DNA from: Octopus vulgaris | Taxonomy: Eukaryota | Reading direction: 5' to 3' | NCBI GenBank assembly: GCA_951406725.2 | Contig: OX597838.1 | Span: 27,032,001 to 27,096,000, forward strand | DNA length: 64,000 nucleotides | Shown here: piece after piece, positions 1-64,000 of the stretch | Layout: each line of letters starts with the position of its first letter | How positions within the stretch are numbered: position 1 is the stretch's first letter | Notes under the pieces: generated by a model | Database searches by the model: none | Seen by the model: only the letters and a program-made list of their open reading frames with translations | What the model was told of the DNA's origin: nothing | Program-made: the position numbers and the translations under genes

Positions 1-987
1 ACTGCACCCGGAACCATATGGTTGGGAAGCAAGCTTTTTACCACACAGCCTCCTGTGCCTAAGTATATATATATATACACACTCACACATACACACACAC
101 ATACACACACACACACCTTTCTTGTATATTTCTAGAACACACCTCACTTTCTCTCTCTTCGTTTGTAAATATGTACGCATGTAATGTTTGTATATGTTGT
201 TTATATTGAAGTGAAATAGATATATATATATATGTATAAACAGACAGGCACAGACGTAAACACAACACACAGACACACAATGTTTAGACAAAGCGATATA
301 GAAATTGGTTGTACAGTGGACGGAAAACAGCAGTGGGTGTGTTAAGTAAAACTGGTCTGGGAGGTACGTAAAAGATAGGGTGGGGGCCTGCAGTTGGCCT
401 AACTGTTGAACAGGAATGAATAATCGACACATACACACATGCGTATATACTTGGACATGTGTATGCAGACATACATGTACATACGTATATGTATGCACAC
501 ACATACACACACACACAAATGGAAATGTACATGTATATACACATACACACACCTATACGTATATACATACATATAGACACATACACACAAATGGAAATGT
601 ACATGCATATACACACACACATACATGCACACATACATACATACATACATACATACATACATACACACATGTATATACATGTATACGGACATACACGTAC
701 AGACACGTATGCATGCAAACAGACAAATGGAAGTGTACATGTGTACACACATACATACACATGCACATACATACATACATTCATACACACGCACATACAT
801 ACATACATATATACATGCATACATATATACACATATACGTACATACATTCATACATATGTACATATATACATACATTTAAATATATTTAGATATATATGA
901 GCGTGTCTAGACATGCAACTTAGATTCGAACTCACAACCTCACGATCGTAAGCTTTACGCTCTAACCACTGAGTCATGCGCCTTCAC

Positions 988-1038
<51 letters not shown>

Positions 1039-1557
1039 CTATGTTTGTCCCTCCAACATCGCTTGACAACCAACGCTGGTGTGTTTATGTCCCTGTAACT
1101 TAGCGGTTCGGCAAAAGAGACTGATAGAATAAGTACTAGGCGTACAAAGAATAAGTCCTGGGGTCGATTTGTTCAGCTAAAGGCGGTGCTCCAGCATGGC
1201 TGCAGTCAAATGACTGAAACGAACAAAATAGAATAAAAGAAATGTATTTAAGGTTAGCAGACAAGGAATGCTGCTCAAGAAGCTGCCTTCCAAGTCTTAT
1301 GATGTTATCAACCTGATGTATGCAAATTTGGTCAAGGGATGTAACTGTATGTATGTAGTGAATCCGAACAAGGAAGAACGAACAAGAAAAAACAATAATG
1401 CGAGGACACGGTACAAGTGCTGTATTATAAGACGCTCAGGAAAGGAAGGATGTACGTATGCATGTGTCTGTGTATGTATGCATGAATGAATGTATGTATG
1501 AATGTATGTATGAATGTATGTATGTATGTATGTATATATTATGTGTGTATGTATATA

Positions 1558-1770
1558 TATTTCTTTACTACCCACAAGGGGCTAAACAAGGACAGACAAA
1601 CGGATTAAGTTGATTACATCGACCCCAGTGCGTAACTGGTACTTAATTTATTGACCCTGAAAGGATGAAAGGCAAAGTCGACCTCGGCGGAATTTGAACT
1701 CAGAACGTAACGGCAGACGAAATACGGCTACGCATTTCGCCCGGCGTGCTAACAGTTCTGCCAGCTCGCC
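1558..1770 (-). mobile_element. SINE family B (GGCGAGCTGGCAGAA head; GCCTTTCATCCTTTCGGGGTCGATAAATTAAGTACCAG core)
   Basis: Recurs at 23882-24087(+), 25050-25340(+), 25722-25953(-), 42681-42903(-), 50526-50945(+) and 59688-60280(-). Confidence 0.85.
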
Positions 1771-1887
1771 GTGTGTATGTATATATTTTAATGTTTCACT
1801 TTGGTATAGTGATGCTAACAACCTGGTGTAAAGGACTGAATATACATATGTTTCAGAAAAAAAGTGTTGAGTACAGAACATAATATC

Positions 1888-2148
1888 AAATTAAATTTAT
1901 GAGAAAGGAACAGGAATTCATGCAGTGAGCTTCATTAGCTTACAGCTGTTTCTGCTATAAGACATTGTGGACTCAGAGCTGAGTACTTTTGCATCACCAT
2001 ATAACTTCCTTGAATTTTAGGAGCTTCAAGGAAGGTATAAGTTAATGCACAAGCACTCAGCTCTGAGTGCACTGCATCATATAGCAGAAACAGCTATTAG
2101 CTAATGAAGGTCATTGCATAATTTCTTACTTCTCTGTCATTTATTTAA
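1888..2148. repeat. Degenerate foldback (inverted repeat with arms of about 125 bp)
   Basis: CTTCATTAGCTTACAGCTGTTTCTGCTATA mirrors TATAGCAGAAACAGCTATTAGCTAATGAAG, around a centre CTTCCTTGAA/TTCAAGGAAG. Confidence 0.8.
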
Positions 2149-4343
2149 ATGTGTGTGTGTGTGTGTGTGTGTGTGAGGGCACATGGCCTAATGGTTAGTG
2201 TGATGGACTCAACATTGTGAGATTGTGGTTTCAATTCTTGGACTGGGTGGTGAGTTGTGTTCTTGAGCAAGACACTTCATCTCATTTTGCTCTGCAATCA
2301 CTTCAATGCCTGACCCATGGCACACCATGCTGGTCGTTTAGCAAAGACTGTACACTCATATGTCATCTTTGTTGGGAGAGTCCAACGAGGCAGGCTTCTT
2401 TCAGATTCTGTTCACAAGGCTTGCTCTCAGGGCTTAGTCACAATGCTTCGGCTGGCCCTGAGCCAAGGGTGCCATGAAGTGGAACTGAACCCAAGATCAT
2501 GTGGTTGGGAGGTGAATTTCTCACCACACTCCCACCCCAGTACTTATAATCAATGTGGTGTTATGAACCAGGCTGTGTTGTAGGGAAGGACCGGAAGTGA
2601 GGGAGTACGCATGTCCTGTTGGAAGTGGGGCCTGTAGGTCCCACTGGAAGGGCTGTGGTCAGCATGCGGGGTCGGCAAGGCGTGAGTGGTCAGTTGGCAG
2701 TTGACAGCATATGAGAGCAGACTTGTTAGAATGGTACGGCAGCAGACAGAGCACATGGATGTTGTGAGTGACCCTTCCAGGTAAGACTGCAATCCGCTCT
2801 CTGCTTCCGCCTTTTCCTCCTTCACATCACCATCAAGAACACAGATGGAGGATTACATTCTTGACCTAGTTTTGACTCCCGGTTGCAATTCTTTCACTTC
2901 GATTATACTTTTAGAATTATACACCCTGAAGGTTACTAGTGATTTCACCTCTTGTTTCACGCTTGACCAGAGACAGTAATTGAGCAACAAGCCAGGTGTA
3001 TCCTCTTTCAATATGTTTTAAGAGAACAATAACAAGCTGACCAGTATGGAAATTGACCCATCATTAGTCTTCAACATTGTGAACAAGAACAATAGCAGGA
3101 TCATTATCAGCAGCAGTGATGAACTAATGAAAGGTTGTCCACAGATGTGGTCACACAAGCAGCTAGAAATAGCTGCTAAATGCCCTTCAAATCATGACTT
3201 AGTCATAAAGAAAATGAAAAAATATTTTATGATAAAGACAGAAAAATTTATAAACACCACCCACACATATGCACATACCTATACATACATACATACAAAT
3301 ATATACATATATGCTTAAATATGACACACACACACACATTCATACATAGATACATAAACACATGCATACATACATACATACATACATACACACATAATGC
3401 ATACATAGATTCATACATTCCTATACACATACATACACACATACATACATATACATATATGTATATGTGTGTGTGTGTCTATAAACATATATAAACATAT
3501 ACATATGTGTGCATGCATGTGTATACACTACAGTACATTTGCCTACGATTACCTTGGAGTACAAGTAAACTGAACTTGTGATTATGATTCATATTTTTTA
3601 TACTTCACTCTATGAGTCATTAGCTGTTGCTCACCGATTCAGTGAGCAGAAGAGAAAATAATTTGAACAACAAATAAACATGGTGAGAGAAAAACACAAT
3701 ATTGCTATTGGTAGATGACTAGTATGATGCTTACGTCACCTACCTGGTCATTAAGTAAGGGAGATAACTCTAGGCATGTTCACATTGTCTGGCCTCATTA
3801 GCAGAATCTAGTACCTCTGTGCTTTATCTTACCTTTTACATTTTTGATTTTTGTGGGAGGGTGCTGTGCCTTTGACATTTGCGGGTCCTCCAAGACTAGC
3901 AAGTTTGATGTGTATCAATATTCTATTTGAAATATTGCAGGTCAACACCTGCTGGAAGGGTTAGGGTTAGGGTTAGGAAGATTTCAGGGGATGACATATT
4001 TGTGAAGGGGGAATGGATATAGTTGTTAGTCTTGGGCTGTGAGGATTGGATCCACCAAGGGTAATGAGAGGCAGAAAGACAAAGGGGTCATGGGTATTTG
4101 AATGGAGGATGTATAAGGCCAGCCAGCCAGCTTCAAGGAACAGAGGCCATTGTAGTAGAGATAGAAATACACAGGGAGTGGACATTGCATGTCGGTGAGC
4201 ATGTCTGTTAAAGACTAAATTCCAGTTTGTTGATGGCCCCTTCTCTGGATGCTTGGATAAGGGAGCAACACTCTGTGAAGGGCCTCACTTAAACCTTGAA
4301 GTAGTGTAGCTGTTAGGAGCTGAAATATATTCTGACCCTAAAT

Positions 4344-4620
4344 AGAGCTATCTTAAGGCATGGACACACTGGGAATTTTCCTGGGATCTCACATGTCTAG
4401 GGGCCCAACTCTGATCTATGTCTGTTGTGTTTGGCTGTCAATAAATAAATACTATAGGGCCCAGTGCAGTGGTTTGCCCAAGGGAGGGAGTTCATATGTC
4501 TAGGGGCCCAGTTCCTATCTATGTATGCTGTGACTTGCTGTCAATAAACAATTAAATAAAAACTATAGGGCCCAGTGCATTAATTTGCCTAGGGGTCTCT
4601 AAAGCTTCTGAGATTGCCCT
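4344..4620. mobile_element. Possible PIF/Harbinger-like MITE with an internal duplication of about 105 bp
   Basis: Degenerate TIRs AGAGCTATCTTA / TGAGATTGCCCT and two TAGGGGCCC..TGTCAATAAA..TAGGGCCCAGTGCA units. Confidence 0.4.
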
Positions 4621-5115
4621 GGCCCAAAGATAAGGGCTAGTCTCCAGGATGAAATCCTAACTATGCTAATGATGTGATTTCACCAGGTGAGATCCTTGGT
4701 GACAACAAGGCCCAGCATTTGGAGCAATAGTGAAGGAGGGCTTTAGCTGAGTGTTAGTCCTGTTTAGCTGGGGTGGAGTATGAAGTGGAAGGGTGGTGTC
4801 CTAAAATTTGTTGAATTAGTTGTCAATGAGTCACTGTGTAAATGTAGGGAAATGTAATAATTATTCGCCTGGGAAAATACAATTGTTTAGAAATGAAATA
4901 GTTGAGTGAAATTAGGTAAAATGTTTAGACTGTAAGACATGAGAAACAATGAATAAGTGGGCGGTGGAGTATTTACTGTAGGGTGACTTTATTATTGAAA
5001 GTTAAGCGAGAAACTTATATAGGTGGTGAGTAAAATATATGACTAGACTGTAATTAAGACGATGACAATAAGAGTAGTAGTAGCAACAGCAGCAGAAATA
5101 ATAATAATAATAATA

Positions 5116-5182
<67 letters not shown>

Positions 5183-5202
5183 GAAGAAGAAGAAGAAGAA
5201 GA

Positions 5203-5700
5203 AGTGTTATCATGTACATTGTTTTGTCTTGGTATAAAAGATGGGCTACAGCAAATATTCTGCTCAATACCACAGATTTGCCTGTCAGTTGTTTGACCTT
5301 AACCAGTTGAGCATGTCCCTTAGTGGCTGACGATATGTGCATCTCTGATCACGAGCAGAAGTAGTGGGGGAGCATCATAGCCATGTGTTGAGAGGGATTC
5401 TTTGGGGTTTGAATAGTTCACCTCTGGAAACATGGGTGATTCTTTCAACATCCTTAAACAACCCTTATTCAGGGACCGTTTGAGCGGGATGGGCTACTCA
5501 ACCTGAAGAAAATTCTAACTGGGCCCCACCTGCAAGGTCATGCGCTGTTTATCTTGATATGAGATCACCATGTCGCGCACATATGGTTGTGATGCATGTG
5601 CCTGGTGTACCCTTATCAGACGGGTAGTCATGATGAGTATATTGGGCTTCGTATATTTTACCGCAGTGTCACTTTGATGGCATGAACTGCTCTCTCACTC
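5203..5700 (+). mobile_element. Retroelement of about 500 bp ending in (AAT)n (family D)
   Basis: Reverse complement of 15209-15763, ending CTCTCACTC-(AAT)n. Fragments also occur at 55640-55945. Confidence 0.8.
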
Positions 5701-5750
<50 letters not shown>

Positions 5751-6899
5751 TAATAATGTAAAGTATTGTCTGCCTGAGGTCCTTGTGATTTGACAAACAG
5801 TACAACCTACCCCACACCTGGTAGACACAATATCTTCAATCAACAACCTAACGATATTGTATACTGTGCCATGTCTATAACGATAATGATAATCCTCATC
5901 ATCATCATCATCATCGTTTAACATCCACTTTCCATGCTGGCATGGGTTGGATGATTTGACTGAGGTCTGGCGAACCAGATGGCTGCACCAGACTCCAATC
6001 TGATCTGGCAGAGTTTCTACACAAAAATCTTACAAACAAACAAAAAAAGCAAAAAAAATAAAAGAAGTGGGGAGTGTATTGGGTGGATGGTGTAGTTCTT
6101 TATATACAATAGGAAGGGTTGGTCATGCTTGGAACAGCATTGATCATAGATCTACTCACATTGAGGGTGCCTCTGTGATCGTTCAACCCTCAAGAAATAG
6201 CAGCTAAATTCCTTTGTATTTATCTTCACCAGGTGGGATGGTCATATTTGGAACAGCGTCCAACATAGATCTGCTCACAAGGAAGGTGCCTCTACATGGT
6301 CGCTCAACCTGCTGGAAATAGCAGCCAAATCTGTTCATATCTCACCCTACCAGGTTAGGTTAGGAAAGAACCCGCTGGACAATGTTACCCTGGTTTCCTT
6401 GTGCATAAGAATAAGAATGGGTGGTCACCATTGGAACACCTTTGATCACAAGATCTGCTTGATCATCTGTACTGTCCTGGGGTTAAACACCAGGATCAAA
6501 AACTAAAGGAAGGAACCCCTATATGGTTGCTTGATCTGCTAGTAATTGCAGTTAAATATGAGTATTTCTGCCCTGAGAAAGAAAAAAAGGAAGGACACAT
6601 TAGATAATAGAGACAGTGATGTACAAAAACACTGGATGGAATGGTCATGGCTGGAATGCTTTTGATCATAGATCTGATCAATGAGGGAAAAAATTGATCT
6701 GGAGTTAAACAAGGATGACGATGATGGCAACAACATCAAACCAGGAACTACTGTTGTCTACATTCCAACTTGGACCACCACCACTGCTACCTTTATCATC
6801 ATTTCCTCTCCCCGCATCAAAGCAGCAGCAGCACTGCTGGCACTGGTAGCACCATCACTATGGCCCTCACCAATCCTTGTGGCTTCTGTCACCCCCTCC

Positions 6900-7590
6900 T
6901 CCACCATAGTCTTATGCTAACCCCATCGACATCATCATCATCATCATCACCACCACCACCACCATAGTCATTGGCGTGATCATCATCATCACTGCTACCA
7001 CTACCACCACCATCATCATCACCACCACCGTCGTCATCCTCCTCCTTCTCCTCATCATCATCATCACCACCACCACTACCACTACCACCACGGCAACCAC
7101 TACCACCACCACCATGGTCATTGGCGCGATCATCATCACTGCTACCACTACCACCACCATCATCATCACCACTACCACCATCGTCATCCTCATCCCCCTC
7201 ATCATCATCATCACCACTACCACCACCACCACCACCACCACCAGTACCACTACCATAACCCCCAATACTATAACCACCACGACCAAAACCACCACCATCA
7301 TCACCCACAAACACCATCATCACTACAACCTTAACCACCACCACCATCACCATAACCACTACCACTGCGGCGACTGCCAACACCACCATTACCACCATAA
7401 CCGCCACCATGATAACCACCACCACCACCACAGCCGATGCTACCACCACCACTGCTGCTGCTGTTGCCACTGCTACTGCTACCATCACCATCACCAACAA
7501 CACAACCACCACCACCACTACCACCACCACCAGAACCGCCACAACTGCTGCGACTGCCAACACCACCACCAGCACCACCACAACCATGAG
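6900..7590. repeat. (CAC/CAT)n low-complexity tract with a 150-bp internal duplication
   Basis: ACCATrGTCATTGGCGyGATCATCATC occurs at 6961 and 7111. Confidence 0.85.
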
Positions 7591-8339
7591 GACTTGCATG
7601 TCAGTAAGAATAAAAAAAACCCTTTATGGCAGGGTTGAAGGTGAAGGGTGATGGAGGGGAGAAGTTCAGGGGTCAGGGGTCAGGGAGGAGTGGATGACAG
7701 GGTGGCAGGAAGGTAACACCCAGATAACTAAATTCTGGAGCTGACTTTAATAACAATATTTGAACCACACCCAAACATGTTGGTGGGGTGGTTGGGACGG
7801 GGAGGGAGGTCTAGGGTTTTGTGAGATGTACACACACACACACACACACATGCACACACACAAACATCACATACAAGTATACACATGCCATGCGTACACA
7901 TGCAAACTTATATAAGCATACACACACATATAAACACACACACATATACACACACACATATACACACATACAAGTATCTCTATCTTTCTCTCTCCCTTTC
8001 TCTCTCTCTATATATATATAGATAGATAGATATACATACATACACACACATGCATATATACAGTTGTATATATATTCATACATATATACATACGCATACA
8101 CTCTTATAACCACATATACCATATATAACAGACATACATGCACACATTAACACACACATACCCATATGTTCACATGCATAAAAAAATGCACACGTCTACA
8201 TATAGGAACATACACACATATAGATATATATATATATATACAGACACACACACACACACAACTGGTACCAGTAATACTACTGTGGGAGAAGAAGAATCTT
8301 GTCTGTTATCTTTTATGTAATTGCTAACCTTTTATTCTG

Positions 8340-8360
8340 TGTGTGTGTGTTGTGTGTGTG

Positions 8361-8397
<37 letters not shown>

Positions 8398-8518
8398 GTG
8401 TGTGTTGTGTATGTGCTGTGTGTGTGTTGTGTGTGTGTGTTGTGTGTGTGTGTGTGTTGTGTGTGTGTATGTGTTTGTGTGTTGTGTGTGTGTGTGTGTG
8501 TGTTTGTATGTGTGTGTG

Positions 8519-8582
<64 letters not shown>

Positions 8583-8753
8583 TTGTGTGTTGTGTGTGTG
8601 TGTGTGTGTTTGTATGTGTTTGTGCGTGTGTGTGTATTGTGTGTGTTGTGTGTGTGTGAGTGTTGCGTGTGCTGTGTGTTGTGTGTGTGTTGTGTGTGTG
8701 TGTGCTGTGTGTGTGTTGTGCATGTGTTGTGTGTGTGTGTTTGTGTGTGTGTG

Positions 8754-8794
<41 letters not shown>

Positions 8795-8885
8795 GTGTGT
8801 GTGTGTGTGTTGTGTGTGTGTGTGCTGTGTGTTGTGTGTGTGTGTGTGTGTGTTGTGTGTGTGTTGTGTGTGTGTGTTGTGTTTG
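8340..8885. repeat. Interrupted (TG)n tract
   Basis: Direct reading. Confidence 0.95.
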
Positions 8886-9642
8886 TAGTCTTATAATTTT
8901 TTATTCTTTTACTTGACTGTGACCATGCTGGGGCACCACCTTGAAGAATTTTTAGTTGAAAGAAATGACCCCCTACCCCACCCCGCACCCAGTACTTAAG
9001 TTTCTTGCTAAACCTGGTACTTATTCTATCGACCTCTTTCGCTGAACTGCTAAGTTACGGGGATGTAAGCACACCAACACCAGTTGTCAAGTGGTGGTAG
9101 TGGCGGACAAACTCACACACACACACACACATACACACACACACACGACAGGCTTCTTTCAGTTTCCATCTCCCAAAATCCACTCACAAGGCTTTGGTTG
9201 GCCCAAGGCTATAATAAAAGACACTTGCCCAAGGTGCCACACTGTGGGACTGAACCAGGAACCATGTGGTTGGGAAGCGAGCTTCTTCCCATACAACCAC
9301 ATCTCAAAAGCTTGTTTACAAAATCTTCCCACGTTCCAAAAAGCTATTACTTAGCATTAAAACTGTCAGTACTTGCTGTTGGTGTGCCACTTAGTTTAAT
9401 AGTACAGAGCACTTAGCCAGGATCAGGGAGGTACATGGTTCAGTTCAAGGTAGCTTCCTCCAGGCAACCTTTTTTTTCCATGTTCTAAGGGCTAAATGCT
9501 TAATGTTTCTCAGCTGTTTTACAGCTATGTTGCATTTGACACTTATTTTCTTGTCTCTAATATATATATATATAAAATATTAGAAAAAAAAAACACCTTT
9601 TATCAATTCAAAATGAATAATTAAATTACATCATCTAGAAAA

Positions 9643-10029
9643 TCTTTATATATAAAAGTGAAGTTGTGTGTCTGTCTCCTACGATTTAGATTCCTAACTA
9701 CTCCCACATTTTGCGGTGCAGTTTAACCAAAACCGGATATCTTATAGTCGTGATTCCTATCGAGCCCTTCTGGGTATTAGCGCGCGTCTATGATGAGTCT
9801 ACGATTTAAAAAATAATTTACCATCATTTTTTTCCATTTTCATGCATATTTTTTAAAGGGAAGTAACTCTCTAAAAATGTCTACGATGAGTCAACGATTT
9901 AAAAAAATTTACCATCATATTTTTTCCATTTTTAATGCATTTTTTTGCTATTTTTTGGCTATAACTCTCTAAAAATGCTGTATAGTTATTTCCCTTACAA
10001 ATCCGAGCAACGCCGGGCGATACTGCTAG
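9643..10029 (+). mobile_element. Non-autonomous Helitron
   Basis: A|TCTTTATATATAAAA 5' end, subterminal hairpin CCGAGCAACGCCGGG, and CTAG|T 3' end. Confidence 0.8.
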
Positions 10030-10371
10030 TATATATATATATATAAAATATTAGAAAAAAAACACCTTTTATCAATTCAAAATGAATAATTAAATTACAC
10101 CATCTAGAAAATTACATATAAAATTAAAATAACAATTAAAAAGTAAAGATTTACTTTTTAATTGTTATTTTAATTTTAGCTTTTCTATTATATGTAATTT
10201 TCTAGATGGTGTAATTTAATTATTCATTTTGAATTGATAAAAGGTGTTTTTTTTCTAATATCTTATATATATTATATTGTGTGGAATCTGATTTAGTATT
10301 TCTAAATTGAATTATTTTTCCTTGTAAGTTTGGATTTTATTCCCTCAAATAATCATTATTATATATATATA

Positions 10372-10885
10372 CTAGCAGTATCGCCTGGCGTTGCTCGGGT
10401 TTGTAAGGGAAATAACTATATAAGCATTTTTAGAGAGTTACTTCCTTTATAGATGCCAATTCGGGCTTTCTTAGCCATTTCTGTTTTGGTGTCTTCAAGC
10501 CATGAAGTCGTTGTTCTAAAAGAACGCTGGTCTCCTTGACAACGCATTACGACGTTGATTTCCTTAAACTCCCTTCCCCACAGCTTCACGGGGGAGGGAA
10601 GAAGGGGGAGAAGCAAACACAGGTGCAGGTGTTTGAGCGTGGACGCCAACTCCACCGCCATCGACACACGAAAAATTATGCATTAAAATGGAATAAAAAA
10701 TGATGTTAAATTATTTTTAAAATCGTAGACTCATCGTAGACGCGCGCTAATAGCCAGACGGGCTTGATATTAATCACGACTATAAGATACCCGAATTTGG
10801 TTAAACTGCACCGCAAAATGTGGGAGTAGTTAGGAATCTAAATCGAAGGGGACAGACACTCACACAACTACAGTTTTATATATAT
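10372..10885 (-). mobile_element. Non-autonomous Helitron (same family, longer variant)
   Basis: Reverse-complement CTAG end plus hairpin at 10372. The body is nearly identical to 13713-14225. Confidence 0.8.
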
Positions 10886-11039
10886 TTGACCGGGGTCTGG
10901 GAAGCCAGGAGGCTGCGCCAGGCTCCAGTCTGATCTGGCAGTGTTTCTACATCTGGATATGCCTGAGTGAGAAATTTGAAAAATGAGACCAGAAGAATAT
11001 ACATACATATGTACACATACATAAATGCATACATGCATT

Positions 11040-11068
11040 CCTACATAAATACATTCATGCATACATAC

Positions 11069-11099
<31 letters not shown>

Positions 11100-12600
11100 C
11101 ATACATACATACCATACATACCATACATACATACATACATACATACCTACATACATACATACATACATACATACATACCATACATACCATACATACATAC
11201 ATACATACATACATACATACATACATACCATACATACATACATACATACATACATACATACATACCATACATACCATACATGCATACCATACATACATAC
11301 CATACATACATACATACCATACATACATACATACATACATACATACATACATACATACATACCATACATACCATACATACATACATACCATACATACATA
11401 CCATACATACATACATACCATACATACATACATACATACATACATACATACATACATACATACATACATACATACATACATACATACCATACATACATAC
11501 ATACATACCATACATACATACATACCATACATACATACCATACATACATACCATACATACATACATACATACCATGCATACATACATACATACATACATA
11601 CATACATACCATACATACATACCATACATACATACCATACATACATACATACCATACATACATACATACATACATACATACATACATACATACATACATA
11701 CATACATACATACATACATACATACATACATACATACATACATACATACATACATACATACATACATACATACATACATACATACATACATACATACATA
11801 CATACATACATACATACATACATACATACATACATACATACATACATACATACATACATGCATGCATACATACATACATACCATACATACATACATACAT
11901 ACATACATACATACATACATACATACATACATACATACATACATACATACATACATGCATGCATGCATACATACATACCATACATACATACATACATACA
12001 TACATACATACCATACATACATACATACATACATACATACCATACATACATACATACATACATACATACATACATACATACCATACATACATACATACAT
12101 ACATACCATACATACCATACATACATACCATACATACATACCATACATACATACATACCATACATACCATACATACATACATACCATACATAACATACAT
12201 ACATACATACATACATACATACATACCTACATACATACATACATACATACATACATACATACATACCATACATACCATACATACATACATACATACATAC
12301 ATACATACCATACATACATACATACATACATACATACATACATACATACATACATACATACATACATACATACATACATACATACATACATACATACATA
12401 CATACATACATACATACATACATACATACATACCATACATACATACATACATACATACATACATACATACCATACATACATACATACATACATACATACA
12501 TACATACATACCATACATACATACATACATACATACATACATACATACCATACATACCATACATACATACCATACATACATATATGCATACATACGTACA
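11040..12600. repeat. (CATA)n microsatellite of about 1.55 kb
   Basis: Direct reading, with recurrent CATACCATAC variants. Confidence 0.98.
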
Positions 12601-13228
12601 TAAAAACATGTAGACCAGCATACATGGATCTTTTCAGTTTGAATGGTAGTTTTTAAAAATAATTTCGACATAACTAAACACTTTTAAACTTCGTATACTG
12701 ATGCACATACCTGCATCATGCATGTACACACACACCTGCACACACAAGTGCTACACAGACACATACATGCACATACGCATGTACACACATATATTCACAT
12801 GCATGTATACACACACACATGCACGCACACATGAGTGTACATGCAGACATGTATACATACATTACACACACCCATGCACACACACATGCATACACATACA
12901 CACATGCATCATGCATACACACACACATGCACATACACACATGCACACATACATGCATACATACACATGCACATACACATGCTTACACACACATGCTCTT
13001 ACAAACATGCACATACACATGCTTACACACACACACATGCACATACACACATGCACACATACATGCATACATACACATGCACATACACATGCTTACACAC
13101 ACATGCTCTTACAAACATGCACATACACATGCTTACACACACACACATGCACATACACATGTACACACACATTCACACACACGTGTACATCCATACATAC
13201 GCACACACACACACACCCATGCATGCAC

Positions 13229-13281
<53 letters not shown>

Positions 13282-13353
13282 TCTAAAGTAGAAAGTCAAC
13301 AAGAAATATACAAGAACATATATGAAAACAACAACAACAACAATAGCAGCAGC

Positions 13354-13387
<34 letters not shown>

Positions 13388-13712
13388 GCAATTCTAAAGC
13401 TTAAAAGAAACCAGCTTACGTGTTGTAATAAATAAATGATAATGAAATTTTATCATTAGGACTGGAACTGGATAGTTTCAAAGTGACATAAACTTATGAC
13501 AAATATTGCAACACCGCCCTGGGTGAGTAAATGGAGATAGCATGGTGGTGGTGGCGGTGGGAGGGGGGGAAAGTAGAGAGATAGAGAGAGTGTGAAGGAG
13601 GGAGGGAGGGAGAAATAGAGTTATTAAGATAGCTAGAGAGGTTGAGGATCAGACGGAATGGAGGTGGAGGGAGAGGAATAAAGTGATAAGTACATATACA
13701 TATATATATATA

Positions 13713-14225
13713 CTAGCAGTATCGCCCGGCGTTGCTCGGGTTTGTAAGGGAAATAACTATATAAGCATTTTTAGAGAGTTACTTCCCTTATAGATGCCAA
13801 TTCGGTCTTTCTTAGCCATTTCTGTTTTGGTGTCTTCAAGCCATGAAGTCGTTGTTCTAAAAGAACGCTGGTCTCCTTGACAACGCTTTACAACGTTGAT
13901 TTCCTTACACTCCCTTCCCCACAGCTTCACGAGGGAGGGAAGAAGGGGGAGAAGCAAACAGGTGCAGGTGTGACCATGGACGCCAACTCCGCCGCCATCA
14001 AGACACGAAAAATTATGCATTAAAATGGAATAAAAAATGATGTTAAATTATTTTTTAAATCGTAGACTCATCGTAGACGCGCGCTAATACTCAGACGGGC
14101 TCGATATGAATCACGACTATAAGACACCCGAATTTGGTTAAACTGCACCGCAAAATGTGGGAGTAGTTAGGAATCTAAATCGAAGGGGACAGACACTCAC
14201 ACAACTACAGTTTTATATATATAGA
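13713..14225 (-). mobile_element. Non-autonomous Helitron
   Basis: Intact termini on the minus strand (A|TCTATATATATAAAACTG ... hairpin ... CTAG|T), inserted in (TA)n. Confidence 0.85.
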
Positions 14226-14394
14226 TTAGAGGGAAACCACCATGTGGACACCCATATGCTAGAAATAGATTCGCTACTGTCTCACCACCAAGAAATGTTC
14301 TCAAGAAAAATCTCTTGAGAACATTTCTTGGTGGTGAGACCGTAGTGGATCTATTTCTAGCATATGGGTGTCCACATGGTGGTTTCCCTCTAAT
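14225..14394. repeat. Near-perfect hairpin with arms of about 82 bp
   Basis: ATTAGAGGGAAACCACC...TCTCAAGA-aaaatc-TCTTGAGA...GGTGGTTTCCCTCTAAT, with about 3 mismatches. Confidence 0.95.
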
Positions 14395-14734
14395 ATATAT
14401 ATAATGCAGTTTTACTGAACCTTCAGTTTTTTTATGCTAGACCACTGGTGTGAAATCGATGTTAATTAAATTAATATCTAATTTCTCACCCTTAATATAA
14501 ATTTAAAATTATACATATATATACATACACACACACACATATACATATGTATATGTATGTATATGTATATGTATGGATGTATGTGTATTTTTTCAATGTT
14601 TACAAATAACACGGAAAAATAAATAAATAGTTACCAAGGTAGCAAAAATTCACATAAGTACCAAGGATGTAACAGCCTACTTATTAAGGTAGAAACTCCA
14701 GGTTTTGGTGAAATGTTTTTAAATAACATAGATA

Positions 14735-15012
14735 AATAAATGAATGGAGTTAAATATAGGTGTTATTCAAATCTTTATACTTCTGACATATGTTTCGAAG
14801 AAAACATTGGTATTATTCCAGAAGGAATACAATTATGTAAAACAGTGCAATCGGTTAAAATGTCTTATTGATGCATTTTGTTTCTCTTTTTTCCCTTGAT
14901 GCATTGTTTTACATCATTTTATTCCTTCTGGAATAATACCAATGTTTGCTTCGATACATAGTCGGAAGTATAAAGATTTGAATAACACCTACATTTAACT
15001 CCATTTATTTAT
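14735..15012. repeat. Foldback with arms of about 115 bp
   Basis: GGTGTTATTCAAATCTTTATACTTC mirrors GAAGTATAAAGATTTGAATAACACC. Confidence 0.85.
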
Positions 15013-15077
15013 ATTATTTACATTAAATTACATTATTTAGATTTGACGGATATTTTTCCTAATCTTGTTTGTTGTTA

Positions 15078-15121
15078 ACACAACGTTTCGGCTGATATAC
15101 CCTCCAGCCTTCATCAAGTGT
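15078..15121 (-). ncRNA. Minimal hammerhead-ribozyme-like motif (C3U variant)
   Basis: Minus strand reads ACAC-TTGATGA-A-GGCTG-(10 nt)-CAGCC-GAAACGTT-GTGT: stem I, core, stem II and a short palindromic stem III. Confidence 0.6.
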
Positions 15122-15208
15122 CTTGGGGAAATTTCAAACCTGGGTTCTCATTCCTAAGGTATTTTTCAATGTTATTATTATCATTATTATTATTATTATT
15201 ATTATTAT

Positions 15209-15763
15209 TGAGTGAGTGAGCAGAGCATGCCATCAAAGTGACACTGGGGTAAAATATACGAAGCCCAGTATACCCATCATGACTACCCGTCTGATAAGGG
15301 TACACCAGGCACATGCATCACAACCATATGTGCACGACATGGTGATCTCATATCAAGATAAACAGCACATGACCTTGCAGGTGGAGCCCAGTTAGAATTT
15401 TCTTCAGATCGAGTAACCCATCCCGCTCAAAAGGTCCCTGAATAAGGGTTGTTTAAGGACGTTGAACGAAACACCCATGTTTCCAGAGGTGAACTATTCA
15501 AACCCCAAAGAATCCTTCTCAACACATGGCTATGATGCTCCCCCACTACTTCTGCTCATGATCAGAGATGCACATATCGTCAGCCACTAAGGGACATGCT
15601 CAACTGGTTAAGGTCAAACAACTGACAAGCAAATCTGGTATTGAGCAGAATATTTGCTGTAGCCCATCTTTTATACCAAGACAAAACAATGTACATGATA
15701 ACACTTCCAATCAGTTAAGATTAGAAGCCATGAGAGCCACTACCTGGTACTGCATCAGGACAC
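15209..15763 (-). mobile_element. Family D element nested within (AAT)n
   Basis: Matches 5203-5700 and is flanked on both sides by (ATT)n tracts. Confidence 0.8.
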
Positions 15764-15867
<104 letters not shown>

Positions 15868-16799
15868 CAGGTCACTGCCTGGAATCGAACTTGAAACCTC
15901 GGGGTTAGTACCCCACACTCTTAACCACTACCATTTATTTATTTGTCTATACATATATATATATATCTTTTATCTTTTACTTGAAATGGAGAAAAGTTAG
16001 TCTGAGTTTGAAAAGAAGAAGGAAGAAAAGGCGAAGAAAATGCAGGTGATAATATTTCGTGCTTATTTCACCTGAATAGGTATTTTCTGACTAACACAAA
16101 CACACCTTTAATTAACCTTTGGACAATATAGCAACAAAAAACAATAACACAAATAATAACATTAGTTTTATGACTCTTTGATTTGTTATACTAATCTCTC
16201 TCTCTCTCTCTCTCATTCTGTGTGTGTGTATACACACATACATATATATACACATATACATATATATACACACATAAAAATATATATATATATGTTTATC
16301 TATCTGCCTGTCTGTCCGTCTGTCAATCTATTTACCTATCTAGGTAGCTATCTGTTTGTCTATCTATGTCCACTGCATTCAGTTCACACACTCTTTCTCT
16401 CTCTCTCTCTCTCTCTCTCTTTAAACCCCCACAACCACCATTACCCCATCTACATTACCACAAGGAACCGCCTAAGCCTAACCGCAACAGGAATCACCTC
16501 AAACCCCACTTTACCCTTGTTGTTATTGTCGGGAGTTGTAAAACAGGCTGGCTTACTTGTTAAGTCTATTTAACATGAAAGAAGAAGCAGCAGCAGCAGC
16601 GGCAGCAGCAACAGCAGAAGAAGAAGAAGAAGAAGAAGAAGAAGAAGAAGAAGAAGAAGAAGAAGAAGAAGAAGAAGAAGAAGATACAATGGAAAAGCAA
16701 AAAAGAAATGAAATGGGAAAAACCCATGGCTGGAGAATGTCTTAGAGATGAAATGATGTGGAAAATAAATAATTGCAAAACATGAGCTTAGGGTCATGG

Positions 16800-16869
<70 letters not shown>

Positions 16870-16904
16870 ATGTATATATGTATATAAATCCATGACCCTA
16901 AACC

Positions 16905-16937
<33 letters not shown>

Positions 16938-18115
16938 TGGATACACACATACATACATGTGTATGTATGTGTGTGTATATATATGTATGTATATACATAC
17001 ATATATACATGTATATACATACATATCATTGCTATCCAGTCGCCTCACCTCTATATACCCAGGTTTTCACCACTCACTTCTCCTCCACACTCCCTAATCA
17101 CGCTTCTTTGGCAATATCCTGCCACTTACATTATGACCTTCAAACCTCCAAGGGTATACCCTGGCACTTGCCACCATCTGTATCTCTCTCTGCTTTTACT
17201 CAACCATCCCATTTATATTCTGATCCCCATCCCTTGTGAGTATGCCCAGCACTTTGCCACCATCTTTATCCTGCTCTCTCCCACACTCTCTCTCCTCCTC
17301 CTGCACTTCCCTCAGGTTGGGTAACCATGTATTGCCTTTGTGGCAGCGCACTTGTTTCTGTCTTCATTCCTGATCTGTCTGACTGTCTGTCTCTCCGGCC
17401 AGGTAATCTTGTACCTCCTCTGCAGCAAGACACCTGTTTCTGACACAAGATCACCTCCTCCAATGCCCTTCCCCTCTCAAAAGATTTTTGTCTTGCAGGT
17501 AAAGTGGTTGGCATTTGGAAAGGCATCCAGCTGTAAAAACCTTGCCAAAACTGACCTCGCTTGTACTTATGTCATGTAAAAGGCACTAGGTTCACTTTGC
17601 TGGGTGGTTGGTGTTAGGAAGGGCATCCAGCTGTAAAAACCCTGTCAAAACAGTCTCAGAAGTCTGGTACAAGCTTCTGCCTGGCCAGCTCCTGTCCAAC
17701 TATCCCACCCATGCCAGCATGGAAGGTGGACATTAAATGATGATGATGATGATGATGATATATATATATGTGTGTGTGTGTGTGATGGATGGCGAAATAA
17801 TAACAGGAGTGGGTCAGTACCATAAATTCTTTAGTTATTTGTTGTTTGTTGTTTTCTAATTGGAGAAGAAATTCCAGATATGGAAGCAAAACCTGGAATC
17901 AAAGGCCTTACATTTAACCCGGCAGAGACCAAAGTTGTTAGCAAGAAAGAAGATAAGGCTCTCTTTCCATCAGCTAAATGGTCCTGCTCAGTATGTAGGA
18001 AAGGAGTTGGTAGTAATTACATTTGCGAATGTTAAACGATGATGATGATAATGATGATGATGAAAATTACTATTTTTAAATCTCACAACGAGAGATATTC
18101 ATCAACAGTACTTTG

Positions 18116-18359
18116 TAGTAAAGATTGTTTGCCAACATAACATGGCAGTCCTGGTTTAGGACGAATGTTGCTGTAATTTAGCCCCAGGAGATATCATCTC
18201 TAGCTGGCTATACGACACGATCTGTGTCCTTGTTCGAAAGTATAAGGACACAGATTGTGTTGCATAGCCAGCTGGAGATGATGTCTCCTGGGGCTAAATT
18301 ACAGCAACATTCGTCCTAAACCAGGACTGCCATGTTATGTTGGCAAACAATCTTTACTA
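18116..18359. repeat. Near-perfect hairpin with arms of about 116 bp and a 12-nt loop
   Basis: TAGTAAAGATTGTTTGCCAAC...GTGTCCTT-gttcgaaagtat-AAGGACAC...GTTGGCAAACAATCTTTACTA. The mismatches are transitions. Confidence 0.95.
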
Positions 18360-18676
18360 TGATGATGATAATAATATATATATATAAAAATTGTCAAGAG
18401 TTCAGGTGTCAGATCATTGATGTTTGTTGTGCATTCCACAGTCGTTATTTGATTGCTGTTATTCTGTGTGTAAAGATCAGTTGTGTTTTGCAGGGTTGCT
18501 TTATTTTAACCCTTAACTTAGAAATGGAGAAAGACATAGTGATAGGGTATAAAAAAATAAGCCATTTGGGGCTAGAAATATTGCGGTAAAGCATGAAATT
18601 CTTCGAGCAGGCACGTGTCTTATGCGAAATCTGTGATGAGCCCAAGTGATGCTGATGACCTGGAGTTGCCTCTGAT

Positions 18677-18707
<31 letters not shown>

Positions 18708-19091
18708 TATGTGCGTGTGTGTGTGTGTGTACATAGACTTTATTGTCCACTATTCAGCACATTGAATCAGTTATTGGAATCATGTCTTTGTCAGGACGTT
18801 GATGCTGTCAAAGTTCGTGTGAAACTGTTTCACCCCATGTGACACAAAAACAATGTCTAGTGAGAATTAAAGAAAAGATGGGAAAAGATGGGAAAAAAGA
18901 ATAAAAGAAAGAAGTGGAGAGAAAAGTTGAGAGAGAGGGGGGGGAAAGAAAAGTAAGAGAGAGAAACCAGGGGATGGTGTAAATTTTTTGAAAGTATTTT
19001 TCCCAGTGCTCTATAATCAAAACATATTCACACCAAAATGACACGACGTTATTCACATTAAGTTACTTGTGAAATAAATAAATTTTTTTCA

Positions 19092-19250
19092 CGAGTGGCT
19101 GTGTGGTAAGTAGCTTGCTAAACAACCACATGGTTCCGGGTTCAGTTCCACTGCGTGGCATCTTGGGCAAGTGTCTTCTGCTATAGCCCCGGGCCGACCA
19201 ATGCCTTGTGAGTGGATTTGGTAGACGGAAACTGAAAGAAGCCTGTCATA

Positions 19251-19301
<51 letters not shown>

Positions 19302-19510
19302 GTTTGTGTTTGTCCCCCTAGCATTGCTTGACAACCGATGCTGGTGTGTTTACGTCCCCGTCACCTAGCGGTTCGGCAAAAAGAAACCGATAGAATAAGT
19401 ACTGGGCTTACAAAGAATAAGTCCCGGGATCGATTTGCTCGACTAAATGCGGTGCTCCAGTATGGTCGCAGTCAAATGACTGAAACAAATAAAAGAGAGT
19501 AAAGAGTAAA
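19092..19510 (+). mobile_element. Family A SINE directly upstream of the DYNC2LI1 promoter
   Basis: Same head, core and tail as 40025-40444. Confidence 0.9.
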
Positions 19511-19667
19511 AAGTATGTAAAAATCTTCCTTTTCCTTATTTTTCCATGTTAAACATCGAACAAACGATTCCTCTGAAGTCCTACTAACGATATACTTGTT
19601 AACACTGAAACAGAATCATTGATCCTGCAGTTAAATATCATCAGTTACTAATTACCTTCTCAAAGTG

Positions 19668-19682
19668 GTTTCCCTTGGTTAC
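19668..19682. promoter_or_regulatory. X-box (RFX binding site) in the DYNC2LI1 promoter
   Basis: GTTTCC-CTT-GGTTAC (reverse complement GTAACC-AAG-GGAAAC) fits the imperfect-palindrome RFX consensus. It sits about 100 bp upstream of the ATG of a ciliary IFT-dynein gene. Confidence 0.7.
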
Positions 19683-19782
19683 CAACACCCGTTAGGACGA
19701 AGTTTTTGCAAACTTTATTTCCCAAAGTTTATATTCCTCGTCGTTTTATAGAGGTGTGTCCTGTAAATGTTAACGTAGCGTC

Positions 19783-19793
19783 ATGCCGGCTGG
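19783..19793 (+). CDS. DYNC2LI1: DYNC2LI1 coding exon 1 (ATG CCG GCT GG|gtgagt; MPAG)
   Basis: ATG in gcgtcATGc context followed by a strong GTGAGT donor. Its phase-2 end matches the phase of exon 2, and an X-box lies about 100 bp upstream. Confidence 0.75.
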
Positions 19794-19888
19794 GTGAGTG
19801 GTTCTGCTTGTTATTCAGTTCCTTCTCTTTATATATCTGCTATTTAAAACCGCCGAAACCAGCCATACAACTAGTTACTGTGTGTATG

Positions 19889-20040
<152 letters not shown>

Positions 20041-20455
20041 TATATATATATTGGAAGGTTTGGAGATGATGTACAGGTATTATATATTAGAAGAAATGAG
20101 GTAATCAGAAGATCGGATGGTTTATATTTACAGATATTTATTTATATATTACATTTTTTACATATATATCATATCACTTATATATGTATATATATATATA
20201 TGTGTGTGTGTGTACACAAACATATATATAATGTCTGTTCGTTGTAAGCAACCGGGGTGTTCAACCAATGTTTACGTATGTTTATATGCGCGCACACGCA
20301 CACAGATAGATTGATAGATAACGTTACACAACATCCACGTTTGAGTGTGTTAAATTATGAGGTAATAAAAGAGAACCACTATGCTTGAAACACGCGAACT
20401 CACATAAAGAATCTTGGAAACCAAATCCAAAAACGAAATATATCTACATACGTCA

Positions 20456-20528
20456 GGTTTCATGGTGTAGTGGTTATCACGTCTGCTTCACACGCAGAAG
20501 GCCGCGAGTTCGAGCCTCGCCGAAACCT
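20456..20528 (+). tRNA. tRNA-Val(CAC), intronic, possibly a retrocopy
   Basis: Cloverleaf: acceptor GGTTTCA/CGAAACC (one A:C mismatch), D arm GTG..CAC, anticodon arm TCTGC-TTCACAC-GCAGA, T arm GCGAG-TTCGAGC-CTCGC. T6 run at 20534-20539. Confidence 0.85.
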
Positions 20529-20621
20529 GGGAATTTTTTCCGTCCAACCCGTGCTAGCGCGGAAAACGAACGTTAAACGATGATGATGATGATGACATAT
20601 GCATATAATAAATAAAATGCA

Positions 20622-21020
20622 TAGTGGCTGTGTGGTAAGTAGCTTGCTTACCAACCACATGGTTCCGGGTTCAGTCCCACTGCGTGGCATCTTGGGCAAG
20701 TGTCTTCTACTATAGCCTCGGGCCGACCAAAGCTTTGTGAGTGGATTTAGTAGACGGAAACTGAAAGAAGCCTGTCCGTATATATGTTTATATATATATG
20801 TATGTGTATGTGTGTGTATATGTTTGTGTCTGTGTTTGTCCCCCCAGCATCGCTTGGCAACTGATGCTGGTGTGTTTACGTCCCCGTAACTTAGCGGTTC
20901 GGCCAAAGAGACTGCCAGAATAAGTACTAGGCTTACAAAGAATAAGTCCTAGGGTCGATCTGCTCGACTAAAGGTGGTGCTCCAGCATGGCTACATTCAA
21001 ATGACTGAAACATGTATAAA
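20622..21020 (+). mobile_element. Family A SINE
   Basis: Same head, core and tail. Further full or partial copies near 1-60(-), 990-1240(+), 8905-9300(-), 23410-23525(-), 26200-26500(+), 30230-30385(+), 33568-34020(+), 51105-51880(-), 59440-59690(-) and 63540-63965(-). Confidence 0.88.
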
Positions 21021-21519
21021 ACAACACACACACGTAACTAGGAGGAATTTGACAGTGTCGGTCATCAAATTATATATTTGTGTATATGCCTACGTATACA
21101 ATGTATGTGTGTATTATAAATGCAAATTGAAATGGAGATTCCTTTTTAATAATTGAGACACCTTGTCAAAATCCTGACTGTGCTGTTGGTACACACATAA
21201 ACCCCATATAATGGCTCAGTGGTTAGAGTGTCGTGCTCACAGTCCGTGAGTTCGATTCCCGGACTGGGCTGTGTGTTGTGCTCTTGAGCAAGACTCTTTA
21301 CTTCACGTTGCTCCAGTTCACTCAGCTGTAGAAATGAGTTGTGACGTCACTGGTGCCCGGATTTATGCCTTGGAGGGGAACCTCCTAGGTGCAATCCCAT
21401 GATCACTCCTGACCAAAGGGGGTTTTTACCCTACACACACACACACACACACAGGTTTGCGTATGTAAAGATGCAATATAATTTGTGTTGTTTTTTTTTT
21501 CTTCTCTCCATTCCTACAG

Positions 21520-21572
21520 TCCTGGGCAGATTATATGGGATGTTGCTATTGAACTGGCAGACCAGAAGACAG
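21520..21572 (+). CDS. DYNC2LI1: DYNC2LI1 exon 2 (PGQIIWDVAIELADQKT)
   Basis: Polypyrimidine tract plus ctacag acceptor, ag|gtaagt donor, 53 nt. IWDVAIE resembles the N-terminal LWEIAK motif of D2LIC. Confidence 0.85.
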
Positions 21573-22376
21573 GTAAGTCGCTATAACGAGATACAGGTAA
21601 ACTTGAAAGAGGCACAGTGTCTTGAATGTAATGTGAATCTCCCCTCGGCCCCATGGAGGCCTTTAGAGCTGCCAGTACCCAGCTTAGGTTTCATGGTTTG
21701 GGGCAGCAAATGAGATGTATATCTCCTGGATGGGAAGCTGGGTGTTTTGTTGAACCAGCAACTTTTGAAACCTGATCAAGATGATGAAATGGGGGTTGCA
21801 CAAACCATTGAGAGAGAGAGCCACTGTGTGGTTGTTCCACCTGCTAGAAAACGCAGCCACATTTCCCTCCAATAAGACTTCCTAGCACCTTCAAGTGTTT
21901 CCATATGGAAAAGTTTTTTCGATATTACAAAGCAAACCCTCTGATGGACATCTCAAGGGAAATGGAAGCATGGCAGACCAAAAAGCAACAAGGGGAAGGA
22001 CCACAGAAACTGAAGGACTAGTAAGTGGTTACACTAGAGGGCCATCTACAGTCCATTGCCAAAGATCAAGACAGATGGGAATCTCTTGGTAATTCTATAT
22101 GAAATTAAAGGATTAAGAAAAGGAAGAATATTTTAAATTGGCAGGGTGTGAATTGAGGGAGACTTGGCTGCTATATTTAGCCAGTCAAACACTCTTCTAG
22201 GAGCTCATTTATATGATAGTAGTCATGGTGATGATAATAATTATTTCATATCTAGTGATGATGCTGCTGCTGATGGTAATGATAAGATGATGATGGTTGT
22301 AGTATAAGTAGCAGTAGTAGTAGTAGTAGTAACAGATGTGTCTATAATTCCCCTCAAACTGTTATATCTGTTCCAG

Positions 22377-22432
22377 TTGGTCCCCAGGTGGAGAAAGAGT
22401 CAACCATTCTCATCACCGGAGCAAAAGAATGT
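22377..22432 (+). CDS. DYNC2LI1: DYNC2LI1 exon 3 (VGPQVEKESTILITGAKEC)
   Basis: ttccag acceptor, gtaagt donor, 56 nt. Supplies the first half of the P-loop GAKECGKS. Confidence 0.88.
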
Positions 22433-22520
22433 GTAAGTCTACATTATTTAATAATCATCTGTGTTGTTTGAACTTTTATCATTCTTTACACACACACACA
22501 CACTCATACACACACACACT

Positions 22521-22621
<101 letters not shown>

Positions 22622-22994
22622 ATACACGCACAGATGCATTGGGCCTCATGGAAGCAATGACCAAGACCTGCGGCAATAGGCTACGTTTGAGTGGATGACC
22701 CATCAAGCCAAGAGAGATCGTAGTCGTAACAGACACTGGTGTCACACAACTGGCACCTGTGCCGGTGGCTTGTAAAAGCACCCACTACACTCTCGGAGTG
22801 GTTGGTGTTAGGAAGAGCATCCAACCGCAGAAACCATGCTGAATCAGACTGAGGTCTGATGCAGCAGCCTCAGCTTGCCGGCCCTGAGTTTTATATATAC
22901 AACATATATACAAATATATATCAATAAGCATATATGTATGTGTGTGTGTACATATGTTATATATATGTATATTATGTGTGTACATATAATATAT

Positions 22995-23114
22995 GTACAC
23001 GGCCATATCACGTTGAAAGCACCGGTGCTCGTCCGATCACCGAAGTTAAGCAACATCGAGCCAAGTTAGTACTTAGATGGGTGACCGCTTGGGAAACCTA
23101 GGTGCTGTAAGCAT
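22995..23114 (+). rRNA. 5S rRNA copy (probable pseudogene or retrocopy)
   Basis: ACGGCCATATCACGTTGAAAGCACCGG..CGTCCGATCACCGAAGTTAAGCAAC..GTTAGTACTTAGATGGGTGACCGCTTGGGAAACCTAGGTGCTGTAAGCAT. The first 4 nt do not pair with the 3' end, and there is no T4+ terminator directly after it. Confidence 0.9.
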
Positions 23115-24543
23115 ACATTTAAAATAGCGGTGCCCCAGCATGGCCACAGCTCGTGAGCTGAAACTAGATCAAATAAAAAAAATTTTTTTTAAATAAAATA
23201 AAATATGTGTGTGTGTTTATTTATATACACACACACACATATATATTTCAGTTTTGGATTTGGTTTGCAAGATTCTTTATATGAAATTTTAGGAAAATAA
23301 AAATAAGAAATAAGTGGAAATTTTACCAGTGAGTGTGTTACATTATAGGGAACAAAAAGAAAATGACTCTCCTCAGACACAACAGCATATATATATATAT
23401 ATATATATATGATGGGCTTCTTTCAGTTTCTGTCTACCAAATCCACTCACAAGGATTTGGTTAGCCTGAGGCTAAAGTAGAAGACATTTACCCAAGGTGC
23501 CATGCAGTAGGACTGAACCTGGAACTAATACATTATATATGTATATATATATTTATATAATCTTTTGTATTTTGTATAAATGCAGACGTGTAAGTAATCT
23601 ATCTATTATTAAATATGATAATATAAATTACTTCCATGTCTTTGAGTTATGAAACAATCGGTTATGATATTAGGGTTTTTCTTATTGTTAAATAAAAGTT
23701 CATCAAAATATTTCTGTCGTTTATGACTTTATATTTATTTATGATAATAAGATGAGAAAATAAGAGAGGCAATTAATAAATTATTATTTATTAATTAAAA
23801 AACTGACAAACATCCCTTACAGCTGTTTCAATTTCAGACCGTCAGAAAATTAATTTATTAAATTAAAAATTATACAAAATAGGCGGCGAGCTGGCAGAAA
23901 TGTTAGCATGCCGGGTGAAATGCGTAGCCATATTTCGTCTACCGCTACGTTCTGAGTTCAAATTCCGCCAAGGTTGGTTTTGCCTTTCATCCTTTCGGGG
24001 TCGATAAATTAAGTACCAGTTATACACGGGGTCGATATAATCGACTTAATCCGTTTGTTTGTCCTTGTTTGTAGTAAAGAAATAGGTATACAAAATAGGT
24101 GTTCAATTCCTGCTTGTTGAGTAAATGGCTGCAAAACCGTTAACTGATAAAATTTATACATAAAGAACATAGAATAAATAAATAAATATATATATATATG
24201 TATATTTATAAGCTTACAGCTTATAGGCAATCACTGTGAATTGACTAAAGAAAATAGTCTAATATTGGGGCATATAAACCTCGATGAATAAAAGTGGGTT
24301 TTCTATACACATGGGACTGAAACCTACACCTCTATGTTTTTGCGACATGTGAGAACCCCTGGACTGTCATAAATTTGCCATCCCTCAAACCATCCCTCTA
24401 CTTTTCAAATATAAAAACACAAACAACTCAACCAACACCCTCCCCATTTACTCCACTCTGATATACATTATTGTTCCATTTGATAGCATAAATATCTCAT
24501 GGAATGCTGGAGCATCTGTTGATTGCCTCCATTCCAGTGTATT

Positions 24544-24850
24544 GGTGGAGGCACATGGCCTAGTGGTTAGAGCAGCGTTCTCGCGGTTGAGGGATCGCAG
24601 GTTCGAATCTCAGACCGGGCGATGTGTGTGTTTATGAGCAAAACACCTAAGCCCCACGCGGCTCCGGTAGAAGGTAATGGTGAACTTCTGCTGACTCTTT
24701 CGCCACAACTTTCTCTCACTCTTTCCTCCTGCATCTTGCAGCTCACCTGCGACGGACCGGTGTCCCGTCCAGGTGGGGAACCTATACGCCAAGGAAACCG
24801 GGAAACTGGCCCTTATGACCCAGGCATGGCTCGAGAAGGAACAAACAACA
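24544..24850 (+). mobile_element. tRNA-Arg-like SINE (family C) with 13-bp TSD
   Basis: Head GGCACATGGCCTAGTGGTTAGAGCAGCG..TCG..GGTTCGAATC and an (AAC)-type tail. TSD ATTCCAGTGTATT at 24531-24543 and 24851-24863. Confidence 0.9.
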
Positions 24851-24953
24851 ATTCCAGTGTATTCTTTGTACTTTCTGTACCAGTTATATCATATGAAATA
24901 TTACTCTGAACAAAGCCGTTTTCTATAAATATTTAAATTCTTTTTTGTTGTAG

Positions 24954-24988
24954 GGGAAGTCGTCCATCTTGCCAATGTATCTAAATCA
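24954..24988 (+). CDS. DYNC2LI1: DYNC2LI1 exon 4 (GKSSILPMYLNQ)
   Basis: ttgtag acceptor, gtgagt donor, 35 nt. Completes the Walker A GxxxxGKS and is phase-compatible on both sides. Confidence 0.88.
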
Positions 24989-26664
24989 GTGAGTTTTTGT
25001 AGACTTTTATTATTATTATTGTTGTTGTTGTTGTTGTTGTTAGCAAGGCGAAAGGCACTGAGCTGGCTGAATTGTTAAAATGCCGGTTGACTTTGTCTTT
25101 CACCCTTTCGGGGTCGATAAATTAAGTACCAGTTACGCACTGGAGTCGATATAATCGACTTAATCCGTTTGTCTGTCCTTGTTTGTCCCTTCTGTGTTTA
25201 GCCCCTTGTGGGTAGTAAAGAAATAGGTATTTCGTCTGCCGTTATGTTCTGAGTTCAAATTCCGCCAAAGTCGACTTTGCCTTCATCCTTTCGGGGCCGA
25301 TAAATTAAGTACCAGTTACGTACTAGGGTCGATATAATAGAGTAGAAAACAATAATTCTCACTTAACAAACTTGAGAAAATTAGATACAAAGGGAGATAA
25401 CTTGTGTAGATAAAATCGGTGGACAAGAATATCGGTTTCTCGATTTCAATATATTATTGGTACTGTCATGATGTATTGCAGAGGGCTAAAACATGATGTT
25501 GACGCTGGCGTCGTCCTTTCTCATCCACTTCCATTATCTTTTATTGGAAATCAATGTTGAAATCCGGGGAGGGGGGTGCATTTTCGGCAAGAAAAAAATT
25601 GGATCTAAGGGAGATAACTCTACACGTACTTAAAATACAAAAATTCGTAACTTTTCTAACGTATTGAGAAAACGTGTATGAAATAGCGATAATTTTTTTA
25701 TCCACGGACCTCCTTAATTACTTATTTCTTTATTACCCACAAGGGGCTAAACACAGAGAGGACAAACAAGGACAGACATAGGTATTAAATCGATTACATC
25801 GACCCCAGTGCGTAACTGGTACTTAATTTATCGACCTCGAAAGGATGAAAGGCAAAGTCGACCTCGGCGGAATTTGAACTCACAACGTAACGCAGACGAA
25901 ATACCGCTAAGCATTTCGCCCGGCATGCTAACGATTCTGCCAGCTCGCCGCCTTAATTACTATTTGATTCTGGTGGACCCCCATCATAATTTAACGTGCC
26001 CTTTTCCAAGCTGGCATGGGCTGGATGGTTTGATAAGAACTGAGAGCCAGAGAGCTCTGCCAAGTTCTATGTCTGCTATGGCATGGTTTCTACAGCTGGA
26101 TACCTTTCCTAATGCCAACCACTTAACAATGTATTGGGTGCTTTTTATGTCGTACCAGCACCGGTGAAGTCACCAAGTACTCACAAGATAAGACCGAGCT
26201 TGCTTTCAACAATATAGTTCCAGGTTCAGTCCCACTGCTTGGCACCTTGGGCAAGTGTCCTCAACTGTAGCTTCCAGCTTGTGAGTAGATTTGGCAGAAA
26301 GATGCCTGTCGTGTGTGTGAGTCCCACTCGCCATCATTAGATAACTGCTGTTGGTGTGTATATGTTCCCAAAACTTAGCAGTTTGGCAAAAGAGATCAAT
26401 AGAATAAGTACTAGGCTTACAAAGAATAAGCCCTGGTGTCGATTCTTCGACTAAAGGCAGTGCTCCAGCATGGCCACAGTCAACTGACTGAAACAAAAGA
26501 ATGAAAAATGTAATTATTTCGTCATTATTGTTTTAACATCCATTTTTCCTTGCTTGCATGGGTCAGACGGATTTCTTTGAGGAGAATTATCTCTTAATTT
26601 AACTCGGTAGTTTTATTAAATATATTTGTCACTCCACCACCTTGCTTTTGATTTATGTTTACAG

Positions 26665-26734
26665 AGAAGAGTTGCCGAAACCCACTGTGGCTCTTGACTA
26701 TGCGTTTGCCCATGTTGGAGCAACAAATAAAATG
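26665..26734 (+). CDS. DYNC2LI1: DYNC2LI1 exon 5 (EELPKPTVALDYAFAHVGATNKM)
   Basis: ttacag / gtaagt, 70 nt. PKPTVALDY matches the D2LIC PKPTLALEY motif. Confidence 0.95.
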
Positions 26735-26909
26735 GTAAGTAGTTTGTCCTTCTTACATTCACCCTTGCTTCTCCTTCTAGTTGTTATTATCATTAACCTT
26801 AATGATGATGATGATGATAATGGTTTCGAATTTTGGCCCAGGGCCAGCAGTTTCATAAGCGATAATGCATGAAACACTCGGCCCTTGAGTCACTCGATTA
26901 TTTCTGGCA

Positions 26910-27157
26910 AATATTGAAACTACACGCACACCTCAATCGAAGGAGAGGGGCTTTCTCCATCCGGGTTGCGGATCCGTGGAATAAGCTGCCAGACGAGATG
27001 GTGAAGATGCCGACGACTGCTTGGTTCAAAGTCTCCCTTGACCTCAAGTGGCCTGAACTCTTTACATGAACACCACCCTGTACATAACTCCATGTGCCCC
27101 TACATGGCCTTGCTTTTTGCTTTTTGAGCCAAAAAATTAACTAACTAACTAACTAAC
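26910..27157 (+). mobile_element. CR1-type LINE 3' fragment
   Basis: RRGAFSIRVADPWNKLPDEMVKMPTTAWFKVSLD fits the CR1 C-terminal FSxRVxxxWNxLP..FKxxLD motif. Ends in a (CTAA)n tail. Confidence 0.8.
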
Positions 27158-27159
27158 CA

Positions 27160-27490
27160 ATTTTACAGTGTGTACTGGGTGCTTTTACGCAGCACAAGCA
27201 CAGGTGCTTGTAACATGCCACCAGCACCCACAACCCTACAAGATTGGGATCACTGAGCTGAAGAGGGATATAGGGGACGTGCGTGTATGCAAGGACAATT
27301 GCCCTTTCTCTTAGCTTGACATGTCTTCTCAAGCACAGCAAACTGCCGGATGTCTTGATCCCTTGTCATCCCCTCTGTGGGGCCCAATGTCTGAAGATCC
27401 TTCTTCACCACTTTGTCCCTTATCTTCCTGGGTCTATCCCTACCACATGTTCCCTCTACAGTTAAAGATTGGTACTTCTTGATGCAGGTA
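27160..27490 (-). mobile_element. RTE-type LINE 3' fragment
   Basis: [30 protein letters not shown] resembles the RTE RGRPRKTW C-terminus. Confidence 0.7.
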
Positions 27491-27534
27491 AGTGTGTGTG
27501 TTTGTATGTGTATGTATATATATATGTGTGTGTA

Positions 27535-27574
<40 letters not shown>

Positions 27575-28083
27575 AGTGTGTGTATATATATATGTATATG
27601 TGTAGGTATGTATGCATATATATGTACATGTATATATTTATATATATCTGGCCCCCATGCCTGTGGCACGTAAAAGCACCATCTGTTCATGGCCGTTTGC
27701 CAGCTCCGTCTGGCACCTGTGTGGGTGGCACGTAAAAAGCACCCACTACACTCACGGAGTGGTTGGCGTTAGGAAGGGCATCCAGCCGTAGAAACACTGC
27801 CAGATCAGACTGGGCCTGATGCAGCCTTCTGGCTTCACAGACCCCAGTTGAACCGTCCAACCCATGCTAGCATGGAGGGCGGACGCTAAGTGATGATGAT
27901 GATGATGATGATGATGATATATATGTGTGTGTGTGTGTATGTGAGTATGTATGTAAATATTTTTATGTGTATATATGTGTGATGTATGTATTTATATTTA
28001 TGTGAGTGTGTGTTTATGTATGTGTGAGTATATATATATGTATATGTTTATGCAGTTTCATACATGGTGGTGTTGTGTTTCAG

Positions 28084-28172
28084 GTGAAAGACATTGGTCA
28101 CTACTGGGAATTAGGCGGTGGAATCTGGTTGGTTCAACTGATGGAGGTGGTTATTAAACCAGAGACTATACA
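28084..28172 (+). CDS. DYNC2LI1: DYNC2LI1 exon 6 (VKDIGHYWELGGGIWLVQLMEVVIKPETIQ)
   Basis: tttcag / gtaagt, 89 nt. KDIGHYWELGGG matches the diagnostic KDIAHFWELGGG motif. Confidence 0.96.
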
Positions 28173-28499
28173 GTAAGTTTTTTTTTCTTTAGCAGTCATC
28201 ATTGCCATCATCATCACCACCATCACTATCATCATCATTATTGTCATCATCAACACCACAATCATTCTCAACATCCCCACCACCGTTACCATCATCATCA
28301 TCATTGTCATCATCATCATTGTTATTGTCATCGATACTCTGGAAGAAATTAGCTGAGGTTAAATCTGGAAAGTAATGGGCTCCGCCAGGTCTGGAAAAGC
28401 TGCTGAAGATGTGCCATATGTCATCACAGTGCTCCCTTTGTGCCTTTCAGGTTGTTGAGAGCTCATGGCAGAGCATAGATTCCTTTTTAGCCAGCTCTG

Positions 28500-28501
28500 C
28501 A

Positions 28502-28537
<36 letters not shown>

Positions 28538-28599
28538 AGTGAATGTAAACACCTCATCTGTATACAAAGATTACATATATGTATATATATATACGTATG

Positions 28600-28643
<44 letters not shown>

Positions 28644-28699
28644 TATATATATATATATGTATATATATATATGTATATATATATATGTATATATATATG

Positions 28700-28752
<53 letters not shown>

Positions 28753-28865
28753 GTGTATATATATATATGTATATATATGTGTATATATATATGTGTATAT
28801 ATATATGTATATATATATATGTATATATATATATGTATATGTATATATATATGTATATATATATG

Positions 28866-28910
<45 letters not shown>

Positions 28911-29141
28911 ATATGTATATGTGTATGTATGTGTATATATATGTATATATATATGTATATGTATATGTGTATGTATGTGTATATATATGTATATATATAT
29001 GTATATATATATGTATGTATGTATATATATGTATGTATGTATATATGTATGTATATATATATATATGTATATATATATGTATGTATATATATATGTATGT
29101 ATATATGTATATATGTATGTATGTGTATATATATATGTGTA

Positions 29142-29200
<59 letters not shown>
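28500..29200. repeat. Compound (TA)n/(TG)n tract
   Basis: Direct reading. Similar tracts lie at 38600-39045, 52500-55260 and 61110-61460. Confidence 0.95.
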
Positions 29201-29203
<3 letters not shown>

Positions 29204-29559
29204 CAAATTGAGATAGGGGTTGTAAATGCAACCCTCCATGGGATAACATATATCCAATATACTGCTTGTGAAGTACCCAACAAAGTTAATACATAAATGT
29301 TAAGGATTGCGATGCAATCAATTCATTTACTGTATTATATGCGCAAAGGTAAAATGATTTACCACAAATTACTAATACAAGATAAGAAAATGGAGAAATA
29401 CATCTAAATCAAATATCAATTACCAGATAATACTCAATCACATACTTTATTAAACCACCACATAAGAGACTGTAGGGTTAAACATAAAAAAGCAGAACAA
29501 ATCAGTGTACACAAAGGAATGTACATAAAAAAGTGTACATAAACTCCATTTTCTTATCT

Positions 29560-29640
<81 letters not shown>

Positions 29641-30007
29641 CATCATGATGATATATATATATATATACTTATATATGTATGTATATATATGTGTGTGTGT
29701 GTGTTTATTTGTGTGTATATACTCACATACACATTTTCTGTGAACATACAGCCATGAAACAAACCAGTGTTAACACCTTAGCAGTTTAAAATGCAAATTT
29801 GTTGTCAGAAAAAGTGTTATATAAACAAATCTGTCCCATCCAACTCCCTTAAAAACCCCATCGGAGGAGTTGGTTACATCCGTCAATACCTGCAGTGTTG
29901 GTAGACGAATCATAGACAGATTTGTTTTATTGTACAAAAGCACAGGAAGATAAAATAATGTTGACACTCAAGTATATTGAGACAAATTGTCTTCTTTTCT
30001 TCTCCAG

Positions 30008-30194
30008 ATCACTGACGTTAGTTATAATGGTCGATCTTTCTAAGCCAACCGAGATTTGGGTGACCATAAAATCTTTGCTGGCTGCTGCAAAAGAACGTAT
30101 TCAGGCTGTCGTTTCTCAGATGAAGGCAGACAAAGCTGACATTCTGGAACAACTCAAGAAAAAGGCTCGAGACAGATTTGGCAAAGACCATAAG
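30008..30194 (+). CDS. DYNC2LI1: DYNC2LI1 exon 7 (SLTLVIMVDLSKPTEIW...RDRFGKDHK)
   Basis: ctccag / gtaaga, 187 nt. Contains the conserved DLSKPxxxW and KDH motifs. Confidence 0.96.
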
Positions 30195-30803
30195 GTAAGA
30201 GTTAGATGGAGAGGATGGTATTTTTTTTCTAAAGAAGCTTGTTTCCCAACCACAGGGTTCTAGGTTCAGTCTCACTGCATGACACTTTGGGCAAGTGTCT
30301 TCCACTATAGCCTCCAACTGACCAAAGCCTTGTGAGTGGATTTGGTAGATGGAAAGTGAAAGAAGCCCATTATGTGTGTGTGTCGTTGCTATTATGCAAA
30401 AGTGTTGTAAGTCCAAAACATTGCTTTTTCAGAAAAAGAAAAAATAATTTCACCATTCCATAGCAAAACAGTTCTACTACACTTTGACAATTTTTGATAT
30501 CTTGGCATCTGAAGCAGCTGGAGATAAAATAGTTTGACCAAAAGAACTGGCTATTACAAGCAAAAATGAATATTGAAAAAAACACATTTGACCAAATTTG
30601 AACATACAACAGTTTAACATAATAGCAACAATATATATGTGTATGTGTATATATATATATATATTGTGGTCTCAGAGTGGTTGAAGGGCATCCAGCTATA
30701 GAAACCATGCCAAATCAGACTGGAGTCTGGTGCAGCCTCTCAGCTTACCAGCCCTGGCCAAACCGTCTAACCCTTGTTGAAAATTCCTGGCCTGAAAACA
30801 ATG

Positions 30804-31588
30804 TTAACACTTTTGCATTTAAACTAGCCAAATCTGACTCAAATATTTTATGTTTTACATTCATATTGACCATATCTAACCTCTCACACCTAACCTACAC
30901 TAACATCCTAAATATAAGTAATCACATCCGCAAAATCTCAAAGTTATAAGATAATGCATGATTAATTCAAAATAGTTTTGAATAAAAAAGCATTACATTT
31001 GACAGTGTAACCTCAATGCTTAACCCTTAAGTCTTTAAACCAACCATATCCAACCCAAAACATTCTACATGTTTTACATTCAAAGTGGCCATATCAAACC
31101 TCTCATACTTGCCCTGCACGGACATTCTAAAAATAAGCAATCACATCATAGAAACCTCGAAGCTACAAGATAATACATGATTAATTCAAAACAATTTGAA
31201 TAAAAAAGCATTACATTTGACATTGTAATCTGAAACTGGCCATATCAAGCCTCTCACACCTGTCCTGCACTGACATTCTAAAAATAAAAAATCACATTGC
31301 CAAAATCTCAAAGCTATGAGATAATCCATGGTTAATTCAAAATAGTTTTGAATAAAAAAGCATTACATTTGACAGGATAATCTGGCTGCTTAATCCTTTA
31401 GCCTTTAAACCAGTCATATCCAGCCCAGATATTCTACAAGTTTTACATTCAAAGTGGCCATATCATGGCTCTCACACCTACCCTGCACTGACATTCAAAA
31501 CATAAACAATCGCATCATAGAAATCTCAAAGCTATGAGATAAATCCATGCTTACATTTGACAGAGTAATCTAAATGCTAAAGGGTTAA
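30804..31588. mobile_element. Tandem array of piggyBac-like TTAA MITE units
   Basis: Three to four units of about 200 bp bounded by TTAACCCTT.. / ..AAAGGGTTAA. The same family is inverted at 41832-42277. Confidence 0.65.
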
Positions 31589-31606
31589 AATGATTTTATT
31601 CTTCAG

Positions 31607-31675
31607 GACCGCGATATAGTGGAGCCTTTTCTGATCCCCTTGGTAATTATAGGAGGCAAATATGACATTTTCCAG
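31607..31675 (+). CDS. DYNC2LI1: DYNC2LI1 exon 8 (DRDIVEPFLIPLVIIGGKYDIFQ)
   Basis: cttcag / gtaag, 69 nt. PFxxPLVIIGxKYDxFQ motif. Confidence 0.97.
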
Positions 31676-31728
31676 GTAAGAAAGATCAATCCATTAGTTT
31701 CAAAGACTCCAGACTATTGTCGTTATCG

Positions 31729-31766
<38 letters not shown>

Positions 31767-32143
31767 ATTGGTGGTGGTGGTTGTGTTATTGTTAGTAGCT
31801 GTAATGGTGGTTGTATGAAGTGTGATGTTCATGTTGGTGATTTGTGGTAGTAGTAGTAGTAGTAGTAGTAGTAGTGCTGGTGGTGGTTTGAATGTCAGTG
31901 GAAATAATAGTGTATTGGTGATTGTAGCATTGGTGGTGGTGGTGGTAGTGGTGGTGATGTTGGTTGGAGCTGCATCATTGCTGTTTCTTGAAAGAATTTT
32001 TCTGAGAAGAATTAAAAAAAGAAGGAAAGAAAATACCAGAAATATTTCTTTAACTTGGAAGATTTGAAAAATATTGAATAATGTATGTATGCATGTGCAC
32101 ATACACATACACACCCTTACATGCATTAATATATATGGAGGTG

Positions 32144-32208
<65 letters not shown>

Positions 32209-32393
32209 ACATATATATGTTTACACACATATGTATATACATACACATAGATGTACATTCACGCACATATATATATCTACCTAGCTTTATGTATATATAT
32301 ATGTATGTATGTATGTGTGTATATATATATAAGTGTGTGTCTGTGTGAGTGTGTATATATATGTATACCTGCAAATATACTATAAAAATACAC

Positions 32394-32443
<50 letters not shown>

Positions 32444-32515
32444 CACACACAAATATATATTTTTGTGTATATATATATATAATGATGTATATATATATAT
32501 GAAAATAAAAATACA

Positions 32516-32568
<53 letters not shown>

Positions 32569-32781
32569 ATATACACCTCCATATATATTCCAGGGGTGTG
32601 TATGTGTGCATATTCATACATATGCATACATGTGTGGTTGTTTGTAGAAACATGTGTCTGCATGTTCACACACAGACACACACACATGCACACACATACA
32701 CATACACGCACACACATCAAAAGACAAAGTAGTGAACAATTCCAAGTAAATGAGAAACATTATCAAAATCAATAAATTATC

Positions 32782-32822
<41 letters not shown>

Positions 32823-32941
32823 TATAAGGATGATAATAATAATAGTAATAGTAATAAAGATAATAATAGTAATAACAATGATAATAATAAATAGCATCAT
32901 CATGGCTGTTTCCTCCTCCCATCACCACCACCATCATCTTC

Positions 32942-32991
<50 letters not shown>

Positions 32992-33165
32992 GATATTCAT
33001 CACCCCCCACCACCACCACCATCATCATCATCATCAGTATTTTCAAAACAGAATTAACAGGAAATAGGTTAGAGTGAGTTTTGTTTTAAACAATTTTTTT
33101 TATACAGGAAACTGAAATATTTTTGTAAAAAAAAACAAAAAAAAAACTAAAAGGTAAGGCATAGG

Positions 33166-33212
<47 letters not shown>

Positions 33213-33723
33213 GGAGTCTGTGTGTATGAATGTCGGGTGTGTATATGAACGTGTGTGTGTGAGGTTGCATGTATGCACTTGTGTTTATATATGTATGTAT
33301 ATAGGTGTGTATATGTGTGTGTATGTATGTATATGTGTATGTAGGTATGTAACAAGTGTGTGTTTTGACTGTGCAATAGATGTACATACACCTGATGATG
33401 GTACTGATGCATATGCATATCTGTTGCACACTGTTGCACACACAACTATATGCATGTGCAGCCTTCTGGCTTCCCAGACCCCAGTTGAACCGTCCAACCC
33501 ATGCCAGCATGGAAAGCAGACGTTAAATGATGATGATATATATATATATATAAACATTGTTGTGTTGAGAGTGGCTGTGTGATAAATAGTGTTTGCTTCC
33601 CAACCACATGGTTCCGGGTTCAGTCCCACTGTGTGGCACCTTGGGCAAGTGTCTTCTACTATAGCCTTGAGCTGAACAAAGCCTTGTGAGTGGATTTGGT
33701 AGACGGAAACTGAAAAAAGCCTG

Positions 33724-33757
<34 letters not shown>

Positions 33758-34267
33758 CAGGCTTCTTTCAGTTTCCTTCTACCAAATCCACTCACAAGGC
33801 TCACAAATAAATGTATATATTTGTGTCTGTGTTTGTCCCACCACGATTGCTTGACAACCGATGTTGATGTTCATACCCCCGTAACTTAGCAGTTTGGCAA
33901 AAGAGACCGATAAAATAAGTACTAGGCTTACAAAGAATAAATCCTGGAGTTGATTTGTTCAAGTAAAGGCGATACTCCATCATGGCCGCAGTCAAATGAC
34001 TGAAACAAATAAAAGATTAATAGAATATATAAAGATATATGTCCACCTCTATACGTACACATACACACATAGGGTAAAGTATAAAGACCTGCTTTGATCG
34101 TGAATGATCATGGAGTTGAACCTAGAAAGTTACCCTCCGAGGTACAAGTCCAGGCAAGGTTGTTTATGGAAGATCAGCCATTGCCCATGCATACCAGCCT
34201 CCCCTCTACGTGCCACTGATGTTATCCAAAGGAAACACAGACACAAATATCTTATCATTAAACATCT

Positions 34268-34641
34268 TTTGGAAGCACTCCGTCGGTTACGATGACGAGG
34301 GTTCCGGTTGATCTGAATCAACGGAACAGCCTGCTCGTGAAATTAACGTGTAAGTGGCTGAGCACTCCACAGACACGTGTACCCTTAACGTAGTTCTCGG
34401 GGATATTCAGCGTGACACAGAGAGTGACAAGGCCGGCCCTTTGAAATACAGGTACAACAGAAACAGGAAGTAAGAGTGAGAGAAAGTTGTGGTGAAAGAG
34501 TACAGCAGGGATCACCACCATCCCTGCTGGAGCCTCGTGGAGCTTTTAGGTGTTTTCGCTCAATAAACACTCACAACGCCCGGTCTGGGAATCGAAACCG
34601 CGATCCCGCTGCCCTAACCACTGGGCCATTGCGCCTCCACG
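34268..34641 (-). mobile_element. tRNA-Arg-like SINE variant with 11-bp TSD
   Basis: Head related to family C on the minus strand. TSD ATTAAACATCT at 34257-34267 and 34642-34652. A related copy lies at about 35800-36095(-). Confidence 0.85.
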
Positions 34642-35250
34642 ATTAAACATCTACTTTCTATGTGACTAATGTTGTATGGTCTCATAGAAGCTAGTAATTC
34701 AGAAGACTGGTTTCCATGGCTGGATGTCCTTTCTTACAACACACACACACATGTATTGTATGTATGTATCATCGTTTAACGTCCGCTTTCCATGCTAGCA
34801 TGGGTTGGACAGTTCAACTGGGGTCTGGGAAGCCCAAAGGCTGCACCAGGCTCCACTCTGATCTGGCAGTGTTTCTACAACTGGATGCCCTTCCTAACAC
34901 CAACCACTCCATGGGTGTAGTGGGAGCTTTTTACGTGCCACTGGCACGGAGACCAGACGAGGATGGCAAACGGCCATGATCGGATGGTGCTTTTTACGTG
35001 CCACCGGCACGGAGACCAGACGAAGCTGGCAATGGCCACAAACGGATGGTGCTTTTTACGTGCCACTGGCACGGAGGCCAGTCAGGGCGGTGCTGGCTAC
35101 GGCCACGTTCGGATGGTTCTCTTACGTGCCACTGGCACTGGTATCACTGCTACAAATTCCATTGATGTTGATCGATTACAATTTTGATTTTTGTTTTTCA
35201 CTTGCCTCAACAGGTCTTCATAGAGTTTTGTGTCCCAAGAAGGAAAGGAA

Positions 35251-35533
35251 TCTATATATCTATTATATAAAATCCATTCTGTCTGTCTGTGTGTGTGTCT
35301 TCTAGGATCTCGGGCATCTTCCATCCGATTGCACTCAAATTTGATATGTAGTGATATGTAGATACCAACAGTATCAGGGTGTGTATAAGTCTTGAAAAAA
35401 ATTACAAAAATCGATTCCAGGTGAGAATGCAATCGATAAAGCTGTGGGAATGTGCATTTGTATGCGTGTCATCTTTCAAAGGAGGCAATCTAACCGTCCC
35501 ATTGGAGTAGCAAATGCTGGCAGGTTCAGCTGG
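35251..35533 (+). mobile_element. Probable second-family Helitron, degenerate
   Basis: TCTAT..TATATAAAATCC 5' end and an AGCAAATGCTGGCAGGTTCAGCTGG|T (CTRR) 3' end. Confidence 0.45.
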
Positions 35534-36092
35534 TCACCTCATAGCGTTACAATGGACACAAACAGATGACATGCTACCAATGATCATGTGAGGATGAGAC
35601 GCATAAACCTCATGTGGATTGTAATGGAAAGCTTTGTTGTACCAAATAAAAACTTTATTTCTTCTTTTGCTGGTGTCTCAAATTTAGCTTAAATCAGTGT
35701 TTCTCAAAGGGGAGGCCTATGGGACGGTCGGACAAGTTGTTTTGAGAAAATTTGGTTTAAATGTTTGACAACTCAGCACCATCCATTGGATGGGGGGCGT
35801 TTTGCTCATACATATATCACATGATCACGTGACCGACCAGACCATCAGATGTTGTTACACATTGCTGGTCACAATGCGTTCGCATTGTTTGGCTAAGCGA
35901 GCAGGCTAACAGAGGAAAGAGTGAGAGAAACAGTGGTGAAAGAGTACAGCAGGGATCACCACCCCCTGCCGGAGCCTCGTAGAGCTTTTAGGTGTTTTCA
36001 CTCAATAAACACACACAACGCCCGGTCTGGGAATCGAAACCGCGATCCTCCGACCGCGAGTCTGCTACCCTAACCACTGGGCCATTGCGCCT

Positions 36093-36152
<60 letters not shown>

Positions 36153-36399
36153 CATCATCATCATCATCATCGTTTAACGTCCGTTTTCCGCGCTAGCACG
36201 GGTTGGACGGTTTCGACCGGGGTCTGGGGAGCTAGGGACTGCCCCAAGCTCCAGTCTAGTCTGGCAGTGTTTCTACAGCTGGATGCCCTTCCTAACGCCA
36301 ACCACTCCGCGAGTGTAGTGGGTGTTTTTTACGTGCCACCTGCACAGGTGCCAGAGGGGTCTGGCATCGGCCACGTTCGGATGGTGCTTTTTATGTGGG

Positions 36400-37876
36400 G
36401 GGGTGGAGCAGAAATATAGGGGAGCACCAGTGGGGAGGGGTGGTTCAGAGAAATGATGACAGGTTCTTCGGCAAGTAGAACGTAGGATATCAAGAGGGTA
36501 ATGCATGGTGAAATAGCGTATTGAGGAGGGGGGTTCGAAGAGTAGACACCTATAATGGTGGTGGGAGAAACAACATCCGGTATAGATGGAGCAAAAATAT
36601 AGAGATATCCGGTATTGGTGGTGGGGGTGGGCAGGGTGGGTGCACCGCGAATACGCGAAGGTTGAAAATAGATGATAGAGCGAGACTTGGTCGGGCAGAA
36701 TTAATAGAGGAGAAATTAGATACAATAGTTAGATAGATAAATAACAACAGATAGAAAAACATGTATGATTGGTCGAGAAGTGAAGTGAAGTGAAAATAAG
36801 CATTCAAACTTATCTGTGCTCGAGATTATAGCTGCTAGGTGAATGAATGAGAGAGCACATGTTGCTGCCTTAAGTAAAGAAATTGACCGGAACAGGAATT
36901 TTTGGACAAGGCGGAAGTGTATTAAGGGAACAGGCTTCAAAGATGGCGAAGATCGATAGACAAATACGCGAGGGTTGAAAATAGATGATAGAGCGAGACT
37001 TGGTCGGGCAGAATTAATAGAGGAGAAATTAGATACAATAGTTAGATAGATAAATAACAACAGATAGAAAAACATGTATGATTGGTCGAGAAGTGAAGTG
37101 AAGTGAAAATAAGCATTATATATATATATATATAGATAAGAAAGTTGGTTTGTGAAAGCACGTGGTTGAATATATAGAAAATAGTAAAAAGTGAAAAAAC
37201 CACAGAAGGCCCGCTCAAAAAGGTTAAAAAACACATACTTGAGTCAATATGTCTGAAGAATACCACAAATCTTCCTCCCACAATGACACAATTTAGAAGA
37301 AAGACCGGTTTCGCGCCTAGCTCTTCAAACCTCTCACTTTGCTATGCTTATGTTGAGCAGAGTTATCGTTATGTTTATGTTGAAAAGAGTTCCAAATAAG
37401 GGGAGGCAATGAGCGACTTCCTCTGGTGTAAGGGAGACAATCGCTTAAAACCCCTTGCCCCCCCCCCCTGGTGTGAACTTCTCCGCATCAGCACGTTGGA
37501 ATGGCTAAGTCCGGGCCTGCACCTTTCAATGAAGAATGCTTCCTTGTTCAGTCCAACTTGTGTTGATGATCCGATAGCACATTGGTAAAATGGAAAGATT
37601 AAAAATTGCGGTAGTAGTTGCTTTGCGCATTTCTCAATGTGCTCACTAAAAGGTATCATTCTGTATTCTGGGAATGCAATCTGTTGTCGATGCAGTGTGC
37701 ATCTACGTCTGAGTGATAGTCCCGTGGATCCCACGTAGTCTTGGTGGCAGCCCAAGCATTTTATGACATAAATTATGTTTTCAGAGGCACAAGTAAAGTT
37801 AGATTTGATCTTGAATTTCTGTCCCTCTTTGAAGAGGAATTCTGATCCTTCTAGCAGGTTTGGACATGTTGCACAG
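36400..37876 (-). mobile_element. Penelope-like element remnant: GIY-YIG endonuclease plus pLTR-like region
   Basis: Minus strand reads CATCPNLLEG..NFTCASENIIYVIKCLGCHQDYVGSTGLSLRRRCTLHRQQI..EHIEKC..KEAFFIER. A hammerhead-like motif follows at about 37295-37336, with a 150-bp direct repeat at about 36655 and 36967. Confidence 0.85.
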
Positions 37877-37916
<40 letters not shown>

Positions 37917-38198
37917 AGACCTCCAGTAAAAAAAAGAATCTAAGCTATACTCTTCTATTCAGGCATGTCTGATGAATGCTAATTTATCCTTGCACACTTG
38001 GATGGTTCTTTGACATGAAACTGTTTAATAATGTGAATTGGCTGTTATGAGACTAAATTTATGCGTATACCTCAAAATGTTTATTTAGTTATTCTATATA
38101 TTATATTAAATATGAATTATATATGTAAAATGCATATATGTATATATGTGCACATGTATATACACATTACACATTACACACACACACACACACACACA

Positions 38199-38242
<44 letters not shown>

Positions 38243-38700
38243 CACAAGCACACACATACATTACATAATTATATGTATACACACACTAACATATATATGT
38301 GTGTGTGTACATTTTGTGTGTGTGTGTGTATGCTTTACCTTGAAGCAGGTTTTTATTTAGACAGTTTAGATATTAAATTATGTTATGTAACCCTAAACCC
38401 AGTTTATTATGCATACATGGAGATTTCTTGCTTGAAACTATGCTGCTGATGTATTTTGCGAATTAGATATCTGTCATATATGTGTGTGTATGTGTGTGTG
38501 TGTGTGTGTGTTTATGTGTGCGCCTCAAACGTCTTTATTCAATTAGTTGACGTATTATATTAAATTATATAATAAATACACACACACACTCATGTGGATG
38601 TATGTTTGTGAATGTATACATATATATATATATATATATATATGTGCTCCTTTGTATATGTATACTTATACGTGTGTTCATATATATATATATATGCATA

Positions 38701-38842
<142 letters not shown>

Positions 38843-39003
38843 CATATATATATGTATATATATATATGTATATGTTTATATATATATATGTATGTACATG
38901 TATATATTTATATATACATATGTTTTTATATGTATATACATGAATATATATATATGTATTTATATATTTATACATACATACATGTATATATATATATACA
39001 TGT

Positions 39004-39044
<41 letters not shown>

Positions 39045-39126
39045 TTTATTCATTCATTTTTTTGTAATTCCTGCGTTGCCATTACCTTCTTTCATCCTAA
39101 TTATGTCTTCGTGTTCCATTTCACAG

Positions 39127-39204
39127 AACTCTGACCCAGAGCACAGGAAAATCATTTGCAAAACTCTGAGGTTTTTGGCGCACTACCACGGTGCTACCCT
39201 GCAG
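39127..39204 (+). CDS. DYNC2LI1: DYNC2LI1 exon 9 ([26 protein letters not shown])
   Basis: tcacag / gttggt, 78 nt. RKxICKTLRFxAHYxGAxL motif. Confidence 0.97.
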
Positions 39205-39626
39205 GTTGGTCGAGCATATCATTTCATAGAAATATCCTTCTCAAAAACGCCACCCTTCACCGACCCCCCCCCCAACACCTAGCCCCACCCCCCAAAAAAA
39301 CACCCACCACCACCACCATCTTCATTCTGCCATCCATTCCACCTACACTTACCAATTGTTGGAACAATGCCCTCTATTCATTCCCCTCCTTGCCTTTGAT
39401 CTCAAATTTCTCGTTAAACATGTTTCTGTTTATTTCTTTGTGTGTTTGTTTGTGTATGTATGTGTGCGTGTGTGTGTTTTGTTTTGCTTTTTTTTCGTTT
39501 ATTTTGTGTTTTTTCTTTTCTTTATTTTTGTATTTTTCTTTTAATAACGGCTTTGTTTATTTTTTTTATTGTTGTTGTTTGTTACATTACTGCTTAATGG
39601 AATATAGAATGTATGTGCATGTGTAA

Positions 39627-39700
<74 letters not shown>

Positions 39701-40024
39701 TCACCATCATCATCTAACATCCACTTTCTATGTTGGCACACACATTCATTTCATACATAAATATATATATATATATATAGATACACATACAAATACACTT
39801 ACTGAATGAGGGTAAAATACTCAATACAGAATGTAGAGTATAGGCATTTTAATTTGGTTTGCTGAAATCGACCTGTGGATTATCAGTGAACTGAATTCAA
39901 TTACACTCACACATGTGCACACACACATGTACGTACTCACACACACACACACTCATCCTCATCATTGTTTTGATGTCCACTTTGTATATATAGAAAATGA
40001 AATGGAATAAAATAATGTAGAATA

Positions 40025-40444
40025 GGTGCAGGAGTGGCTGTGTGTCAAGTAGCTTGCTTACCAACCACATGGTTCCGGGTTCAGTCCCACTGCGTGGCAT
40101 CTTGGGCAAGTGTCTTCTGCTATAGCCCCGGGCCGACCAATGCCTTGTGAGTGGATTTGGTAGACGGAAACTGAAAGAAGCCTGTCGTATATATGTATAT
40201 ATATATAAGTGTGTGTGTATGTGTTTGTGTGTCTGTGTTTGTCCCCCTAGCATTGCTTGACAACCGATGCTGGTGTGTTTACGTCCCCGTCACTTAGCGG
40301 TTCGGCAAAAGAGACCGATAGAATAAGTACTGGGCTTACAAAGAATAAGTCCCGGGGTCGATTTGCTCGACTAAAGGCGGTGCTCCAGCATGGCCGCAGT
40401 CAAATGACTGAAACAAGTAAAAGAGTAAAAGAGTAAAGAGAAAG
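40025..40444 (+). mobile_element. Full-length tRNA-derived CORE-type SINE (family A)
   Basis: tRNA-like head (GGAGTGGCTGTGTG..GGTTCAGTCCC), CORE-like CTTGGGCAAGTG, internal (TA/TG)n, and a tail GGCGGTGCTCCAGCATGGCCGCAGTCAAATGACTGAAAC-(AAAGAGT)n. Possible TSD AGAATA. Confidence 0.9.
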
Positions 40445-41831
40445 AGAATATTTATGTTATTACTTTTAAGAATGTGACAAGCTTCTTTAAGTTTCTTTGT
40501 ACTAAATTTGCTCTCAAGGAATCGGGTTGGTCTTAAAGCTACAGCAGAAGGTACTTGTCCCTGGTGGTGTGCAGTGGGACTGAACTCAAAACGAGTTTGC
40601 TAAGCAGCATTCTTCTTAACCACACAGCCACGCCTACCAGTGTATCTGTAAAAAAAAAAAAAATGGAAAAGAAAAACTCAACGGGATGGTCATGATAAGA
40701 TTGTCAGTCCTAAATATCAGTAAATTGATTATCAGTGCATCTTCTGTTTGTCTTTGCTACCAATTGACATTAAAGTATCCGATGTGTGGGAGTGGGTGAT
40801 GACAGGGTGTATTGATTTCTGTTTTTACTGGGCAAACAAAATAAAATAAGATAAATATAAGAATAATAAAAACAAAATAAAAGGTATAATGAAAATAAAT
40901 AAAAATATATATTTCGAAGAGAGTTAAGATGATGAATTAAAAGTTTGTGAATGAAATGAAATAAATATTGTTTTTTCTTTCATTTGTTTTGTTGATCATG
41001 TGGGTGAGAGTTAAAGACACACAGAGTTTTGAAACCAATCTTAATTAGCGTTGGTCATCTCGGTCGTTTAAATAAATTGATTAAATATTTGTCTTTTGTA
41101 TTTTTACCGATGGTTTATTCTGGAGCATTCCAATACAAATTTGATATCATCAGCAGCAGCATCATCATTATCATCATTGTCATCATCATTATCAACATTT
41201 AACGTCCATTTTCCATGCTGGCATGGGTTGGATAGCTTGACAGATCTGGCAAGCCATAGGACTGCATCAAGCCCCAATATCTGCTTTGACGTGGGTTTCT
41301 GAAGCTGGATGCCCTTCCTAACCACAAATATATGATATTGCTGTTCTCCACACTTCCTGTGTTGCTGCTGGTCAGTGCCACCTGACTGGCACCTGTGTTG
41401 GTGGCATGAAAAAAGCACCATTCAAGCATGGTCAATGCCAGTGCCACTTGACTGCCCCCCCCCCTGCTGGTGGCACATTAAAAGCACCCACTACACCCAC
41501 AGAGTATTTGGCATTAGAAAGGGCATCCAGCCTGTAGAAATCTCGCCAGATCAGATTGGAGCCTGGTGCAGCTATCTGGTTCACCTGTCCTCAGTCAAAC
41601 CAGCCAACCCATGCCAGCATGGAAAGCAGACATTAAATTATGACAATGACGATGATGATGATGATGATGATATAAACTGACACTTTGTCAGTTACAATGA
41701 CAAATACTCCAGTTGATCTCATCAATGGAACAGCCCACTTGCGACATTAACATACAAGTGGTTGAGCACTCAATAGAGGTGCATGACCCTTAACATAGAT
41801 TTTAGGGAGATTCAGGGAGATCTGGTCAGTT

Positions 41832-42277
41832 TTAACCCTTTAGCATTCAGATTGCTCTGTCAAATGGAATGCTTATTTATTCATCACATTGTTTTGAATT
41901 AATCATGCATCATTTCATGGTTTTGAGATTTCAATGATGTGATTGTGGATTTTTAGAATGACATTGTATGGTAGGTGTGAGAGGCCAAATCTGGTCAGTT
42001 TTGAACATAAAGCAGATAGAATATTTGGGCTGGATATGGTCAGTTTTAACCCTTTACTATACAGATTACTCTGTCAAATGTAATGCTTATTTATTCAGGT
42101 TTTAAAAAATTAGTCACACATTATTGCATAGCTTTGAGATTTCAGTGGTGTGATTGCTTATTTTTAGAATGACATTGTAGGGTAGGTGTGAGAGGCAAGA
42201 CTTGGTTGGTTTTAACATAAAAGAGGTAGAATATTCAGGCTGGATATGGCCACTGGTTTTAATGCTAAGTGGCTAAA
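41832..42277. mobile_element. Tandem pair of piggyBac-like TTAA MITE units
   Basis: TTAACCCTTTAGCATTCAGATT start, repeated at about 42046. Reverse complement of the 30804-31588 units. Confidence 0.65.
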
Positions 42278-42482
42278 CGAAAATTAGCAAAAAAAAAAAA
42301 AAACTCAGTGATCAGTGGCATATATGCATCAACAATGAAAACAGGTGTATAAATTACTATACAACATAAATTCTTTGATTTAAAAAAAAAAATAATCTCT
42401 GCCTCTTGAGGATGTCATAAAGATGCAAAGAATGAAACACCCCTTGCTTGCAAAACAGGTAAGGGTTAGTGACAAGAAGGGT

Positions 42483-42517
<35 letters not shown>

Positions 42518-43338
42518 TTAGCATCCATTGTCCAAACTGACATGCGTTGGACAGTTTGACCAGAGCTGGAAAGCTGAGGGACTGCACCAGGCTCCAGTCT
42601 GATTTTGGCATGGTTTTTATGGCTGGATACCCTTCCTAACAACCAAACTCTCCAAGAGTGTAATGGGTTTCTGTATGTATCTATTTCTTTACTACCCACA
42701 AGGGGTTAAACACAGAGAGGACAAACAAATGGATTATGTCGATTACATCAACCCCAGTGTGTAACTGGTACTTAATTTATCGACCCCGAAAGGATGAAAG
42801 GCGAAGGTGACCTCGGCGGAATTTGAACTCAGAACGTAGTGGCAGACGAAATACAGCTACGCATTTCGCCCGGTGTGCTAACGTTTCTGCCAGTTCGCCG
42901 CCTGTATGTATCTGCCATAACTACTATTTCACTTGGCTTGATGGGTCTTCCTTCTCAAGTACAGCACATCGCCAAAAGTCTCGGTCATTTGTCATTGCCT
43001 CTGTGAAGCCCAGCGCTCGAGAGATGCTTTTTACGTGCCATTGGCACGGATGCTAGTTTTGTGACAGCGGCAGCAGCCACATTGCCCAAACAATATATTC
43101 CTCTAACTCATGCTGGCATGGAAAAACGGAAGGAAAAACAATGGCGTTTTTGTACAACAGTCTTTTTCTCTTTCATACCATCTCTGTCTGTCTGCCTGTC
43201 TGTCTGCCTGTGTGTGTGTGCATGATGTATGTATAGGTGGAGGATTCTCTTAGGAACAGTATGTGTATGCATGTATGTATACATGTTTGTCTATGTTATG
43301 CTTTTAGATTTTTGTCTGTGTGTGTATGTGTGTGTGCG

Positions 43339-43376
<38 letters not shown>

Positions 43377-43498
43377 CTACACATGCATATCATATAAAGA
43401 TATAAATTACCTATGAATTATATATATATATATATATAAATACATATATATATATATATGTGTGTGTATAATACACACATAGCTATAAATTACCTATG

Positions 43499-43549
<51 letters not shown>

Positions 43550-44254
43550 TATATATACTTTGGGTGTGTTGCTTATTTTGATTTTAATACACATATATAT
43601 ATGTATATATACGTACATATGCATATAACTTATGTGTATCTTGTTATGGACTGAAGACAGCTATAAACCGTAGCTTTTAACTCAGCATCCAGGTCTCATA
43701 AACCACCCCATCTCTCAATCATGGTATTTTAAAAGACAAGCCAACTCTCTGCTGTTGCCTTTGTTGTTATTGATTAGTTACGGTTAGCAATGCTCCAACA
43801 GAGCTGCGACACAGCTTTTGGTGATCAAACATTGAACTACAAAACCCTCCTCAATCACCCCCACCACCACCATCACACCCCACCATCACCCCACCACCAC
43901 TACACTTTTTGCATCTTGATGTTAGATGGGTTAACTTGAATGGTTCGCTTGGTATTCTTTTTGATGGTGTTATCATATTATTTCCGGGTCAGCTATGTTT
44001 GCACTAACCTGTGAGTATTCTGGCCATGGTCATTCTGTGTTTTTTGCAGAAACAGGATGGCCGCAGGTACGTCTGGGCAGTCAAAGAAGTTTGCCACTTT
44101 GTAAGCATTGATTACAGGTTTAATCCCACTGAATCATAGGGTCTTGACCAAATGTCTTGTAGTATAGCTTTGCGCTGAACAATGCCTTGTGTGTAAAATC
44201 TGATAGAAACTGTCTATAAATCTGCATGTGTATGTGCGACCACATGTACATGTA

Positions 44255-45060
44255 TGTGTTTAAATAAAAGTTAGATGACATGGAAATAGTTAATAGAAAA
44301 GGACAAATAAACAGGGAAAACTTCTCATCAGCTATGTTGTCCAAATCAATGTAGTTTTGGTGCATTCAACCTATAGAACTACTCTTGAGAGTTCTGATGA
44401 TTTAATTGAGGACAGTATAGTAAGAAGTATGAAGGCCTGAAAATATGCTGCTGCTGCTGTTGTTGTTGTTACTGCTACTGCTGTGTAGCTATAGATCAAC
44501 CCTGATGAAGCTGGCTTACGGAGACATTCAAGCTGTGACCATCCCAATCTTTCCAGGGATGTACAAGAATACAATATCTAATGTACCATTGCCATATTTT
44601 GGATGATAGGGTGGGATTTGAGGTATGAATGGTGGATTTCATTGCTATTTCTTGTGTGTTTAAATAAAAGTTAGATGACATGGAAATAGTTAATGGAAAA
44701 GGACAAATAAACAGGGAAAACTTCTCATCAGCTATGTTGTCCAAATCAATGTAGTTTTGGTGCATTCAATGTATAGAACTACTCTTGAGAGTTCTGATGA
44801 TTTAATTGAGGACAGTATAGTAAGAAGTATGAAGGCCTGAAAATATGCTGCTGCTGCTGTTGTTGTTATTACTGCTACTGCTGTGTAGCTATAGATCAAC
44901 CCTGATGAAGCTGGCTTACTGAGACATTCAAGCTGTGACCATCCCAATCTTTCCAGGGATGTACAAGAATACAATATCTAATGTACCATTGCCATATTTT
45001 GGATGATAGGGTGGGATTTGAGGTGTGAATGGTGGATTTCGTTGCTATTTCTTGTGTGTT
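44255..45060. repeat. Two-copy tandem duplication with a 400-bp period
   Basis: TAAATAAAAGTTAGATGACATGG occurs at 44261 and 44661, with few substitutions between copies. Confidence 0.95.
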
Positions 45061-45369
45061 GAACAACCATATAGAGACTCTCTTGCTCATTGGTTAATGA
45101 AGAATCTTGCTGTTGTTGTTATTTTTCTCTTGTTACAACGGCAAATTGGCTGGATAAAATTCTTCATGGTGTTTGTTTCAGTGTTCAGAGTTCAAACCCT
45201 ACTGAGATCATTTTTGCTTTTCATCTTTTCAGGGGTCATCATTAAAAAGGTACCAAGTCATGCTGAGAGATTGGTGAGGCTGTTAGAGGGATTGAGCAAG
45301 GTGCCCTGTGGTATCTGATCCCTCTCTACTCATCCTGACAGCAGTACCCACAATAACACTGAAGAATTT

Positions 45370-46340
45370 GGTGGAGTGGAGTACAACTGATATTGTATAT
45401 CTGGTGGAGTGGAGTACAACTGATACTGTATATCTGGTGGAGTGGAGTACAACTGATATTGTATATCAGGTGGAGTGGAGTACAACTGATACTGTATATC
45501 TGGTGGAGTGGAGTACAACTGATATTGTATATCAGGTGGAGTGGAGTACAACTGATATTGTATATCTGGTGGAGTGGAGTACAACTGATATTGTATATCT
45601 GGTGGAGTGGAGTACAACTGATATTGTATATCTGGTGGAGTGGAGTACAACTGATACTGTATATCTGGTGGAGTGGAGTACAACTGATACTGTATATCTG
45701 GTGGAGTGGAGTACAACTGATATTGTATATCTGGTGGAGTGGAGTACAACTGATATTGTATATCTGGTGGAGTGGAGTACAACTGATACTGTATATTTGG
45801 TGGAGTGGAGTACAACTGATATTGTATATCTGGTGGAGTGGAGTACAACTGATATTGTATATCTGGTGGAGTGGAGTACAACTGATATTATATATCAGGT
45901 GGAGTGGAGTCTAGCTTGTATCACACATCTAATGGGATTGAGTACAGCTATTGTATATCTAGTGAAGTGGAATACAGCTTGTATATCTAATGGAGTGGAG
46001 TACAACTTGTATATCTGATGGAGTTCAGCTTGTATTGGTGGGTTGCAGTACAGTTTGTATTGTACATCTGGTGAGGTGGAGTACAACTGGTATTGTATAT
46101 CTGGCGGAGTGGAGTACAGCTGGTATTGTACATCTATTGGAATGAAGTACAGCTAGTATTGTATATCTGGTGGAGTGGAGTACAGTTTGTATAACATAAC
46201 TGTTGGATTGGAGTACAGTTTGTATAACATAACTGTTGGATTGGAGTACAACTAGTATTGTATATTTGATGGAGTACAGCTGGTATGGTACATCTGGTGG
46301 AGTGGTGTATAACTGGTATTGAATAGCTGGTGGAGAGGAA
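45370..46340. repeat. 33-bp minisatellite (GGTGGAGTGGAGTACAACTGATATTGTATATCT)n
   Basis: About 16 near-identical units to about 45910, then degenerate units to about 46340. Confidence 0.97.
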
Positions 46341-47142
46341 TTTAGCTCAGTATTTGAGTCTCTGCTAACCTAACACTTCAGTCTTTGTTAAGCTTTTAAC
46401 CGAGAAATCTATAATGATATAATTTCAATATGTGTGTGTGTGTGTGTATGTATAAATGTATAAGTTTGTGTGTGTGTGTGTATGGTGTATCGATTTTCTC
46501 TTTTCTTCCCATTGATTTGATAAAATGGGCTTTGTGTGTGTGTGTGTCTGTGTGTGTGAGAGTTGTATTTGTAGATGAAGACTGTTATTTACAGGAGTGG
46601 CTGTGGTGCTCATGTGGGTTGTTGTTGTTGATGAAGATGGTGGTGATGAAAGATGTGGTGGTGGTAGTGGTGGTGGTGGTTGTAGTGATGACGTTGTAGT
46701 GAGGATGGCGATGGTGATGATTGTGAATAATTTTAATGGCCATTATTAAAGACAGCATGAACAGTGCAACTTTTCACTGCCTCTGTGATGTTAATCGCAG
46801 CTATAGTAGTAGTGGTAGTAGCGGTAACGGTGGTGGTGGTGGCGATGGCAGTCGTGGTGGCGGTGGTGGTGGTGTCAGTAGTAGGTAAGTTGAATGATGG
46901 TATGGATGGATGGAAGGAGTAGTAACAGTGAGGATGGATGTATGATTGGTAAACGTTGGCAGTGGTGTTTACCATCTCATTGTGTTACAAATTCATCTTC
47001 ATCATCATCACAATCATCATCACCATCATCATCACCATCATCATCACAATCATCATCACAATCATCATCACCATCATCATCATCATCATCATCATCATCA
47101 CAATCATCATCACCATCATCATCATTAAACGATGATGATGAT

Positions 47143-47200
<58 letters not shown>

Positions 47201-47460
47201 GGATATATGGGGAGAATTCACGAAAAAAACAAAAGACGAAGACAGGTGGTGTAGAAAACAAACAGACGTATTAGTATAACGCTCAGGAATTGAAAAAATC
47301 TTTTACGTTTCGAGCCTACGCTCTTCTACAGAAAGGGACACAGAAAAAACAAGGAGAGAGAAAAAAAAATGCGTGTAGTGGCTACCAATCTATCATGGTG
47401 ACTCACCTATGGATTACTGTGGACTCTACTCTTGATATATATATCTATATATATATATAT

Positions 47461-47880
47461 ACTCTTTACTCTTTTACTCTTTTACTTGTTTCAGTCATTT
47501 GACTGTGGCCATGCTGGAGCACCGCCCTTAGTCGAGCAAATCGACCCCAGGACTTATTCTTTGTAAGCCCAGTACTTATTCTATCGGTCTCTTTTGCCGA
47601 ACCGCTAAGTTACGGGGACGTAAACACACCAGCATCGGTTGTCAAGCGATGTTGGGGGGACAAACACAGACACGCAAACACACACACATACATATATACA
47701 TACATATATATATATACGACAGGCTTCTTTCAGTTTCCGTCTACCAAATCCACTCACAGGGCTTTGGTCGGCCCGAGGCAATAGTAGAAGACACTTGCCC
47801 AAGGTGCCACGCAGTGGGACTGAACCGAGAACCATGTGGTTGGTAAGCAAGCTACTTACCACACGGCCACTCCTGTGCCT
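47461..47880 (-). mobile_element. Full-length family A SINE
   Basis: Near-identical reverse complement of 40025-40444. Confidence 0.9.
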
Positions 47881-48014
47881 TAATAGTAAACAAGTCATTT
47901 ATTTACTTTTCGAAGATGAGCCAAGTGAAAGAAGTCCAACTGAGAAGCGAACCCGGTTCGCCGAGTCAGCTCATTGCGAATTTAACCTCTCTCTTACAAT
48001 GTTGGCCACTTCTG

Positions 48015-48057
<43 letters not shown>

Positions 48058-48554
48058 AATATTAACAATAAAGATTACTACGAAGTTGCATAGCATTACC
48101 TTTAATTCTTTATATATATCTATATACAGCTTTACCTAGACCTACACAGGTTTCAGGTGCACCGATTAATAACCGTTACAATTGGTTAAGGTAATATATT
48201 CAAAATTACCCAACGGAATATATCTCTAAATTCTTATCTTATCTTACTGGATGTTAACTGTTGAATGACCTATTTTGACTACCTGAGAGTGAACCGGTAA
48301 TCATTTTGGGACAATTCCTTACTATTTACACACACACATATATGTATATATCGAGTCATATGTATCTCAATGCTTAGTGAATGAACAAGACATGGCTGTG
48401 GGGTACAGGTGTGGCTATGTGGTTAAGTAGTTTGCTTCCCAACTCTGTGGATTTGGGTTCAAACAGTTTCAGGCTTTGCCTAGTTTTAAGAATCCAGTCT
48501 ACCTTAGAACCTTAGGATTTGCCCAGTTTTATGTAGCTATTTTAATAAGTAGAG

Positions 48555-48755
48555 CAGTGGTTTTCAACCAGGGTTCCGCCAGTACAGTCCAGGGGTTCCG
48601 CAAGAAGTTACAAAACTGCTAAAATCGGCAGTAATTTTTAATTCTCCTGTGCAGATATGTGTGCATAAGACTATTAAATTATTGCACAGGGGTTCCTCGA
48701 GCCAGTGAAATGTTTCCTTGGGGTTCCGCTCCAGCAAAAAGTTTGAAAAGCACTG
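48555..48755. mobile_element. hAT (Charlie-like) MITE
   Basis: TIRs CAGTGGTTTTCAACC / GTTTGAAAAGCACTG, with an imperfect 8-bp TSD AAGTAGAG / AATTAGAG. Confidence 0.85.
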
Positions 48756-48819
48756 AATTAGAGGCTAATTATTTGTAATTAGCTTTTTAATGGGTTCTTA
48801 TTCCTAAAGTATTTTTCGA

Positions 48820-48850
<31 letters not shown>

Positions 48851-49029
48851 CCAGCTGGAAGCTTTTCTTGTTGCCAACCCTCACCTGTTTACAAGTAAGG
48901 CCCTTTGGCCAGCTATGTTTTCACAAGATTGGGTAAAAAGGACCTTGTTTGCATGATGGTGACACCAACTCACACACACAACACGCAGACACTCACATAC
49001 ACGTACGTGTGTGTACACACATACACATA

Positions 49030-50275
49030 GGCATAAGAGACATCACATGTTGTGTGCAAGAGAGAAGCATGTGTTGGCATGATCATGTGATGCGTATAGA
49101 CGAGGACAGCTGCATCAAGAAATGTCGATCTCTAACTGAGGAGGCAACCTTTGGAAGAGGTAGACCCAAGAAGACATGGGATGAGGTGGTGAAGCATGGT
49201 CATCGGATGTTGAGTCTCATGGAGATGAGGACAAATGACAGAGACTTTTGGCAATTTGTTGAGCTTGAGAAGATACAGGAAGCTAAGTGAAATTGTTGTT
49301 GTAACCATTGCTAATGACATGTAAAAGGCACCTGTGTTAGTGACGTATTAAAGGCACCTGTGCCAGTGACATTTGAAAGGCACCTGTGCTAGTGACATGT
49401 TAAAGGCACCTGTGCTAGTGACATGTTAAAGGCACCTGTGCTAGTGACATGTTAAAGGCACCTGTGCTAGTGACATGTTAAAGGCACCTGTGCTAATGAC
49501 ATGTAAAAGGCACCTGTGCTAGTGACGTATTAAAGGCACCTGTGCCAGTGACATTTGAAAGGCACCTGTGCTAGTGACATGTTAAAGGCACCTGTGCTAG
49601 TGACATGTTAAAGGCACCTGTGCTAGTGACATGTTAAAGGCACCTGTGCTAATGACATGTAAAAGGCACCTGTGCTAATGACATGTAAAAGGCACCTGTG
49701 CTAGTGACGTATTAAAGGCACCTGTGCTAGTGACATATTAAAGGCACCTGTGCTAGTGATATGTTAAAGGTACCTGCGCTAGTGACATGTTAAAGGCACC
49801 TGTGCTAGTGACATATTAAAGCACCTGTGCCAGTGACATGTTAAAGGCACCTGTGCCAGTGACATGTTAAAGGCACCTGTGCTAGTGACATATTAAAGGC
49901 ACCTGTGCTTGTGACATGTTAAAGGCACCTGTGCTAGTGACATATGAAAGGCACCTGTGCTAGTGACGTATTAAAGGCACCTGTGCCAGTGACATGTGAA
50001 AGGCACTCGTGCTGGTGACACCTAGTAGGTGCCCTTACTGGTGACATGTAAAAGGTAAGCACCCATGCCAGTCACACGTAAGAGATTCCTGTGCAGGTGA
50101 CACATAAAAGGCACACAGTACACTCTACAGAGTGGTTGGCATTAGGAATGGCATTCAGCCATCAAAACCAAGCCAAAACAGACCGGAGCCAAGTGCAGCT
50201 CTTCAACTTACCAGTTCCAGTCGAACTGTCTTACCCATGCTAGCACAGAAAACGGATGCTAAATGATGATGCTGT
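49030..50275 (+). mobile_element. RTE-type LINE 3' end with an expanded 3' UTR minisatellite and (GAT)n tail
   Basis: CWHDHVMRIDEDSCIKKCRSL..GRGRPKKTWDEVVK, then the 26-bp array, then the GGTTGGCATTAGGAATGGCATTCAGCC...(GAT)n tail seen many times in the window (for example 27660-27918, 34768-35140, 36152-36390). Confidence 0.8.
49309..50110. repeat. 26-bp minisatellite (AAAGGCACCTGTGCTAGTGACATGTT)n
   Basis: About 27 clear units followed by a few degenerate ones. Confidence 0.97.
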
Positions 50276-50990
50276 TAATGATATGGTGGCTTCTTTCAGT
50301 TTCCATCTATTCAATCCACGTACAAGGCTTTGGTCTTCCTAGGGCTACAGTAGAAGATACTTGCCTAAGGTACCATGTACTGAGATTGAAACCAAAACCA
50401 TGTGGTTGTATAGAAGCAAGCAAACAAGCAAGCTAGCTTCTCATACACACAATTTTTAAGAAGTCAGTGTTGGAGAAATATTGCACTATTTTTATGTCAA
50501 AAGTTTCAGCTATCTTATACCCACAAGGCGAGCGAGCTGGCAGAAACATTAGCAAGCTGGGCGAAATGCTTAGCAGTATTTTGTCTACCGCTAAGTTCTG
50601 AGTCCAAATTCCGCTGAGGTCAACTTTGCTTTTCATCCTTTCAGGGTTGATTAAATAAGTACCAGTTATGCACTGGGGTTGATATAATCGACTTAATCTG
50701 TTTGTCTGTCCTTGTTTGTCCTTTCTGTGTTTAGCCCCTTGTGGGTAATAAAGAAATAGGTATTTCGTCTGTCTTTACATTCTGAGTTCATATTACGCCA
50801 AGGTCAACTTTGCTTTTCATCCTTTCGTGGTCAATAAATTAAGTACCAGTTACGCACTGGGATCGATGTCATCGACTTAATCCCTTTGTCTGTCCTTGTT
50901 TGTCCCCTCTATGTTTAGCCCCTTGTAGGCAATAAAGAAATAAGAATATCAGTTGTATTAAAAATTGTGTGTTTGTTTTGTTGTTTGTAG

Positions 50991-51070
50991 TTCTTCACTA
51001 TCAGAGACAAATCCCTTGGCAAACGAATTGAATACTTAAAGAATCACCATTTATTTGGCAACCATTACCC
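50991..51070 (+). CDS. DYNC2LI1: DYNC2LI1 exon 10 (FFTIRDKSLGKRIEYLKNHHLFGNHYP)
   Basis: ttgtag / gtaagt, 80 nt. Phase 0 in and phase 2 out fit the neighbouring exons, and the NxxxFG motif is conserved. Confidence 0.88.
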
Positions 51071-51543
51071 GTAAGTAAATGCTCCTTTCCATCTTACTTT
51101 TAGCTCTGTCTTTTACTTGTTTCAGTCATTGGTCTGTGGCCATGCTGGGGCACCGTGTTCAAAGCTTTTAGTTAAACAAATTAACTCCATTACTTATTAT
51201 TTTTAAACCGGGTATTTCTTCTGTGGCCTCTTTCGCTGAGTCGCTAGACTACGGGAATGTAAACAAACCAACACCATTTGTCAAGGAGTAGTAAGGAACA
51301 CACACACAATGCACACACATATTCCTTTACTCGTTTCGGTCGTCTGACTGTGGCCATGCTGGAACACCAGCTTAAAGGGTTTTAACCAAAGAAATCAACC
51401 CCAGGGCTTATTTTTTGTAAGCCTAGTACTTACTCCATCGGTCCCTTTTGCCAAGCCACTAAGTTATGAGCACATAAGCACACCAGCATTGGTTGTCAAG
51501 TGATGGCCGGGGTACAAACACAGACACACACATAAATATATGC

Positions 51544-51629
<86 letters not shown>

Positions 51630-51997
51630 ATATACACAATGGGCTTCTTTTAGTTTCCATCTACCAAATCCACTCAAAATGGTTTGGTTGGCCCAAGGCT
51701 ATAGTAGAACACACACATACAGAGTTGCTTTTAGTTTTCATCTACAAAATTCCACTAACAAACAACAATTTGATCACACTGCAAGGCCATAGTAGAAGAC
51801 ACTTGCCCAATGTGGCCTGCAGAGGGACTGAACCTGGAACCATGTGGTTGGGAAGCAAACTTCTTACCGCACAGCCACACCTTGACCTACAAATGGAGAA
51901 TGAAGTTGGATGATATGTGTAGATGTAGGGTGTATGTATGTACATGTATATATTCAGTGTTATGTATGTGTATATACTTGTGTGTGAAGAGGTTCCT

Positions 51998-52028
<31 letters not shown>

Positions 52029-52814
52029 ACGGTGTATATGTGTATGTACGTAAGTGTATTTGAGTGGCTGTATATCTGATGTGTATGCAAATGCGTGGTC
52101 TAGTGTGTGTGTGTTTGATGTTAAACTATGTGTGTGGGTATGTATGTGTGTTTCAAATGCCTTCACATACACACACACATATATGTGAAATCACCTTCAC
52201 ACATTTACACACACAAATATATGTCATTTATACGTCCCCCACACACACACACATACACACATATAGATGCCACATTATCACCTGTCAAACATATACACAC
52301 ACATCATCATCATCATTGCCATCATCACCGTCATCACTATCATCATCATCATCATCTGTGTCTCTCTTTCATACAAACACACGCAAACACTCACATAAAA
52401 CAAACATACTACTATCTATGTCACACACACACACGTCTCTCCCCTACCCCACAAAACATCGTTTTTGATGTTAGTGTACACTGTGTTGTACATGCATATT
52501 TGTGTGTGTGTGTGTGTGTGCGTGCGTGTGTGTGTGTGCATGTGTGTGTTTGGCAGCGGCAGCGAGTGCTATACGAAGTCGTATGAAGAAAGATGTGTTT
52601 TCATGTTATATCATTTGTTTGCCTTTGTTTCTCTGTGGCCGTGATGTGTGTGTTTGTGTCTATGTATGTATCTATGTTGTGTGTGTATGTGTGTGTTTAC
52701 AAATATGTGTATATATCTGTGTGCGTTTGTGTGTGTTTACATGTGTGTATATATCTGTGTGTGTGTGTGATGTAGTTTTTGTATGTTTGTGTGCTTGTAT
52801 CTGTATGTGTGTAT

Positions 52815-52856
<42 letters not shown>

Positions 52857-52979
52857 GTGTGTGTGTGTTTACATATATGTGTATATATCTGTGTTTGTGT
52901 GTGTTTACATATGTGTGTATATACCTCTGTGTGTGTGCATGTGTGTTATATAGTTTTTGTATGTCTGTGTGCATTTCTC

Positions 52980-53026
<47 letters not shown>

Positions 53027-53257
53027 GTGTGTGTGTAGTCTGTCATGTAGTTTTATTATATGTTTGTTTTTGTATATTTCTCTGAGTGTTTATGTCTGTT
53101 GGTGTGTGTATATGTAAGTATCTCTCTCTCTCTCTCTCCATATATATATAAACACACATACACACATATATGTATATGTGTATATATATATATATGCACA
53201 CATATTTGTATGTGTGAATATAGTGTGTGTGTGTGTATGTATATACGTGTCTGCGTG

Positions 53258-53291
<34 letters not shown>

Positions 53292-53312
53292 TATTGTATG
53301 TCTGAATATAAT

Positions 53313-53364
<52 letters not shown>

Positions 53365-54360
53365 CATACACTATATACGTACCAAGTTGTGTATGTATGC
53401 ATGCAAAATGTGTGACACATTGTGACATTATATCACTGGTTTAGTCTTTGTATACATCAGTGTATGTTTGTCTGTATTTATGTGTGTGTGTGTGTGAGTG
53501 TATATGTGAGTGCTTATGTTTCTGTGTAGGTATATATTGTTGTGTGTCCGGGTGTATGTTGGTGTGTGTGTGTGTTCATATGTAGATATGTATATATTTG
53601 TGTATGTATGTGTTTGGGTGTGTATGTGTTTGGGTGTGTATGTATGTGTATATTTTGTGTTTAAGTGTGTGTATGTTTGTGTGTATGTGTATGTGTGTAT
53701 ATACTTTTGTTTGTGTGTGTGTAATATATATTTTTGTGTATTTTGGTCCCTGTGTACTTATCTGTATATTTGTGTTGTGTGTGTGTGTGTGTGTGTGTTT
53801 GTTTGTGTGTGTATGTATGTACATATATTTTTGTGTTTATTTGTGTTTGTGTGTGTGTGTGTATGTGTGTGTATGTATGTACATATATTTTTGTGTTTGT
53901 TTGTGTGTGTGCATACATGTGTATATTTTGTATGTGTGTGTATGTATGTGTATATTTTTGCATGTTTATGTGTGTGTATGTATATATTTTTGTGTGTTTC
54001 GGTCTGTATATGTACGTGCATGTTTTTGCGTTTGTGTGTGTGTATGTATATATTTTTTATGTGTTTGGGTGTGTTTGTGACACACTTTGATGTTATATTG
54101 TAGATTTTGTTTTTGTGTGCCTGTGTGTGTGTGTGTGTGTGTGTGTGTGAACATGTCCCCATCCAATAATGTACATATGTATATATTTCTGTGTGTTTGC
54201 ATGTGTATATGTTCGTGTGTGACACTTCAATGTTATATTGTAGGTGTGTCTGTGTGTGTGTGTGTCTGTGTGTCCATGCAGTGCTGTGTTTAGGAAAAGA
54301 TCATAAATTATCCCACCAGAAATCTCTGTAACAACAAGGAGATGTATGTCTCTATGTTTT

Positions 54361-54403
<43 letters not shown>

Positions 54404-54459
54404 ACATATATATGTAACAAGTATATATATATATACATATATATACATATATATCTATA

Positions 54460-54549
<90 letters not shown>

Positions 54550-54772
54550 TGTATATATATATATGTGTGTGTATATACATATATATAATGTATGTATGTA
54601 TGTAATAAGTAGATCTATGTCTCCGTTGCTTTCTCTATTGACGTCACAGTTTGCAATTAAGAACTGCAGCAGCAGCAACTGTTGATGGCAACCAACGCTT
54701 TAGGTGCTTTTGCATACATAAATACATATGTGTGTATGTGTGTGTATGGATATATATTTCTATATGTATTCT

Positions 54773-54808
<36 letters not shown>

Positions 54809-54889
54809 CATATACATGTTTGTATATATTAATACACCTGTATATATGAGAGACATATATACACTCATATCTCTCTCTCTCTCTCTCTG

Positions 54890-54953
<64 letters not shown>

Positions 54954-54981
54954 CATATATATGTATGTATGTATGTATGTG

Positions 54982-55015
<34 letters not shown>

Positions 55016-55033
55016 CATATGTATGTATGTATG

Positions 55034-55084
<51 letters not shown>

Positions 55085-55113
55085 ATACATATATATGTAT
55101 ATATATATACATA

Positions 55114-55174
<61 letters not shown>

Positions 55175-55210
55175 ATGTATATATATATGTATGTATATAT
55201 ATATGTATGT

Positions 55211-55242
<32 letters not shown>

Positions 55243-56106
55243 TCTATATGTGTATATCTATCTTTAGATGGATAGATATTTCTATTGAATTGTATAAAAT
55301 TCTTTATGTAACTCTTCTTTATATTAAGTCTGCCGTTGACTCTTCATCCTTTTGAATGAAATCCATGTCCATCTCATTATTGTCCATTCATGTGTGTGTG
55401 TGTGTATGAGGATGCACACACATACATACACACTCACACATATACATGTCCACATACACACACACATGCATGGACAATATATATTTATATACATCCGTGC
55501 ATTCATATATGTATTATATATATAGGCATAGGAGTGGCTGTGTGGTAAGTAGCTTGCTTACCAACCACATGGTTCCAGGTTCAGTCCCACTACTATAGCC
55601 TTGGGCCGGTCAAAGCCTTGTGAGTACATTTTGTAGACACTGTGATAAAATATACGAAGCCCAGTATACCCATCATGACTACCTGTCTGATAAGGGTATT
55701 ATTATTCAGGTCACTGCCTGGAATCAAACTTGGAATCTTGGGGTTAGTAGCCCGCACTCTTAACCACTACCCCAATGTAAATAATGTAAATAATGAGCAA
55801 ATATTCTGCTCATTACCACAGATTTGCTTGTCACTTGTTTGACTTTAACCAGCTGACCATGTCCCTTAGCAGTTGACGATATGTGCATCTCTCATCACAG
55901 AGCAGAAGTAGTGGGGGAGCATCATAGCCATGTGTTGAGAGGGATTAAAATAACCTTTCCCTTACCCTTTCATTTTTCCGTGTCTTTCATTAATTCTTCC
56001 CTTTTGTTCATGCTCTCATTCTATCTCCTCACATTCTGCCCTGCTGCTGTTGCACAGACATAAAGCATTTCATTTAATTTCCTCTTTACCATTTTCTGTA
56101 TTACAG

Positions 56107-56177
56107 GAAGCTACATGAGGTGGATCACAATAAACCTTTATCAGTTTATGTGGGACATGATTCCTTACAGTCAATTG
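56107..56177 (+). CDS. DYNC2LI1: DYNC2LI1 exon 11 (KLHEVDHNKPLSVYVGHDSLQSIG); gene continues beyond the window
   Basis: ttacag / gtaaat, 71 nt. VDxNKPLxxxxGxDSxxxIG motif. No later exon was found inside the window. Confidence 0.94.
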
Positions 56178-56746
56178 GTAAATTTCGTTCATTTGTTTAT
56201 CTCTCTATTTATTCAGTTTCCTCATATATGTACATACACTGCACCTTATAGCAGAAACAACTGTAAGCTATTGATTGTCATTACATAATTCCTGTTCCCT
56301 TGTTCATCATCACCACCACCACCATCATCATAATCATCATCATCATTTAATGTCTGTTTTCCATGTCTGTTTTATATGTTATTATAAAACATATAACTAG
56401 ATCTCAAAAAGTATAAAAATGAATGATCAATATATACACACACACATATATATATATATATACATATAGACACACACATATGAAGGTTTATGGCCTAGTG
56501 GTTAGGCTGTTGCACTCATGATCGCAGGATCATGGGTTCAGTTCTCTGACTCGGTGGTGTGTTGTGTTTTTGAGCAAAACACTTCATTTCACTTTGCTCC
56601 CGTCCCCCTTCAATCAGAGTGGAATGTTGGCCTGCTCACCAAGCCAGTGGGGTGATGTCATTTGAAGGCTAAAGCAATGCAAAAGCGCATTGTAACCAGC
56701 GATGTGTAACAACATCTGACAGTCTGGTTAGTCATGTAATCATGTG

Positions 56747-56781
<35 letters not shown>

Positions 56782-57289
56782 TAGCTTGCTCCGATTGTCT
56801 GTTTTGGCATTTTTTCGACAACTGGATGCCCTTATTAAAACCAACCACATTACAGGAGCCTGCTGGATGCTTTTTTATGTGCCACCTGCACAGGTGCATT
56901 TATATGGCATTGGCATGAGTACATGTTATGTGGCACCAGTACCTGCGAGACAAAGACCTCTCAACTGGGAGAAGAAGCAGAGACATGGCCAAAAAAAGGA
57001 CTTGCCTCTATGTATGGATGGCTGTGTTTCCTGGCTTCATGCAGCTCTGTCAGGCCTTCTGTCTCTTTATGTGTTCTTGTTCAAATTGAACAAAAGCATT
57101 AAACAATGAATGTAATTCCATTACTCTAACCTCTGTCGCAAGTGCTGCAATTTTTTGATATTTTTGATATATGTATCAAGCCTTATATATGACACCTACA
57201 TGCAGTGTATAATTTTTTTCATGTGGAACACAAAAACACACTATACATTCGTTAGATAACAATGCACCATGAAGCACTCAGCTGCAAAC

Positions 57290-57545
57290 CCCTTCAACTG
57301 CACAGCCACATGTACATGACTATTTTGTAGAAACTGCCGAAAAACAGATATAGTATACTAACAGTATCCCAATTAATCTACATTGGTGCTACCAGTGAGA
57401 CCTTCAAAGATAAAAGTACACAACACACAAACATTCTGGAATACAAATAGGAGAAATACAACACCCCTGTCCAAATATATTTGGGAGTTAAAAGAAAACA
57501 ATGTAACTGCAATGCAAACATAAAAATGGAGGATAATAGATTGTG
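57290..57545 (+). pseudogene. Degenerate Penelope-like GIY-YIG fragment
   Basis: YIGATSETFKDK ... NTTPLSKYIWELKENN ... KWRII across frameshifts. Confidence 0.7.
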
Positions 57546-58699
57546 CAATTTATGCATAAATGATAAGGTATTTTAAGAGCTTCTTTTCTTAGTAATAGAA
57601 AAGAAGATTAAATATATTATTTGTATGCATCTATTTCTTTATACTTTCTCAAATTCATTTTCAAAATTTTTTATCTAATTTTTACCTTTGAAATAGGTGC
57701 TACTTTTTTAAAGGCGCCACATTTATATAAATGATTTGTGAACATGTGCCCATTGCGTCACAATCGCTAAACAAGATAAATGAAATCATATTAAGTAACA
57801 GTTACCAAAATATATCCTTCATCAAAAAAAAAGGATGAACTCAAAACATGAAAAACAATTGCCAATTTCACGCATGCAAGTATAAGATGGAGGGGGGGGG
57901 GTCATTGGCATCCACCAGAATTGAACCACTACCAACCAAATTAAACCTACAGTACACCACATGCACTTATATACACACAAACACATACACAAAGGACCCA
58001 AATAAAATAAAAACCTTGATCAAAAACATACACACACACTTAGAAAGACACAGATAGGGCCAATTCATAAATACCAGATCCTATAGAATACAAAAGGCAT
58101 ACACAAATTTCGAAACTATTTTCTTGACCAAAACGAAATTCAAACACACACACATACACACAACACGCACACACACAATCATAGAAGCATAAACAAAGAT
58201 ACCCATGAAGAATTACTCAACCATGAATCCTTATACCAGCTCCAATGAAACACTCTCCACATTTTTCTATGAACAAATATCTCCTATCTGACAACACACG
58301 CACACACACACACACACAAACACACACAAACACACACACACACACACACACACACATTCTCCACAAACAATTAACACTGACGAATTTAAGAGATTATTTC
58401 AGCAAATACACAAGAGACCAAAAGCGAAAACCCTCCTAAAAAGACAAAAAAGTCATTAAAAATAAAACGATAAAACAAAATACAGACTCTTAACCATGAC
58501 CCTAATGAACAATTTCAAACAAAAACAATAAATACGGGGACACAAAAAGAAATAAAAAAAATAAAAAAGGCAGCCAATCAGGAGACATAAAGATATCAAA
58601 CAACCAACAAAAAAGAATTAAACAAAAAAATAAACCAATCAGCAGACACAAACAAAGGGCTCAACCCACACTGGTTTCAGTCATTGGACTGCAGCCATG

Positions 58700-59410
58700 C
58701 TGGAGCAACTAATGTGTGGATGTGTTTTACTACGAGTTCGTCCATTGTTGTTGACAGTAAGCAAGGACATCACACGAGAGAAGAAGATGGGTTGCAATGT
58801 TTTTGGCTGTGGCCGATCAGTCTGGTGTGGGCTCAACAGGTTTTGCTGGTGGTCAGCTGGGGCTGAAAGCAAAGAGTTAGCTCTGGACTTGTAATGTTTG
58901 CATTTTCGTTGTGTCCCTGCAATCCTGTTCTGTTCGTAGGAGGTGGCATCTCCATTGAAGGCACATGGCCTAGTGGTTAAAGCAGCGGACTCGTGGTCGA
59001 AGGATCGCGGGTTCAAATCTCAGATCGGGCAATGTGTGTGTTTATGAGTGAAACACCTAAGTTCCATGCGGTTCCGGCAGAAGGTAATGGCGAACTTCTG
59101 CTGACTCTTTCGCCACAACTTTCTCTCACTCTTTCCTCCTGCATCTTGCAGCCCACCTGCGACGGACCGGCATCCTGTCCAGGTGAGGAATTTATACACC
59201 AAGGAAACCGGCCCTTATGAGCCAGGCATGGCTCAAGAAGGAAGGAAGCATCTCCATTGGAGCAGTTTCACCAGGCAGGACAGTCTTGTGCTTGCGTTCC
59301 CCCAAGTGTTGGGGTTGATCTCAAAGCTCTTCAGTGAGGCTTTGAGTGTATCCTGAAAGAGCTTTTTCTGTCCACCTTACGTGTACTTGCCTTCTGCCAG
59401 TTCACTTTGC
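58700..59410 (-). mobile_element. RTE/BovB-like LINE 3' fragment, interrupted by a SINE
   Basis: ELAEGK..GGQKKLFQDTLKASLKSFEINPNTW..AQD..W on the minus strand. Confidence 0.75.
58957..59247 (+). mobile_element. Family C SINE inserted in an RTE relic
   Basis: Closely matches 24544-24850. TSD GCATCTCCATT at 58946-58956 and 59248-59258. Confidence 0.9.
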
Positions 59411-59687
59411 ATTTCCCAAGTGATGGGGTTTGATCACAAAGTCATGGGGATGTAAACACACCAACACTGGTTGTCAATCGGTGGAGAGGGACAAACATAG
59501 ACACGATGGCACACAGACATGTACACATACACACACACACACACAATGAGCTTCTTTCAGTTTCCATCTACTAAATCCAATCCGCTCACAAGTCTTTGGT
59601 TGGCCTGAGGCTATAGTAGAAAACACTTGCCTAAGGTGCTATGCAGCGGGGCTGAACCTGGAACCATGAGGCTGGGAAGCAAGCCTC

Positions 59688-60280
59688 TTATTTCTTTATT
59701 GTCCACAAGGGGCCAAACATAGAGTGGACAAACAAGGACATACAAAGGGATTAAGTTGATTATATCAACCCCAGTGTGTAACTGGTACTTAATTTATTGA
59801 CCCCGAAAGGACGAGAGGCAAAGTTGACCTGGGTGGAATTTGAACTCAGCACGTAACGGCTGACGAAATACCTATTTCTTTACTACCCACAAGGGGCTAA
59901 ACATAGAGTGGACAAACAAGGACAGACAAAGGGATTAAGTTGATTATATCAACCCCAGTGTGTAACTGGTACTTAATTTATTGACCCCGAAAGGACGAAA
60001 GGCAAAGTCGACCTGGGCGGAATTTGAACTCAGCACGTAATGGCAGACGAAATACCTATTTCTTTATTGCCCACAAGGGGCTAAACATAGAGGGGACAAA
60101 CAAGGACAGACAAAGGGATTAAGTCAATTATATCGACCCCAGTGCGTAACCGGTGTTTAATTTATCGACCCCGAAAGGATGAAAGGCAAAGTCGACCTGG
60201 GCGGAATTTGAACTCAAAACGTAACAGCAGACGAAATACCACTAAGCATTTTGCTCACCATGCTAACGTTTCTGCCAGCC
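59688..60280 (-). mobile_element. Family B SINE with a tandemly triplicated body of about 183 bp
   Basis: Three head-to-tail units start near 59690, 59874 and 60057. Only one head is present, at about 60240-60280. Confidence 0.85.
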
Positions 60281-61127
60281 TAATTACCACACAGCCACTC
60301 TTGCACCCATTGGGCTATGCCTGTGCTTTTCAGGAAATTTCACTGTAAACATTTTTGTTGTAGGAAAATTTGCCATACAAAATTTTGCTTTAAATAATCT
60401 CATCACATTTTTTTATATTTGATGTTGAATAAAGACTTCATTATTTAATGCTTTTTATAAATCTTTTTATAATTTTTTTTCTTCCTATTTCAAAAATTGA
60501 TGATATAATATGCTTCCAGTGAATTTGACAAATTTTCTTATACAGTGAAATTTCTTGCAGCAAATTTTCTGGACACAGGTGTGAGTTAATAGATACTAAT
60601 AATCCTCTGCCCTTTCACCAATCCTTGACCGGTACTTTATTTTATTGACCCCAAAATGATAAAAGACGAAGCTAACTTCAGCGAGATTTGAACTCAGAAT
60701 GTATAGAAGACTGGACTAAAAACACCTCAAAATGTTGTTTTTTTCTACCTCTCGAACAATTTGGCCAACTTGCCACCTTGTCATTTCAGACAATAACGAA
60801 ACTCTACCATCTGTTGTAGATACATAATGTTAGGTGGACTTGGCCATTGATGGTTAAGTGTGTTCGTTATGTACACAATACTATCGCTGCTATTAATGCT
60901 GTAATACTGGTTGATTAACACTTTGAGAACAAAGTTTATTGATGTTTCGACATCAAAGAAGACCGAGACACTTTATTGAGATACAAAAAAAGCAATAAGG
61001 TTGTTGGAATTTTTAAGTTCTCAATGAATATATAAATGAAAAAATAAAAAATGAAAATAAATAAATAAGTATAGCCTACGTCTGGACCTTAATAAAGAAA
61101 AGTAGGTATGTGTGTCTATATGTATAT

Positions 61128-61194
<67 letters not shown>

Positions 61195-61257
61195 TATATG
61201 TTTATATATATACATATACATTTATATATATATGCATATATATACATATCTATTTAC

Positions 61258-61313
<56 letters not shown>

Positions 61314-62759
61314 TTATATATACATACATACATATCTATTTATGCACACACACACACACACGCATATATTTATATATATAAACATGTGTATTTATATACA
61401 TGTGTGTATATATAAATGTATACACACATATATATATTTACATTTATATACACTCATATATGTTTATTATTTTTATAGAAATATATACCGATCATCATCA
61501 CTATCATCATAATCTTAGTGTCTACTTTTCCAGGCTAGACTTTGTTTAGGTAGAATTTCCAGTGCCAGATGCCCTTTCTGATGCCAACCCTCACTTGTTA
61601 CTAATTAAGACAGTAATTGCCCAGCCTATCAAACAACGAACAGCCCAGACATGTTTTTGTGGAGGATTGTAAGCAAGCAACCCTCCTCCCCCACCTTTCA
61701 TATGAATATTGAAGCTTCTGTTTACAACCATAGCAAGTGTCTATATGAGAGGAAATACGCACTTAATCAAACACACACACACACAAATACATGTTTATTT
61801 TTACAAGGAAAAGGTTGATAGTGAGTTCAAAGCTTTGGCATGCTCCCCATCAGCTGACTGCACCCAGGGGTGTTACTGCTGTCTAATGACCATTGGCCAT
61901 TGAAAGTTTATTTATTGAGCAGATACATGTATGACAGAAGCATTAGGCCCGTGGATTGTCAGAACCCTTAGCACATCAGACAAAGATACCTTGCAGTATT
62001 ATTTAGCTGCTGCTCTTTACATTCTCAGTTCAGCTCCCACTGGAGTCAACTTTACTCTTCAGCCCTCCTGGGCTGATAAGATGAAGTACCAGTCTAGAAC
62101 TGGGTTGTTGACTGCTTGTGTTGGTTAACCACATGCCACATGGTCGTGACAGATGAGGAGGCATTTTGCTTAGATGAGGACGACTGATATTCCGCTCAGC
62201 TGGTCACCCAGGAGGACCTGGGGATATACCAACAAATAGTGAATGCAACAGCACATGCCCCCACACTTGACCTGGCCTGATCTGACCTTGAACTGGATCC
62301 AGTGGTTTCATGTAAGCTCCTCTTCTAGAATATTTAGTTATAGCTATTTACATTCTGAGTTCAAATCCCACAATAGTCAATTTAACTTTTCATCCCCACC
62401 AAGGTCAGAGAAATAAAGTATCAGTCCAGTACTGGGATCAGTGGTTTCAACTAAACCCCCTCCTCTCAAAATCATTGGTTTTGTACTTAAATCAGAAATC
62501 ATTATTATAAAACACTACAGATTTGTCATTGATCTATTGGCAATTCTGTGTTCAATCAATTCCTCTTTCATATGAAGCTACATGCACTTGGAAGTTCAGT
62601 ATCTCAACCCAGGTCAATATTTATCTCCTGTCTGCTTATTTATTTAGAGAGCCAACTGTTACCCACAAATAAATGACTTGGTAACATGTATCATGCTTCT
62701 GTTAATGGGTTTTAGGTGCGTGTGAGTTGCATTCCAGAATTTTTGAGACTTTTATTAAG

Positions 62760-63300
62760 GAGAAACCTTTGTTATTAATTTCAAAGAAGTAAAACAACTC
62801 TGGTCTCCTTCACAACAGGATCCTCACACTTAAGTGTTTTTTTTTAAAATTATTTTTGTAGCATTCCATCCACTTTGTGAAGGCTCTATGAAAGTAATCC
62901 AAAGTGAAGGTCTCTAGGACCCTTGTCACAGCCTCCTTCAGCTTGGGGAACAACCAAAAGTCACAAGGAACAAGGTCCAGAGTGTTGGAAGGGTGAGGGT
63001 CAGTTTTGGTGCCCATCTCTGTCAAGTAGTTGGTTACCAAGATGGAATTGTGGACTGGTGCATGGGGCCCTGGTGCTGGTGCTCTGGCCCTTTGTGAGGA
63101 AAGGTTTCCCTGAATACCCTCAAAACATCCACAAAGTATTCTTTGTTGACCATCTGGTCAGAGGAAACCCAGTGGATGTAGATGATGCCTTTGCTCTCAA
63201 AGAAGGGAGTCATTATGAGCTTCCTGGTCGATTTACTTTGCCTTGCCTCATGTCCCAGCAAAAAGAACAAATGCACAGTTGATACAAGTCAATCCATGGC
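62760..63300 (-). pseudogene. Degenerate mariner transposase
   Basis: FFESKGIIYIHWVSSDQMVNKEYF and HPSNTLDLVPCDFWLFPKLK (compare HPPYSPDLAPCDFWLFPKLK), frameshifted. Confidence 0.85.
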
Positions 63301-63741
63301 CAGTCTGGAGCACTTCATAAGTTCCTACAGTGTTATTGTCCAGTTTAACACAAAAAGCTTTATTGCATTAGCAGGCTTCCAAATTGTGTTCACATCCAAA
63401 CTGCATTCTGCAAACTCATCAGCTGTGACAAACAGTGGTTAGTAGGGTGAGTTCAAAGTGTTGTTACAGTGATCGCCTTCAATCTGGAATAAAAAAAGGC
63501 GGCAGGTCACCTTATTAGATACATTTTTTTGGTTATTTTTACTAGTTTCAGTCATTTGATTGTGGCCATGCTGGAGCACCACCTTAGCCGAACAAATGGA
63601 CTGCCCCTCCTCCAGGTCTTTTTCTTTTGTAAGCCTAGTATTTATTATATCAGTAACTAAGTTACGGGCATGTAAACACACCAACAGCAGCTGTCAAGCG
63701 ATGGTGGGGGGACAAACACAGACACACAAACATATATACAC

Positions 63742-63794
<53 letters not shown>

Positions 63795-64000
63795 CATATA
63801 TATGATGGGCTTCTTTCAGTTTCTGTCTACCAAATCCACTCACAAGGCTTTGGTTGGCCCGAGGCTATAGTAGAAGACACTTGCCCAAGGTGCCACGTAC
63901 AGGGACTGAACCCAGAACCATGTGGTTGGGAAGCAAACTTCTTACCGTACATACACATCTGCTCCTATATACAGGTTTTTAAACTTTTTCCCATTCACAA

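What the first reader, a model, noticed from the sequence alone, without database searches (positions are those of the whole stretch)
20456..20595. tRNA-Val plus oligo-T trailer fused directly to an RTE-type 3' tail: a chimeric Pol III retrocopy or nascent SINE
Seen: a full tRNA-Val(CAC) with a short trailer ending in T6 is followed with no gap, in the same orientation, by only the last ~40 nt of the RTE-type tail (CCGTCCAACCCGTGCTAGCGCGGAAAACGAACGTTAAAC-(GAT)n). That piece is about one mismatch from the tail end at ~36165-36210(-). The tRNA has an A:C acceptor mismatch and a T discriminator (A73 is usual for Val). Known: U6-L1 chimeras in mammals join Pol III RNAs at their oligo-U to LINE 3' ends, and SINEs are Pol III heads plus LINE tails. 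Inference: this may be a SINE-birth intermediate made by ligation or template switching.
Basis: partly seen in the sequence, partly recalled or inferred. Interest (0 to 1): 0.7.

Follow-up and report, generated by a model that had tools for sequence, protein, structure and literature searches.

The report
Precursor tRNA captured on LINE tail
An unprocessed valine tRNA copy is joined to the last 39 bases of a jumping gene; it is a single copy, not a new SINE family, but dozens of other tRNAs in this genome are joined to the same tail at the same spot, likely because the jumping gene's copying enzyme stops there and hops onto U-ended small RNAs.

Summary
Observation confirmed: tRNA-Val(CAC), an 11-nt trailer ending in T6, then 39 nt plus (GAT)5 of a LINE 3' end. 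The tail belongs to a young single-ORF endonuclease/RT LINE (1095 aa intact copy found; RTE label recalled, not tree-tested). This junction is single-copy, and the T6 terminator lies before the tail, so it is not a SINE and is probably a dead end. It is one of 38 inspected small-RNA/tail fusions (36 tRNA-like, U2, vault-like). All join 1-4 nt upstream of the tail core, at the base of the predicted terminal stem-loop. 16 have 5'-truncated heads. The same head and trailer recur on a second element's tail at unrelated loci, which points to RNA copies. Of 28 young tails cut at this point 8 carry a small-RNA head, all sense; 0 of 70 tails end 5-90 nt further up. Best reading: reverse-transcriptase template jump (0.7). 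Against: no significant target-site duplication, no empty allele seen. T73 is normal here (26 of 26 Val loci). Precedent: vertebrate U6/LINE chimeras. The scan noted this class before on other DNA of this genome.

The parts
20451..20455 (+). short 5' leader of the pre-tRNA (inferred)
   Evidence: Only the last few bases match the upstream of gene-like copies L096/L099; over 30 nt the window matches them at 8-9 of 30 while they match each other at 25 of 30
20456..20528 (+). tRNA-Val(CAC) body, no CCA, one change at position 7 that breaks an acceptor pair
20529..20539 (+). 3' trailer ending in T6 (Pol III terminator), one G shorter than the trailer of gene-like copy L099
20540..20578 (+). last 39 nt of the LINE 3' UTR, starting at the base of the predicted terminal stem-loop; G>A at 20569
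20579..20594 (+). (GAT)5 terminal repeat of the LINE
   Evidence: same repeat ends full-length copies L257-L259, L261
20446..20450 (+). possible 5-nt target-site duplication (second copy 20595-20599); NOT statistically supported
   Evidence: 9 of 36 foreign downstream flanks give a match of 5 nt or more
20389..20451 (.). end of a high-copy repeat directly upstream; the chimera sits in the AT-rich stretch behind it
   Evidence: thousands of contigs per run map here
36160..36430 (-). longer 3' piece of the same LINE (reference for the tail)
22995..23185 (+). second fusion in the window: full 5S rRNA (22995-23113), short spacer, then a different retroelement tail ('tail B')

Best explanation
This is a tRNA-Val precursor sequence (short leader, body, trailer up to the U-run) joined to the last 39 bases of a LINE, likely inserted as one cDNA when the LINE's reverse transcriptase stopped at the base of its terminal stem-loop and jumped onto the U-ended precursor. 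Steps: (1) the LINE protein binds the 3' stem-loop and primes at an AT-rich site (inferred from 'stringent' LINEs). (2) It copies the GAT repeats and the stem-loop. (3) It stops in a 4-nt linker in front of a predicted 42-nt GC-rich hairpin, either by pausing or because the RNA was trimmed back to the protected stem-loop (the position is shown, the cause is inferred). (4) It either integrates there (solo 40-nt tails) or continues end-to-end on the 3' end of an abundant nuclear RNA (inferred). (5) The insertion is completed with a short or no duplication. The product keeps the A and B boxes and the terminator, so it could still yield a slightly mismatched tRNA, but Pol III would end before the tail, so it is not expected to spread as a SINE.
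For: Tail origin: the same end closes intact 1095- and 1101-aa endonuclease+RT ORFs. Recurrence: 33 of 54 T-loop+tail hits have tRNA-like heads, judged by eye. Of 38 fusions inspected, 21 heads were called by Rfam or ARAGORN. Fixed junction: 24 at 1 nt, 11 at 3 nt, 3 at 4 nt upstream of the core, none longer. Tail-anchored test: 36 hits among 2423 exact young tails = 8 internal variants + 28 stem-base cuts, of which 8 have small-RNA heads, all sense, 1 follows another repeat's end, 19 are solo. Background: of 70 consecutive young tails 1 ends at the stem base, 0 end 5-90 nt upstream; 0 of 40 longer copies have an Rfam RNA nearby. RNA origin: 16 of 38 heads are 5'-truncated; three look intron-containing by eye (L040, L046, L124); the same head and trailer sit on a different tail at unrelated loci with homology limited to the head (L124/L282, L061/L284, L039/L306). 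Of the 5 copies of this Val(CAC) subtype, 3 have a retroelement directly after the trailer, each a different one. 32 of 38 heads end in T. Non-LTR RTs jump templates after non-templated addition (PMC8857657, passages).
Against: No significant target-site duplication: outside microsatellites 4 of 24 have 5 nt or more, permutation p 0.22. No empty allele was seen (uninformative). The T-loop pattern can only find junctions close to the tail core and cannot see junctions inside it, so the tightness is partly built in; the tail-anchored and background tests reduce but do not remove this. The whole 116-nt 3' end does not fold better than dinucleotide shuffles (z -1.22). The one covarying pair (G-C 10, A-T 71 of 83) is a single subfamily change at a CpG. 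No copy of this subtype has exactly this body plus trailer without a tail (L096 differs in the trailer, L099 at position 63 and by one G). 6 of 38 heads do not end in T.
Confidence: 0.7

Rival explanations
1. RNA ligation first: the pre-tRNA was ligated (RtcB-like) to a 40-nt LINE fragment cut in the single-stranded linker, and the fused RNA was then retroposed.
For: Shown for human U6/L1 (PMC6789731, passages). A nuclease cut in the linker would also give a fixed junction and the solo 40-nt tails.
Against: In that paper ligation needs a 2',3'-cyclic phosphate and falls sharply with a 3'-OH; pre-tRNA U-tails are 3'-OH (own knowledge). Heads are very diverse (many tRNAs, U2, vault-like). L114 has 5S + pre-tRNA-Leu + tail in series, with no 5S before 19 other Leu(TAA) copies; this is easier by serial jumps, but it is one case.
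Confidence: 0.13
2. Two steps: a tRNA gene or tRNA retrocopy was there first, and a severely truncated LINE later inserted at its T-run, by chance or by a preference for Pol III terminators.
For: No shared TSD proven. Solo 40-nt tails exist (19 of 28). This copy is a full-length tRNA with intact boxes.
Against: The window copy lacks the upstream flank shared by the two gene-like copies and their downstream T-rich flank and starts 5 nt behind a high-copy repeat. 8 of 28 stem-base tails have such heads, all sense, against a hand estimate of about 0.001 per tail by chance. Longer LINE copies have none (0 of 40). Gene clusters such as L013-L015 and L026-L030 have no tail.
Confidence: 0.12
3. It is a member or founder of an amplifying tRNA-Val SINE.
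For: Head-plus-LINE-tail anatomy as in tRNA/RTE SINEs (PMC3747384, passages).
Against: One copy of the junction. None of the 38 fusions repeats another, apart from one local tandem duplicate, judged by eye. T6 precedes the tail. The stem is weakened.
Confidence: 0.04

Closest known systems
U6/L2, U6/Mon-1 (platypus) and U6/RTEX, U6/L2, U6/AnolisSINE2 (Anolis) chimeras; Doucet et al. 2015, PMC4476161 (passages read)
   Same: Small RNA in sense orientation joined to a short 3' piece of a stringent LINE or its SINE; often 5'-truncated; short TSDs (1-9 bp in platypus); template switching proposed, also as the route to SINE tails.
   Different: There the head is U6, with 3 to 40 cases per group. 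Here the heads are unprocessed tRNAs of many isotypes plus U2 and a vault-like RNA, in an invertebrate, with the junction confined to 4 nt. The passages read report no fixed LINE-side junction.
tRNA/LINE-1 chimeras of primates; bioRxiv 10.1101/2025.02.02.635956 (passages read)
   Same: tRNA sequence and LINE 3' part in one insertion.
   Different: 21 loci, mostly tRNA halves, antisense, 9-19-bp TSDs, explained by twin priming. Here full or 5'-truncated precursors with trailers, sense.
U6/L1 chimeras made by RtcB ligation; Moldovan et al. 2019, PMC6789731 (passages read)
   Same: Oligo-U end joined to a 5'-truncated LINE.
   Different: L1 part variably truncated, needs a cyclic phosphate on U6, poly(A) LINE.
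tRNA-headed SINEs with RTE tails and snoRTE/PlatSINE1 (PMC3747384, PMC5786205, PMC7245038; passages)
   Same: Small-RNA head plus RTE-type 3' end.
   Different: Those are amplified families with a uniform structure. These are separate one-off fusions, most with the terminator still in front of the tail.
RTE-2_OV of octopus (PMC9115989, passages)
   Same: Single ORF of about 1100 aa with endonuclease, RT and a zinc finger.
   Different: Two of its primers were tested and do not match (one against L259 with up to 3 mismatches; one exact against all 311 loci), and its ORF ends at a microsatellite. So probably another family.

Membership tests
small-RNA/LINE chimeric retrocopy | small RNA and LINE 3' end adjacent, same orientation | tested here: met
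small-RNA/LINE chimeric retrocopy | head corresponds to the transcript only (no parental flanks) | tested here: met
   upstream 8-9 of 30 vs 25 of 30 between gene-like copies; trailer matches L099 up to the T-run
small-RNA/LINE chimeric retrocopy | one target-site duplication around both parts | tested here: inconclusive
   5-nt candidate, not above chance
small-RNA/LINE chimeric retrocopy | empty orthologous site lacking both parts | tested here: inconclusive
   flank is a high-copy repeat, no spanning contig listed
SINE | amplified family with a shared head-tail junction | tested here: not met
   one copy
SINE | Pol III transcript runs through the tail (no terminator before it) | tested here: not met
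   T6 at 20534-20539 precedes the tail; sequence only, transcription not measured
SINE | 3' end shared with a partner LINE | tested here: met
RTE-clade LINE (donor of the tail) | single ORF with APE endonuclease and RT, short tandem 3' repeat | tested here: met
   PF03372, PF14529, PF00078 in 1095/1101 aa; (GAT)n end
RTE-clade LINE (donor of the tail) | RT phylogeny places it in the RTE clade | not tested
   no labelled references were at hand. It is closer to in-genome RTs that look RTE-like to me (bits 95-147) than to the CR1/L2-like group (59-92) or an R4-like ORF (48); these labels are recalled
functional tRNA gene | expressed and charged | not testable with these tools
   boxes and terminator intact, one acceptor mismatch

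The most novel reading that the evidence does not exclude
This LINE has a built-in hand-off point: its reverse transcriptase stops at the base of the recognition stem-loop and passes to U-ended nuclear RNAs. The genome thus keeps producing minimal 'tRNA head + 40-nt LINE tail' fusions, hundreds of them with two unrelated tails. The minority that lost the terminator (10 of 38 have no run of 4 T before the junction) would be ready-made SINE founders, so SINE birth is limited by terminator loss, not by the fusion step.
Probability: 0.35. Interest if true: 0.7.

Novelty: new variant of a known kind. Interest (0 to 1): 0.45.

Why it matters
Template switching from a LINE 3' end onto a tRNA has long been proposed as the way SINEs get their tails (stated in PMC4476161). 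I found no report of a population of such first-step products with unprocessed tRNAs in the papers searched (open-access library only). Here there are dozens with one tail and up to 171 pattern hits with another, a donor LINE with intact ORFs, and a junction fixed to 4 nt. That makes the hypothesis testable in vitro. In practice, some 'tRNA genes' annotated in this genome are retrocopies (3 of 5 copies of this subtype have a retroelement directly behind the trailer). The single locus itself is most likely inert.

Tried and rejected
Empty-site test with public runs: the upstream flank turned out to be a high-copy repeat and no listed contig spans it; the question stays open. Expression of the junction was not tested. 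TSD as proof: rejected (p 0.22 outside microsatellites; the 'all' set, p 0.005, is driven by TA repeats on both sides; L104 dropped for lack of a clear repeat end; head starts set by hand). A control pattern for truncation about 15 nt upstream was swamped by C-run length variants (689 hits; the 100 listed show the element's own upstream letters) and was replaced by direct sampling. The top-30 RT loci did not include the donor LINE; it was found by tblastn on tail loci. The RT ORF in L150 lies about 6 kb from the tail behind a tandem repeat and is probably unrelated. Relaxed ARAGORN gave unreliable calls and was not used. Window ORF list showed only repeat-derived frames, so the host gene was not identified. 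Homolog and PDB searches gave no clade label. Identity with RTE-2_OV not supported. T73 as a sign of decay: rejected. Supplements of the papers were not read.

Full report
What is there. The window (G000:C25) holds a tRNA-Val(CAC) at 20456-20528, an 11-nt trailer ending in T6, then at once 39 nt and (GAT)5 that match the end of a longer repeat at 36160-36430(-) with one change. There is no CCA. The tRNA differs from gene-like copy L096 only at position 7, a CpG-type change that breaks one acceptor pair. T73 is shared by 26 of 26 Val loci examined, so it is not decay. The host gene was not identified.

Where the tail comes from. tblastn on the fetched loci showed an RT-family C-terminus about 300-400 nt upstream of the tail in many copies. 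Longer stretches gave intact single ORFs of 1095 and 1101 aa with endonuclease and RT domains, ending about 190 nt before the tail core. The architecture fits the RTE clade, but the label is recalled: no labelled tree was run, and searches give only indirect support. It does not seem to be RTE-2_OV. There are 2423 exact copies of the 27-nt young tail core. The 3' end is predicted to fold into a 42-nt hairpin (-19.8 kcal/mol), a 4-nt linker and a terminal stem-loop (-12.9). This fold is only a prediction: z -1.22 against dinucleotide shuffles, with one covarying pair. The piece in the finding starts at the base of the terminal stem-loop.

Is it unique? The junction is single-copy: 1 of 4 exact hits has this head, and BLAST shows no second copy. 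The type is common. A pattern of T-loop, gap and tail core gave 54 hits, 33 with tRNA-like heads by eye. 51 were viewed in context; 3 were judged from the matched string alone. With six more, and one tandem duplicate merged, I inspected 38 fusions: 36 tRNA-like, one U2, one vault-like. 21 heads were called by a program. All 38 keep only 1, 3 or 4 LINE bases upstream of the core (24, 11, 3); 32 end in T; 28 have a run of 4 or more T; 16 are 5'-truncated (head starts set by hand).

Controls. The first pattern favours short junctions, so I also started from the tail. Of 2423 young tails, 36 lack the two A's upstream: 8 are internal variants and 28 are cut at the stem base. Of these 28, 8 have a small-RNA head (7 tRNA, 1 U2), all sense; 1 follows another repeat's end; 19 are solo. 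Chance would put a T-loop motif there about once in a thousand (hand estimate). Among 70 consecutive young tails on C1, one ends at the stem base, none ends 5-90 nt upstream and 69 are longer. That is at least 0.29% per nt at the stem base against under 0.05% per nt (rule of three). 0 of 40 longer copies have an Rfam RNA within 1.5 kb. So the stem base is a preferred stop, and capture of small RNAs is tied to it.

RNA copy or gene? Five copies of this Val(CAC) subtype were found. L096 and L099 share 25 of 30 upstream bases and have T-rich flanks, so they look like genes. The window copy shares 8-9 of 30, carries L099's trailer less one G, and starts 5 nt behind a high-copy repeat. The other two copies are followed by tail B and by a whole SINE. 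Across the genome, the same head and trailer appear on tail A at one locus and tail B at another, with homology confined to the head (three clear pairs of five compared). Some keep introns. This is what copies of nuclear precursors would look like. The negative results matter too: a 5-nt duplication flanks the window copy, but foreign flanks match as well in 9 of 36 cases, and the class shows no excess outside microsatellites (p 0.22). No empty allele was obtained.

Mechanism. Best reading (0.7): the RT copies the repeats and the stem-loop, stops in the linker, and jumps end-to-end onto a U-ended RNA, as non-LTR RTs do in vitro (PMC8857657, passages). There is no microhomology between the linker and a U-run, which fits a jump with non-templated bases. 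Pausing at the upstream hairpin and trimming of the RNA to a protected 40-nt piece cannot be told apart here. Ligation first (0.13) is shown for U6/L1 but needs a cyclic phosphate (PMC6789731, passages). Two-step insertion (0.12) cannot be excluded for this one locus without the empty site. A SINE (0.04) fails on copy number and on the terminator in front of the tail; the G>A change also weakens the predicted stem.

Comparison and novelty. It works like the U6/L2, U6/RTEX and U6/SINE chimeras of platypus and anole (PMC4476161, passages). It differs from the antisense tRNA-half chimeras of primates (10.1101/2025.02.02.635956, passages) and from amplified tRNA- or snoRNA-headed RTE SINEs (PMC3747384, PMC5786205, PMC7245038, PMC4494074; passages). 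A recent octopus repeat annotation has no occurrence of 'chimer' in its main text (PMC13282606). Searches found no report of sense pre-tRNA/LINE-tail fusions at a fixed junction; subscription papers and supplements were not seen. Schmitz et al. 2004 on pre-tRNA retropseudogenes I know only as cited. Earlier notes of this scan describe the same class at other loci of this genome; they are unchecked AI notes and were not used as evidence.

Verdict. A real, young chimeric retrocopy and probably a dead end as a SINE; one member of a large family of one-off captures made at a fixed point of the LINE tail. New variant of a known kind; interest 0.45.

Noticed in passing
window 22995-23185 (+): A full 5S rRNA copy (Rfam 99.6 bits) is followed after about 7 nt by a second retroelement tail ('tail B'). 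A T-loop + tail B pattern gives 171 hits; most of the 100 listed read as tRNA end + trailer + the same tail start.
   Followed up: partly
L001-L030 (tRNA-Val loci): 26 of 26 tRNA-Val loci examined, with CAC, AAC and TAC anticodons, have T at position 73 instead of the A usually recalled for Val. A possible lineage-wide change of an identity element; not compared with other species.
   Followed up: partly
L020:1563-1651 (-): Vault-RNA-like sequence (Rfam RF00006, full model, E 0.004, below the gathering score) ending in T6 and fused to the same tail at the same base; a lead to this animal's vault RNA gene.
   Followed up: partly
L114:4789-5066 (+): Full 5S rRNA, 14 nt, tRNA-Leu(TAA), trailer, tail in series; none of 19 other Leu(TAA) copies shown has 5S in front. 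Possible double jump.
   Followed up: partly
L033, around 1427-1500 (+): A tRNA-Ala head that lacks its normal last bases and ends in a trailer like that of the Val gene L099; possibly a third RNA piece (a released trailer) in the fusion.
   Followed up: no
L007, L009, L019, L022, L024, L025: Whole SINEs start directly behind the T-run of tRNA-Val trailers, same strand.
   Followed up: partly
L040, L046, L124, L282, L301: tRNA-Met, -Lys(TTT) and -Leu(CAA) copies that appear to keep an intron, judged by eye.
   Followed up: no
L259:441-3725 (-), L258:2190-5492 (+): Intact ORFs of the donor LINE carry a PHD-like finger just behind the RT domain (Pfam PF00628, below cut-off), also listed for many homologs; its 3' UTR holds tandem repeats of variable number.
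   Followed up: no
L047: Two LINE tails head to head forming a near-perfect inverted repeat.
   Followed up: no
L150/L151: Two distant loci share 99% identical 239-bp tandem repeats upstream of the young tail; possible transduction of a satellite by this LINE.
   Followed up: no

What the first reader, a model, noticed from the sequence alone, without database searches (positions are those of the whole stretch)
22995..23182. 5S rRNA copy fused to a SINE-type 3' tail: candidate 5S-derived (SINE3-like) chimera
Seen: a nearly full 5S copy with a non-pairing 5' end and no T4 terminator is followed 12 nt later by GCGGTGCCCCAGCATGGCCACAGCTCGTGAGCTGAAACTAG and an A-rich end. This is a variant of the family A SINE tail (GCGGTGCTCCAGCATGGCCGCAGTCAAATGACTGAAAC). 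It is the second Pol III RNA + tail fusion within 2.6 kb and uses a different tail family. Inference: either a 5S-headed SINE family or a general Pol III RNA capture process in this genome.
Basis: partly seen in the sequence, partly recalled or inferred. Interest (0 to 1): 0.7.

Follow-up and report, generated by a model that had tools for sequence, protein, structure and literature searches.

The report
5S RNA captured on retrotransposon tail
This is a nearly whole 5S ribosomal RNA copy joined to only the last ~55 bases of a jumping gene (a LINE); it is one of about 80 such fusions with differing joints in this genome rather than an amplified SINE family, likely made one at a time when the LINE's reverse transcriptase jumps onto U-ended small RNAs, the step long proposed to start new SINEs.

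Summary
The fusion is real but is not a SINE3 family. 5S nt 5-119 (98% identical to clustered genes) is followed by a 13-nt linker and the terminal two-hairpin tail of a CR1-like LINE. The genome holds 79 5S + tail fusions (control 1). In the strict set, 30 of 30 linkers differ, several tail subfamilies occur and no mutation marks a master copy. Of 47 dispersed 5S copies, 40 abut a retroelement in the same sense (background 1%); U6 and pre-tRNAs, including the tRNA-Val 2.5 kb upstream, do the same. The striking feature is a fixed boundary: 44 of 70 tail copies stop within 7 nt of the first hairpin's base (2 expected), and the RNAs are joined there. Likely mechanism: reverse transcriptase runs off a short tail template and jumps end-to-end onto U-ended Pol III precursors. 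Closest known: platypus U6-L2 chimeras. This scan noted the same class elsewhere in this genome. Expression and the empty site were not resolved.

The parts
22999..23113 (+). 5S rRNA-derived segment, nt 5-119; two differences (T33G, T69A) from a clustered gene copy; 3' end complete
   Evidence: Rfam 99.6 bits; comparison with L002
23114..23121 (+). Linker: likely remnant of a pre-5S 3' trailer ending in three T, plus one extra A
   Evidence: Only 3 nt match a sampled cluster trailer; resembles the ...ACATTT trailer class of 18 other dispersed copies; source gene not found
23122..23165 (+). 3'-terminal tail of a CR1-like LINE: AAAT, hairpin 1 (about 23125-23146, one G>A at 23126), hairpin 2 (23147-23160), then AAACT
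   Evidence: 23127-23165 is identical to the LINE end in L070; RT domain upstream in L070; fold
23166..23182 (+). A-rich terminal repeat of the tail
   Evidence: Same type of end in other tail copies
23183..23190 (+). T8 run, the first possible Pol III terminator after the 5S start
22991..22996 (+). Candidate 6-nt target duplication, left copy (right copy 23203-23208); in AT microsatellite, not distinguishable from chance
20456..20528 (+). tRNA-Val(CAC) copy, head of a second chimera
20529..20595 (+). Pre-tRNA-type trailer with T run (20529-20539) joined to a short GAT-repeat retroposon tail (from 20540)
   Evidence: The same tail ends a longer element at 36210 (-); similar tRNA + tail fusions genome-wide

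Best explanation
This is a one-off chimeric retrocopy: a 5S rRNA copy joined in the same sense to only the terminal ~55-nt two-hairpin tail of a CR1-like LINE, likely made in a single insertion when the LINE reverse transcriptase jumped from that tail onto the U-rich 3' end of a 5S precursor. Shown: the anatomy, the LINE origin of the tail, dozens of fusions with different linkers, the fixed tail boundary, and the same joint for U6 and tRNA. Inferred steps: (1) ORF2p binds the tail hairpins and primes at an AT-rich site. (2) Synthesis very often ends 1-3 nt past the base of hairpin 1, either because the bound RNA is a short protected fragment or because the enzyme stalls there. (3) At that end it either finishes (tail-only insertions, about 60% of tail copies) or adds a few untemplated bases and jumps end-to-end to a nuclear Pol III precursor (pre-5S with trailer, U6, pre-tRNA). 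(4) It copies that RNA toward its 5' end, stopping 4 nt short here. The product keeps a near-intact internal promoter and has no terminator before the tail, so it has the build of a proto-SINE3, but no copy shows signs of having founded a family.
For: 30 of 30 linkers are distinct; 79 fusions with a looser pattern, control 1. 40 of 47 dispersed 5S copies on C1-C10 have a retroelement motif starting within 20 nt in the same sense (22 CR1-type tail, 2 GAT tail, 14 SINE, 2 longer GAT-type element), against 32 of 3000 random window positions and 1 of 47 in the opposite sense. RNA origin: 21 of 30 start at 5S nt 1-5; the cluster's upstream motif is in 29 of 29 cluster hits but 1 of 30 chimeras; 16 of 30 carry 5 nt or more of a cluster trailer. 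Single-block insertion: in L046 the flanks rejoin into one SINE, with AATG on both sides. Tail parent: ORF with RVT_1, E=1.2e-23. Boundary: 44 of 70 tail copies end 0-7 nt upstream of GCGG, 2.1 expected from the rate further upstream; only 4 of 65 are cut deep inside hairpin 1 (read by eye). In the SINE-type fusions most joints fall at the SINE's natural 5' end. A non-LTR RT makes end-to-end jumps and adds untemplated nucleotides, most strongly at high dATP, in vitro (PMC8594491, passages).
Against: For this copy no reliable target duplication and no empty site were found, and its linker matches a sampled gene trailer over only 3 nt. Untemplated bases are not proven, because the trailer library is incomplete: 'extra' bases appear in 25 of 28 but may belong to unsampled source genes. 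DNA cannot separate template jumping from RNA ligation before copying. A few junctions recur at distant loci: 9 same-junction pairs among 37 5S-SINE fusions, some U6 junctions and near-identical ones. Only 1 of 47 empty-site tests gave a clear result in non-microsatellite flanks. The CR1 clade label rests on recalled motifs, not on a tree.
Confidence: 0.72

Rival explanations
1. RNA ligation first: 5S precursor and a short LINE-tail fragment are joined as RNA (RtcB-like), and the chimeric RNA is then retrotransposed. The copies are still independent one-offs.
For: Shown for human U6/L1 (PMC6789731, abstract and outline). A fixed tail boundary would fit an endonucleolytic cut. It predicts the same sense orientation and single-block insertion seen here.
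Against: RtcB needs a 2',3'-cyclic phosphate on the upstream RNA and a 5'-OH on the downstream one (section heading). Pre-5S and pre-tRNA trailers are expected to end in U-OH, and SINE 5' ends to carry a triphosphate (established knowledge), yet all are joined.
Confidence: 0.13
2. Two serial insertions: a tailless 5S retrocopy came first, and a tail-only LINE fragment later inserted into its T-rich trailer.
For: Tail-only insertions are common (44 of 70) and favour AT-rich sites. No target duplication encloses this copy convincingly.
Against: 40 of 47 in one orientation against 1 of 47 in the other, background about 1%. None of the cluster genes listed, which have the same T-rich trailers, carries a tail. 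L046 sits as one block inside a SINE.
Confidence: 0.07
3. A young 5S-headed SINE (SINE3-like) family, amplified from one or a few master copies by the CR1-like LINE.
For: It has the right architecture: near-intact internal promoter region, LINE tail, terminator only after the tail. At least 79 copies of this general build exist, and a few junctions recur.
Against: 30 of 30 linkers are distinct. Hairpin 2 comes in 12 variants among 27 scored. The commonest 5S differences occur in only 8 of 44 dispersed copies and are CpG-type or shared with cluster genes. Same-junction pairs share fewer derived changes (0.33) than different-junction pairs (0.72).
Confidence: 0.05

Closest known systems
U6-L2 and U6-Mon-1 chimeras of platypus; U6-L2/RTEX/AnolisSINE2 of anole; one U6-CR1 in turkey (Doucet et al. 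2015, PMC4476161; passages)
   Same: Pol III RNA joined in sense to a short 3' piece of a stringent LINE or to its SINE; 1-9 bp target duplications; ascribed to template switching and proposed as the route by which SINEs gain LINE tails.
   Different: That survey used snRNAs in vertebrates ('5S r' and 'invertebrate' occur 0 times in its text). Here the heads are 5S with trailer, U6 and pre-tRNA, mostly near full length, and the LINE part has a fixed boundary that most head-less copies share.
Human 5S/L1 and U6/L1 chimeras (Law and Burns 2025, PMC11838501, abstract and passages; Moldovan et al. 2019, PMC6789731, abstract and outline)
   Same: Each chimera is a separate event that does not self-propagate; 5S is among the captured RNAs.
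   Different: Human 5S/L1 chimeras are mostly antisense and 3'-truncated (twin priming), with variable L1 length. Here 5S is sense, 3'-complete and joined to a constant minimal tail.
SINE3 (5S-derived SINEs; Kapitonov and Jurka 2003, not read, seen only as cited in PMC4494074 and PMC3531059)
   Same: 5S head with internal promoter and a LINE-derived 3' tail (CR1-like partner recalled).
   Different: No common origin, no shared junction or diagnostic changes, no body; fewer than 100 copies found of any one structure.
R2 reverse transcriptase end-to-end template jumping (Upton et al. 2021, PMC8594491, passages; Bibillo and Eickbush 2004, seen only as a reference)
   Same: Serial end-to-end copying of separate RNAs with untemplated additions: the biochemistry that the junctions here would need.
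   Different: In vitro, R2 clade; not shown for this LINE.

Membership tests
SINE3 / SINE family (SINEBase definition, PMC3531059) | At least 60% identity to 5S rRNA over 60 nt or more, under 1 kb, interspersed | tested here: met
SINE3 / SINE family (SINEBase definition, PMC3531059) | [quoted passage not shown] | tested here: not met
   30 of 30 linkers distinct; no diagnostic change
SINE3 / SINE family (SINEBase definition, PMC3531059) | At least 100 copies with the same modules | tested here: inconclusive
   79 by exact pattern across several tail families, a lower bound
SINE3 / SINE family (SINEBase definition, PMC3531059) | Pol III transcription of genomic copies through the tail | tested here: inconclusive
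   Only assembled contigs were available; none of those listed bridged the junction
Small-RNA/LINE chimeric retrocopies (template-switch type) | Small RNA 5' of a LINE or SINE 3' part, same orientation | tested here: met
   40 of 47 sense, 1 of 47 antisense
Small-RNA/LINE chimeric retrocopies (template-switch type) | Partner LINE with the same 3' end exists and far outnumbers the chimeras (criterion in PMC4494074) | tested here: met
   1900 exact tails, 456 continuing exactly into the LINE, against 30 strict 5S chimeras
Small-RNA/LINE chimeric retrocopies (template-switch type) | Each junction independent | tested here: met
   (47 of 47 distinct)
Small-RNA/LINE chimeric retrocopies (template-switch type) | One insertion footprint (target duplication or empty site) around both parts | tested here: inconclusive
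   Clear for L046; not resolved for the window copy
CR1-clade LINE (parent of the tail) | Reverse transcriptase ORF ending shortly before a stem-loop 3' tail with short terminal repeats | tested here: met
CR1-clade LINE (parent of the tail) | RT phylogeny places it in CR1 rather than L2 or a sister clade | not tested
   No reference set on hand; the label is recalled from ORF2 motifs; the Atlas search gave only unnamed clusters

The most novel reading that the evidence does not exclude
The last ~55 nt of this LINE exist as a discrete, RT-bound short RNA that acts as a mobile primer cassette. It inserts alone more often than the LINE does and grafts itself onto any U-ended Pol III precursor, continually producing ready-made proto-SINEs (intact 5S promoter, no terminator, RT-recognition tail). 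The genome would then hold hundreds of dated snapshots of the first step of SINE birth, and would let one ask why almost none takes off.
Probability: 0.33. Interest if true: 0.72.

Novelty: new variant of a known kind. Interest (0 to 1): 0.47.

Why it matters
How a Pol III RNA head acquires a LINE's 3' recognition tail is the accepted but rarely observed first step of SINE birth. Here that product occurs dozens of times for 5S alone, always at the same point of the tail. This makes the mechanism testable (short tail RNA or RT stall; jump or ligation) and explains why SINE tails begin where they do. The copies also preserve unprocessed 5S 3' ends and an older 5S variant. The single locus is probably inert, and chimeras of this general class are known in vertebrates.

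Tried and rejected
Public runs laid on the locus (Logan contigs only, 5 of 24 listed runs used) were swamped by other repeat copies. They gave no empty site and no listed contig across the junction, so neither age nor expression was resolved. They do show 5S and tail-like sequence in runs labelled as four organisms. The target-duplication search gave only microsatellite-level matches for most of 30 copies and a 6-mer for this one. The first empty-site BLAST found nothing; in the second, most hits were microsatellite artefacts. A search for the source gene of the ...ACATTT trailer found 18 dispersed copies and no gene. The host gene was not identified: 0 Pfam hits in 97 of 192 candidate frames scanned. 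ARAGORN found a tRNA in only 1 of 11 chimera loci; Rfam found more. In one search the L146 row had wrong coordinates and was ignored. Supplements of PMC4824008 and PMC4758252 gave no tail motif, but file 1 of each could not be searched, so a published match to bivalve CR1 tails may be missed. Buzdin 2003 was not held. Seven paper searches found no report of 5S/U6/tRNA-LINE tail chimeras in cephalopods; Repbase, Dfam and subscription journals were not searchable.

Full report
Setting. The window is G000:C25:27032001-27096000 of a 2.8-Gb assembly. It is probably an octopus: an earlier scan note says so and the size fits from recall; I did not test this. The element lies among SINEs and AT microsatellites, downstream of two candidate exons on the same strand, so it is probably intronic; the gene was not identified.

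Observation. Rfam places a 5S copy at 22995-23113 (99.6 bits) and a tRNA at 20456-20528 (tRNA-Val CAC). Genes in a tandem 5S cluster on C4 (about 35.2-35.3 Mb) begin GCTTAC. The window copy matches from nt 5 and differs from one such gene at two sites only, T33G and T69A. A 13-nt linker follows, then the tail at 23127, an A-rich end and T8 at 23183.

What the tail is. The exact 39-nt tail occurs 1900 times (control 0), and 456 of these continue exactly 13 nt into a common upstream sequence. That upstream sequence is the end of an ORF with reverse-transcriptase motifs (RVT_1 E=1.2e-23). The tail is therefore the 3' end of a LINE, related to but distinct from the tail of the window's family-A SINE. 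I call it CR1-like from recalled motifs; no tree was built. It folds into two hairpins.

A fixed boundary. Among the first 70 exact tail copies on C1, 44 lose LINE homology within 0-7 nt upstream of GCGG and 26 extend further. The truncation rate further upstream predicts 2.1. The sequences upstream of the 44 are unrelated apart from one local duplicate and two short tRNA-like matches, so no hidden SINE body explains them. To check that this is a peak and not a slope, I searched with hairpin 2 alone. Of 65 distinct loci in the first 100 rows, read by eye, 4 are cut deep inside hairpin 1 and 7 within its first 1-4 nt; the rest reach or pass the boundary (the pattern required an A upstream, a mild bias). 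Of the 44 tail-only copies, 4 have an Rfam-detected Pol III RNA directly upstream: U6 in L061, and tRNAs with trailers in L068, L094 and L121. Two more look tRNA-like by eye.

Family or repeated accident. The pattern 5S end + up to 30 nt + tail start gives 30 loci (control 0), and all 30 linkers differ. Twelve start at 5S nt 1, nine at nt 2-5, and nine are more truncated. A looser pattern gives 79 (control 1); a few of these are near-identical apart from CpG-type changes. These patterns force short tails, so I also took an unselected set: the 47 distinct dispersed 5S ends on C1-C10 among the first 100 of 155 rows (55 rows on later contigs were not listed). Forty have a retroelement motif starting within 20 nt in the same sense: 22 CR1-type tails (motif at 8-17 nt), 2 GAT-repeat tails, 14 SINE heads or near-heads, and 2 longer GAT-type elements. 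Seven were unclassified and were not compared with the LINE body. The same motifs hit 32 of 3000 random window positions and 1 of 47 in the opposite sense. No 5S difference is shared by more than 8 of 44 dispersed copies, and those are CpG-type or present in cluster genes. 5S is also fused to the family-A SINE 67 times. Among 37 of these examined (30 loci from that search plus 7 picked for one trailer type), 9 same-junction pairs share fewer derived changes (mean 0.33) than 656 different-junction pairs (0.72), with one local duplicate pair left out. By the SINEBase criterion (PMC3531059, passages) and Kojima's test (PMC4494074, passages), these are chimeric retrocopies, not a family.

RNA origin and single insertion. 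The cluster's upstream motif lies before 29 of 29 cluster hits (overlapping loci counted) but before 1 of 30 chimeras. Sixteen of 30 linkers begin with 5 nt or more of a cluster gene's 3' trailer, pointing to unprocessed precursors. This copy matches only 3 nt of a sampled trailer but resembles a trailer class seen in 18 other dispersed copies whose source gene was not found. In L046 the flanks rejoin into one SINE (85% over 74 nt) with AATG on both sides, so 5S and tail entered together there. For the window copy only a 6-nt match in microsatellite was found, and public contigs did not resolve the site.

Generality. U6 ends are joined to the same tails at the same boundary: about 45 places in the first 100 of 132 rows, by eye, including two tandem-duplicated groups, with a pattern that favours tails. 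About 15 of 59 rows of a tRNA-arm + GAT-tail pattern look like tRNA + trailer + tail by eye; Rfam confirmed tRNA in 3 of 6 tested. The window's tRNA-Val fusion is one of them. The label RTE for the GAT tail is recalled and was not tested.

Mechanism. Inferred: the RT, bound to the tail hairpins, primes at the target and commonly ends just past hairpin 1. It then either completes a tail-only insertion or jumps to the 3' end of another RNA. In SINE-type fusions most joints lie at the SINE's natural 5' end, which suggests that jumps happen at template ends and hence that the tail boundary may be a real RNA end. R2 RT performs such jumps and adds untemplated nucleotides, most at high dATP (PMC8594491, passages). 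An added A could pair with a terminal U, which would explain the preference for Pol III precursors; the same paper notes that long overhangs inhibit jumping. RNA ligation, as for human U6/L1 (PMC6789731, abstract), cannot be excluded from DNA but fits U-OH ends and SINE 5' ends poorly.

Comparison and novelty. Platypus U6-L2 chimeras with short L2 parts and 1-9 bp duplications are the closest published case (PMC4476161). Human 5S/L1 chimeras are mostly antisense and truncated (PMC11838501). Mollusc SINE papers discuss CR1 tails and template switching as a proposal (PMC4758252, PMC4824008, passages). Seven searches found no cephalopod report. The scan's own earlier notes describe the same class for U6, pre-tRNA, 5.8S and one older 5S copy in this genome; they are not independent evidence, and my reading was recorded before that call. 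Verdict: real, not a SINE3 family, a new variant of known small-RNA/LINE chimeras; interest 0.47.

Noticed in passing
window 20456-20595 and 22999-23182: Two Pol III RNA chimeras with different tails lie 2.4 kb apart. This is rare if chimeras number only in the low thousands, but may occur somewhere by chance; no cause was found.
   Followed up: partly
L216-L245, L201-L213: Many 5S-SINE fusions carry a 5S variant (G at nt 61 and 119, trailer TCACACATTT) not seen in the sampled C4 cluster genes: possibly a fossil of a former or unassembled 5S gene array.
   Followed up: partly
G000:C4:35.21-35.32 Mb (L002, L014-L016, L023-L030): Tandem 5S rDNA cluster with genes in both orientations and several trailer types.
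   Followed up: partly
L040, L041, L048, L052, L053, L009 (junctions): Several linkers contain A runs between the 5S trailer and the tail; these could record oligoadenylated 5S decay intermediates.
   Followed up: no
L012, L046, L047, L048, L049, L055, L060 (5S 5' junction): Full-length copies often have an extra G directly before 5S nt 1 (ATG or TGG context); this may be untemplated addition or target microhomology.
   Followed up: no
L068 1557-1669 (-): A long tRNA copy (113 nt, likely Leu with intron) plus trailer is joined to the same tail, pointing to capture of an unspliced nuclear precursor.
   Followed up: partly
L147, L134, L008, L070: Fold-back structures: inverted copies of a SINE end or of the LINE end flank some insertions.
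   Followed up: no
G000:C14:8199766-8199983; G000:C1:132.47-132.53 Mb: U6 + tail units repeated in tandem (3 copies, 86-bp period) or by segmental duplication (4 copies).
   Followed up: no
window 21520-21572 and 22377-22432 (+): Two AG...GT-bounded candidate exons whose reading frames join in phase; gene not identified.
   Followed up: partly
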